Origin: Hyphochytrium catenoides
Taxonomy: Eukaryota; Protista; Hyphochytriomycota
DNA length: 64,000 bases
Direction: 5' to 3'
NCBI GenBank assembly: GCA_900088475.1
Contig: FLMG01000116.1
Location: 1-64,000 of the forward strand
The position numbers were made by a program, and so were the translations under genes. Of this stretch, positions 1 to 64,000 are shown piece by piece; position 1 is the first letter of the stretch, and the number at the start of each line of letters is the position of its first letter. The notes beneath the pieces are model-generated. The model saw only the letters and a list, made by a program, of their open reading frames with translations, was not told where the DNA came from and did not search any database.

Positions 1-1776
1 CTCCTGAGCAGTGCTTTCTTTTCTTTCAGCAGGCTTCGTAGTTGGCGCCGGCTCGTCGCCGCTGACCTTTTCTCCTTGTTGGGACTGGTCTTCCTGCTGC
101 GGAGGCGGAGGGGTAGATGATGTGGGATTGAGATCTTTATCCGGAAGAGTGAGATTGCTCCCTGAGGTATCCGCATTGGACGCCGCGGTTTCTGTCGGTG
201 TTGAAGATGGGGAGGAAGGAGAGGGCGTCACCAGACTGACGGTGGGACTGTCTGATGGAGGGCTTGACATCTCAGCCGTTGGTTTTGGGTCTGAAGAGGT
301 CGGAGTGGGTGTAGGAGCTGGGGTAGAGACTTCCGTAGGTGTCGAGGTACTGGGTTCAGCCGTAGGTGCAGGGGTAGGAGGAGCTGTAGAGGCAGAGGTA
401 AAGGAGGCAGGAGGGGCCGAAGTTGGAGAGTCAGTATGGATAGGGGGAGGAGACGCCGTATTGGAAGCAGTAGGAGAGACAGGGGTAGTAGTCGCAGAAA
501 CAGGTTCAGGAGTAATGAACACCAAGGGAGAAGTGGTAGTCGTAGAAGGCCCAGGGGTAGGAGTAGAAGAAGGCTCAGGGGTAGGAGTCGTAGAAGGCTC
601 AGGGTTAAGAGCCGTAGTCGGCGGAGATGGAGCAGACGCAGTAGGCGACGTAGGAGGAAAAGTAGAAGAGGTAGATGTCGGCACAGGGGGCGTCGTAGTT
701 GGAGCTTCTTCAGAAAGAACCGAAGATGGAGTAGAAGCTGTAGGGCTTGGCTCACCAGTGGTAGCGGCCGGTGTCGGGAAAGAAGTAGGGGCAGGGGTAG
801 GAACAGAACTAGCGGCAGGGGTCGGCGCAGGAGTAACGGCCGGAGTGGGCACTGAACTAGGAGCCGCAGTGGCCAAAGGAGTAGGGGCCGGAGTCGGGAC
901 AGGAGTAGGCGATGGGGTGGGCAGAGAAGTAGGGGCCGGAGTGGGGACAGAAGTAGAGGCCGGAGGAGGAAGAGTACCTGTAGGGGCAGTGGTAGGGGAC
1001 GGCGTGGGTGCAACAGTGGGAGCAGGGGTAGGAGCAGCGGTTGGGGCAGGCGTGACAACAGGCTGCGGGTTATCTGAGGGAGCCCCAGAGATAAGACTTG
1101 ATGGTGTCACGGACTCCGCAGAAGCGCTGTAGCTTCTCCCAGCAGCGTCCGTAGCGTGGATAGTGTACCTTCCTCTGATATTCAAGCCTGAAGCCAAGTA
1201 GTAGTTGAGGCCACCAGCACCAAAGGGCATCTCTGTGAATTGTCCAGGGGGATACTCCAAGGACAGCTTTGTGATAGGTGAGTGGAAGTTAGTGGGATGC
1301 ACCGCCAGCCAGTTAGGGTTGACGCCATCCTTAACATAGAATCCCACGTCCCCGGAAACGCCCATCTGGCCGTCGCAGTCAACGAGCTCCCATGAAGCCG
1401 TGAGACGAGCGGGATAAGAGCCAGTGACAGCTCTAAAGAGAGTATCAGAGAGATCTAGATCTCCTTCCTTGCACTCTGGGCACCGATTAGTTATCATCCC
1501 TAGGACGGTGTTAGAGCCATAGGTGATTTTGACACAACGCCCGCAGACCTGTTGCAAGCCGAGGCTATCCCATAGCACTTGGTTGATGGCGACAAAGTGC
1601 TTCTTGGCAGGTGAGGGCAGATCTTGGTAGAGACAAGCTCCTCCTTCCCAGCCGTCCCCGTAAGCCGTGATATCTCCAGTACGTTTTTGAGCATCAGAGG
1701 AGTTGATGAGAAAAGCCAGGAGAAGTAAGGCCGTTAAGACCTTGACGTTGCTCTGTCTTGAGGCCATTGGAGCCAT
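1..1776 (-). CDS. Secreted expansin-like protein (signal peptide, DPBB, CBM63, long Pro/Thr/Ser-rich tail); 3' end beyond window edge
   Basis: ATG at 1776; frame open to base 1, so absent from the ORF track. Translation: MAPMASRQSNVKVLTALLLLAFLINSSDA|QKRTGDITAYGDGWEGGAC...FVAIN...CGRCVKI...ITNRCPECKEGDLDLSDTLF...ASWELVDC (DPBB), then FYVKDGVNPNWLAVHPTNFHSPITKL...GLNYYL (CBM63-like), then PTPAPT repeats. Confidence 0.9.
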   Translation of the reverse strand, partial: MAPMASRQSNVKVLTALLLLAFLINSSDAQKRTGDITAYGDGWEGGACLYQDLPSPAKKHFVAINQVLWDSLGLQQVCGRCVKITYGSNTVLGMITNRCPECKEGDLDLSDTLFRAVTGSYPARLTASWELVDCDGQMGVSGDVGFYVKDGVNPNWLAVHPTNFHSPITKLSLEYPPGQFTEMPFGAGGLNYYLASGLNIRGRYTIHATDAAGRSYSASAESVTPSSLISGAPSDNPQPVVTPAPTAAPTPAPTVAPTPSPTTAPTGTLPPPASTSVPTPAPTSLPTPSPTPVPTPAPTPLATAAPSSVPTPAVTPAPTPAASSVPTPAPTSFPTPAATTGEPSPTASTPSSVLSEEAPTTTPPVPTSTSSTFPPTSPTASAPSPPTTALNPEPSTTPTPEPSSTPTPGPSTTTTSPLVFITPEPVSATTTPVSPTASNTASPPPIHTDSPTSAPPASFTSASTAPPTPAPTAEPSTSTPTEVSTPAPTPTPTSSDPKPTAEMSSPPSDSPTVSLVTPSPSSPSSTPTETAASNADTSGSNLTLPDKDLNPTSSTPPPPQQEDQSQQGEKVSGDEPAPTTKPAERKESTAQE

Positions 1777-2160
1777 ATCTAAGTCAATTTGGCCTAGTTG
1801 ACTGGAACCAGCAAGCTACTGTTGAAATAAGGGAGAGAGAGGTTTGAAGCAGCCGTCTCACAAAGAGATCTCAGGGCTGTGGGATGAGCCTGAGAACTTG
1901 ATAGGCAGGTTGCCGGTGGCCAGAAGATTGATGAATGAGCAGATCTTCGGACGCGACTTGGGCCTTGGACTCATCTCTTGTTGGTGTCTCCTTCTATAGC
2001 CGTCAAGGATCACCTTCTGGACATCTGTGCAACTTCTACTTGTACTTTCTTTCCCTTCTGGCCGTTCATTCTTATGTATGTTCAAAGGGCGGGCAACCAC
2101 GGCCCTGGCGCCAGCAGCACATGAGATACAGGCTCATGAGCGACCCATCATGACACACCC

Positions 2161-2279
2161 TCTCCTCTCTGTCTCTATCTCATCTTCCTCTCTCTCGTCC
2201 CTCCTTGCATTGACTTCCTTGGCTTCATCTTCTTTGCTCTCCTCTCCTTCTCTCTCTCTCTCTCTCTCTTGTTCTCTCT

Positions 2280-2310
<31 letters not shown>

Positions 2311-2480
2311 CCTCTCTCTGTGTTTCCCCTTCTCTTAGCCCTCACTTACCACTGTTTACCAAAAATAGCTCCTCGATCTTAGGAGTAGAAGCTGGTTTTA
2401 TTTATTCCTTGCCTTTCAGTCAGCAACTACTGCGTCTCTCTCTTTCTCTCTCTCTCTCCCGTTTTCTCGCTCTCTCTCCC
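2161..2480. repeat. (CT)n microsatellite / polypyrimidine tracts
   Basis: Long CT dinucleotide runs at about 2240-2320 and 2435-2480. Confidence 0.9.
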
Positions 2481-2788
2481 TCGCAGCAAAACAGCGTTCA
2501 CGGTGTAAAACCTTTCCCTCTGTCTCACTTTCATTCCGTACTCTGTCTTCCATCCGACTCCCATCACTTCAATCAGTTGAAGCCCTTGTTACCTTACCCT
2601 TTCTGACAGTAAAAAGCCCATGTCACAAACTGGAGCTCCACACCATAGATAACCTTAGCGCACCCAGCAGCCTCCACTATCCCATAGATAATATTAGGGA
2701 CAGCTGAGGGGCTCACGCCTCATACGCCTACAGGCACGCCAGTGCATGGCGCTCTCTGACTGGATGATGGATTCTTAGCTGCCCTCCT

Positions 2789-2878
2789 ATTGGCTGCTTT
2801 CAGTAACTGCTGATTGGCTGAGGGAGGGAGGTTACCTTTCTGATTGGCTTAGACCTTGTGGTGCTGGGCTGTGATTGG
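2789..2878 (-). promoter_or_regulatory. Array of four CCAAT boxes (NF-Y-type)
   Basis: ATTGG at 2789, 2813, 2843 and 2874; three are in TGATTGGC context (GCCAATCA on - strand). Spacing 24/30/31 bp, about 1 kb upstream of the expansin ATG. Confidence 0.55.
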
Positions 2879-3129
2879 CCTACTAGTCAAATGGTCAAAA
2901 GGCCTCGCACTCCTGGAGTAGCTCTGTGGGCGGGTACAAACTGGCTCTGTCTGTGCACTTGTTTCGTTGGTGGTGTCGCATCTCTCTCTCTCATTCTGAC
3001 TCTTCCTCGTTTTGACTCTCCTCTAACTTAGGGATTTCCTTATCTTCCTATCTGCTGTTTTCCTGTCTCTCTGATGCTCTGTCTCGTTGGGTGTTTTTGT
3101 TGGAAGAGAGAGAGCATTCAAAGCCTCGA

Positions 3130-3725
3130 TGAACCGCAATGCCCAAAATACTGAACATAGGCGCAGGAGCGCAAAAGGTGCGGACGGGTCTGCCTTCATG
3201 AAGAGCTTCGTAGATCCGAATCCACCTGGATCAGCACTTGCAATACGCACAATGTACGTAAAGCCACGGTAACTGGCCCAAAAGGCTCGTCCCTTCATTA
3301 GAAGTAGTACAGTACGAATAAGGAAGTCAGTGATGGCTCTGTCTGGCGTGCTGCGAGGTCCCGCGCTGGCGACCTGCCAGCAGAGATCAAAAAGCATCTG
3401 CAGCGGCGTGACGATGCCGCCGACAGCTGGCAAGATGACTGGCGGAGCGCTGCGGTTCATAAAGCGCGCTGTATATAACATCGAAAAGGCAGGTGCATAT
3501 CTTTGAGGCGAATGAGCGGTAAACTAGGAGATAAAAAGTACGGCGTGTATACACTTGATATCACCTTCCAGCTGAGCTGATGTTGGCTGACAGCCCGACT
3601 TTGTGGAACGCATGGGTTGAAAGCTTTCGTTTCGCGAGAGAAGTTTGACGCTGTGCAGACCAACCATGCAGGCTCCGGGCTCTTCGGCACCATCCAGCTG
3701 GGAGGCTCTAGGGAGATCGCATAAA
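3130..3725 (+). pseudogene. Possible decayed coding remnant
   Basis: Protein-like frame (…VCLHEELRRSESTW…DGSVWRAARSRAGDLPAEIKKHLQRRDDAADSW…) interrupted by TGA/TAG/TAA; no consistent exon model. Confidence 0.2.
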
Positions 3726-4154
3726 GATGATGCTCGGGTTGTGATGACATTGAGGCTATAAGAGCTAATCAATGTAACGCCAGATCACATCGCAGAGGAG
3801 ATAGATTGCTCACACAGAAGTTGAACTGCGAATAGTATGCCTAAAGGCCTCTTGATGATGACATCGTCGACGGTAGATTTCCTCTTGATGGTACAGCACA
3901 CACTGCTAGTTATGAGTCACAAGGAGACCAATGGGAACAAAAAGAAGTAGCAAGATACACTATGACTGTGAGCGAGTGACAACGGCAACCTCATAATGTA
4001 ACATAAAATGAGCATGTAGCTGTCTATAAATAGTAAGGTGATGCCTTCCATCAAGTGTCATGCATCTGGTACAAGGCAGGAAGCCATGCTTTCCTTCTTA
4101 GCTCTGTCAAGATGCTTTTTGCTTTTGCAGACTGCCTACGAACTTCTCTCTGGA

Positions 4155-6303
4155 TTACGTTGAAGCGTTATCTGTGGTGTCTTCTGGAATTGCCGCCAGC
4201 GCAGCTTTCTCTGTGCTTTCCACGCCTTGGGTTCCAATAGTGGCTGGCTTGTTCCTTAGACTCGCATCCAGCTGCTCGAGTTTGGCGCTAGAAGGGATCA
4301 ATTGGAGCCGATAAATGAAGGAGAAAAAAGAGTTGAGAAGATGATGGGGAGCTCCAGACACAATGAGAAATGTCAAGTCTGAGCAGCAGCCAATGTAGTG
4401 CCTCTACCGCCTTCTGAATGCCGCTTCTTCCAAGTACTTCCCTCCCAACTTGCTCTTTTTCAATCACTTTCCTACTACTTACATCAAGCTTGAGAGACCA
4501 ACAGTATCCTCTCTTAGTTCTCTGGATAGTCCTTCTAGGTAGGCGGTGGACTCTGCCATCTGCCTCTGATACTCTTGAACCGATTGATCTCTTGCCGCGA
4601 TCTCTTCCAAAGATAAGGGACGGAAGGGCTGAAATGTGACACTATGGATACCGCGGCTCTGCAGAGGACAAGAGGACGGTCAGACCTGAGAAACCCTCAA
4701 GAGAGTAGATGCAAATTGCAGCCAAGCACCAAGAGACATTAGAGCAAGAAATGAAGAGGAATAGGACCGAGAGCAACAGCTTCCGCCAAGGATGGCACCT
4801 GAAACTCCATATTACCTCGACAAATAAAGAGAGATGCTGCAACTGCTTTGACTTCATCTCGAATCCAGCCCTAAGCGCCTCCTTCTCGGCCTCAAAGGCA
4901 GCTAGGGCGGCGTAAGGAAGGGCGGTTATAGAGGGAGGATTCAGGACAAAAGTAGAGCGATAGTGTTAGAAAGGAGATGCAGAGAGATGTAGGAGAGAAA
5001 GAGAGACAGGCGGAGTGAGTTACCTGACATCTGCTGCACTTCAGCCAAATGCTTTTGCTTCAAAGCTTCAGTCTCTTCTTTTGCCTGATCAAGTTCCATA
5101 CACTTCTCCTTTAGCTGCGCCTGAAGGCATTCGCCGATGAGGGTGTATTTTTACAATGACACAAGGGTTAAACCAAGGTTTAAGTGACCGCAGGAAGACA
5201 GTGGGGACGGAGGGCACTTAGAAAGTCATGATGGCTACTGCTCTGACCTCTAGGGCGGCGATTTGTGAGAGATAGCCAGCCGCTGTAGCATCACCGGACT
5301 TCTTTTTCTCAGCTGCGAGCTTTGATTCTTCTCTTCTCTGTTGCTGCTCCTCCAATTTTTTCAAGGCAATGCTGCATTGTCATCATTAGGTCTTGTTAGA
5401 GCGGTTCATTGTCTACATCCTACCACTGTGCTTCGTTAGACCTTACTCACCTCCTCGTTCGAGACAGTTCACGGTTAGCGGAGGGTTGAGCTTCTGAGGC
5501 TCGACTCCCGAATGCTATTCCGTTACTTGGCATTACGGAGCGCCTAGCAGAAGGAGGGCTACGTGGAAAGATTAGCTGCTTAAGGCGCTCGACGGAACGC
5601 CTGAATATTGAATATATGGAAGAAATAGAGGCCAAGGAAGACTATCATACCCTTAAGAGCATGTAAGAAGGAAAAAGAGTAGAGTTAATATGGCGAAAGC
5701 TGATTACGTGATTGTGCCTCACGATGCTCTCTCGCGAGATCAAGCAGGGAAAATGCTATGTAGCAGATGCAGACTAAGAGATCCTAAGGAGGAATGAGGT
5801 CGCCCCGGTGGAATAGTGCAATATATTCTTTGAGAATTTCCTTGAGTTTACCGCTTAATGGGTCCTCCGGCAGCGCCCGCTTTGCTGGGAGGAATGCCCG
5901 TCTGACTGCCATTGGACTCCGTATTTTCCTTGTCCCGAGAAGCTATCCCGGAAGCGTCCGAGCTCTTTGCAGATGCAACGGTGCTAACCGTTGGTCGCGA
6001 TGTGAGTATACGGCTAGGGCCAGAGGAGTTTGCCAAACGAGCGTTGTTTGATGAGGGACCTGTCCTCATGGTCCCAACTAAGCGCAGGAAGCACTGAACT
6101 AGAGTTTGAGTTGAAAAGCCGCCTTGGATTGATCTTCTCGTGGTTCCTGTACACACCTCCCGGACTAGAGTTATTCTCTCGATTGTCACAGAGACTCCTT
6201 GCCTTTCTCCTGGCCTTATCCGCTGTCCAGAGTCCAGAGGTCCGGCATGTCACCAGCAGAGCTGCATCGATAGGATCATCGTTGCCTTTACGTTCCACAG
6301 TTC
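4155..6303 (-). CDS. Uncharacterised spliced coiled-coil protein (5' end unresolved)
   Basis: Phase-consistent GT-AG exons give …PIKR|RSVERLKQLIFPRSPPSARRS…|IALKKLEEQQQRREESKLAAEKKK…|AQLKEKCMELDQAKEETEALKQKHLAEVQQMS|AAFEAEKEALRAGFE…|SRGIHSV…SSLI|AKLEQLDASLRNK…ST*, stop at 4155. Confidence 0.7.
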
Positions 6304-6712
6304 TACAGATGAAGGAAGACAGAGGAAGGAGAGATTATAACCGTTGAAGTTTGAAATACTTCGAGTTCGCACCACAGAAGCCGTTGGCGCAGATAACGGC
6401 TAGGTTTGATGCTCCATCTCTATCTCTACGAAGACTTTTCTTTCTCTGAATGACCTGCGGCCTGCAGCGCTCTCTTAACAGACGACTCATCGCCGGCTGT
6501 GCCTTCTTGGCTTGCTACCTGGTACGTGCCCTCAAGTCTTCAAGAGCCTAGCACTCAAGGTACCTACCATAGCGGCGATTAGTCTTGGTAAGAGAGGGTG
6601 CTCTTTCACTCTTGGTAGTCGTATATTATTGTACCTAGAGGGGGCTGCGAAGGAGGTCGCAACATCGGTCTCCGGCATAGCTTATAGTCCTTCGAGCGAG
6701 AACTACAGCAAA

Positions 6713-8412
6713 ATGGTGGCGACACGTTCTGCAAGACCCAAGGGGCCCACAAAGCCTAAGGCTACCCGAAAGCGAAACGCGGATGATCCAATTCCAGAGA
6801 GCACAACTATAAAGAGCCAGGCCGTACAGCAAGAAAGCAATGCAAGACGCTGGGCCGATGAAATAGAGAAAGCTGGTAAGGGTAGACGCTTCTGGGAAGG
6901 AAAGTTCGTAGTTCTGAGGAATCTGAGGCGGTAGTAACGAAGCAAGAGAGAGAAAATAAGCCAATGGAGGCCAAGTGGTTGCGTTGACGTATAAGACGCT
7001 GACTTGAGGTCTACAGTCGATGAGGAATGCCAAGAGATACTTCGAGTGACGGAACAGCTTGTGGGAGACATAAGGATACTCTTCGAGGTGAGAGGCTTTC
7101 CCTTGACAGCTCTTGCCAGAGGCTTACCTACGGCTTTGTGGTGTCCAGAGTTGCATTTCAAGCCTGCCAGAACATCTCAGAACCATGAAAATATCGCAAT
7201 TCATGTCGTCCTATGGCGGGAAGGCAGCATTACTTAGCGCCGAGGAGCTAATGTACGGCCTATCGGCTTTGTCATTTCTCTAATGAGTTCACTCTAATCT
7301 CTCAATCTGCTATGCAGCAAGTCTAGCGCAAAACTAAATGGAAAGCGGCAGCTTGATGCCTCTACGGTTGTTGAACCCTGTCGGAAGGTAAGGGAGATGA
7401 TGCTTGTGGAGACGTTCCCGGGCCTTTCTCCCCAGAATGGAATTTTATTATAGCAAAATCGCTGACAAGTAATCTCTCTTAGCTCGCTAACTTCACTCTA
7501 TTATGGTCTCCCTATCGTGAGTTTGACTTTCCCTTTCTCCACTTCAGAACTCAAAGAAACCGAGAACAGATCCGGTAGCTGCCGAACAAACGCCCAGTAA
7601 AATCATCCCACAGACCCCTAGTCGGAGCACCCGCTCAAATGCTACCTATCAGACCCCCGCCTTTGATCATAGGTTGCCTCAAACTCCAGCCACCCAGGTG
7701 AGGGAGGAGGCTGCAGCAGTGGCGTGCAGGGGTTAATAGATCAAGAAAGAACTTAAAGCTCACATGACCATAGATCCGAAGACCACGACGGGGTGAAAGT
7801 ATTATGTCTGTCAACGGATCACCCCTAGGCGATCTACGGTAATATTCCATATCTTTCCCTCGACCTCATCGGCTCAATGCTTCCTCTCCAGCGCAAGCAG
7901 GGCGGATACTGTCCTTCTTCGTTATTCTAGGTTTAGTTTATAGCGAAGATCTTCTGTGATGTTATCTGTGTGCTTTCTGTAGTTGCTTCACCGTCATCTT
8001 TAGCCACTTGCCGCTGTCGTGCCTCTTACAGTATCTGCTCGTTCAATGCACATGGTGGCGTATAGAACTGCTAGAGCAGTTATCGGAAGGACGAGTGATG
8101 AGTGTCAGGATGTGGCGGTTGAGGTTCTGCACAAGGATGGAATGTTTGTGAATCTTCTGGAGCCTGGAGCTGCTGTAAGTTACCTCTGACTAGGAAACGT
8201 AACTTTCCGTCTTGTAGGAATTCTCCTCTTCCTCTTTTCTGTGTGTTTCGCTTCTTTACGCTCACTGGAAGAGAAAGGGTGACATCCCCTGGTCTTGTAG
8301 CTAACTATGGTCCACCCAGGCGTTGCTGGATGAAGAAAGTAAGCAGGACGCTCTAAGCCAGCTTCAGAACTTGCAAGACAAGGTGGCCTCTCTCATGGAG
8401 CAGCTTCTCTAG
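6713..8412 (+). CDS. CDCA8: Borealin (chromosomal passenger complex subunit), 8 exons, 274 aa
   Basis: Exons 6713-6875, 7017-7087, 7149-7252, 7318-7387, 7548-7697, 7774-7838, 8066-8174, 8320-8412 join in phase. N-terminal Nbl1/Borealin helix ending SLPEHLRTMKISQFMSSYGG; C-terminal motif TPAFDHRLPQTP…RRPRRGESIMSVNGSPLG; terminal helix LDEESKQDALSQLQNLQDKVASLM. Confidence 0.85.
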
Positions 8413-8906
8413 GCCCAGCGGTACTCTAGACCGCAAACGGCTGACGCCAATCCATTAACAAAGGGCTCGGTGAAACGATGGAACCTGCCTTGATCTGGGA
8501 TGAGACCTGCGCAATCCCAGGTTCATCAGACCACTAAACACAGTTGCACTACGTCACCCGCCTCACTCGCAAGAGTGACTGCTAATGCAGTGTCCAAGGG
8601 CGAGACGATGCAGCGACAAAGCGGCACACAAGAGGAGATGAACAAAGGGGAAGAGGGTCAATCTTGCTCTTTCATAGCAGCATTGATTGACACTTTTTAA
8701 GTAGAAGTACATTGTAACTATAAACCTTCAAGATGCTACCCTTTCATCCACTCAATCACCTCCAGTGCTTGGAGCCCGGAGACAATTTCCTATCTCACAC
8801 TCCAAGTACAAGCCAAGCAGAGTGCTCAGAGACGACCAAGCCTGCTAATCGTGCGCGGTGTGCAAAAGTCTCCCAATTCGTCTCTGTGTCCCGACTGCTA
8901 GAGCCA

Positions 8907-11278
8907 TTACATAGAGAACTGCCTTTTGTCTCCAGGTTGTCTCTTTCCATAAGGATTCTCAGCGCTAAAGGCATGGCCACTTTGCGCCAGTCTTCGTTCC
9001 TTTCCCTTGAGATTGTTGGCCTGTTTTCTTGCTGTCTTTCCGGACGTCTTTATATTCAGGTTGACGCCAGGAGGGACAGTAAAGCCAAAAGCCTTTCCTA
9101 CCGCCTGTACGACAGGGATTGCAGTCCAGACGAGACTATGGTGAATATACGGTGCTGCAGAAAGCAATGGAACAAATTCATTGAGAAGTAGGAAGTGTCG
9201 GGTAGGAGATACCCGATAGAAGATGAGGATGCAGAAAGTAAGATTAAATAGAGAAAAAAGAGACAGAGAGCTATGAACCATTTAACCCTTACCTGCAAGT
9301 CGAGGTTGTGGACATTGAAAATGTCCTTTAATGAATGAGAGGCATACGCCAACAAGTAGGACCTATACCCATCCTTCGCACTCTTGTGCAGATAGTAATT
9401 TTTCTCAATGAGCTTTGTCAACTGAGACTGCACGTTCGCAATCTTCGACTGAGGAAATTCATACTCATTTAGAGCAACCTTAGCCTTTTTCAGGTACTTC
9501 AGAAAGGCTAGTTCTTCAGGAAGAAGAAAGAGCAGCGCTCTTCCTGATGTACCCGCTCCTCTAGCGGTTCTTCCCACTCTGTGGATGTACTCCCGAGGAT
9601 CATCAGGCGGGTCGTACTGAATAATCCAATCGACCGCTGGAATGTCTAGACCTCTGGCAGCCACGTCCGTACAAAGAAGAACACCAGTCTTTGCACTGCA
9701 GAAATCGAAGAAAGTGGTTGTTCTTTTCTGCTGCTTCTGCTTGCCGTGGATATCCTTGACGGGAATATCTATGTAATTCAGAAGCTCTCCGTGGAATTTG
9801 ACACTGTTGCAAGAAGAGAAGAAGACCATGATCTTCTTGTTCAAGTTCCTTTTCAGGAAGGTAAAGAGAAGGAGAAAGCGCTTGTCAGATGGGCAGACCA
9901 CGTAGCCCTGTTCCAGTCTGTTTACAGTGGCAATCTCTGCCTTGTCATCCACACCCACGTAGACAGCGTTACTCTTGACTGAGAGCCTGGCCAGATCTTC
10001 AACCTTCTTTGTCTGGGTTGCGCTGAAGAGCATGGACTGCCTCTCCTTGGGAAGAATCTTCACAATCTGGCGCATTTCTTCTTCAAAACCAATAGACAAA
10101 ATCCGATCTGCTTCGTCTATCACCAAGATCTGAAGATTGCGGTATTCAAATCCCTTTGTGTTCTGCAAGTGATCCAGCAACCTTCCGGGCGTAGCCACCA
10201 AGAGATTGACACCCTTGACCAGCTTGTCCGACTCTGTCTTCCTGTTAGCTCCCCCAATGACAAGCCCATGAGTTTGACTGTGGAACTGTGCAAGTTCCTG
10301 CACCACACCATAGATCTGTAATGCTAACTCCCGTGTAGGCGTGATGATGACGCAGCCAAGGCCACGGCGAGGGGTGAACTTTACCCGGCTGAGGAGCTCT
10401 ACTGAGGGGATAAGGAAGGCGAGAGTCTTTCCTGAACCTGTCTTAGCGGCACCTAGGAGATCTTTGCCCGCCAGTAGGTGTGGGATAGCCTTGGCCTGAA
10501 TTGGAGTCATGGTGGTGAACTCCATAGCTTTTAGAGCTTTTTGAGTGGCCTCAGAAAGGGGCATGGAGTCAAAGCGTTGATCAGAGAAGTAATCTACGCC
10601 ATTGGAAGCGTTCTCGGCATCCTTGGTCTCTTTATCTGCTGCCTCCCTCTTCAGTTTCTTGGCTGCTGGGGCCGTTGTCTCGTCTTTCTTCCCTTTCTCT
10701 CCGGACTTCACATCCTCTTCCTCCTCGTCAACATCCTCTCCTGCGCTCTCTCCGTCTTCATCACTCCCTTCTTCGTCCTCCTCCCCGTTCTTGATTTCCT
10801 CGAACTCCATATCACTGACTGACGAGTCGTCCTCCTCTTCTTCCCCATCTCCTGTCTCTTCGGAAGTGCCATCATCTTCTACGTCAGGGTGACCAGCCAA
10901 CTCGACGGGAGGTAGGTCCATCTCTTCGCTTCCGTCGCTTTCAGAACTTTCGCTCGGCTCAACTGGCTCTTCTTCAACCTTTTTCTTTCCCCCTGCCATC
11001 TTCATCATCTCTCTCTTCTTGCTATCATTCAGGGTCTTCTTCTCCTTCTCTACCTCCCCTCTCGCCGTTTTGGTCTTCGTTATCTCTACTATTTTGTTCT
11101 GTGTCTGAGCCCCACTCTTCTTTGTGGCCGCAGCAACTGTTGAAGCCCCTTTCTTTAAGGTTGCATTGTTCTTCTTCTGCACAGGCTCAGCTTGCTTGGA
11201 CTTTTCTACTGTGCCTTTGAGGAATCAGAGGTCAGCTCCGTGTAGGGAGGATGCTCAAGAAGTAATACCTACCGCCAT
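8907..11278 (-). CDS. DDX18: ATP-dependent DEAD-box RNA helicase HAS1/DDX18
   Basis: Motifs [47 protein letters not shown]; acidic N-terminus. Short first exon at 11278; last exon [12 protein letters not shown]…FSM* ends 8907. Confidence 0.95.
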
Positions 11279-11458
11279 TCTGTTTCATGGAACTCGAGGA
11301 AGGGCCAGGGTTCCGCTTCTTTCCAGCCACTTCGTCTTCTCTCTTTCGCTTTTTGATATCAGTGTTTCCATTCCCTCCCTTGCCTATCTTCTGGCCCTAC
11401 AACGGCTTATTTAGGAGACAATGAAAGGAGTCGCCCAAACCTGACCCGAGCTTGTCTC

Positions 11459-12004
11459 TTACCTTCTCCATCTCAGCTGGACCGTTCTTCTTACCCTTGC
11501 CCATAGTTCAATAAAGGCTCGCCAAGGAAGACGTAGACCGATCGCCCAACGTAGGCGGGCCCGCTTCAAGCGTCTTGTGGCTGGTCCGTAGCGCAGTGTG
11601 GGCGGCGATGACCTTTTGCGAGCTCTGACTCTGAAGCTGTCCCCATCATTGCTTTCTGCTGCTGAAGCTTCTGATTCTTCGTCTTCATACACCAACCGAC
11701 AGCACGCTAGAAATGGCTGGAAGAGCTATTAGCCGTATTCCCGATGAATATGTCATTTACAAGTAATAGGTACGGAAGGATTCGAAATGAGAAGAAGATA
11801 AGGATAACTAACCTCAGTTTAGCGCTGGTAACTATATGAGGAAGTCGGTAACGGCCATCCCCATGATTAGAACTCTGCTTTACTGTTCGTACCTGTGTGA
11901 GACAGGATCTGATGCGAATTCTGAAGCTTCTGGCTCCCTTTCTCTTTCTGCCATCTTACCTCGTTAGAAGCATCTAGGTGGTCAGGGGCCGAAGGCTTAT
12001 CCAT
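11459..12004 (-). CDS. Possible small spliced gene of unknown function
   Basis: ATG at 12004 and good donors (GTAAGA, GTTAGT) give MDKPSAPDHLDASNE|VRTVKQ…; I could not phase-join this cleanly to the downstream ORF 11459-11695. Confidence 0.2.
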
Positions 12005-12073
12005 ACTTTGAGATATCTGTCGTCATAAAGAAGCCAGGCGGCGCTTGCCTTGAAGTCTCACGATACCATCAAG

Positions 12074-14667
12074 ATGCAGGCAGGATCAAGGATTTTAGTT
12101 CGGTAAGGACAAGTTGATCGTTAGCAACCAGTGTAAGGTAACGCACCGGCCTCATGTCGCATACGGATTGCTACATACAGAAGCCGGCTGTTGGCAAGAG
12201 CACCGCAGACTTTGGCTTTAAATACACGAAGCTTCGGTTCGACAAGGGTCCTAGGTGCATCTCACTCACAGGACGATTTACCGATAAATCTGGTGAGCAC
12301 TCTAGTCTGCTCTTGACCTCCATTTTTGTAGATTGCCTTGGTGCTGGTACTTCCCTGTTATTTCTCGCTGATAGTCAGCCCCTAGGGCAATCATTCCTTC
12401 TTATCAAGCTGTGTCTTTGTCTTCTCGGTGCCATAGGGCGTCCTTGTTGTTCCTCAGCAGAGGGCATGGGTAGTGGAGCGTTTCGGCAAGTTCCATCAAG
12501 TCTTAGAGCCTGGACTTCATTTTCTCGTCCCAGTGGTGGATCGTATCGCATACGTTCACTCTTTAAAGGAAGAAGCCATCCCAATCCCTAATCAGACGGC
12601 GATCACTCGTGATAACGTCACAATTAGCATTGACGGGGTCCTGTACCTGAAGATTGTCAATCCCTACGATGCCAGTTATGGGGTAAGCTCCACTTTCATT
12701 GCACTAGAGAGTGACGAAAGACAGGAGCACGTTATTGAGCTAGAAGGCTAGGGGAGGGGAGAGTCACGCTTCTTTACAGCCGAGTCGCAAGCTTAATAGA
12801 AAGGACAGGATGGCCAAGGAGAGGTTGTTAACACAACAGGAAGACAAGACCCCGCGCTTGAGAGAAAGACTCTGCGCTTTTGAACTAGAGAAAGAGATGC
12901 TTGGCCAGGCGTTATTGGACGGGATGGCTGTGATCAGTGCGTAGATGGAGGAGAAACTTGAACGGTCCGGCGGTGATAAGGACGATTGTCCGTAGGTGTC
13001 GGACGAACCACCAACAGCTCCATTTGCCCTTTACATGTAGGTTGAAGATGCGGTCTACGCCGTTACTCAACTTGCTCAAACCACAATGCGTTCGGAGCTG
13101 GGCAAGATCACGTTGGACAAGACCTTTGAAGAGCGCGAGTCTCTGAATGCTAATATAGTGGAAGCTATCAATCAGGCATCAGGAGCCTGGGGAATTCGGT
13201 GTCTACGCTATGAGATTCGTAAGGAACTCCTTTCCCGCTTTCGTTTATGGAATCTTACTGGCTACGTATTATGACGGGAGAAGGCTTCCTGCTCTCTTTA
13301 GCTCTCCCCTAAGATGAACTCCTCAGGTTGCTTGCTAGTGTTATCAGCCTAACAGCTTTCCTTTATCATCTGCTTCTGTGGTCCTTGTCGACGTCAGGCG
13401 ATATCTCTCCCCCTAAAAGTGTCAGGGCTGCAATGGACTCGCAGGTAATGCATTGACCACTGTTGAAGGAGGACACTGAGGTCTGACGAAGACATACTGG
13501 AACTTTGACAGGCCGAGGCGGAGAGAAAGAAACGTGCAGAGATACTTGAGTCAGAGGGAGAAAGGCAGTCTTACATCAACGTTGCCGAGGTAAGAAAGAG
13601 ACCGCCCTCAGCAGCGAGCCTTTCGTTGCGGAAAGGGTTCAGGAACGAATAGGAGAATATCCTAAGCCATAAAACGCGAGTTTAGTAGCTCTGGGTCATG
13701 GGAGTACTGGGGCGAGTGAAAGGCTGTCAGGAGGGAGCCCAATCAGAATGAAACGCCAGAATTGACTTGAGACAAAATGGCTTTGTATGATGAGAACCTT
13801 GAAAAATGCGATCGTAGAGAGAGTCTGGTCAGTCTAACGTTTTTGATGCACTCTCGTTTAGGGTAAGAAACAAGCTGTGATTCTCCAGGCGCAGGGAGAA
13901 GCAGAAGGAATAATTGCAAGGGCGAAGGCCACCTCGGCGGGTGTCAAAATGTTAGCTCAAGCTACTCGCACTGCGGGAGGAAGCGACGCTGTCTCGCTCA
14001 GGGTGGCAGAACAGTATGTAGAGGCGTTTAAAGAGCTTGCCAAGAAGAACAACACTATTCTACTCCCAGGTAAGGCCCCTTCCTTTAGCAAACCGCTTTG
14101 TTCACGATGTGTCGTCTTCCTTCTTTCAGTCATTATAAGCATCTTATAACTGTCCAGGGATAACTTTGTGCTCTGGCCGGGATCGAGTTGTTCCCATAGG
14201 TCATTCTTCCGTAGCCCGATATGTTACCTTTGATTCAAATTCTCTATTTCTTGGCTGCCTGTATCTCTACACTCTTTCATCCGTACCAATCTTCCATCCC
14301 ACTCTGCTCCCCCACCCATATTCATCATGAAATGGCTCTCACGTACTAACTTTGGCTCTGTCATTCTTCTCCACCAGCGGCGGTAAATGACCCAGCGTCC
14401 ATGATCGCTTCTGCTATGGCTATATATGACAATGTAAAGGACAACAAAGCCAGAGCTAGTCGTGATGAGGAAGTAGAAGACTCGGGCTCCTTTAGTCCGC
14501 TGAGCACCGGAGCCAACAGTGATGATATGGGCGACACACACATGGATTGGCAGGATTTGACGTGGGAGGAGGATGAGAGCCAAAGCAGGGCTGGAAAGGA
14601 AGCTAAGTCCTTCATGAACAATCCAGAGGGCCAGGAACATAGGTCAAGAGATGATAATAAGCCGTGA
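12074..14667 (+). CDS. STOML2: Stomatin-like protein 2, mitochondrial (SPFH/Band 7)
   Basis: Spliced: transit-like N-terminus; VVPQQRAWVVERFGKF…AITRDNVTISIDGVLY…AQTTMRSELGKITLDKTFEER…CLRYEIRDI…AVSLRVAEQYVEAFKELAK. Confidence 0.93.
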
Positions 14668-14856
14668 GAGGAATATGAGCTTTACGAGGAAGGAGGGGTG
14701 AAGGAGGGGGGCCATTGCTCTCAGGGGGCCAGTGCTGACACAGCTTCTGTCATAGGCGTTAGGGGTATATTGATCCCCTGTCACTGCGTGAAGGACTGTC
14801 TTCCATTAACATTTGGTCAATATCGTACAACAGAAACATCTGGATAATAGGCTCGT

Positions 14857-16603
14857 TTACTTCTCCTCCGCCCAGTAATCAATAATGTCCAGAGCAACCT
14901 CACAGCTTTCCTTGACGACCAGCTCTGCATCATCCTTGTACCTTTTGAAACAGGAGAAAGAGAGCAAATATGCCGATGTATTGTCAGCTTCTGATGCTTG
15001 ATTGATTGAGAAGGCGACATTGGTTGCGTACTTTTCAAGGACATTTTCGCATTCCGGAGTCCCAATGGCTCCCAGAGCCTCAGCAGCCTCATGTCGCACC
15101 ATACGATGCTCTTCGCTATCTTCAAGAACCTAATAGGAAGATCGTTAGATGACTCAGGCCCCATCGTACTCCATAGCGGCCGCATCTTACCTTGATTAGG
15201 CTCGGGACAGAAGCAGGATGCATCATCTGGCCGAAGACGTAAGCTACCTCGTGTCTGAAGAGAGCACTTTTATCTGAGAAACCCTCCGCCAGCGCCTGAC
15301 GTTTGTGAAAGAAAAGGATAAGCAACGACTGAGACGGCACGATAAGCAATCACGAAGTCCGAGTCCTACCAGAACATCCTGGTCCGAACCGCGGTTGCGC
15401 AGTGAGAACATGGCTCGGTAGCGGTCAAAGAGGGGCTTGGAGGTGTCCAGCAGAATGTCCTTGAGCTCGTTGGTCGTCAGCTCCGCCTTCAACGCTACTG
15501 GAGGTGCTGGGTCTACTGAATAGTATTTACTCTTCTCAATCAGGCCACTTCCCTCTTCTTCAGCTTTCTGCCGGTGATAAGAAGAGAAGACCATCTCAGT
15601 TTGTGGGGAGAGTCATGGTTTAAGACAGCAAGATATCAGAAGCCAAGGACTTTCGGTGCGTGGTGTTTGGTGGTGAGCAAGACGGCCGAGACTTTGAGAA
15701 GGAGGGTAACAATCGGGTACTCGATGGCCGGAGAGGAACGTGAAACTCCACGCGAGCGACAAGAAGTAAGAAGATGGAACATTAGTCGTACCTGAGTCTG
15801 GCACCACTTCACTCTATCCAGAGCTATCTCACAAGTCTCACTCACTTCAGGGGCAGGATCTGCACAGAACTCCTTCAAGGGGCTCAGAGCCTTATCTGAG
15901 CCAATGGCGCCAAGGGCCTCTGCGGCCTGGAAGAACAGAGTCAGAGGGCTAGGCTGCCTAACAAGATGAAAAAGAGACCGTCTGGGAGACGAAACAAGCA
16001 ATGTGTAGAAGAGCTTCAAGTTCAGGCATTCTGGAAGAGAGGGACTGACACAGCGAAATGATGATCCTCTAATGAAAATTAAGGTCATTAGGAGGTCAGA
16101 GAACCACAGCAAACTCATGTCAGGAGATGAAAGTCACAATAGAGCCTGGCGAGGAAGGGATAAGAAAGACAGAGACAAGAGGACATGAATTTGTCCGGTA
16201 ACCCAATCCAAACGTACAACTTTGAGAGAAATGCTGGCACATACGGGAGCAAAAGTTTACCTCGTGCCTAACCATTACATCGTCACCCACATCCCTCAGC
16301 ACTGACTCTAGAACGGGACATGCTGACTCCTGACCTAGCTGTCCTAACACATAGGCCAACTCATGCCGCATCAACGCGGAGTCCGCCTTATTTTGGAGCG
16401 CTGCGATGAAGTCTTTAGCCAGAAGTAAGCGGAAGACAATAGAAGATAGAGATGGTTTTCGAACCTTTCGCGATGATCTCTACAGCTTCTTCACCCCCTT
16501 TTGTCCTCAAGTAAAAGACGGCACGCGTCCGCTTCCCGATGGGCTCACTGAGGTCGAGGAGGCATCTGCCCAACTTCTCATAGCTCAAGTCCTCGACCTT
16601 CAT
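14857..16603 (-). CDS. DOHH: Deoxyhypusine hydroxylase
   Basis: HEAT repeats with four HE motifs ([44 protein letters not shown]), SVDPAPP linker, C-terminal [10 protein letters not shown]. Confidence 0.95.
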
Positions 16604-16879
16604 CCTCCTAGTGGCAGATAGAGTACGACGTAGCTGGCTTATCGAGTGCTTCAGGCGACGTCAGTCCCACACAAAGAATTCCAGCCGCTCAATCAAAGAG
16701 CTGTGAGGCTGCCTCAGCGCTAGCAGCCGGTAAATCGCTGTTGGAGGCGGAGCCAGGTGTGGGACGACCGTGGAAGCCCGAAGTTCCCGTTACTCTTCAC
16801 CTACAGATGATGGGAGGACCAGTGCCTGTGTCTCAATAATGCAACCACTTCTCATGCCAACGCTGTCGTGACAAGCTTC

Positions 16880-17590
16880 ATAGTCTCTCCCTTTCCTGTG
16901 TCTCTCTTTCCTTTGTCTCTCTTCCTCTTCCTCTCTCGCTTCTCTCTCTCTCTTTCTCTCTTCTTTCTCTCTTTCTCTCTCTTCTCTTTTATGACCTTTC
17001 ATAGTAATTTGAGAACTCTTTCTTTGTCCTTTGCTAGGGCCAGTCCTTTCTGTCTCGTTCAGAAGTTCATCTACCTGATCAGGTCTCATTGATGGAGTAC
17101 AACGCACATGCCATCATTCTAAACCAACATAGCAATATCTAGAAAACACACTTCATTTCTATCCTTTATCCTTGATCAGGTTTGTGTGTTCGTCGCATCT
17201 TTGCGTTGTATGTCGCCATCAGAACCTCTGTCAATTGTCATTCAGCAGCCATCACCACCCATCAAAGGCAAACCACAGGAAACCTTCAAACCTTTCTGCA
17301 CTTGCAAGTTTCTCCGAGTCTTTATTACAAGACAAGGCAATAATCTATAAGAGAATTTAATCTCTGAATCTTTCACTGCGGACTCGACTGTGGGAATTTG
17401 AGATATAGGGATGGGTTTTGTATTGGTTGGTGAGAGGACAGAGAGCACATGCATTCTGTCTTTCTCTCTTTCTCTCTCTCTCTTTGTCTCTCTCCTTGAC
17501 TTATCCCCGCTATCCCCTCTTTGCAATCATCTCTCTTTCTCTCTCTGTTTCTCTCTCTATCTCTCTGTCTCTCTTCCTCTGCTCTCACTC
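16880..17590. repeat. (CT)n-rich low-complexity tracts in the divergent DOHH/ATAD3 intergenic region
   Basis: CT runs at about 16900-16990 and 17455-17590. Confidence 0.85.
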
Positions 17591-17815
17591 TATTGCAGCC
17601 CGCAGCCACATCGCGTCTTAGTGACGCCCACACCTGTCGCTTCAAGAATCATCAGAGCCTCAGAGATCTGCAGCTTGTCACGGATGCCCCAGACTGCACA
17701 GTGATAGTCCCGACTCCGTGATTAGAAGACTCCGGTTCAGAGAACTCTCCGACCAGACATCAAGCAGAGATCGTAGATTCGCCTCGTTAGAGATTGTAAC
17801 AACCCAAGCAGAAAG

Positions 17816-19570
17816 ATGAATTTTGGCTTCGGTCGTGCAAAGGAGCCGTCCCAAGCTCCTACTGGCGGGTCCGATGCTGCTCCGCCTCCTCCTCCGCCAC
17901 CGCCTGAGAAAAAGAGCGGCGGCTCACCATGGCACAATTTTGACCCTTCTGGTCTGGAGCGGGCAGCCAAAGCAGCCAGAGAGCTCGACCAGTCTCGCAA
18001 CGCTAAGGCTGCTGCGGATATTGCCTTAGAACAGGAGCGGTCCAAGCAGATTGAGTACCAAGCGAAAGTGAAGGAACAGGAAGCTGCTTACGAAGCTTAC
18101 AAAGCACAGAGGGTGCAGAAAGAATATGAGGAAAAGCGAAAGACTATAGATTATGAGACGCAGCAGCACCAGCAGCGCGCTCGTTACCAAGATGAACTCA
18201 AGCGCAAGCAATATGCTGACCAGCTAGCAGCGCAAAAATACATGAAGGAGCAGGAACTGAAGAAGCAGGAAGAGATGATCGCCAGACAAGAAGCCCTCCG
18301 ACGCAAGACTTTGGATCATGAAGCTGAGCTCAGGCAGCGTACTGAGATGGCCAGAGTTGCAGCCGAGACAGAGGGTCGCATCAAACAGGAACGGATGAAC
18401 CACGATCTTCACCTTGAGCAAGCCCGTCTGAGAGCTAAGGAACAGCGTGAGACCGTGCTCGAGTCCATCAGACTCATGGGTCAAACGGTAGGCAAAGGCG
18501 TTGATGAATTTTTAGGTGATAGTCAGAAGATGACTTCCGCGGTTGCGACTGTCACCTTTGTTGCCCTCGGTATTTATGCTGCCAAAGTGGGAACGAACGT
18601 GACCGGTCGGTACATTGAAGCTCGTCTAGGGAAGCCGTCTCTGGTGAGGGAGACTTCCCGCCGCAATATGCTCCAGACTCTTGGCAACCCAGTCCCAGCC
18701 ATCAAGCGGATGTTTGCGAAGGCTGATGATGCCCTGCAGGGCGTAGTGTTGGCTTCAGACATCAACCATAAGCTCCAAGTTATTGCTCGTTCAACATTCA
18801 ATACCAAGAAGAACCGGGCACCGTTCAGAAACGTTCTATTTTATGGTCCTCCTGGTACCGGAAAAACACTTTTCGCCAAGCGTCTGGCGAAGCACTCAGG
18901 CCTAGAGTACGCTGTACTTACCGGTGGAGATGTGGCGCCACTGGGCAGACAAGGCGTCACAGAGATCCATAAGCTCTTCGACTGGGCGGAGTCTAGTCGT
19001 CGTGGCCTCCTACTGTTTGTAGATGAGGCTGATGCATTTCTGCAAAAGAGAAGCAATCAGACCATGAGCGAGGACCTGCGAAACGCTCTCAACGCTTTTC
19101 TTTTCCGGACAGGAGAAGCAAGCAACAAATTTATGGTTGTCTTCGCGACAAATGAGCCTGAGCAGTTTGACTGGGCCATCAATGATAGAATTGACGAGAT
19201 GGTTGCATTCAGAGTCCCAGGTCTTGATGAAAGAATCCGGATGCTCGGCATGTACTTCGAGAAGTATGTTCTAACGCCACCTACTAGGTGGTCTAAGAAG
19301 ATTATAGTTGATTCAGAGATCAACATGGAGAAGTTGCAAACTGTGGCGGAGAAGCTTGAAGGGTTTTCTGGTAGAGAGATCTCCAAGCTAGCTATTGCCC
19401 TGCAGGCTGAGGCCTACGGTTCTAGTGACGCAAGACTGACTGAGGAGATGCTGGACTCTGTCGTGGCAGATCATATGCGTCAGCACGAACAGAAGCAGAT
19501 CTGGTACAAGGCTGACCATGTGGGTCACGAACACATGCACAAGCCTGATGCCATGAAACTCGTCACCTAA
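17816..19570 (+). CDS. ATAD3: ATPase family AAA domain-containing protein 3 (mitochondrial), single exon
   Basis: FDPSGLERAAKAARELD, coiled coil, TM segment, LGKPSLVRETSR, GPPGTGKT, LLFVDEADAFL. Confidence 0.96.
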   Translation: MNFGFGRAKEPSQAPTGGSDAAPPPPPPPPEKKSGGSPWHNFDPSGLERAAKAARELDQSRNAKAAADIALEQERSKQIEYQAKVKEQEAAYEAYKAQRVQKEYEEKRKTIDYETQQHQQRARYQDELKRKQYADQLAAQKYMKEQELKKQEEMIARQEALRRKTLDHEAELRQRTEMARVAAETEGRIKQERMNHDLHLEQARLRAKEQRETVLESIRLMGQTVGKGVDEFLGDSQKMTSAVATVTFVALGIYAAKVGTNVTGRYIEARLGKPSLVRETSRRNMLQTLGNPVPAIKRMFAKADDALQGVVLASDINHKLQVIARSTFNTKKNRAPFRNVLFYGPPGTGKTLFAKRLAKHSGLEYAVLTGGDVAPLGRQGVTEIHKLFDWAESSRRGLLLFVDEADAFLQKRSNQTMSEDLRNALNAFLFRTGEASNKFMVVFATNEPEQFDWAINDRIDEMVAFRVPGLDERIRMLGMYFEKYVLTPPTRWSKKIIVDSEINMEKLQTVAEKLEGFSGREISKLAIALQAEAYGSSDARLTEEMLDSVVADHMRQHEQKQIWYKADHVGHEHMHKPDAMKLVT

Positions 19571-20396
19571 TGAGAGGAATACAGCCAGGTGCAGAAAAGA
19601 GAAAATAGGTGAGCGGCACTGGTTCCACGCAATCCGTCGAAAGCTGTCTGCAGGGGCACCTCGCTCAAACATCAGTCTTCGATAATCTCGAGACTACAGA
19701 GCAGCTTCTGCTCTTATCAAGATGGTGTGCTTATGATTCCGGTGGTCTAGGTTGGGAGGGCACGTCCCGACCTTCACGTTGCAGATCGCATTGTGCCCAC
19801 CTGAGTAGCGGGCGAAGGCTGTTAGGTCCTTAAACCTTAACTCATAGTAACCTGGTACAGCGGGCACTAATAAATGCACCTCCTGAAGTTATAAAACTAT
19901 ATATAAGTGCGATAAGGCTAGCAGTTACGCTGTATCCTGCTTGTCACAGGGAGGGGCGCATATGATCGAGGCTTCCGAGCGCTAGATATTAGGCAGTTAC
20001 CTCGCCGCCTCCTTGCTACTATGTACCTATGCCACCAGACTGAACAGACTTGAGACTACCACACACGTTAAGCTCAACGAAGAGTCTTCCTTACGTTCAG
20101 CTAGCCACTCCTCTCCTTCAAGGGCCACTGTTCCACCTCTTTTGGCACCAAATAAAGAAAGGTTAATGAATAACAGTTCAAGGCAACAGATGAAGCCACG
20201 GGATGCGAAGCCCTCAGCTATAGAGTTTCTGGCTGTACGAGATCCCGGCGCTAGATGTCATCAGAGGCACTTCGGGTCCTTCACATTCGCTGGACATTGC
20301 AAGAGGGAGTATGAAACACATAGGTTGAGATCGCGTCCTTTATTGCAAACGGGCTTACTAGGTGCTACGAAGAGTGATACAGGAGTACTCAGCAAA

Positions 20397-21190
20397 TTAG
20401 AAGCGGAGCTTCTTGAAGAAGTACTGTACGCCACTGGCCTTCTTCTCGGATTTAGTGGCGGTCTGGTTCAGGTAGCTGCATCAAGGAAGAGATTGTGGGA
20501 TTAGGAAAAGATAGGCACTCTCGAGCTAATAACTGGCTATAAGGAAAACCTACCGGTCCTCGAAAACCTTCTTGATCTTGGCACGAGTCTCCTTTCTGGT
20601 CTCTGGAGCGGTAAGAGCCGCGTCATCGACCACCTTCTTGAGGTCGATGTCCACAGCGTATCTGGTGGGCATCAGGTGGTTGTAGTTGACCGACTTAATG
20701 AAGGGCTTAACCTTTGAGCGCTTCTTGATCTTGTTCTTGCCCATGCTGCGGGTCACCTGGCGAGGGTATCTGTCGATGCCAGCCACTGCATTGAGAAGAA
20801 GACGGAAGAGTGAATATCGACCATTGCGTACTCTCCACCTAACTGAGATGTAACACTCTTACCAATAGCGTGGCCAAACTTCCTCTCGCTGTTTCCCTCA
20901 TCATAGGTCTTGATTACGACAGCCTTGCGGCCGGCGAATCTGCCCTGAAGGACGATGACAACCTTTCCACTCTTGATGCTGGGAAGTGAGACAGTATTAG
21001 AAAACGTACATGTGTAATTTGAAGCTCAATGACCGAGACATTAGCATTCGACAGCCACCACAACAAGCTACAGAGGCCTCTATGTAGCATCTACAACTGT
21101 CTTGCTCTGACAGCTAGACAGCTTGTGAAAGCTCTCTCTCTCTATACCCCGACATCTCTAAGAATGTAGAGGCCAAACTTACATGCCCAT
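20397..21190 (-). CDS. RPL27: 60S ribosomal protein L27 (eL27), 4 exons
   Basis: MGIIKSGKVVIVLQGRFAGRKAV…AGIDRYP…VNYNHLMPTRY…YFFKKLRF*. Confidence 0.97.
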
Positions 21191-22277
21191 GGTTGCTGAG
21201 TGGCTCCGATCTGCACGCGACAGAATATTTGTGACGCAGATCTCAGTGATAGCGAGAAAGAGACAGAGCTTCACGAAGGACAGCACCAGGAGCAGAACGC
21301 AATAACTCACTGGATGGCCGCCGCGAGTTGGCGCGAAACTACCGTTAACGGCTTTAGGTAGTATAGAAGCTAAGGACAAATATAGCCGGTAAGACACTCT
21401 CCCAACCAGTGGCTTCAGCCAATGACTTTGTCCTTGATGTACTGAAGGAAAAAACTAGTAAATTTGGTTACTTTAAGACAGATCTTTCCTCCATTAGTTC
21501 TTGGTTCTTCATAATCTGTGCTCTGAAGATCTGGGATCTGGGAAAGCTCTGGGTTTGGAGAATTTCTTCCCTCCGTTGCAGTCTTCAACACCAGCAGACG
21601 TCTGCAGAACAGTGTCTGCCTTACGTCTCTATTATTAGCATCCTGTAGAGAGAGGTTTATAGCAGGGGCCTCCATATCAAGCATATGGGATATTAACGGT
21701 AGTGAAATGAGACTTGAATGCTAGGGAGGTTCATGGCGAATGAAGGCGGCCCAAAGATAAATATACTACCAAGTTCTTGTACAGTGTCTTCGCGACCATG
21801 ACGGACGAGCGAAGTTCTATCAGAACAGATAGATTCAGTTTCTAATCTTCACGAAAGGGGAAGTTAGCCAAGGGCGGTGCACCGTTGGCGCTCAACCATC
21901 TATAGCCCGTGCTGCTGGAAGACAGCGAAATATGTATAACGGGCATGCCAAGAGCAAAGAAGTTGAGAGCGCGCAATAGTAGGAAAGGCCCTGGATTGTC
22001 TGTCTGGAGAGTGAGAGAGATGTTACTTATACATGCACCTAAGTGGTTGTGCATCAGTCTTATTAGCTTGTACCGAGCGGCCTAGGAATCGGATACGTCG
22101 CCTTCACAGCCAGCATAAGAGGTTAGACGGATTCTGGAGTTGACGCAGAGAAATCTCTACTTATTGACGAGTATCCGTCCGAGAGTCTGTCTTTTCCTGT
22201 CCCTCTAACTGCACGTCTTCTTCGGATTCACATACAGCGAGTCCGAGCGAGGAAGCTAAAGCAGAGCAGCAGTCTTA

Positions 22278-25069
22278 TTAGCAGCCCTTCGGGGGAAAGG
22301 GTATAATAGTGTAGGACCTGCGATAGTGAGGAGGATGGCGGAACCTGCAGTACCCTCTCTTCTGCATGGAAGTGCACCAGCCTTCCTCTGTGAATTCCAC
22401 GCAGTCTTCTATTACATTGCCTCCTCGGTCTTTGTCTTTGGCCCAACCGGCACTTTCGCTCTCAACAGTTATTCCTCGACCCCCACCGCTAACGCTACTT
22501 TTCTCCGGGTACTTCCTGACCTTTTCTTCTATTCGTGCACGTAAGCCGCTCCACTTAACGTGTCTACAGGGATACCTGAGTGTGCAGATATGGCACCGCG
22601 GGAACTGATTTGCCATCTCAACAAGGTTCATGGGAATCAGGGGTAGCGGCTGTGCAAAGTGCTGCAATTGAAGGAGAGATCCAAAGAGCAATACAACGAA
22701 GGTAAGAGAAGGTCATAGCTGAGGGCTTGGCGTCTTCCATCGCCTTTCTCTACCTCTAAAACAATATAAGATCTAAATAAACCTAACCTGGTACTTCTTG
22801 CTTTCCTCTCTCAACCCTTCCCGACCCAGGCGATGTTGGAATGTACCGCTACCCCGTCACACCGTTATCTCTTGATCCCTGCTTCCTTCTTATCGCTTCT
22901 CTCTACCTCCGCTCGTAGCCATCTCCAGGCGACTTATCATGTCCTATGAGGAGGCATACCTTCAACACATTCTCCAGCGAAAGGAACCAGTACTTTCGCC
23001 ACACTTCATACATTGTGTGTAGAACTAAGGAAAAGTCTTCTCCGCCATTGAGGAGAATCTGCTCCAGTCCCTCGCGGGTGTAACCGACCTAAACGCTGTA
23101 AGTCAGCTTAATAGGACAAAAAGGTACGGAGCCAGTATGTGCTTCAAAGACGGCAAGAGAGGGAGAGAGAGAGAGAGATGGGGGACCGTGATGGAAGAGT
23201 ACAGAAAGATCAGGCGAAAGGAAAGCCGCACTAACCCAGGAGTAATGAAGAAAGGGGAAGAGAAGCTCGACAAAACCTTCTCTTGCACACAGAACTCTAA
23301 AGCTCTTCGCACCCTGCTTTCTTCTCCCATGGCCTTCATCTCAAAGGCGTGGGCCATTTGCTAGAGGAAAGACACCAGTAGGACAGTTTCGTCAACTGAG
23401 ATAGACCAAGTCGAGAAAGAGGCAGACTTCCATTGTGGAGCTAAAGCCGCAAGCTCTAAAATGTACCTTCACTTTTGTTGCCACTTAATGCTTGCCGTCA
23501 CTACCACTCCGCTCACTTACTGACCAGTTTTCTCTTCCCTTCTCTCATTGACCTTTGGCTGCCCTCTCCTCGAAGCAACTCGTAACTCTTACCCGAATTG
23601 CGCTAAGAATGAGTTTGACATCATAGCATAGCATAATGAACTTCGTCTTCGGAATGTTAGCCTCAAGAAGCTTCCGAAGGAGCTGCTGGGAATGGGGGAC
23701 CAGTCTTGGGTATGGAGTTTGAGAGAAAAGGGTGGTAAAAGGGATGAGAGCGGCAGCACCGTCAAAGTCGTTGCCATGAGGGCAAAAGAAGGACCAAGTA
23801 AGAAGGACGACAGCAGTGCGAGCAATGCAGCCGCCAGGTGGTATTGGTACGGTGCAATGCAGTGCTGAACGATGAAGGCTAGGGATGGACAAGGAAGAAG
23901 CTACAACCGCATCCCATACGTAGTGGCTAGCGGGGATAGAGTGGGACTGATGTAAAGCGCACAGGAAGGGATGGAGTGTGCGTGGAGGCGAAGAGGAGAG
24001 AGTCACATACGATATTGCTCAGAACAGCCACGTTCAAGCAATAACTCCAGAAATAGTATTGCACGGTTCATCTTCTCACCTGCAGAGGCCGTCAATGATG
24101 ACCAGCTGCGTCGTCTGTTCTGGAGCTTGACCTTGTCCTTGCCCTTTCTTTGAAAGAAACTCTTCGAGACGCGGCGCCACTTCGCTTTGAAAAGAAATCC
24201 TAGGGAGCGCAATGAGGCTGCTTAGCTCTTCTACGTCTTTGCGTTCCTTTCTTCACTCTTTCCTTCTTTGATCCAAATCAGCTTCTCCTCTTCTCTTTCA
24301 TCTTCTCCCCCTTTCTCCCATCTCGCTCTTCTCCATGTCGCACTCTCTCTCTCTCTTCTGACTTTTCTGCTTCCTCCCTGAGGAGCGCTAGAGAATGGTT
24401 ATTTTCGAGGTGTAACACTTGTGTCGTCCATACTTTTCTTTATGCGGTATTGTCAAAGTCAGACAGTTTTCCTCCGGAAGGTTCAATTGACGCCGGATGC
24501 AAGCAGCAAGAGCAGACTTTCCAGTGCCTTTGGAGCCCTAAGACAGTGAGAAATAAGAGCACTTGAGACTCCGGGCTGAGGCAGAGTACGACAATGATGA
24601 AGAGGTGAAATGATTGAAAGTAGTAGTGGGATCGAGGGAAAGCGTTGTATAAAGGTGGAGAGAATGGAGGGAAAACACACGGAAATCCTGAGATGGGTAG
24701 CTGAAGGAGAAGCGGGGATGAGAACTAAAAGAGGCAAGCGACAGAGAAGCTTAGAGAGGATCAATGGAATGTGAGATCGAGGGAAGGACTTCACCTGGAG
24801 AAGGACGTAGTATTTGTATGGGTTCTCGCTCTGCTCAGAGTCAAAGGGTGGCTCCTCCGTGGTACTCCACGTCTTCACAACTTCCTCCAGCTGGGGACGA
24901 AGTTTATCCAAATCTTTAAATTGTGAGAGCTGTCGCGGCGCACCGACAGAGCCGAACAAAGATCCATAGAGCGTAGACATTGAAAACGAGGAGGAGGGAG
25001 GGGGGACAGAAGAGTGCCATAAGTGAGATGGATTGAGCCCTAATGAGAGTGTAAGATTAAGGCTAAAGA

Positions 25070-25100
<31 letters not shown>

Positions 25101-25639
25101 AAAGTCAGGGAACAGCGCCTGGCTATTGACGACAAGTTCGTGCATTGAAAGGAGATGCTAGGAGTTCCTTTGGACGGTAGATAGAGAGAGATAGAATACT
25201 GACTGGGTGAGAGAGCCTGGGAAAGTGTGTTTGAGGACACAAAGAGCAAGAGATGGGGAGAGGAATACCGAGGGAGATTGTGCGTGTGAGGGAGAGAGAC
25301 ACAGAGAGAGCGACAGGAGAGGAGAAAGGCAAAGGAGAAGCCAGGGGACGGAATTACGTGGAGTGAGAGGGCCAGGAGGGAGAAAAAGCGGGACGGGATC
25401 TCGTCCAAGACACTCACCGTCTCAGGTATGGCTTTCTCCAGCCAGTTCTCCTGCTTCCAGCGATATCCTTCCGCTGCTTCACCTGACGTACCCTCTGCTT
25501 TAGCTACATCACTCTCTTTCTTCTCTCTCTCAGGAGCTCTAGGCTTTGTAACCTTATAGCTTGTCCATATACGTGTCCATCTCTCCTTCTCCCTTTCCGC
25601 CTCGAGGAGTGTAGCACTTCTAGACCTATCTTTCCCCAT
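22278..25639 (-). CDS. Divergent RFC small-subunit-like AAA+ protein with C-terminal zinc fingers, 8 exons, about 429 aa
   Basis: Exons 25639-25418, 24929-24795, 24537-24434, 24199-24080, 23704-23593, 23360-23277, 23088-22960, 22661-22278 join in phase. NWLEKAIPETL (RFC box II), VLLQGSKGTGKS (Walker A), LVIIDGL (Walker B-like), SQQLLRKLLEANIPKTKFIMLC…ILSAIR, then CHICTLRYPCRH and C-x8-C-x7-C-x3-H. An upstream start is possible. Confidence 0.8.
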
Positions 25640-26050
25640 GGTTAGGACCTGGGATAGAGGTAGACAGGTACTAGATAGGAGACGGGGCCCAGCCAAGGTT
25701 GAAGGCTTATGGCTGTATCAACCCTAAGCGTCTGGATGGTTGAGGTGAAAGCGGTGTGAGACAGCGCATGAAGAGCATAAGCAAGGTAGTAACAGCTTTG
25801 CGGTAAGAATGGGAGGAGAAGGATCAGCTACTAGAGGAGATAAGAGACCCAGCTCGGGAGGAGCAGCGATGTAGTGCCTTCAATGGCGAAGGAGAGTGTC
25901 AGGGTGGAGAAGCGAGGAAAGGATGGCAGCAAGCGCATGAGGAAGAGGAAACGATGAGGAGGGAGTGTGAAGAGAGGAGAGAGAGAGAGAAAGAGAAAGA
26001 TAGAGAGCGGGGCACAGAGAGAGAGAGAGAGGGAGGAGATAGGAGAGAGA
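25065..26050. repeat. (GA)n microsatellites in introns/5' region of the RFC-like gene
   Basis: GA runs at about 25065-25100 and 25970-26050 (CT on the transcribed strand). Confidence 0.85.
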
Positions 26051-26651
26051 GGCAGAGGCTGGACTGGATGAAGAGAAGAGAACAAAGGTTTGCACCTACA
26101 GTACATTCCCAGTTGACCTTTCGCATCAGACATACCCCAGGAGCAACAGGCCGCTAACTTCTTCTCAATCTTCTTCGTTCTCGAGTCATGAGTTATGACC
26201 TCCGCGCTTACTCTTCGCTCGCTCTGCCTTCCGGCTGGCCGATTTCTACTCTGCTTTGCAATGATCAGGCTCTCTGGTTGAGTCTCTACCTCTCGTGACG
26301 CCCTCCCCTCTGTTCGCCCTCTCCACTCCTCATTATTCTACAACTCCTCATTAGTTCACTAATCCTTTGCGTGGCACGACACCCTACCCCTTTGTGCGGC
26401 TGAGTCAGGTAGCGGCACCGCATAAGGAGAATGTTCCAGAGAGCGAGAACGAGAGACCTATGGGCAGCCCTGGGCACCTAGACCACCACTGCCAGAAGTA
26501 CAACCATGGGGTCGGACGTCTTCGCTACAGGGTGCCTTGCCCACTGCTGAGCTTCTGCTAAAGCTTCCATTCTGACTGCGCAACCAAGGATAACTCCTGG
26601 CGCTCCCATTCTTGGTGTACGCTACCAACCCATCCTCCCGGCACTCTCAAG

Positions 26652-29600
26652 ATGGTCTTCGAGGCTGCACTGGTTGCCGCGTTGCGGCGGTTCTTGGGCT
26701 CAGTAGTTGACATTGACCTGCAGCAGCTCCAGCTTTCTTTATGGACCGGTAGATATGTTCATTCCTTATGTCTTCTTTCCTCTCTGTTAGCGCCTTCTGT
26801 CTTCCCGGAACGTTATACAACCAACCTTCGTTCTAGCTTATGCCTGCCCGACTAGATACCTTTATTCTTTCGCTTGTGGCTCTTCCACCTCATCACCCTC
26901 TCTTCTTTATTCAGGAGACCTAGCGCTGGAGAACGTGGTCCTGAAAGGGGATCTGTTGGCAAAGTTTCCAATCCCTCTGTCTTTCCTTCAAGGTAGTACG
27001 AGATGAGTTTACTCTTCTCTATTAATCCAACATGCTCTATGGTTGTTGCGGGAGCTCTATTTAGCTCTCCGTCCAAACATTTGCTTCCGACCTGCCACTT
27101 AAGGAGGAAGTTTGTCTGCTCTGTGGGTCCCACGGTCTAAAGTATCGGCGTTCCAAAAAGCTTGCTCCGGAGATGAAAGCCATCTGCGTCTCCATCCCAC
27201 TGTCAAATTTACTGCTAATAGCTCTGCACTTCTTCTGCGGTCTTTTCTCTGGGTGTCCGCTTCTCCTCCTTTACTTACACTCTGCCCTTGCTATAGACTT
27301 CCTGCTAGTATTCGCGTTCGTCATCGGACATCACCTTTTTTCGACTAAGATTTTCCTTTGTAGGCTCTATAGGGCATCTTCGTCTTGAGATCCCATGGCT
27401 CTCACTCTGGAAGAGTCCTGTCGTTATCACTGCTGAGAAAGTTAGAATAGAGCTGGAGACATCGGCCTCTTCCACTCGCACGTCGCCCGTGCCCCCAAGC
27501 CCTGCAAAAGTAAGAGTACTCTTTCAGCTAAAGTGACATGTACAAGGAAGGGTAGAAAGTGTAGGGGTTAGCGCGCTAGAGTGGATCTTCTTACAGCAGC
27601 CTGAAATCAACAAACACAATATTCACTAGGGGTCGAAGCTACCGGGAGAGGATGATACTATGCCTGGAGGTTAGTCTCTAACACTTGTATGTGCGCGTTA
27701 GGTTACTCTTTCCGTCGCTTTATTTGGCTATCCTTTCTCTATCTTCGCCTCTGAACATTGACGTTCCTCGTAAGAGTTGCACTTCTATCGTAAGCTTCTT
27801 ATAAAGTCAGTTTATTAATCCGTCGAACTTCCTTCCATCGCCAGCTCCGCCTGGCTATCTCAACCGCCTGATTAGACATGTTATCGAAAACATCAGGTTG
27901 GAGGTGAAAGATGTGTCTATCAGTCTCTTTCAAGGCGGGTTATTGGTGACCGAAGAGGTAACGTTCGACAGCTATTCGCCTCTTGTCTCCCTCTGTAAAT
28001 CATAGACTTACGTTCAACTATTGCTTCTTTGTTTATATGCTTCTTCCTTTTTATGCGACGTCAATGTTCTAACTGGATGGCTTGCAGGTTAGCGGTCTGG
28101 CTTTAGTATGGGACTCGTTACGCGTCTATAAAACTGAGGACGGCATTCAATCAAAAAAGGTGGGTTGGCTTCCTCCTCTCTTTTTTGAGTGCCTTTATTG
28201 ATAAAAAGTGCCTGGGTTCTTCTTGATTTGTTCTCCAGATAGCTTCGGTACGAGATATTGGTCTCGTCTGGAGACAACCAGAAGCTAGTGATGCTGGGAC
28301 AGACTTTATACTTTATCCTACCACCATTCTTTTAGAGGTAAGGACGGCTTGAGGGTAGAAGAAATAAGTTGATGAAAATATCTGAGAGACAAACCCATGC
28401 TTGGAGTATCAGCGGACCTAGGAATGAGTAACTTACTGGTTCGCCGCAGAACCTCGACGTGCTGGTTATGCTTAGGTGTGGTCGGAAGAGGCTGGTAGAT
28501 GGTGAAGATAGTCCTAAACGACAGTGAGGCAGGGTATCGCGTCACTCTCTGCTGCCTTAACTCTTCAGTCTTCCTTTACCTTTAGAGCACAACCAACAAG
28601 AAAGAAGACCTTGAGGGAGGAGACCAGACCCAAATGAGAAACATTACTATGTCAGTCAATGCAGAAGAAAAGCTAAGTTCCAAACCAATGCGAGCGAAAG
28701 TCAGCGAAGAGCAGCTTCTAGACCTGGCAAACCTCGTGGAGGAGCTTTGTAGCAGTTTGCGCCAAGAAGATGATGGAGAGGAAGAGGAAAGTGAGGAGGC
28801 GACTTTTTCCCCACCAAGGCCTCGGAGTGTCCTTGAAGAGTCTTGGCTCCAGCTGGACCTATGGACTCACTTCTTCTCCTCTATTGGCGCTCCTAGTCCT
28901 AATAATAAAGGACGGGAGGACATAGCCTCTCAGGTCTCGAATGATGCATTGAATGGAGAAGGCCTTGACGAAGGCGATCTGGCTATTGAGACTAGCTTCA
29001 AAACTAGGGATCTGGAGTTCTGTCTGTCCATTGTTTGCGGACTTGAGCTGTCTCTTTCTTGTGGTACATTGCGCTGCAAGGAGGGCGACCAAATGCCGGA
29101 CGAGGAAATGAAGAAGAGCTGCAGAAAACTTAACAAAGAGCGAATACTGCTTGCTAAATTTGGATCCTTCCACCTTTCCTACCTGGATTCCTCTCTGCTT
29201 TCATCGTTCTCGATGAGCATTATGTCTCTCTCTGTTACTGAAGACGGATCGCGTCCTTTATTCCACACGAGGAGTGAGGAGTTTGAGGCAGTCATGGCCC
29301 TGTTTTGGGAAACGCCCAAGCCTCTCTCGCCTCATAGAAGAGAAGCTTCAGCAAGCCTCTATCTAGGACCAAAGTACAAGGCATCGTTGTCTGCTTTCAC
29401 AATGACTATTGATCCTCTTGTCCTGGAAGTACTCTCTCTGCTGTGTGACATTTCCCTTAGAGTAATGGCACCTTCTCCTCAACCATCGTTACGACAGCCA
29501 TCTTTTTCCTCTACACCGTCTCAGTCTTCCTTGTCGCCTATTTCTTCCCTGGGATCTCTGGAAATTTCTCTGGGAGATATGACCTTCTATTTTCCTGTTA

Positions 29601-32600
29601 GTGTATCAGAAGCCAACACAACCAGATACGCCATATCCCTCGAGGAGATCCGAGTAATTTCGGACAAAGAGTGTCAAAATGGAGTTGAAGCAGAGGAAAA
29701 ACTCGAGGGGCAAGGGAGCATACGAGGGCTTCAGATCAAGATTGCGTCCTGCAGCGTCTTCCACCAGAAGTGGAGCTCAGAGCGACGCACCTGGGAGGCA
29801 AAAACCAGTCTCATAACAGGCCTGTCGCCCTTGGTCCTGACACTGAGAGAGAACCTCACAGGCCCTCATTCCCCGTCACCAAACTCTTCTCCTTCTCCTT
29901 CTGAGACGGACGGGGTCTGTCAGCATGTCTTTGGATCAAGCTCTTCTTCACTACCTTCCTTGGCTACAGAGGAGCAGCAAAGAATCAATCTCACGGCTCC
30001 AGAGGTCTTTGCAGTATCTCTCTCCGTCATGCTCTCAGACGTGACTCTTCATTGCACGGATGAGCAGTTATGGCAAATATCTTGGCTGATAGGCTCTTTT
30101 GTCGCTTTCCTTCCAACAAAGGGCCTAAAGCGGAAAGGAGGGCCAAAACAGCCGAAGGGTCTGGATATATGTCAGACATACGGGACTTGCTTCGACCTCT
30201 GCAAAAAAGAAGTAATTTGCGCTGTGTCTCACCTTAAAGTGCACCTCTCTGTATCTGAGACCTTCGCTTGGGCGGAGGATGTATGCGCTTATAAGCTCTC
30301 TTCCTTACCTACACATCACTCTTCCTCCGTCAGCTTCATTTCGCCCCTTCAATATGAGCTTGAGCTTGGAGGACTGCAATGGCGAGGAACCGATTGCTCT
30401 CATGTTCAGGAAACAGAGGTGAAAATAGATTTTTTAAGCTTGTGTGCTAAGAAAGAGGCATCATCTGGAGGTATGGCTAAGCCGGGGCTAAAGAGAGAGG
30501 GAGGGAGAGTGTCGAACACTGATATTGATGAGAAATCTCACACTGGTCAAGGCCGAAATGTTGCCGGGCGATGTCTGCTGTCGTTGGGCTCCCTATCAGG
30601 TCCTGGTCTTCGCGTTCGAGGCTCAAAGTATCCGCGAAGGACTTTCAGTCAAGAACAGGGTCTAACGGTTGCTGTCGGTACAGTCTTTGATTCCCAGGTG
30701 AATCTGGGCGATCTGAGAGTTGGATTGGAGCCAGAGGTCACTTTTAACCTTTGCAAAATTGTTGCAAGATCGTTGAGCCTAGCAGAGCTCAGCACAAAGG
30801 TCAGAGTCAGGAGAAGCGAGAAAGCCCGATCCACGAGGAAGAGAAAAGTGAAACATCTCAGTAGTCAGTCTTCGGCAGGCGAAAGGTTCACATGTGAGCG
30901 AAACCCCTCGAGAGTTTCCGCATCCCTCTCTGTGGTCTGCTCCTCGACTGACATCCGGGCACTGGTAGGCGAGCGACAGCTATGCGCAGTCACTGGAAGT
31001 AGGCTTAGCGGCACTCTTCTCGTTTATGATGGGATCAGCTGTTGTTCAGGCTGTGTTGCTTTCGAAGGGCGAGGGAGCTGGGAGGAGATTGAGTTGGTAG
31101 ACCTTTCCGGCGTCAATGAGTTACATCGCAACATCATCTCCTGGAGGGGAGCCGCCAGAGAGGAGGACAAGCACTATCCGATGCCATCCATAGACTTCTC
31201 CATTTCTTCTTTCTGCTCTCATGCATCCGACTTTCCCGGGTATTCTCCTCTGATCTGTGTTCGGGCGGGTAACTTCTCCCACAAGGTTCTGTACCGCTTC
31301 TATCGGGAAATAGGGAACTTTGTAGGGTTGAGATTGCTGCCAACCGTCCTCTGCTTTGGTCAAACAGATGGAGAGGAGGAGAGAGTTTTGAGAACCATAT
31401 TAGAGAAGCTTGGAGCTTGCGACCTGGTACTTAGAGGCTGGCCAGAGGGCTTATCTATGGAGAAGGGCCCATCAGGCAGGACGATCTGCAATACTGAATC
31501 TCTTCTCACATCGCAGCCTTCCCCCAAAATTGATCTTCTCTTCCACGACGTTCTAGTGTATCTTGTCGAGGGGTCCAGAGCCCCAGACTCTCTCATATTC
31601 TCCATCCAGAGGCTTGAGGCTTGGACTTGTGGAGCATTTGGAGATACAAAGTCAAAGTTTCTTCTTCAGGGACATTTCCCTGACGAAGATCTAGATATTT
31701 TTCAGGAGCCAGACAATAATCCTGACGACTTCAGATATTACCTTCAGAAGATTAAAGAAGGCTATCGGCGAGAAAGAAGGGTCCGGATGCAAAGAAGGTT
31801 CGAGCTATCAACCCTCCTCGCAGACTTGCTGGCATCAAACAAGAGGACAGAGATCGAAGGGGAGCAAGAGACCGAAGAGCAAGACGGAGAGGCCTTAGCT
31901 CAAGACAGCACAGGAAGATGCGACTTGGATCAGCAGATATGTGCGCTCGAAGAAGCTCTAGAGAATCTGAATCTGGAAATCAAAAGTCTAACGGAACAAA
32001 TAAATGCGGACGGAGAAAACCATGATTCTTCCCTTCTATCGCCTCAACTCCTCGACCCAAAGCGAGACGTCTTCATTGAGGAAGAGGAGGATGACAACGA
32101 TGAAGGCTTCTACGATGCTGACGATGAGGAGCAAGGTCCGGCAAATCTAAGGAAAGAGGAAAACAGGATGGAGTTTCTAGCATCGCGCGTAGAAATATTA
32201 TCTGCCGCATCCTCTTCGGTTATTTCTCAGCTATCTTGTATAGCCGGGTGGGTGCATTTTGCACAAACCCTCCGGCAGCCAGACCAGGAGGAGTCGATGT
32301 CTTCTTTCTCTTCCAATGCATGCAAGCAGGGCATACACTCTCCAATTCTGCACACAGGCCGAGAGGAGAGCATCTCCTGCTTGTCGTCCCCAGCGATAAT
32401 GTCCAGGACATCCTCACCCGGCTTGACAGATCTTGAACTTTCGTCTTCTTCCTTCTCATCCCCGAGGTCCTTTGGGAGAAGGGCAACCTCTTCCTCTTGT
32501 CCTCGCCAGGGACCATTGTCCCAGTTTCCGTCCAACAAAAAGAGTACCCCGCTGATTCTCTCTTTTAGCGTCGGCCACTTTCCCCTGTGTCTTACACCTC

Positions 32601-35600
32601 AACAGTTGGAGACTCTCTTGGGCTTCATCATGAGGAACTTAAAGGAGTTCCCACATCTATGTCCTGATCCTCCCTTATCTCTCCTTTTCTGCACCCTTTG
32701 CAAGGGGCACCACTACGCTCACCAAGATTGCAATGCTCCATGGTTCCTTCTTTCTCTCTATTTTCCGTCTGCTACACTAAGTCTCGTAGAAGAGTACCCA
32801 GGTAGGGAAGCTCAGGACGGGGAAAACAAAGCAGGTGAAGGCATGAGCGGGCCCTTCCCGCCGTTTGGGGAGCTGCAGTTCGAGCAGTTGGAGATTTTAG
32901 TGCAGCAGAACAGCAACGATGTCGCCCAGTTAGCTGTGTCTGCAAATTACGTACGGGTACAGAGTCGAGCCCTAAACGTCCCACAAGGCGATACGAGTAT
33001 TGCTGATTGGAGAGAAGTCTTTTCTCCTCTTACGTCAAACCGGAGACAGTTGTTCTATCGGCAACTCTCGTCATGGACCTCATGTTCCCACTCAATTCAT
33101 GTCAATGACTCTTGCGTCAGCATCCTCCCGCCGCTTATGGTCCCTCTATCTCTCTTCTTTACAATCGCTCTAAAAAATGTTCTAGACAAAGCGAGAGAGG
33201 AACAAGGGCCGTATGTCGTTCCTGCTACGCTTTTCAAAGACAAGGAGACAGAGAGGACCAGGAACAACCAGACTCATGACGAAGGGGGCTCTAGCGTAAG
33301 AGGCTGGCCAAACTTCGATCTAACCTTGGACTTATTCATAGACAACACGCTCTTCTGCTTGTATCAAGATCCTCAAGGAACCTCCTCGAGGTAAATGAGA
33401 GGGGCGTTAGAGGCATAGTGACCGTTTGATCGGAGTAGGCCGACAAGAGACACCAGGAGAGAATCATCACCGATACACCCGGACTGGGTCTGAGTGATAA
33501 CTCAGTTACAAAGCAATAGCTTGAGGCGGTCAAGACGTAGAGATTGTATCATATGCTCGCCCTAACCTCTTTTTTCGGCTGCTGTCTCTTTGATCCCCTA
33601 AGGGTACTTTGTATCCTTTCTTGCTTAGACTTACAGCAGCAATGGCTGGATGAGGTGAAGCAAAGCAACCACTTTGCCATCAAACAGAAGAAGATATTTT
33701 TCTCTTCTTTCCCAGATCTGCAGGTAACTCGGGTCACTACTTTTCCTGCCTATATGACCTCCGTGTTGCCGCTTCGGTATGGTATGGCCCTAAATTCGTT
33801 GTCTGGCGGGTGACGTCGAGCTCTCACACTCTTCAACTTTTCTTCTACACCCTCTTTGACTTTTCTTCTAACACACCTTCTTTGTAGATCGAGCAGTCAG
33901 TCGCATTAGCAAATGAGTTCTCCATCGCCTGCGACTATGAAATTAATGTCAGCCGAAAGGACGGCCTCGCAAGTGAGGGCATGAACGAGAAGGAAGGAGA
34001 GGCTCAAATGGTGGCCATTGAGAAGTTTTCCTTCCTTCTCCACCCACTGAAGCTGGCTCTGTCTTACCGCGACTGTCTGCAATTGGTAGATATCCTTGAT
34101 TCCGTAAACTTATCTCTGTCGCTTGTGACACAAGACACAGATGAAAAAATCCAGAGAGGCGCCGCCGATCCTTCTCCCCTTCCTTGTCAAGAGGACCCTA
34201 CAGATATCAGCATTATGCAGCAGCAGACCTTGGGGCAGGTTGGTGACATCCGCCTGATACTGCTGGAGGACGAAAGAGATGTTCCTCTGTTAGAGCTCTT
34301 TGTAGAGAGTATAGGGATAGAAAGCGGCAGTTGTGGAGGAAACACTGCCCTTTCCCTTGATGCATCAGCCTCACTCTCTGCCTTTAACTCACGGAATAAT
34401 GGCTGGGAGCCGCTGCTCGAGAAGACGGCCTTCCAGCTTAGGTTGGCTGCTAGCAACAGGGCAGAAGATCCAGTTCAACTTGTTCTCTCTGTTCCCTCGG
34501 TTATGAACCTCAACCTCACACAAACATGGGCCGACACTCTCCCTCGCCTCCTATCAAATCTGAGGTCCGACGAATCAATTATTTCTCCGTCTCTTTCCAG
34601 CGGTGTCCATATCGAGAACTCAACAGGCCTTCCCATAGAGTTTTGCCTGAGGCAGGGAATTCGTGACGTAATCCGCGGGAGATTGGAACACGATCAAAGT
34701 GCTGACGCGATCTTGCGTGGCCAGGAAGAGGATTTAAAAAGGAAGAGGAGATCGGCCGCCATTGACTCTCTTTTACCTTCAGCACCTCTATTCCAGCAAG
34801 AGGCGGCTGCTTCTAAGCAGACCCTTGCCATTTGGCTTAACGACCGAGAGTGGGGAACAGCTTCTCCTGTTGCTATCAGCAACACTGGCAAATATGTCTT
34901 ACCTGTCCGGCGAGCAAAAGTGAGACGGCAAGACGACCTCCAAGAGGTGGCTCAGGGAAGGAGTCTTAACCTCTTTCCCGGCACGTTAGTGCTGGATATC
35001 AGCCTCAATCAGGGTGACGGGACTAAGGTCCTGAAGATACTGTCTCCTCTAGTCATTTCTAATCAGACAGACATTCCCCTGCAGCTTTGGGCTTACTCAC
35101 CGCAAGGGGGAGGGCGCGTCGAAGAGTGGACGGTGGATGCAGGCGAGTCTTCCACAGCCCCTCTTTCTGTCCTCCACGTAGAAAACAAGGTCAGCATCAG
35201 ACCCACAAACTCCACTGACTGGGGACCCTTACTCAGCAGCTTGAGCCAGTTGCGGGGCGAGAAGATACCTGGTAGCCGTTATCAAACGGTAGCAGTCTGC
35301 CCCGTAGCCGCAGGGAGGGAAGAGGATAAAGCAAGAAATAACACAGAGGAGGAAAGGCAGTTCATTTGTTCAGCTCTCCCTTCCTGGTGCTGTGTAGCTG
35401 TGGCTGTCGAAAGCGCGCTGGAAGAGGTCCCGATAGCTGATGGTCGTCTAACCTCGAAGATAGCTTTGACTTCCATGGATGGAAGGGACGGTACTGCCAA
35501 GAGGGACAGAACGCCTAAAATAAGGCAAAAGCAGAAGGAAAGCAAGATCGTATCAAAAACGAGTCTTACATCAGTTTTCTCCACCAGTCGCCCATCTCTC

Positions 35601-38600
35601 TTTACATTGGTCCTTCTACCTCCCGTTCAACTCATCAATGCTCTTCCCTTCGTTGTCAGTTACCGATTCTGCTGCCATGAGAGGCATCTGCTCCTGGCGG
35701 AAGGAATAGTGGACGTAGGGAAAACGTTGCAATTGTGTCAAGTTGAGATGGGAACTGTTCTTTCACTTTCCATATCTCTTCCTGGTTATGACTGGAGCGA
35801 GTTTACTCCCATTACCTCTCCTGCACGACTACATGGGTTCCCAGACTCAGTAGGCAAAAGTAGGGATCTCGAAGACCGGAAAGCCTATAAGATTACTCTT
35901 AGAAGGCGCGTAGAGAGCCATTTAGACGGGAGCGTAAGAGAGGATGAGCTGTCTCTCCTTCTCAAGAGAGAAGGAAGGCTTCTTCGTCTAGTTGCCCCGA
36001 TCTGGCTTGTCAATCGAACCTCTCTCCCTGTTGAGTTCAAATCAGGATCGCAGATTACTCCTATGACTCCTTCTAGAAGAGCTTCCAGACGCGTACTCGA
36101 GAGAGAAAGGTCAGACAGGAACCGGAATGGAAGACAAAAATTGTCGGCTGCACTTGTTTCCAAGGGCAGTATGAAGCGCGTTTCTGATCAGGCCCCTTCT
36201 ATTCTCATGGTCGTGGTGGAGCAAGCAGAGTACTTGCCTGATATGGCGCTGGTAGGGCGACAGGACCCCTTTGTTCGAGTTTCTCTCTTCTTACCCGCTT
36301 TCCGTCCCTCCAAAGTTCAATCTGCCCTGGAAAAGGGGATGAGACCCCGAATTCTCTATAAGGCTGAGACCCGTCCCTGTGTCGCAGGGGGTTCTAGGCC
36401 TCGGTGGGGGCCTCAGCATAACTGCAGCCTCCTCATACCTCTCTCTGGAGAGCGCGATGTCGTGAACCAGGGTAAACTTCTGGTGGAGGTTCTCCATCGA
36501 ACAATCGTGGGAGAAGAGCTGCTAGGATGGTTGCAGCTAAGTTTGGCACAGATAGGAAGTTCTACGGGCGACATGGACCAACCCCACTGGTACTCTTTGT
36601 CTCCCTCTCCTGCTCATCAAAATAGGGGAACAACGGCAAGAATTGTCCTTTCTATCCACATCAGCTCTAGTCAGCGGCCTCCGATCAATACGAGTGAGGG
36701 GAAAATAGGGCCAGGAAGTAGCATCTCTCTCTCAGAAAGAGTAGGGGCGGATGGAGGTAGCATGCAAGACGAAGGGAAAGAAGCAGCTATGCCATCCTCC
36801 GCAGAAGCGACAAGACATCGGATCTCCCTATACCTGGCTCATCATATACAGAATCGTCCACCTAGGAACATCCTTATCTCCAGAGGCATCCTCACACCTC
36901 TTTTGTCGCCCACGATAGCTAAGCGGAGCGCTTTCCTTGCCGCCAAACTAGATTTGCGACCAAGCAAGAGGAACCTTGAGGAGAGAGGCATTCTTGTCAG
37001 GAGTCGACCGCTCATCTTCCTCCGCATCTATTTGCCTCATAACCGCTTTCATTATGTCTCTCTGTTTCTACCAGAGGATACCGTTCTTGCCGAGGCAGTT
37101 GAGCGGGCGCTGATGGTCTGTGGCCTGAGTTTCAGTAGGCCCGACCTCTATGTCTGCTTTGAAATCACCACAAAAAGTTGGCCTCTTTCCCGAGACCCCA
37201 CAAAACAAACACAGCTGACAGCCATGGTTGCCCAATTCACCGCTTTGGAACCTGCTGTTCCAGTGTCCGAGGATCATCTTCCGGCCATGCGGTGCGTGGG
37301 TAGGGAGTATGAACTGACGTTGCCTTTAGCAATGTGTAATGTGGAGAACGGGCTGCTGTTAATGCATAAGGCGGGTATTGGGCCTTTGCTTAATCGCTCT
37401 TCATCCACAGCTCTTGCCTTGCCAATGTCATGTCCCCTCATGCTGGAGCAAGATACAGACAGTAGCGAGAACTTTGCAGTGAAGGAGGTAGTCCTCTTCC
37501 CTCTTGGCAATGAGGAAGAAAATAAGGCCAGGCTATCTGTCCGCCTTCCAGATACGCCATGGAGCCGCCCATTTCCTCTACTCTCGGAAGCAGGGGTGCT
37601 CACTCTCTCGCAGAGACCAATACCAGCAGGTATGGAGGTTGTCCAGCGTACAGAAGAACTGCAGCCAAGCCTCAGAAAGTACCAGTTCGGCGTCCAAACA
37701 ACAGAGGGAGAGGGCATATTCTCAGACTCTCTAATAGTGTCCTTTATGCCCCGCTACCTTCTTCGCAATAACACGTCGCAGGAGATACGTCTACGGCAGT
37801 ATGGATCTCGACTCATTTCCTTCATGAAGCCCGGCCAGGCCCAACCATTCCATTGGGACGACAGGACAAAGGAGGTAAGGAAAGGAGTACGTGATAAGTA
37901 ATTCCTGCAACAGTGGCAAACGTTGAGTCCTTGAGTGCTCAGTCGATCTTGTGAAACTCTTTGGGGGGCATCCGCCACAAATGGCGTTCGTGGCTCAACC
38001 TGCTCTCCTTAAACGATCGACTTGCATGTCCTCGTCCTGACTGACAACTGGTTGCCCAGGAGTCGCTTTCAGTTACTGTAGGCAAGAAAGTCTGGCAGTG
38101 GAGCGGGCACTTTTCCCTTGATGGTGTGGGCAGTATATTCCTCCTTTTGAGACCGGTGCATCCCACGGCCCCTACCTCTGCACCGGGGTCGTTCAGCCTT
38201 CTACTTCAAGTGAGAAGAGAGGTAGCTGGGAGCTGTCTCCTCGTCTCTTTCGAGCTCGGGGATGTACGCTTTCCACCATATCGCATAGATAACAAGACGT
38301 CATATCATCTCAAGTATAAGCAATCCAGGTGAGCGGGCTTGGGAGCTGCCGATTTAAACTCCGCAGCTGCTCCAATTACTGATGAATGGCGCTACGCCTC
38401 CCATCAAACAGTCTTGTCTCTAGCATCCACAGCCCATCACTACCCCTCGGCTACCGATTAGTTCCGGTTCAGCTCCTTCTTCATACCAAAAAGCATTCTC
38501 TAAGACTCTTAACTCACCTAACCTCCCTCGTTCCCCTTCTGAATCTTTCCGCCGCTGGTATTCACCGTCGCTGAAGCTCTTCTCCGGATGATACTGGACC

Positions 38601-41600
38601 GTGGGATGACTTGGGTCCTAAAAGGTGAGCTACTGTGCCCTACTAAACCATGAGAGATGGAACGACGCAAAGCATAGAAGATCTTTAGCTTACATGACAA
38701 GACCAGGGGAAGAAGGAACGGGAGACGGGCAACAAAATTAGGTTTAGACTTTGGACCAAATATAGTCAACTATGAAGGAGGGTGATGGCATTACGTAGAA
38801 CCAGTTTATGGCACCATGATCGACGGAGGCCACTTAGTTGACTGTGTTGCCTACGTCTGCCTAGATCAAAGCCATATGCTTGGGAGCATCCCAACAGCGT
38901 GAATCGAAGCCTCTGCATTCGTTTCTTACAGGTGAAGGAGTGCTGTCGACCTCTTAATCGCCCGTTGAATTTTCCTCAATCCGATCTTATCTGGCTCCTC
39001 TTGCTCTTCGAAGCCCCACCTTTACGTTTGACGTGAAAGTAACGTTTTAGGTCTTTCTAAACGTACCAATGAGACCCCCTATGGTGAATGTCCTTCCTAT
39101 TCAGCCGAAATCCTCCCCGTAGGTTGCGGATGCGGGTCTGGAGAGCTACCAGTCCTATAATTTTAGCTTAGATGAGGTCGTCGAGCATAAGGTAAGAGAA
39201 AGGCTAAGCTTCACTTCCAGATGACCTAAGAGTTACTTTTCTGTGTTGTGCTCTGTCCCTCCAAGCCATCTCGCCATTTCAAGATACTGCCTGGCCTTGC
39301 GATGCAGCAAAGAGATCTAAACCAAGTGCTTTCAGCCTCCTCCTGCGAACAGCCGGCTCTCTCTTAGCCACCTTTTCCCTAAACTTCGCTAACTAGCTAC
39401 TCACCTTCTAATCGAATCCGCTCATCACCTCCCTCTTTCAGACCTTCAAACTTCAACGAAGTCTTCCCTCATTCAAAAACCTTACAAAAGAGGGCTTTCT
39501 TCTAAAAAAAGACGAGTCGCTCTCCTCCATTTCGCGCTGGCAGCGGCGCTACTTCCGTCTCCAAGGAATAAGCCTATACTACTTTAAGAGCAAGGAGGAC
39601 TGGGAGCTGAGGGGAGTGATCGATCTTGTGACGGAGGAAATGGGGGGTAGTTTCATAGCTGTCTACATGTTGCCTCCCTCCCCTAAGAGGAGAGCTCGAA
39701 GCTTCTTCCCTGGCCCCGCGCCCTACTCACTCAAGGGTCGGCTGCAAGGCTTAAGGAATATCGTCGGAGACGAGCGGGTGGGAAACGTAATGGCAGCTCG
39801 AGAGCGCAGCGAAGCGGGAGCCGAGCCTAAAGCCTCCTTAAATTACCTACATGGCTTGCAACATGCGGCCGAAATTCTTCGCAGCTCTTATTTGGAGGTC
39901 CTCCGCGAACGAAACGCGGAGATGTCTACCAGGAGGGTGAGGGAAGGAGATAAAGAGAAGACGGTGGAAGGACAGGTCTCCCCGCATGTGGTAATGGAAG
40001 GTTCAGAGATCGTCCGTCTTCTCCTTGCTAAAAGGATTGCACCAGCGAGATCCTATGCGATAGACATGGCCAGAGATCTTCTGGAGTGTGGCCTACTGGA
40101 AGAAAGAGGCGGAAAAGCAAAGGATAGAGATCTGACGGTGGAGGAGGAGGACAACAACTTTAGAGAAGGCGGGGCCTACGAAGTGCTTCCGAGCATTGTG
40201 GCGCAGGATCTGCCTACTTTCTCCAGTCATTCAAGGGCTAAGGGATTGTCAAATCGCTTCTGTATAGTGACATCAATCAAGACTTCCTATTTTACATGTC
40301 GTGACTACGAGGAGGCTCTTAGTTGGGTACAGGCCATCCAGAGAGCCTCCCATGCAGAAGCCCAAGAGGTACACTTCTTACCTTGAATAGCACTAACGCT
40401 ATCTCTGGCTCAGGAGAGGAATTCCTTCTTTATTTCTCCGACTCCCTAATGTACTCTGCCTGGTTCTACTGCGCTGGCCATCGTGAGAATACTTTCAAAA
40501 GTCTCACTGGGCCTTGTTCCTCGTTCTACCGTTAGAATGTGAATACGTCCAAGTCGATCGTTGGGGATACGCTTCACGACCGAGTCCGCACCAAGTCCTT
40601 CATTCGGGCGAGAATCAGAGCTGATGGACCCACCAAGGTTCTCGAGCTCAATGAGGTCGGACTAGACGATGCTGCTGAACAAGAGTCTGTGGACGGCAGA
40701 GGAGAAGCAGATGAGCATGAAGAAGCCACGATAGGCTCAGAAACAGCTACGTCACGATCAGTGGGAGGTTCTCCTTTCTTCTTCCCTCGAGGGACTATTC
40801 ACATACTCTTGCAGCTCGACTCCTTTGGAATATCCATTGTTGACCAAAGGCCCGAGGAGCTTCTTTATATGAGCCTTCATAACATTCGAGCGCTGGCCTC
40901 CGTTTCAGCAGCGAGGGCAAGTGTCACTCTGTCAGTGAACAAATTGCAGATCGACAATCAGTCGAGAAGCGCAATATACCCAGTAATCCTCTACGTGGAT
41001 AGTGAGCCACAGAGGAGGAGAAGAAGTGGCCTAAAAGGAGAAGACGGAGATCGGGCGGCTGGGACTTTCGGGTTCTCCTGTGCTGACTGTGAGATGTGGA
41101 GCGAGCAAGAAACGTCTTTTCACCTCTGCTTCTCGTTGCTGCGTGGAAGGAAGGATCTATTATACTTTGAGCACTTGTCTTCCTGGTTGGCTCCTCTGCA
41201 GTTGTGCTTGGAGGAAGACGCTATGGCGACTTTGCAGCAATTCTTCGCCTCGGTAGGCAACCACTCCGGTCTATACTCCCATCTTCCCGTCATCCGTGCA
41301 ATTAGCATTCTCTTGCCTCTTCAAATCTATGTTAAACCAATAACTATTTTCCTGCACGTTGTGCTGCTTGCACACCTGTGTTCGACTTCTTTGTCGCCAT
41401 AGGATTCATGTTGCTACACGATATCTTTGTAACGTAAGGTCTACAATGTCTAGAGGACTCTTGCTCAGTAGACTCTCCACATGTTATATCGTCAATCATT
41501 CTCTAGGGGAATTATTCCAGAGCTTCGAAGTCCCTTACAAGTGACCACCCAGAGTGTGATGACGAGCCCGGAAGAGGACAAGGCCTGCGACGAGGAACGT

Positions 41601-44262
41601 TAAGCAATGAAAGAAGGTCAAGGGCAGCATCACTGGATGCGGACATATTGAAGGATTATCTAGCGACGATGCAAGAAAATGTCTTCCTTGGCATAGACAA
41701 CCGTTTTCGATCAATTGGTCCATATCAAGCAGAGACGTGGACATCATACTTCTCCTTCCTCCATCTTCACCCCGTGTCCCTCTCACTAACGTACAGAAGC
41801 AGCAGAGGGAGTTATCTTATGGGCCGGGAGGGCGTTGGGGATGAGCTCATTGAGAGGAGGCGAAGGCTAGGCGGAAGAATGTTTCGCCTGCCTGCCCTTG
41901 ATGACGCTTCCATACAGTTTGGTACTTTAGTGCTAGAGCATGGCTTTGGGACGTTGCAGGACACGCTCCAAAGCGTCTGCCGCCACTATACTGGTCAAGC
42001 GCTGCGGCAAGTTCATAAGGTCATCGGATCAATGGACTTTTTAGGCAATCCTGTCAACTTCTTCGGGCATATGGGCGCTGGAGTAAGTACATGTACTGGC
42101 TCTCCTCTGCTTCAGCCACTGGCAGTCTTGACTTTAAGTTCTATCGTCTTCAAACCTTCGACTGCGTACATTGTGGCATCATAGACCCGCCGCCGTACCG
42201 TCAGTCCCCCAGCACCTCTCTTCCATGACAGGGTGTTTCATTCTCCTCATGGGTCAAGGCCCTTTGATTGTTATAAGCGCTTCTCTATTGTCAACCTAAT
42301 AGGACCACTCTTCCGTCAGGCTTCACCTAACTCGATGACTCTCTGCAATCTATATTGTTATAGGTACGCGATTTTATTCAGGAGCCTCTTGATGGCCTCA
42401 AAAGTGGCGGAATAGGATTCGGGCAGGGGTTAGCTAAAGGCACTGCGAGCCTAGTTCAGAATACGGTGGATGGCACATTGGATGCTGCCTCCAAGATCTA
42501 TGGCAGTTTAGGCCAGGGGTTAGCCTCTCTTCTCGATGATCACTACCAAGCGAGGAGACAGCAAGAAAGAATGGAGCCAGTTGGCAGTCTGGGAGAAGGG
42601 CTTAAACAAGGCGCAAAGGAACTACGTCTTGGGCTAGTAGAAGGATTCTCGGGCATGTTTCTTGCGCCTATCAGGGGAAGTCAGGAGGGTGCGATGGGGC
42701 TGATGAGAGGAGCAGTGCAGGGAGTGCTTGGAGTGGCCCTCAAACCGACCGCAGGCGTCTTTGACTTCGCCTCTCGCGCCTCTCAGGGCCTCAAGTATCG
42801 GCCACAATTACAATTGCAGGGCCATCTAGGAAAAGAAAGGGTTCGTCCCCCTAGGGTCTTCGGGCGCCATGGACAGCTTAAGGAGTTTCGCGAGGAAGAT
42901 ACCGTGGCTTTTGCTCTTCTACGGGAGGTCCTCGGTGGAAGGTTTAGTCGCTCCTACATCGTGTTCCATTCGCAAATTGTCCAAACGCTACCGATGGTGG
43001 AAGTCGCTGCTCGGGAAAGGAGGGCTGCAAAGGAACGGGATCAGGGCGGATACCAAGGAGGAGATCTTTATCAAGTTACCTTTCATCCTGGCCCTATCGG
43101 TCTTCAGTTGGAGACCGACTTCTACCAGCAACACATTGTAGTAAAAGGCTTTAATCGCAGTAAGGACGGCTCTTATGGTCAGGCTGAGCTCTCTACTCTT
43201 ATAGAGACTGGGAACATTCTACTCAGTGTTGGAGGTATTGCGGTTCAAGACATGCGATTTTCTTCCGTGATGTCGCTGATCAAAGGGGCTGCAAGGCCAG
43301 TAACCCTGACATTTGAGAAGCCAACTCGGCCAGGTCGAAGAAAGGGAAGAGCACGCACGGTCTTTTCGTTAGGAGCCGTGGAGAGCGGTCAAGTCCAGTC
43401 CGGGGGGGAAGAGCCATGTTCTGCCAGGAACCCAACACTGGAACCTTCAGCACTAGTTCATTTGACCCACTGGCTGATTGTCACTGATACCCATGCTCTG
43501 CTCATCAACATTAGTGACGTTAGCCAGGTCTGTGTTGACTGGATAACACCCTTACAGAATGTCATTGATGTCTCGTGCGATCAAGAGGTTGAAGCGTTGG
43601 ATGTGAGGGTACGTGTACCGTTAACTGCGGGATCCAGTGGACCAATGGTTCGGCCCTCGTCTGAAGCTATGGCTATTAGAGACAGGAATCTGCATCTTTT
43701 CCAGGTCGCTATGTGGCAGGCCTTCCAGTCGAAAGCAGCCGCTGCGCAAGAGTTCTACCCGTCTGAGGCGATCATTCAAGGGCCGCTGCGGAAGAAGACT
43801 GGGCTACGGCTGTTGAAACGCTGGTTCGTGGTTAGTAAAGGCTGTCTGTACTACTTCACCGATCCTGACCAGAAGAACTTAAGAGGTATAGTTCCACTAG
43901 CATACCTAGAAGTGACTCCAGACCGAGTGAGCACAGAGGGCTTCTCTCTACATCCGCGGGGTGATTATCCGCTCAAGGTGGTCCATATAGAGGATAGAGA
44001 GGCAGTTGTGCAAACCTTCAAGGGCATTAAGCTTTATGCCGACGACAGCGACCAGCGAGATCGATGGGTAAGCGTTCTGCGGTCAGTCTCTCTTATGCAC
44101 GAGGCTTCGGGCCAAGAGGGAGGCAGTACGGACAGTAGTAGCCAAAGCTCCACCCTTCTACGCGTTGGAGTAAGAGGCGTGCCATCATCACAAGTTGAGT
44201 CTCTGATCCTGAACTTCAAGCAGTGTCTGACCTCATGTGAGCTAGCACGCTCTCTCATCTGA
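26652..44262 (+). CDS. VPS13: VPS13-family bridge-like lipid transfer protein with many accessory domains (about 4,700 aa, my estimate)
   Basis: Chorein-N start MVFEAALVAALRRFLG…LQLSLWTGDLALENV…GSIGHLRLEIPW; FNSRNNGWEPLLE; VAB-type repeats (IENSTGLPI, PRYLLRNNT, PPYRIDNKT, YAWEHP); ADGPTKVL; LQIDNQ; VIGSMDFLGNPV; ATG_C helices; RVRPPRVF. The exons I checked join in phase. Confidence 0.95.
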
Positions 44263-44702
44263 ACTATGGAGATTGCCGTCTTCATGTTCATAAAGTATGC
44301 AGCCAGATGTGTGGAGGAATAAGAGCTGCACACGGCAACAAGTGAGACTATTTATGAATGATCAACAGGCAGGTGTCCTTCTATGTCTCTACGGCTCCAT
44401 ATGCCCAGTCTTATCATACACATTCTCCTTCGATATTCGAGACTTGATAGGTCCATAGGGTTAGGCAACTAGCAGTATCGCTCGCTCACTCTCCACTTCT
44501 TATTAGCTGGAAACATGCACCCCAGTCCGATGACCCACTTGCTGAGCTCCACCACGAACAGTCTAGTACTCGTATAAAGTAGACAGACCCGCAGATTGCC
44601 AGACTTCACAAGTCATAGCTAATAACAGGCGCGTGGGCCTAATAAAGTTGTGCAGACAAGCTTCTCGGTGTTTCACAATCTCGACTACTGCGTTACAAAA
44701 GT

Positions 44703-44707
44703 AAAAA
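44703..44707 (-). terminator. Pol III oligo-T terminator of tRNA-Glu
   Basis: TTTTT 5 nt downstream of the discriminator base on the - strand. Confidence 0.7.
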
Positions 44708-44711
44708 GTTT

Positions 44712-44784
44712 TTCCCAGTCCGGGACTCGAACCCGGGTCTCACGGGTGAGAGCCGTGTATCCTAACCACCTAGACTAACTGGGA
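44712..44784 (-). tRNA. tRNA-Glu (anticodon CTC)
   Basis: TCCCAGT…ACTGGGA acceptor stem, CACGG-CTCTCAC-CCGTG anticodon arm, GGTTCGAGTCCC T arm. Confidence 0.97.
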
Positions 44785-45308
44785 TAACAGCTGGAGAGAA
44801 GATAGTTCTAGGGCAATATCTATGTAGGGCCTTTCTAAAGTAACGCTGTCAATGGAGACATCAGCATATCTCTCAACAGACGTAATCACTCAGCTCATCA
44901 CCTGTTCCCATTCATAGTCTGTAGTTCGTACATTCTGCTGTCATAGTCATAGCGATGGTGTCTGCCCTGGGATCAGAACAATAGTCAGGGGACGTTCATG
45001 TCCAATTATGTAGGGTGAACAAGGCGCTAGCTGGGCGTGGGCGCATCACATCGCCCTGGAAGGTAGATTTACGTCAATCCCACTCCGGCACTGGCAGTGT
45101 ATTAGCAACATGAAGTTGTTACTCTAGTTTACGCATACAGATTAGACTTGTAAACTGACAGAGCATAATAAGAGATAAATGAACTGGTCCATGTGGCCCT
45201 CTCGCATTGGGCATCTAATCGCGTCGACGGCATATTCTTTCTTTGTAGAGAGAGGCACATAGGGCAGGAATACTTCGGAGTAGGCAGGGTGAAGTACAAG
45301 GCTTATGT

Positions 45309-48300
45309 CTACTCTTTCATCCGGCTGCGGAGAGAGTCCTTCAGCTTCTTGAGTTTCCGATTGAGCACAGCCTCCATCTCATTCGCATCCTTATCGGAAA
45401 AAGCATCCAAATACAGTCAGTCGTCGTCAATGCATTTTAATCAGAACCCTCTAGTCGGAGGGAGAGATTGGAGTACAAGAAATGGAGGCTGCCAACCAAT
45501 AGCAGTGTTATGACTCATCTACCAAAGCAAGGCCAAGCAGGAAGTGCGGGGGACGTTGAGCAGAACTCAAGCATGACCTGGGGTCTAGGAGAGAACTCGG
45601 CTAGACTACTTCCCCAACAGCGTTAATAATGACTGAGAAGAGAGGCTCACCTGGTAGACAATGGAGTCGGGTCTGTTATATAACCTTGCGTTGTTGAAGA
45701 GCTTTCTCATGTCTTCTTCAAAGTCCTGCACTGTGCTGTACGCGTGGTCCTTCAACTGCCTATGGATAGTGCGAAGATCGATAGGGTCCTTGATAATCTA
45801 GGGAGTCAATGTTAAGAAAGAAAAGGTGAGTGACAAGGACAGAACAGAACGGCGGTAGTAAAGACAAAGACGAGAAGATGAGCGGGCATGAGCAAGGGCA
45901 TAAATGGTGACTGAAAGGCTCATATAACTAGAAAAGGCCCATAGAGCTACAGAAAGACTCTCCAATAGAGTTACAAAAGGGCCTATAGCGCTAAAGAGGC
46001 CCATAGAGCTAACCAAGAGCCCATAGAGCGGCAATGAAGGTTGGAGTTCCTTAAGGGAAGGTTAAGAAGGGTAGGGTTAAGCTGACCTTATAGTAGTCCT
46101 GGTACTCTGTACGAGAGGGCTTGTCTAGATAGAGCTGGCAGCGAAGGCGACCATGCTCGTCTTTTAATTCGCGAACTGCCTTGTAACACTTAAGAGACGT
46201 CTGTCAGTTATACTTAACAAGCGAAATGTTGAACACATCAAAGCCGACACCAAGTAGCAGGAGCAACCCGGAGCAACATGACGAATAGAGACAGGATAGG
46301 ACCTAAGAAAATTCGCGTACCTTTGATAACTTCTTAGAGAGATGCTTCCTGCTTAAACCTGCCTCTCCTCCCTCCAACTGTGGCACGAAACACTAAGAAT
46401 CAAGGCCCGCTCTATGATCTATACAAAATCTCTTGATACCTTGGGATGCTTTGAGCCTCCCGATCCGCTTTCTTCGTCACTCCTGGGCCTTTTCTTCCCC
46501 GTCTCTTTTCCTCCTGCTTCAAACTCCGAGATATCCATTCCAGCTTCAACCATTCGGGTAAATTGCCTGTCTGTCAGGCCATCATTGTACACGACTTCCT
46601 TTCTCTTCCTAGATCCACGGCCTGCTTCTTCGAGAAGCTATTGAAGTAGAATAACGAAGTAGAATAGAGGAATAAGTGGAATAGAGGAGGAGGAATAAGT
46701 CCATCAGATGCGCTGTGTTTGCCTTAAGAGATCCTTAGTAAACAACAGGATGGAGGAACCGGACATAGGTCAACCAAAGTAACAAGGCGACTAAACATAT
46801 ACCTCTTTATTCCGGCATGTGCGAGACTCACCTCTTTTTGTTTCAGATCGGCAGCCATATCCGCCTGCTCCTTACTCTTGATGAGCCAATCGGGCAAGTC
46901 GTGCTCCTGCATTAGACGGCTCGGCCGTTTCCCTGTCAAGCCGAAGATCTTTCTGCGTTCGTTCCATTCACGCTGCAAGAAGCAAATCGGTGGGTAAGCA
47001 GCGAAAGAGAATGAGCAGATGGGAAAGGGAGACTTTTAGGGAAAGGGTAATCCAATAACTCATTGCACCTGCAAGGGGGGTAGTAAGTGGAGAGGAGCCA
47101 AGCGCGAGAAGAGGGACAGCTCCACAGGGCTTACGAGCTAACTTCGTACACTTAGGACTCTTACCTCTTCTCGTGCCTCTCTTTCCTGATCTAGTCGTTG
47201 GTACAGTTCATATTCCTCATCGGTTACAGCCATCATCGTGTTTATCTGGTCATCATCAACAATTCCCTCATTGTCCTCTGCTCCTTCCTCTGCTTCTACC
47301 TTGAGTAGAGATTCGAGCATTGCTCTCCTCTCCGCGTCCTTACTCTTGGCGTTGAACTTGCCAGCCTCAACAACGAGCGAGTTGATGTTGAGTTTGTCAG
47401 TGGCTCGGGCAAGGATTTTTTCCTCGATTGGTGAGTTTGTGACCAGACGGAAGACCCTGAGAGTAGAGAGAGAGAGAAGATCGGTGAGGCTAAAGTCTTG
47501 AAACAAACACCCTGACAGGGCCCGTAACCGAGGGGTGGCGCAAATGTACTAAGAGAGCAATAGCGCATTTATCTCTGAGTGGCCTCTGTGCGCGCTTTTG
47601 AAGCATGGTCAGAGTACTCACCTCACTTCATTCTTCTGGCCTATTCTATGAGCTCTATCTTGAGCTTGAGCGTCCATCATGGGATTCCAATCGCTATCGA
47701 AGATAATGACAGTATCTGCTGTGGCGAGATTCAAGCCGAGACCACCTGCTCTTGTTGAGAGGAGGAAGATGAAGTAAGGCGAGTCTGGGGCATTGAACTG
47801 AAACATTCGCTGCTCTCTCTCATCGGCAGTAGTCGAACCGTCCAGGCGAAGATATCTGAAACCTCTCATGGCAAAGTAATCCTCCAGAATGTTCATCAGC
47901 TGGGTCATTTGACTGAACATCAATACTCTGTGTCCGGCTGCTTTGAGCTTGGGCAACATGCGATCCAGCAGCTCGAACTTCCCCGCACAACGCACCATCG
48001 CTTCATCCACCGGCCATGAATCTTCCATGAAGAGATAAGGATGGTTGCAAATCTTCCTAAGCTGCATGATGATGTTAGAGAGGCCGCGACTGCCTGTCTT
48101 TCCAAGTGAAGACGAAGGATCCACTAAGAGGGCGCCTTTCTCCTGAATCTGCCTATACATGATCTTCTGCCATGCAGATAACTCACATCGGAGAACCTTC
48201 TCCACCTTACTCGGCAATTGGTCGATGACAGCAGATTTTACTCTACGCAAAAGGAAAGGCCGTAACAGTCGATGCAGTCTGTTGATGATAAGCAGCTTCT

Positions 48301-50644
48301 CCTCCTCGTTAAGCTCGTTGCCTTCGCCAGTGCCGCTATAGTTCTGAAATGGCTTATTAAACCACTGTTCAAAGTTCTCCACGCTCTTAAAGATCTTCGG
48401 TAATAGAAAGTTTAAAAGAGACCACAGTTCTGGAAGGTTGTTTTGCAAGGGAGTACCCGTGAGCAGGATTCTGTTTCTTGAGTTGTAGAGCTGCCCCAGA
48501 GTCTGTGCAAACTTGCTCTGCGCGTTTTTCATCCTATGTCCCTCATCAACTATGATGTACTGCCATAGCGTCTTCCTGAGCACGTGCTTATCCTTCATAA
48601 CGTATTCATAGGTAGTCAGTNNNNNNNNNNNNNNNNNNNNNNNNNNNNNNNNNTATGTCACTAGGGAAATGGTCTGAATAGTCTTCCCGAGACCCATTTC
48701 GTCCGCAAGGATGCCGTTAAGATTGTTGTTGTAAAGAGAGACCATCCACTGCAGTCCCTTCAGCTGATACTCCTTCAAGTCTCCGCCCACTAACATTGAG
48801 GGTTGTCGGGTTATCTTCTCCTGGACTGCGTGAGCCAGGTCATAGTAATCGCCCTGAGAACTCTCGGAAGACTCTCCTTCCTGACTCTGATTATTCTGGG
48901 CTACTCCACCACCCACCGCCTCCTCCTGATGGCGGCGTACTAGCTGCATGACGCTCTCTAGGTACTCGTCCGTCTGCTTCAGGAGATACCGGAGCCTTTC
49001 GTTCTTTGCGTTCTCTACCAGCTTGGCATATGCCTCCATGTCATTTGCTTTCAGCGCTTTCAACCGGTTTCTTTCAAACCTTTCCTCTTCTCTTTCCGCC
49101 TTCAGAGCAATGCCCTCTAAATGGGTCTTGACAGCCCTTGCAGCCTTGGCTGCAGCGCTATACTTATTCCGATGGAAAGAGAAAAAATCACGGCTGTGGT
49201 TTGCCACGCTTCGTAGAAAGTTTTGATGACGTTGGCGTCGCGCATTCTCAATCTCCATTTGCTTCTTTTTCTGCTCCTTCTCATAGAGCTTAAGTTCCTT
49301 TTTGGATTGCTTCTTATAACGTTTCATGGCGAATCGATCGACGACGGCGGGGTCCCTAAGAGAGAGAAGGGCTTGCTGGTGCGTCTCAATAACAGCCAGC
49401 CGAACCTGCTTCTGTTTCCCTAGCAGTTTAAGTGCTTTAAGCTGGATGAGATCCCTTAGGCCCTGCTTTGACTGTCCGTTGACTGGGTCTTCTGCGCTGT
49501 TCAGCTTGCTTTGCAGTTCCATAATGCGGTTTGAGATCATTCTCGAGATCTCCTGCTCCCTCTTCTCTTTCAGCTCATCTAGGTCAAGCGGTAAAGGACC
49601 CTCGGACCTTCGGAAGAGCTGTTCAAACCCTTGCTGCGGTACGGGCAGAGCCTCAGCCGCTTTCCCTATGAAGATGAGCCCATACTTGCCCCTCCTCCAT
49701 TGGGTGCCAAGATTACGCTTCTCTAGAGCCTTCTTTGCGGCGGCCTCCATCTCCATCTGCTTCCTCTGCAGAGTCCGAGGACTGTCAACTGGAGGTGGAG
49801 GAGGAACCTTCTTCTCCACCGGTGTTTTGATTTCTGGCCTGGCCGACTGTATTTTATCTCGACCTCCAGAAGCCTTTGCCCCGATGCTGGTTCTTGAAGG
49901 TTCCGGCTGGCTGCTAGTCTTGGCGATTTGTGGCGGCTGTGCAGCTTTTGTTGTTTTGCCCTCCTTCGCTCGAGGTTTTGATGCCTCCTGAACGGCCTTT
50001 GCCCCGGCATGTTCGGCGGGTTTGGCATACAAAGCGCCTCTGATGGCCTTAAACAATCGTACTTGCTCCACCAACTGAGCAATTTGCTGGGGCTGGAAAA
50101 GTAGCGCAGAAGCTGCCTGCTCTTGTAGATTTTGGTGAGCGGTCTGTTGCTGCTGGATTGCCTGCTGTTGTTGTTGCTGCCCATGAGCTGTTGGTGAAGT
50201 CCAATGAGCGTAGGCTGTCCCTTGCTGGTATGCATTCGGACTATCGCGCTGAACGCCATACTGTCCCTGTTGGTGCTGGTACAAATGCTGGGCCTGTTGG
50301 TGCTGAGAACCCCCTGCGGGGGCGGCAACATGCGGCGAAGGTTGGACCACCTGTGGCGAGGCCGCGGGTTGAGCCTGAGAAGCTCCTTGTTGCCTAAACA
50401 TGCTGGAGTGAGCTTGAAGAAGTTGGACCAGCTGCATGTATCTTGGATCGTCCGTTCTTCCCATCTCCTTCATCTGAAGGACCACCTAGAACAAATAAAA
50501 ACACTTGTTAGCTGAAGCTGAGATGATTTATCGGGCTACGGAAGTAATGGTCACCTGAAAAACCTTCTTCAGTTGCTCAGGTTGCAGTTGAGGCATTTGG
50601 TCCCTGCCTAAAGGCATTTGGCTACCGCTTGTGGCACTATGCAT
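45309..50644 (-). CDS. SNF2: SWI/SNF ATPase SNF2/BRM (QLQ, HSA, SNF2 helicase, SnAC, bromodomain)
   Basis: [53 protein letters not shown]; downstream exons encode a bromodomain (DYYK|IIKDPIDL…[18 protein letters not shown]); stop at 45309. Confidence 0.95.
45914..46030. repeat. Degenerate ~20-bp minisatellite (about 6 copies) in a SNF2 intron
   Basis: Units resembling AAGGCCCATAGAGCTA: aaggctcatataacta, aaggcccatagagcta, agactctccaatagagtta, agggcctatagcgcta, gaggcccatagagcta, gagcccatagagcg. Confidence 0.8.
48621..48653. other. Assembly gap (33 N) inside the SNF2 ATPase domain
   Basis: Run of N. Confidence 1.
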
Positions 50645-51464
50645 TATAATTATGTGCCGCCTTTAGAGACGGAGCGCCAACCTTGATGCCCCACTTGCTA
50701 CTCAGGCATTGCCAAACGCGATCAAGTGCTGCAGCTAAATGTTCTTTACGACGAGCACTTGGAGGAGTGCCAGCAACACTGCCTAGTACCGCTGTCACGC
50801 TAAAATTAAAAATAGAAGGCAGGTCCTCTCAGAGTCAGACAGATGTGGCGCTGACAGCTTCAACGCTTCGTATTGAGCGATCTTCAGAATCAACCGAAAT
50901 CTCATTTCGATCTCTTTTCCAGTTTCCAATTTTGAAGCTCCTTCTGTTTGTGTGATAAAGAGCCACCTACCGTACTGTAGTTCTTGCCAAGTCTTCTGTT
51001 AATCCCATTCCCCGTTCCCCATACAAATAACACAACACCTCCTCCAAACACAAGGAATAGAAGTAAGAGCGTTGGATTCAGAACTATGCCTTTCAGGTTC
51101 CACAAAGTAGTTTTTCTTATCAAGAATACCCAGTGTGTTTTCAAAATGGGGGGACGTTACTGGTAAGGTTTACGCCATCAAACGCAGAAATGACACCATC
51201 AATAGAGTTGTCGTGTGCGTACAGGGCAAGATCCACTTTTACACTTGCGCGACATCACATGAATGAGACGATAACCCGATGATGTGATGAGACTGTGAGA
51301 CAGATAGATGGGCGGGTTATCACGGCCTGGAACGCAGTCCCTTCTTCATCTCTGACTGCAGAGAGCAAGCGGGATATGTTGGGTCCGATCTTACGTATGA
51401 AGCTGCGTTCAACTGCCGTAAGTAGAGCCGACAAGTTTAGCGGTTCTGTAAATCGCTAAGTGGG

Positions 51465-53194
51465 ATGGCCAGGAACGAGGTGAAACGGCTCATTGGCTGG
51501 GCAGCGGCTTCGAGGGTACTCATCTTGGTTCTAACTGCACTCAGCCAAGTTCTCATTCCGCCTTACGACCAATCTAATCGAGTCCAAGGTCAGGACCACG
51601 TGACGAGCCACGCTTATGACAAAGTTCTTTTCTGAATATCTTTTGAGTCAGGGTCACATCTACTGGGAGGGTTTGCAAACTGGGACGGCGTCTATTTCAC
51701 TCGAATAGCCAGTGCTGGCTATGAGTACGAACAGTTTCACGCATTTTATCCTATGCTACCTATCTGCATCAACATGACCCGGTGAGAGAGCCTTTTAGGT
51801 CGGTTCACCAAGCATTGGCCTAACCTGTTAGTCCTGAAGCCGTTTGCTTACGGCAGCTATGGTTGGATGTCACATGAGCTATGAAGATCTGACGTTGCTC
51901 GCAGGATTCATGATAAGGTGACCCTTAGAAAGCGGCGGTCAGAAAAGGAATACCCCTAAGCTAATTTTCCCTCATAGCAACGGCTCGTTCGTGGGTTCTA
52001 CGGTCCTGTTATATCTCCTGACGGAGTCACTCTTCCACTGCAGAAAGCTAGCCTTTGCAGCGAGTTTGCTCTTTATTCTATCGCCTGCGGGTATATTCAT
52101 GAGCGCTATATACTCGGAGAGGTTAGGTGACGTCTCGTGCTGGAGCGACAAGCTTCTTCCCGACTGACAGCGTGACTGCAGTCTGTTCACGGTCGCATCA
52201 TTCTTAGGCTTTTATTTAGTTGAGCAGTCGGGAAATTCCCGTAACCCAGAACGTCTACTTCTATGTGCAGCTGTGGTTTTTGGAATGGCATCACTGGCAA
52301 GATCCAATGGCGTATTACTATCATGTACGTCTTTCATGGGCTTGGTGAGGAATGAGACCACTGACTCAGCTTCTTAGTGTTCATTCTTGCTCATCAGCTC
52401 CCTCGCTCGCCCTTACCTTGGGAGGGACCTACCCATCTCCTCTACTTCCTGCGGCATTGGTTGGTGACATTGTGCTTGGGAATAATAGCAGTTCTTCCAG
52501 GATTCATGTTCCAGCTCTACGGCTATCTGCTCTACTGCACTGGATCCCATCTAGCAGAGTAAGTATGATGTGTATTGAGATAAAGTAAGCACCATAGCTA
52601 AATGGCAGACGTAGGCCGCGGCCCTGGTGTCAGAACTTGCTTCCAAGCATTTACAACCACGTCCAGACAGAGTATTGGAAGGTGGGCTTCATGAGGTATT
52701 GGACGATTAAGCAGGTAGAATTGGGCAGGTAGAGCTTGAAGTTGTAGAGGCTAACCGTTTTGCGATTCAGGTTCCCAATTTTCTTTTAGCGGCGCCAATT
52801 TTATCTATTACCGCGAGCTGCATGTGCAAAATCTTGCTATCGCACCAACTAGTTGGCTGCACTGATAAGGTCCCTAGGACCACCTTCACAAAGAGAGGGT
52901 TTGCCTACTTTCTCCACTGGGCATTCTTGTCTATTGTCGCAGTAACCACTATTCATGTGCAGGTAAGTTGAGCTTTGCACACTAAGCGGGGCTTAGATGA
53001 CTTGACCAAACAGCTCCTTGCAGGTGGCGACTAGGTTACTTTCGTCTTGTCCTGCCCTGTACTGGTACCTAGGCTCCTGGTTTATAAAACCTTATCGCGT
53101 CGGCGGCATATATCGTTACCTCTACTTAGCTTATTGCGGCATCTACTTCGTCGTTGGGACTACACTGTTCACCTCGTTCTACCCTTGGACGTAG
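51465..53194 (+). CDS. PIGV: GPI mannosyltransferase 2 (PIG-V/Gpi18), many short introns
   Basis: Spliced: GFANWDGVYFTRIASAGYEYEQFHAFYP…SPAGIFMSAIYSESLF…LARSNG…RPWC…YNHVQTEYWKVGFMRYWTIKQ|VPNFLLAAP…HVQ|VATRL…FYPWT*. Confidence 0.93.
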
Positions 53195-54034
53195 ATAACC
53201 CAACCGAGCGCGCGGAACTGTTTCTCTCAAAATCACTTCCATGAAGCCTCATTGTGAATAATATGAAGAGTTCCTGCAATTCCTCATGTTTGTTAGGAGA
53301 TAACAGGGGGAGCAGAAGCTGTCAGCGCAGTGAGAACATGATGATGTCTCTCTTCATTTACAAAGAGAAATGGACATGATACTGTAGTTTTTCTAATTCC
53401 TAGTTCTACTTGACAATTCCTAGTACCGGATAGTCGTACTTCTCTATGTTCTGAGTGCTAGCCTAGAAGGAGACTCCGATTTACCGCTACTCTTACACTA
53501 GAGACTTCTACTCCCCGCTGTGTTTAGACCATTTGCCGACGGTTGCGCTGTAGCGGATTCCCCTTAGTGCCTCCTACCCACCTAGCTGGCATTCTAAATA
53601 GTTAATGGTAGTGGGACGATATTCACAAGGGTTAGTAGCTTAGTTACGAATATCGCCGACCAATTCCCATCCATCCTCCGTAGTGACAACAGTGTCGTGA
53701 TGGAAGGCTGCTCACCCTAGTAGTGAGACGATGTTCATGGCCAAAGTGTTTGACATTACTTGGGGGGAAGCCCCTTGGACACCTCCCAGATCGCTGGGAG
53801 CCACCCCTCAGTGGTAACTAGCGGAGGAGCCGCTGATCAAAGCGAATCCAGAGACAGCTTCCTCGTTCGCAGGCCATTGCTCTAGAATGGCTCTTTATGA
53901 AGCTTTGATCACCACGTTCCTGGGTGTGCACTTTCGATACCTGGTGAAGATCCGTCAGTCCTTCTGCCGCTCAAAACGAGATCGCAGAGCTCGCGCTTGA
54001 GCATTTGACTCTGTTATAGACCTTCGTAAGAAAG

Positions 54035-55531
54035 ATGTTGTCCCTACTCAAGAGATGCTCCGGTTTGCCTGTCCGTCAAGTGGTAAGCTGTTCTCGAATA
54101 CACTAAAACGCGTTAGTGTTGGTCTTAATAACGTGTCTACGATGTTGCCAGGGTCTAAGGTCCGCGCGTGCCTTCAGTGCAGGCGGAAAGGAGGTAAGGA
54201 CCCCGTCATCTTGCTATACTTCTACCTTGATGATATTTGTGTCATACCGTCATTTGTAGATGACCGTCAGAGATGCCCTGAATAGTGCTCTGGATGAAGA
54301 AATGGAGAGAGACGAAAGTGTCTTCTTAATGGGTACGTTCGTCCTTAAACTACTTGTCATAACGATCCGATGAACTAAGTCTTCCATGGGAACTCTTACA
54401 CCAGGTGAGGAAGTAGCTCAATATCAAGGTGCATATAAGGTACACACAGTGACTTTCCACTGAACGGCAGTGGGTATTGACTCTTGGCGAACCTCAGATC
54501 AGCAAAGGTCTCTATCAGAAGTATGGCGAAAAGAGAGTGATTGATACTCCCATCACCGAAATGGGCTTTGCTGGACTAGCGACTGGTGCAGCCTACAAGG
54601 GGTGCAAGCCCGTTCTGGAGTTCATGACCTTCAACTTCGCGATGCAGGGCATCGACCACATTCTCAACTCTGCCGCCAAGCAGCTTTACATGTCTGCAGG
54701 AGATATTCCTGTGCCTATCGTCTTCAGAGGCCCAAATGGGGCCGCTGCTGGTGTCGGTACGTCAATCCCTATGCAACTCAAGAGTCACTCAGTTGGTTGA
54801 TAGCCTTTGTCTTCTTCCTGGTGTTCTCAACGGACAGCCGCGCAGCATTCCCAGTGTTATGCAGCTTGGTATGGTCACTGCCCTGGACTTAAGGTAGTAG
54901 CACCTTACAGTGCTGAAGATGCAAGAGGACTACTCAAGGCTGCCATTCGCGACCCCAACCCTGTTATATTCCTAGAGAACGAGCTTCTCTATGGTATCTC
55001 CTTCCCTGTGACGGATGAGGTTCTCAGTAAAGACTTTGTCTTACCTTTTGGCAAGGCCAAGACCGAAAAGGCTGGCAGCGACGTCTCTATCATTACTTTC
55101 TCCCGAGGTGTACAGCACGCACTCAAGGCTGCGGAGAAACTCGCCGAGGAGGGAGTCGACGCTGAAGTGATTAACCTACGCTCAATCAGGCCGATGGACC
55201 GTGAGGCCATTATCGAGACTACCAAAAAGACCCATCGGGTTGTCACTGTAGAAGAAGGATGGCCGCAGCATGGCATTGGGGCGGAAATTGCGGCAGTAAT
55301 AATGGAGAGTAAGTTCCAATTTTTAAGTTCAGACTAGTCAGTTCCTATGTTCTCCACTGACTTCGTGCTCCTCCGGCAGCTGATGCCTTCGACTACCTTG
55401 ATGCGCCAGTGGAAAGAGTGACTGGAACGGATATCCCAATGCCTTATGCCATCAATCTGGAGCGTGCCGCTCTCCCTCAAGTTGACGACATCGTAAATGC
55501 AGCTAGGAGAACTGTGTACAGGAAGCTTTGA
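54035..55531 (+). CDS. PDHB: Pyruvate dehydrogenase E1 beta subunit, mitochondrial
   Basis: [14 protein letters not shown]…[12 protein letters not shown]…[11 protein letters not shown]…[10 protein letters not shown]…[17 protein letters not shown]…[13 protein letters not shown]. Confidence 0.97.
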
Positions 55532-55586
55532 GCATCAGGAAAGCTCAAGCTCTCTTATTTAACGCTGTTAATGAAGGCCTTTGCCA

Positions 55587-56008
55587 CTAGTAGCTCAGGC
55601 GGTCACTGAAACTTGATGGCCATGCTTCCCCGTCCACTGTACAGACTCCGCCTTTGCAATAGTTGTCCTGAAGCGTGGTTCGTGGATCTGTGAACTCACA
55701 TCCACCACCATCACATGTTGGAAAGCGACATTCAACGAATGTGCACCCTCCACCTAGTCCAGAGATGCTTCAGTGAATGACAATGAACATAGGCTTAAAA
55801 GTACTAGGAACTGACCTGAACATGATGGTGATTCGCAGTTGTAGAATGTACACCTTCCTCCTCTGCAGCTTACCGGCCTTGTACATGCTCGATAGATGCA
55901 TCTGCCTTTGTCACAGTCCTTGTCACAATCTGTCTCTCTGCCATCAACCATATAGAAGGACACCATGAACATAATCAGGAGAAGGTGCAGGGACTGTGGT
56001 CTGGCCAT
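55587..56008 (-). CDS. Small secreted cysteine-repeat protein, 2 exons, about 119 aa
   Basis: Signal peptide, then CDKGRCIYRAC-TRPVS-CRGGRCTFYNC-ESPS-CSGGGCTFVEC-RFPT-CDGGGCEF…CKGGVC; the phase-1 intron keeps the repeat register. Confidence 0.8.
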
Positions 56009-56783
56009 GGTCCTCAGCTTTCGGGCACCACACTTGTCCATCCACTGGTGAGCCCCTGTAAGAAGGATAAGGCTTCGAACAAGGGGTGACGGTGGCAGGT
56101 GGCAAGTAAGCTATGTGGAAATTGGTTATGAGGCCGAGCAAAGGGCCAGACAACTACTTGTACAGTGTGACTCACGATGTAGAGCTCAGTGTGGGCTCGT
56201 CAATCACGAGTTTGGTTTCCATAATAAACAGATGACAGCCTCACTTACAATCAGTACAAACCCATAAATGACTCTTCAAAGATCAAACGAGTACTCAGTA
56301 CTTACGGCATGGCGAAGGAGATGATAAAGGATGTAGATGTTATCTGAGAGCTGAGAGTGTCCTGCAGACTACAATCCAACATCAGCACCAAGTGTTTGTT
56401 CAGGACAAGTATTGTACCGATTACTGTACACAGTGACACAGCACCATTATTATCGTGGATCTCCTTTCGCTCTATCCCTGATCAACGAGGCTCTATGTTC
56501 TACACTGTACTGTACATGAAATTGACGTTTGGGCCATGATCTCTTGTTCGTAGTAGAAGCTATGAACTGAAGGCATCATGACAGGAAGTTTTTGGGCCAA
56601 GGTGTGCATTTGAAGCTTCTGAAGTCCCAGAAAGGCTGTTCGCCGTTGAGCTCGTCGCCGCTATACTCTATTTTACATTTTGCCTATTATAAGCCGTAGA
56701 GAAGTTGTTTTCCATAAATACTGTGGGTAAGGCTTATATAAATAGAAAGTATAGTAATGGAAAGAAATGGTATCGAGCGTTGC

Positions 56784-58901
56784 CTACAGTGATAGGCGAT
56801 ATTTCACAATAACGTCTGCTTCAGCCTCAAGCGGCGGGTAATCTCGCCATTCCAGTTTCTCCTCCTCACCGTCACTCATGCCATAAATCTCTTGAAGCCT
56901 CGTTGGATTTATGCTGACAGTCGGTATGCTTTTGATCAGGCTGCGATCCAACCCTGCCAACCCGGTCTCCTTCCATGGAGCATGGGCAATCTGGTTGTCA
57001 GGCCCAGTAGGGATAGGTGGGTAGTACTGTAGAGTGGGAGGGGCTGTGACCTCGGTTAAGCCGTTAAGCCCTCTTCGGCGTGGAGGGATCCTAAGCCGAT
57101 CGATGATAAAGCGTCCTCCTCTCCCCATCCGACCACGGCTGCCGACACGAGAGCGGTTAGTTTGTGAAGGATCTCCACTTTTGACAGGGAAAGCCTATTC
57201 TTACCACACAAAGGATGGGCTCAAGCCAACATGCGATGCAGTAAAGGGAGCTGACTCCAGATCTAGCTCTATAGGGACTGTGTCACATGGTACCATAGTG
57301 CTGACCACACAAAGCTCACTAATATTGCCATCATAGTCCATGAATGATGGCTGGATAGCGTTTGGAGTCCCGGTTAGATTGCCCCCCGGCGCCGGAGAAG
57401 GGCCACCTTTCAGCCCAGCATCTGGACCACTTCCAGTGAAGGCAGGAACAGGCTGGGGCACCTTGCTTAGGTCCACTCCTGCGGTTTTTACTTTGCTCAT
57501 TTCTCCTTCTCCTTCATCGTCGACCCCTTGGCCGTCTTTCCTTTCCTTTTTGTGCTTCTTGTGCTTCCTCTTGAGTTTTTTTAGTAGCCTCTCTTCCTCG
57601 CTAGCCTTAGGGATTTTAAGCCGCAGTTTGAAGTCTTCCCTCTGCAGACGGCATCACCAATCAGTAAACTTGCCTAAGAGGAGTAGGAAGCTCACCTTAC
57701 CAGTTCCGACTTTCTGGGCTTCCCAGAGGTGTTAACCAGGTCATAAATAGATTGTTCAAATACTTCTCCGACGTAGTCAAGAGCAAGTCGCTTCATACTT
57801 TCTCGCCTCTTGATCAAGGCTAGCAACTCTCGAGAACGTTCAAAGTCGCCTCGCAATGTAAGAAGTTTTCGGTATGACTCCATATCATTTTTCCGATGCT
57901 TCCGCAGCTTGTAGCGCTCCTACATTGACCAGGGATGTTACGCGTACGAAGGCTGACAAGTAAAGACCAGATCACATGACCAACCTTTTCTCTCGGTCTA
58001 AAGACATGGTGTGGATTAGTATCATTCAGCGCAGTTTGCGGCCAGAACCTTCGCAATAACGGCTTTTTGAGTCTTAACGTCTTGGCCAGCCAGTAGTTGA
58101 ACACATCCTCTGTCACTCTATTAACTGCAGTCTTCCGTATCCCAAGTTTCAAGTTGAATATCTCCTCAGCTTCTGACTGCAACCAGGTAGGTATGGTAAG
58201 AAGACAAAATATCGATACACCGGGACTATTACGAGCTGGGCGATAATGAAACCAGGGAAAGCATAGGAGAAGAGAACGAGCTGCATTATTGCGCTACCGG
58301 GAAGAGGATGAGGTTTTGAACTTACAAGCTTCAACGTAGGTGGGTGGTTCTTTCCATTGGCCTTCTCTAAAAGATCTATCATTCTCTCGAAGGTAGCCTG
58401 GTCCAGTTGATAACGCGGATCACCATCTTCTCCGTACTTGGGGTGACCCCGTAGCCATTCCTAGATTCACTGGGTTAGTGACTGTCACACCAGTCAAAGA
58501 CAATAATATGGACCTGACCTCATCGTCGTAATCCAGGTCATACTCCACTTCATCTTCATCTCCAGCTACTCTTTTCTTCAGTCTTATGTAGCTGACCGGC
58601 GGCTGGTAGTTGTTGGGGTGCTCCTTGTCATAAGTTGACACTGTGTTCACGATTGGCGTTGGAATGTCCACACGCTTCCTCGCCCTCGGTTGAGCTTCGA
58701 CGATCTGTCGGGAAAGATTAGCTAGTAGTTAGGAGCTGGGAGCGCAACAGATAGATAACTTACGCCCGCGATGTCATCCAGCTTGGCGACCCTTTGCACG
58801 ACTCCAGCTTCATCTGTAAAGGTGAGATCCTCCGCAGAACGCACGACATTTAGCTTCTTGTAAACATCAATTGGCCTGGGCCTGAAGCTTTGACGCCTCA
58901 T
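56784..58901 (-). CDS. EPC: Enhancer of polycomb-like (NuA4 subunit Epl1)
   Basis: MRRQSFRPRPIDV…IPTP…VEYDLDYDDE…FERMIDLLEK…YWLAKT…DTNPHHVFRPRE…KLLTLRGDFERSRELLALIKRRESMK…GRMGRGGRFIIDR. Confidence 0.93.
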
Positions 58902-60080
58902 TGTGGCAGACCCAGGACAGACGCAGTTTCCTACAGCCAAGCTGGATTGCCGTTGATTGGTAGAAGTTGCTCAAGAACGTCTCATGAGTTAAAGAAGGTT
59001 TCAAAAGCAGCTAATAGCGACAACATGAGGTTTCCGTGATATTTATCCCCACCCTGGTGGTGGTCACCACCTGAGTTCGTCTTCAGGGACTTGACGAGGT
59101 CCAATTCAAGCCTCTCTAGCCTTCGAGCAATTACTCTCTTTGCTTAGGGATATTAGTACAGTGTGCCAGACAAAGGAACAACTCCGGACCCGGCAGTTGG
59201 AGCTCATGTCAGGAGGCCCTTTCCTCAGGATGCAGCTGCCTGCTTCCTGATGTTACCTCAATGCATTGGTCTCCCAAACAGCAGAGAAAGTGTATTTGGA
59301 GGTATCCCTTGAGTACTGTCGGGTAGAAGTAAAGGCGATACTCTCACCCTTGCTGCGAACGAGCGTAATTCTTCAGATAGAGATTGATTCCAAAGATTTC
59401 TGGCTTCGGGACCTCCGACGACTTGTAAAGATTAGAAAAACACTATTTCGCTTATGCTGGAATATACCTCACCGTGTAAATGGTGATTTTTCAAAGTCTT
59501 CTCAAGCCAAATGGCGTTTAATCGTTCCAAAACAGCCACCCCCTTCCCACACCCACAATCCATGTGTCACGCAATAACTTTAGACCCTAGAACAGTGATA
59601 AAGGGTGAGGCTGGGTGGGCCATCACATGCGGGATTTGAGATTTGACATTTGTCTGCCAGAACTGATAATCAAACCTGTCGTTAATGAGTTACTGGTATG
59701 TTAGTAAGCAATCTTTGATTTTCGCGGTGGCGCGGTGGCGCCAATTTTCAGATTATTGATGAGAATGCGAACTGCTAAAGAAGGTTACGACGTGAAAGTC
59801 GAATTAACTTGACCATTATACAGCACATAGTTCGCTTCTTTGGCATTGATAGCTTGACAGAGCCCTCAAACTTGTCAGCCATTGAAGCGTTTGTCTCTAT
59901 ATAATGCTTAGATGAAGAAGCGTGGCTCTCCCATGGGATGGGGGCCGAAGCTCTAGGTTGCTCTAGGCACAATGTCTAACTCAAACTGTGGCTTACTTCC
60001 AGCGGATACAAAATGAACCCAGCAGGCAATCCGGCTACAATCCACTAAACGTTGGCACTGTGGCTCTAAAAGAAAGGAGC

Positions 60081-63059
60081 ATGGCACAACGTAAGGGAAG
60101 GGGAAAGGCGTCACATTCAAAGACAAAGCCCCCAATAACTTCTGGAGAAACGGAAAACTCCAACCAGTCAGTGCAACTGCCTTTGAACGGAGTAGTGGCA
60201 GTGGTAGATGTACGTCGCACGCTCAATCGCGCTCAGGATTTAGTCTATGCGTGGGTGGTGACTGAGTTATTTCAGGTCCATCTCGAACCTGGCATTGAAG
60301 CAGCTGGAGCGATAAAGTCGAAGATGCTCGTCCTTGGGGCAAGGTAAAGGGATGCTCTTTATGCATAAGAATATGTACCTTTTCTTTACCCAGATGGATA
60401 TGTCTAATCAGGGTTGAGCCAAAATTATCCAACAATACCACGCATCTTGTGTGGGCCAAGGGAAGCCAACACACGTTAAATTCTGCTCTTAGCAAGAATA
60501 TTGCAGTGGTCAACCCACTCTGGGTTCAGACCTCAGAGATGGGCAGGGCAGATGAGGCGAGCTACTTTCCAAACGTTGGGACAGCGACCTATGTCAAGAG
60601 AAAAAGACCTTCAATGGAGCCTGGCGACAAGGATTGTCGAGAGCCCACTGATCCTTTCTACTCCTCCTCCCAGCGAGACTTTAATGATGGACCTTCTAAC
60701 ACAAACCACTCCAAGTTGAAGAGAGCGAAGAAGGGAGACCCATCACCCACCACCCTACCCTTGCTCGATCGGACGAACTTAAGTGACGGCAATAAAGGCT
60801 ACAAGGTAACTACTTCCATAACAAGCTGATTCTTGAATCTAATAAGACGCCACATTGGTTGCTTCGCAGGAACTGGAGAGCAGTGACGCTGAGAGCAGGA
60901 CCACAAAGCAAATGGACGAAGCTAAGTCAGGTCAATTGGCGTATCCGAGAACGTACTTTCGAGACGGTGCTAACGTTAGGTGCAGATGGTACATCCCACA
61001 ATTCTTTTCTAGCTGTTTCGTCAGAGGCCTCCACTGAGATGCAGGTAGGCGTGCGTATCTTGGCCTGAATGGCATTGTTTTTAACTGGAATGGCCAGGGT
61101 GTCAGCGGTTCTAGAACAAGCGCGAATGGATGGGCTTGTTCAACGTGTACTTTTGAAAACCAAAGAAGCTCTCGGAAATGCAGATTATGTGGCACTCCAC
61201 GGGAAACTCTAACATTGAAAGAGGCCCTTCCATCGCGAGAGACGTCTACTAGAAGAGCAAGGACAGCTGGTGATAAGGTGACCGAGAACAGCGTGACGTT
61301 GATAATCCAGTCTGGCTCTTCCGGAAGCACCCAGAAAGAACACGCCGAAGTTTTTCTAGATACAACCAATTATATAAAGGGGAAAAGGACTAAGGATGGT
61401 AGAGTTCAGAAGAAGGGGGACAAACGACGGGAGACAGTTCCTGGACCGGGGGATGATGAAAAGCAGTTGCATAGCAGCAAGCCTCCCCAATCAGATATCG
61501 TGCAGGCAAAAGAGTTAATCAGCCCCAGCGACCCACAACTAGTCTCATATGCGCTCGATTCCCATTGCAAGCCGCTCGAGAGGCCAGGTAAGGCTAGGGC
61601 GAGGCGGATCAAAATGACGCATTCACGTGGTAAAGCTGCGATGATTGAGAATCCAACGAATGAGGCAGAAGCAAACTCTAGGCTTCAGTCTGAGAATCCG
61701 GATGAACAGGCTGACCAGGACAAGTCACCTGAAAGTATCACCAGCGATGCCTCTAGCACTAGGCAGAAGACAATCGACGTTGGATCGACGTCGAGCGTTA
61801 CTACACATAAGGACGCAAGCCTTGCAAGGAATACTGTTCCATCGACCGTCACAGAGAAGGTGAATTTCAGCATCGGTGAATCGAACAAATCACATCCCGC
61901 TACCCGGGCCAACTCTACCAAACGTCGGGTTACAAAAGGGCCTAGCCCGCCTAGCAATCATATGTTGGAAGTTGCTGCTGCCAAGGCTACTGGTCCTGAC
62001 AATAAGAAGGATGGAGCTTCTGACTGCATTGAAGTCCATGGCCGTACAAAGCTAACAGCAGCTAGCAACACATCCCTAATGAAGGGGACTTCTACCAAAG
62101 CTAGACAACCGAACACTGGAACTCCAATAACGACTTTCAGCAAAAGCAAAAATGATTCCAAGGCAAAGGGCAAGCGAGGCCCTCAGGAAGTATCAGGCGG
62201 CACTGTCGTTCAAGGGACACAGATACCTCAGCCTGGTGGACCATTAGTGACAGTCGCGATCTCGGCGCTAGATGGAGAGGAAAGATCTTCGCTAGAAGCC
62301 ACTATGGAAACCCTGATGAACCGCGACTGCCGGCGTATTAGGTATCTGGCAGCGAATGCGAAGCCCTATGAAGGCTTCACGCATCTAGTATATGGCACCC
62401 CAAATAGCCGGACCTTGAAGCTTCTTTTCGCCTTGGCAAAGGGTGCAAAGGTGGTAAAGCCATCCTGGATTTATGCTTCTCTAGATGCCGAGAATCTAGT
62501 AGCAGAGGAGAGCCATCTCATGGATGAGTTCATTGGCAGAGACGGATGCTCTGCACTTTTGCAGGACTACTGCGTTTGCATCATAGCTGCGGTGGATCCT
62601 AGTATGAAGATCTTGACGAGATTAGTTAAAGCAGCGGGGGGTAAGGTGAGTGCTGATTGCCTAGTGTCTCGCTGTCCTGTTTCACTGAGTTGAGTCCCAT
62701 GAGGTGGTCCGTAATGTCAAGCTAGCGAATGTCATTATTTCGGGCAAGAGGCTGCTCAGAGCTGCTTCTGTTACCAGCGTGAAGCAAGAGGTAAAGTACA
62801 CTAGTGTTCTAGTGCGCCGTAGAGGAGGAGTAGTCAGGGTAGCGGATGAAGCGTGAGGAGAGAAGACGAGGTCGCAGTAGGGAAGAGAGCTTGCTTGAGT
62901 GAGAGAAGACGAAAATATACTGGTAATGGCCGTCGCATTGCAGCTGACAAAATTGCTTTCGCTCGTTCCTTGTAGTGGCTCTTCGACAGCATCCAGAGAG
63001 GCGTGGTACAACCCTTAGAGCAATATGCGTGGCATTCAGTAAAGAATAAAAGGTCTTAA
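60081..63059 (+). CDS. MCPH1: Microcephalin-like BRCT protein (N-terminal BRCT, RanBP2-type zinc finger, C-terminal tandem BRCT)
   Basis: PLNGVVAVVDV…LGARV…TTHLVW…VVNPLWV…ADEASY followed by KRKRPSMEP; C-terminal FTHLV…RTLKLLFALAKG…SWIYASL…LVKAAGGKV…EWLFDSIQ…PLEQY. Start codon uncertain. Confidence 0.8.
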
Positions 63060-63075
63060 CTAAGCCTACGTCCCT

Positions 63076-64000
63076 TCAAAATCTTACTGTAGCTAAATCA
63101 GGCCGTGCACGGTTGCACATTTCGCAATAAAACTGAGAGTCCGCGTTGAAGTAAGTACATCCACCTTGCTCAGAGGCACAAATCCACTTTCCCGGTGGCA
63201 CCTCCCTCTTCCCAGTCCATCCGAGGTCACACATTGCACATATTTTGTCCTCAATAGAGTTTACAAAGGTGCAGTTGTTGCATCTCCATGTCTGTGGCTT
63301 GGCTTCTTCGGAAGGACGCTCGCCTTGCGCATATGGATTCCTGGCCTGACAAATGGCACAAGCCGCCGATTCTCCAGCGTTCAGATAAGTGCACGCCTCA
63401 CATACCCATTCAGAGGGCAAATCAATTTCCCCGCCCCTGGGGCTCTCAGTCTTGACTTTCAAAATGACGAAAGTGGAGCTGAACTCCTCCCAGTCGATCA
63501 CACTGTAACGAGTACAACGAAGGGGTTTAGTTAGGACTTCAATGCACTTAGAAGCGCAACTGACCAAGAGGTGTGGGGAAAGAGTTCACTTTAAGATCTT
63601 CCAAGGTGACTGCGAGCCATAGGGAGAACAGGAGGCCTGCGCTGTCAGGACATATAAACACGTACCCATCGCCCTTCTGGTCAGCCACGTGAATGACCTC
63701 AATAATATCTCCTGCAGAGAAGCCAAGCTTCAGAGATTCGAATAGTCGCTGTGTCTCATCAAAAGTGAGTCTCCCGTCATTATCAAGGTCAAATGTCCTG
63801 AACGTATCCTCCATGTCGAGCTTTTTGATCTTGATCTCGGAGTTAACCTTCAAATTGAAATCGTCAGAAAGGGATGCTTATATACCATGTCATTCCTTCA
63901 AAGGAGGGCCGCAAAGCAACTGGCCATCGTAACATAACCTTCTTTATCACTCGAACGTGGAGGTACTAATGCTGATTGCACCGTTTGGCCCCTCACCTGT
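63076..64000 (-). CDS. 3' part of a gene with two EF-hands and three RanBP2-type zinc fingers (5' end outside window)
   Basis: DLDNDGRLTFDE and spliced DQKGDG|VIDWEE EF loops; WVCEACTYLN…CAIC, WRCNNCTFVN…CAMC, WICASEQGGCTYFN…CEMC. Confidence 0.85.

Follow-up and report, generated by a model that had tools for sequence, protein, structure and literature searches.

Tandem RPEL-type motifs beside a C2 and a candidate RA-type domain in the VAB region of a Hyphochytrium VPS13: a possible actin-gated lipid bridge

VPS13 proteins carry out bulk lipid transfer between organelles, and what sets the place and time of their action is the chief question still open about them; the answers known so far are adaptor peptides that the VAB region binds and a few accessory domains. 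A VPS13 paralogue of Hyphochytrium catenoides, encoded on a contig (FLMG01000116.1) of which we analysed positions 1 to 64,000 as a single window of 64,000 nucleotides, raises the question of whether the local pool of unpolymerised actin could be a further input. The VAB beta-repeat region of this paralogue is predicted to hold an inserted block of ~375–470 residues, in which a C2 domain, a linker, two tandem RPEL-type motifs and a candidate for an RA-type small beta-grasp domain follow one another (Table 1).

The host gene has VPS13_N matches at 26791–27003 and 27309–27533 and VPS13_C and PH matches within 42364–44259 (Pfam). With chorein-N/VPS13_N, a middle region, VAB repeats, VPS13_C and a C-terminal PH domain all in one gene, it belongs to the VPS13 family. 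Introns are many, and roughly 110–250 nt long. We modelled the exon joins for 33888–38323, where a frame on the + strand stays open for 1337 codons (33888–37898). The large exon in this frame begins after the acceptor ttgtag/ATC (33887/33888) and ends at the donor GAG/gtaagg (37874/37875), from which an intron of 185 nt (37875–38059) leads to the next exon. VPS13_M matches residues 77–183 of the open frame, and the VAB region of the gene aligns with the VAB structure of C. thermophilum Vps13 (PDB 7u8t, E 1.4e-7). The initial annotation had located the motifs within the VAB of a VPS13, and this placement holds: VPS13_M and VAB matches lie in the same frame, with VAB on both sides, and the insert, near the fourth repeat, interrupts the VAB profile between positions 326 and 342.

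Table 1. Features of the VPS13-family gene and of the predicted insert in its VAB region (window positions; residues in ORF numbering; Pfam VPS13_VAB cut-off, 22.6 bits)
Feature	Positions	Strand	Description
VPS13-family gene	approx. 26652..44259	+	small 5' chorein-N exons, large central exons, stop after 44259
Large exon, 1329 codons	33888..37874	+	end of VPS13 middle region, first VAB repeats, insert, further VAB repeats
VAB repeats 5' of insert	34983..36068	+	Pfam VPS13_VAB profile 55-130 and 174-326; 32.2 and 42.4 bits
C2 domain (borderline), first insert module	36201..36599	+	Pfam C2, profile 2-104 of 104
Ser/Gly/Pro-rich linker	36600..36809	+	read from translation
RPEL-type motif 1	36810..36893	+	L952, H955, I956, R959, P960, L965, I970, L971
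RPEL-type motif 2	36924..36995	+	L986, K989, L990, R993, P994, L999, I1004, L1005
Ubiquitin-like beta-grasp candidate, RA type	37011..37250	+	starts five residues after RPEL2; C-terminal boundary uncertain
VAB repeats resuming 3' of insert	37494..37874	+	profile 342-453, 53.4 bits; aligns with 7u8t chain residues 453-526
Next exon	38060..38323	+	VAB continues, profile 455-531

The C2 domain, which was absent from the initial annotation, forms part of the same insert. It scores 24.2 bits when 36183–36680 is scanned alone and 16.9 bits within the whole ORF, against a Pfam gathering score of 22 bits (PF00168), and the translated segment on its own can be regarded as a borderline member of the family. 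The region is also supported by a match to a multi-C2 protein, P0002 (E 3.6e-4; HMMER against 1.84 billion representative proteins). The linker that follows has no family match in the Pfam scan and is probably disordered.

The two motifs, HRISLYLAHHIQNRPPRNILISRGIL and RSAFLAAKLDLRPSKRNLEERGIL, both lie in the 1337-codon frame, 34 residues apart. As a 70-residue pair they score 39.7 bits against the Pfam RPEL model (PF02755; E 3.5e-10, two stretches), and in the whole-ORF scan 35.4 bits, for a gathering score of 23 bits. The closest PDB matches of the segment are the actin-bound RPEL structures of Phactr1, 4b1z and 4b1w (E 9e-4; phmmer), followed by MAL/MKL1 chains (E 0.27–0.57), and PF02755 is present in all 30 of its 30 nearest ESM-Atlas clusters. 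We compared the motifs with the actin-contact set of MAL RPEL2, which comprises L118, K121, I122, R125, P126, L131, I136 and L137 (PMC2583105). Motif 2 keeps eight of the eight contact positions and motif 1 seven, with His in place of K121. The original proposal of two RPEL motifs is thus borne out and survives the refuting outcome named with it, the lack of an RPEL HMM hit: by its translation, the pair is a Pfam RPEL match that retains the actin-contact residues. The RPxxxEL core is incomplete in both motifs, with Arg, Pro and Leu present and Glu replaced by Ile in motif 1 (RPPRNIL) and by Asn in motif 2 (RPSKRNL), and we therefore call them non-canonical RPEL-type motifs.

The missing Glu is also a reason to ask whether the motifs, descended from RPEL or converged on it, have ceased to bind actin and now act as a helical element that extends or links the RA-like domain, or recognise some other partner, actin-related or not. 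Motif 1 alone scores 27.1 bits but motif 2 alone just 17.1 bits (E 0.0044), below the cut-off of 23, and motif 2 adjoins strand 1 of the next domain at a distance of five residues. Moreover, the RPEL motifs of myocardin pass the family model, yet their actin affinity is very weak (PMC2583105). The defects of myocardin, however, fall at exactly the contact positions that are intact here, where all hydrophobic contacts and the invariant Arg and Pro are kept in both motifs. Loss of the Glu is itself tolerated in MAL, as E130A leaves the actin affinity of RPEL2 unchanged and the effect of E86A on RPEL1 is small (PMC2583105). We consider it rather unlikely that the motifs have lost actin binding.

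A second possibility is that the resemblance to RPEL arose by chance in an insert that evolves fast, is specific to the lineage and largely disordered, and has no specific function. The motifs are short (20–25 residues), the flanks are of low complexity, and neither 1.84 billion representative proteins nor the JGI metagenomes yielded a homologue of the cassette. In the former set (HMMER), the RPEL/RA part of the insert had no relative, and there were two weak matches to the C2 region: that to P0002, which consists of C2 repeats, and one to P0001, a low-complexity repeat that is probably spurious. The JGI metagenomes gave 28 matches to a peptide pattern, none of which was confirmed, and none to a degenerate DNA pattern that encodes the two motifs in tandem with their spacing fixed. 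Word searches with the cassette region, the whole ORF and the VAB part returned no relatives among proteins of 718–2285 residues, a size range that puts full-length VPS13s of related organisms out of reach. Against chance, the two matches are adjacent, in the same frame and at a typical spacing, and the pair has a Pfam E-value of 3.5e-10. When the 64-kb window is translated in all six frames, the actin-contact pattern occurs twice, both times at the RPEL-type motifs (for motif 1 at 36834–36892), where shuffled sequences gave a mean of 0.03 (n = 100); its DNA form likewise gives two matches in the window and none in 100 dinucleotide shuffles. Three independent methods concur (HMM, phmmer against the PDB and language-model neighbours), and we regard a chance resemblance as quite improbable.

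The sequence shows a coding insert that keeps the VPS13 frame on either side. By our own arithmetic, the ~433 stop-free codons across it would arise by chance with a probability of roughly 1e-9, and codon-usage log-likelihood prefers the frame of the large exon in 10 of 12 windows of 150 nt. From the open frame we infer that the insert is retained in the mature mRNA. That the motif segment is instead spliced out of the main protein, constitutively or in most isoforms, is very improbable: the gene does have many introns and two 150-nt windows in linker regions score weakly as coding, but the C2 domain and the RPEL-type motifs are encoded within 1337 open codons, and 36183–37505 has just three donor-like sites, none of which has an evident acceptor partner for excising the motifs without a frameshift. 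One candidate intron, 110 nt from a donor at 36694 to a cag at 36803, was rejected because it would shift the frame.

The segment after motif 2, read as FLRIYLP...YVCFE in the initial annotation and likened there to a Ras-association domain, is present as written, whereas its RA nature finds no support from any HMM. No Pfam family matches at E ≤ 10 in scans of 36990–37250 and 36948–37505, the RA model (PF00788) included, and phmmer finds no RA chain in the PDB at E ≤ 10; weak PDB matches to NDUFS4 (E 0.5–2) cover the linker after the domain and are noise. The nearest ESM-Atlas clusters of the segment are nevertheless RA domains (0.93 with 184 shared features; 0.92 with 173–184 shared features), followed by FERM_f0, Kindlin_2_N and PI3K_p85B. 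Single-sequence AF2 models have pLDDT values of 36 and 52 and suggest, at low confidence, the order strand-strand-helix-strand-helix. With such a low-pLDDT model, Foldseek returns no match at E ≤ 1e-3, and VIA-align gives a best Z of 5.4, to designed proteins, with ubiquitin-like domains within the noise (Ddi2, 4.2; kindlin-1 N-terminal domain, 3.7; SUMO, 3.1–3.4). The ESM-Atlas neighbours make an RA or other beta-grasp domain no more than a lead.

Our preferred reading is that the C2 domain, linker, two RPEL-type motifs and RA-type domain form a unit in the VAB region through which actin would gate recruitment of the lipid bridge, and we put its probability at roughly one in two. Each RPEL-type motif would, as in MRTF and Phactr, engage a single actin monomer through the cleft that separates subdomains 1 and 3. 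By analogy, actin on the motifs, which lie beside the RA-like and C2 modules, could mask or expose those modules, so that whether this end of the bridge is recruited to a membrane or GTPase would follow the local pool of unpolymerised actin. In Phactr1, G-actin and PP1 compete because RPEL3 overlaps the RVxF site that binds PP1 (PMC7599070). In MRTF, G-actin occupancy governs access to a neighbouring signal, with actin hiding the nuclear import signal (PMC2583105, PMC2964165). Control of targeting that depends on G-actin is plausible on these precedents, and the coupling to both G-actin levels and a small GTPase that was originally put forward is likewise an argument by analogy. The strongest form of the proposal, in which this VPS13 is a direct sensor of actin monomers and functional RPEL motifs set against the RA-type and C2 domains gate membrane or GTPase recruitment by local G-actin, is possible but on the doubtful side.

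For the long-standing link of yeast Vps13 and human VPS13A to actin, we know of no direct interface. Reports on yeast and human cells already connect VPS13 proteins with the organisation of actin (PMC6361151, PMC4496357). In the literature searched, we found no report that links RPEL motifs to VPS13, in agreement with the earlier statement that they were not known from characterised VPS13s, and no description of the combination of C2, RPEL-type and RA-like modules in a VPS13; the available part of a survey of VPS13 accessory domains lists neither an RPEL nor an RA module (PMC7613979). If the preferred reading is correct, the insert would offer a specific arrangement, open to experiment, by which lipid transfer could be coupled to the state of the cytoskeleton, and bulk lipid flow at contact sites would depend on actin dynamics. 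The reach of RPEL signalling would then go further than transcription (MRTF), phosphatase targeting (Phactr) and RhoGAPs, and an RPEL sensor would be present outside the opisthokonts, to date in this one gene, which would imply an older origin, transfer or convergence of the motif. This significance derives from the predicted product of one gene in one genome.

Among known systems, the RA and Ras-binding beta-grasp domains of afadin, RalGDS and RASSF are the nearest language-model neighbours of the candidate domain. The strand-strand-helix-strand order predicted for the segment at low confidence and its hydrophobic pattern (LRIYLP...VSLFLP...AEAVERAL...GL...LYVCFE) agree with theirs, but the segment has no HMM or PDB sequence match to them. 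The RPEL motifs of MRTF-A/MAL (2yje, 2yjf, 3tpm, 3tpq) are of the same two-helix kind and use the same contact positions as those described here. MRTF, however, is a transcription coactivator with three motifs, in which the RPEL repeat is 44 residues, and its direct sequence match to the present motifs is weaker than that of Phactr1. The RPEL domain of Phactr1–4 (4b1z, 4b1w) has tandem motifs with a short spacer, as here; motif 2 here reads LAAKLDLRPSKRNLEERGIL and is aligned by phmmer with a stretch of 20 residues in Phactr1. In Phactr1 a motif adjoins another binding module, the PP1 site, just as motif 2 adjoins the RA-like segment. The differences are that Phactr, a PP1 cofactor of animals, has four motifs, whereas two are found here in a protist lipid-transfer protein, and that the motif spacing is 38 residues in Phactr1 and 34 here, where the Glu is replaced as noted above.

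The VPS13 family itself provides precedents for the position of the insert. According to the accessory-domain survey, VPS13D has a ricin-type lectin inserted in VAB repeat 6, and in plant VPS13M1/2 the first loop of VAB repeat 1 holds a C2 domain (PMC7613979). VPS13D and plant VPS13M thus carry extra folded modules in the VAB region that are presumed to add partners or targeting, with C2 among them as in the present case (PMC7613979). The Hyphochytrium protein differs from both in its insertion point and in carrying, as predicted, a block of several modules that includes the RPEL-type motifs and the RA-like segment.

The insert lies in the adaptor-binding beta-repeat (VAB) region of a VPS13-family bridge-like lipid-transfer protein and combines a C2 domain, two motifs that match the RPEL profile and an RA-like segment. 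After VAB profile position 326, Pfam gives no VPS13 match for ~470 residues, and the VAB parts can be aligned with the VAB structure of Chaetomium Vps13 (7u8t, E 1.4e-7). Because VAB matches flank this block in the same frame, it has been inserted near the fourth VAB repeat of a genuine VPS13, within a single uninterrupted frame, and the initial annotation's location inside the VAB region holds; this placement is independent of exon modelling. The insert-bearing exon has its acceptor at 33887/33888 and its donor (GAG/gtaagg) at 37874/37875, and the following exon begins at 38060, after a 185-nt intron. A stop-free run as long as the ~433 codons that span the insert would arise by chance with a probability of ~1e-9 by our own arithmetic. 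Recognisable domains are encoded in this open frame, and codon-usage scoring, trained on the gene's other exons, favours it in 10 of 12 windows. A search for public RNA runs covering this region returned none.

Features of the VPS13-family gene and its insert (aa positions in the insert exon are counted from the Met at 33981)
Feature	Position	Strand	Basis
VPS13-family gene	~26652-44259	+	family matches across exons
Small 5' exons, VPS13_N profile 30-93		+	family match
1602-codon open frame, mid-gene	28586-33391	+	stop-free frame
1337-codon open frame with insert	33888-37898	+	stop-free frame
End of VPS13_M	aa 77-183 of insert exon	+	Pfam
VAB profile 55-130	~aa 335-412	+	Pfam
VAB profile 174-326	~aa 525-696	+	Pfam
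C2 domain	36201-36599	+	Pfam, full profile length
Ser/Gly/Pro-rich linker	between C2 and motif 1	+	translation
RPEL-type motif 1	36810-36893	+	Pfam RPEL
10-residue spacer	between motifs 1 and 2	+	translation
RPEL-type motif 2	36924-36995	+	Pfam RPEL, phmmer
Five residues VRSRP	between motif 2 and RA-like domain	+	translation
FLRIYLP...YVCFE segment (RA-like)	~37011-37250	+	present in translation
VAB profile 342-453	aa 1172-1298	+	Pfam
VAB profile 455-531	continuation in next exon	+	Pfam
Later exons: end of VAB; PH split by weak DEP match; VPS13_C and C-terminal PH		+	family matches
PH domain in two halves, later exon	39412-40383	+	Pfam PH 55.4 bits, 2 stretches

The RPEL call, which had been left to an HMM test, held: the motif pair scores 35.4-39.7 bits against the Pfam gathering score of 23 (E 3.5e-10), and singly motif 1 scores 27.1 and motif 2 17.1 bits. 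In a phmmer search of all PDB sequences, the top match is actin-bound Phactr1 RPEL (4b1z, E 9e-4; 4b1w), to which motif 2 (RSAFLAAKLDLRPSKRNLEERGILVRS) aligns, followed by MKL1/MAL RPEL chains. ESM-Atlas places PF02755 in all 30 clusters nearest to the 74-aa pair (0.90, 194-205 shared features), some with mostly fungal recorded members; we give this line less weight because the query's recognition value, 2147, is slightly below the tool's 2300 mark. In the MAL RPEL2:actin crystal, L118, K121 and I122 of helix 1 contact the hydrophobic cleft, L131, I136 and L137 the subdomain-3 ledge, and P126 and the invariant R125 also make contacts (PMC2583105). Motif 2 keeps 8/8 of these positions and motif 1 keeps 7/8, with His for Lys. 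A pattern of the contact positions alone has exactly two matches in the six-frame translation of the window versus 0.03 in shuffles, and its DNA form two versus none. The profile, PDB, ESM-Atlas and structure-based readings thus agree that the RPEL-type motifs are, at sequence level, apparently real.

In motif 1 the Glu of RPxxxEL is replaced by Ile, in motif 2 by Asn. Since E130A leaves MAL RPEL2 affinity unaltered and the effect of E86A is slight (PMC2583105), this loss counts against canonical membership rather than against actin binding, and the motifs are best classed as non-canonical RPEL-type. Measured from Arg to Arg, the motifs lie 34 residues apart, compared with 38 in the aligned Phactr1 chain.

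Scanned on its own, the C2 domain reaches 24.2 bits (cut-off 22); within the whole ORF it reaches 16.9 bits. By eye, it appears to keep the loop-1 aspartates typical of Ca2+-binding C2 domains, those of loop 3 apparently being replaced. Its closest library relative, P0002 (1239 aa), has several C2 repeats and, judged by eye, cyclic-nucleotide-binding-like and kinase-like regions after them. A strongly basic stretch (RRASRRVLERERSDRNRNGRQK...) at 36069-36200 (+) separates C2 from the nearest VAB match upstream; at this edge of the insert it could serve in membrane binding or resemble a nuclear-localisation signal.

For the RA-like domain, Pfam gives no family match even at E<=10 and a PDB sequence search no relevant one. 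ESM-Atlas consistently ranks RA clusters first for 186-aa and 96-aa queries (0.93 and 0.92; 173-184 shared features), ahead of FERM F0, kindlin N-terminal and PI3K p85-binding domains. All four domain types are ubiquitin-like beta-grasp folds. AlphaFold without a homologue alignment gave low-confidence models (pLDDT 36 for 246 aa, 52 for 111 aa) with strand-strand-helix-strand-helix order; on these, Foldseek found no matches at E<=1e-3, and the best VIA-align Z, 5.4, belongs to designed proteins, while the Z of several UBLs, 3-4.2, is within noise. We lean towards a beta-grasp, RA-type domain, as a lead rather than a result; that it might bind a GTPase we purely infer.

Elsewhere in the gene, the 28586-33391 frame matches no Pfam family, either whole or cut into three pieces. 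Low-complexity runs of Ser/Glu are frequent in it, and it presumably represents the repeating-beta-groove region in a very divergent or expanded form. The halves of the split PH domain (aa 25-73 and ~aa 281-312) are separated by ~200 residues in which DEP is matched weakly, at 16.4 bits (cut-off 32.7). In the 42364-44259 (+) frame, a weak PDZ match (aa 256-316, E 0.064, 14.1 bits, cut-off 23.2) flanked by VPS13_C and the C-terminal PH domain may be a further accessory module or noise.

HMMER searches of 1.84 billion representatives with the 441-aa cassette returned two matches (E ~3e-4), both confined to the C2 part, in a library where short RPEL motifs alone cannot reach significance. Word-index searches, covering proteins up to 2285 aa, and JGI metagenome scans were blank. 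Across these searches, similarity to the cassette as a whole was detected in no protein; other VPS13s may have RPEL motifs. The initial annotation knew of no RPEL motif in characterised VPS13s, and the literature searched bears this out: RPEL is never linked to VPS13, the single co-occurrence being a yeast alpha-synuclein study, and RPEL, Ras-association and G-actin never appear together. Outside animals, ascomycete rhodopsin fusions carry RPEL annotations that lack experimental proof (bioRxiv 10.1101/2025.06.26.661701). Two studies tie VPS13A and yeast Vps13 to actin organisation (PMC4496357, PMC6361151).

We put the probability that the motifs bind actin at about 0.5. From established RPEL biology, each would take one G-actin monomer, with occupancy following the free-monomer pool. 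Strand 1 of the RA-like domain begins five residues past the end of motif 2, and a 42-kDa actin there would probably obstruct partners of that domain, with C2 tethered via the flexible linker. Actin and PP1 compete for Phactr1 because RPEL3 overlaps its PP1 RVxF site (PMC7599070), and in MRTF-A the RPEL domain contains an import signal that actin masks (PMC2964165). By analogy, the insert might be a targeting switch, gated by actin and added to the bridge's adaptor-binding region, a tentative and rather doubtful model. The domain combination is interesting and cheap to test. Accessory domains in VAB loops are established: VPS13D has a ricin lectin in repeat 6, and plant VPS13M1/2 a C2 domain in VAB repeat 1 (PMC7613979). 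The present protein resembles both in having an accessory insertion in its VAB region.
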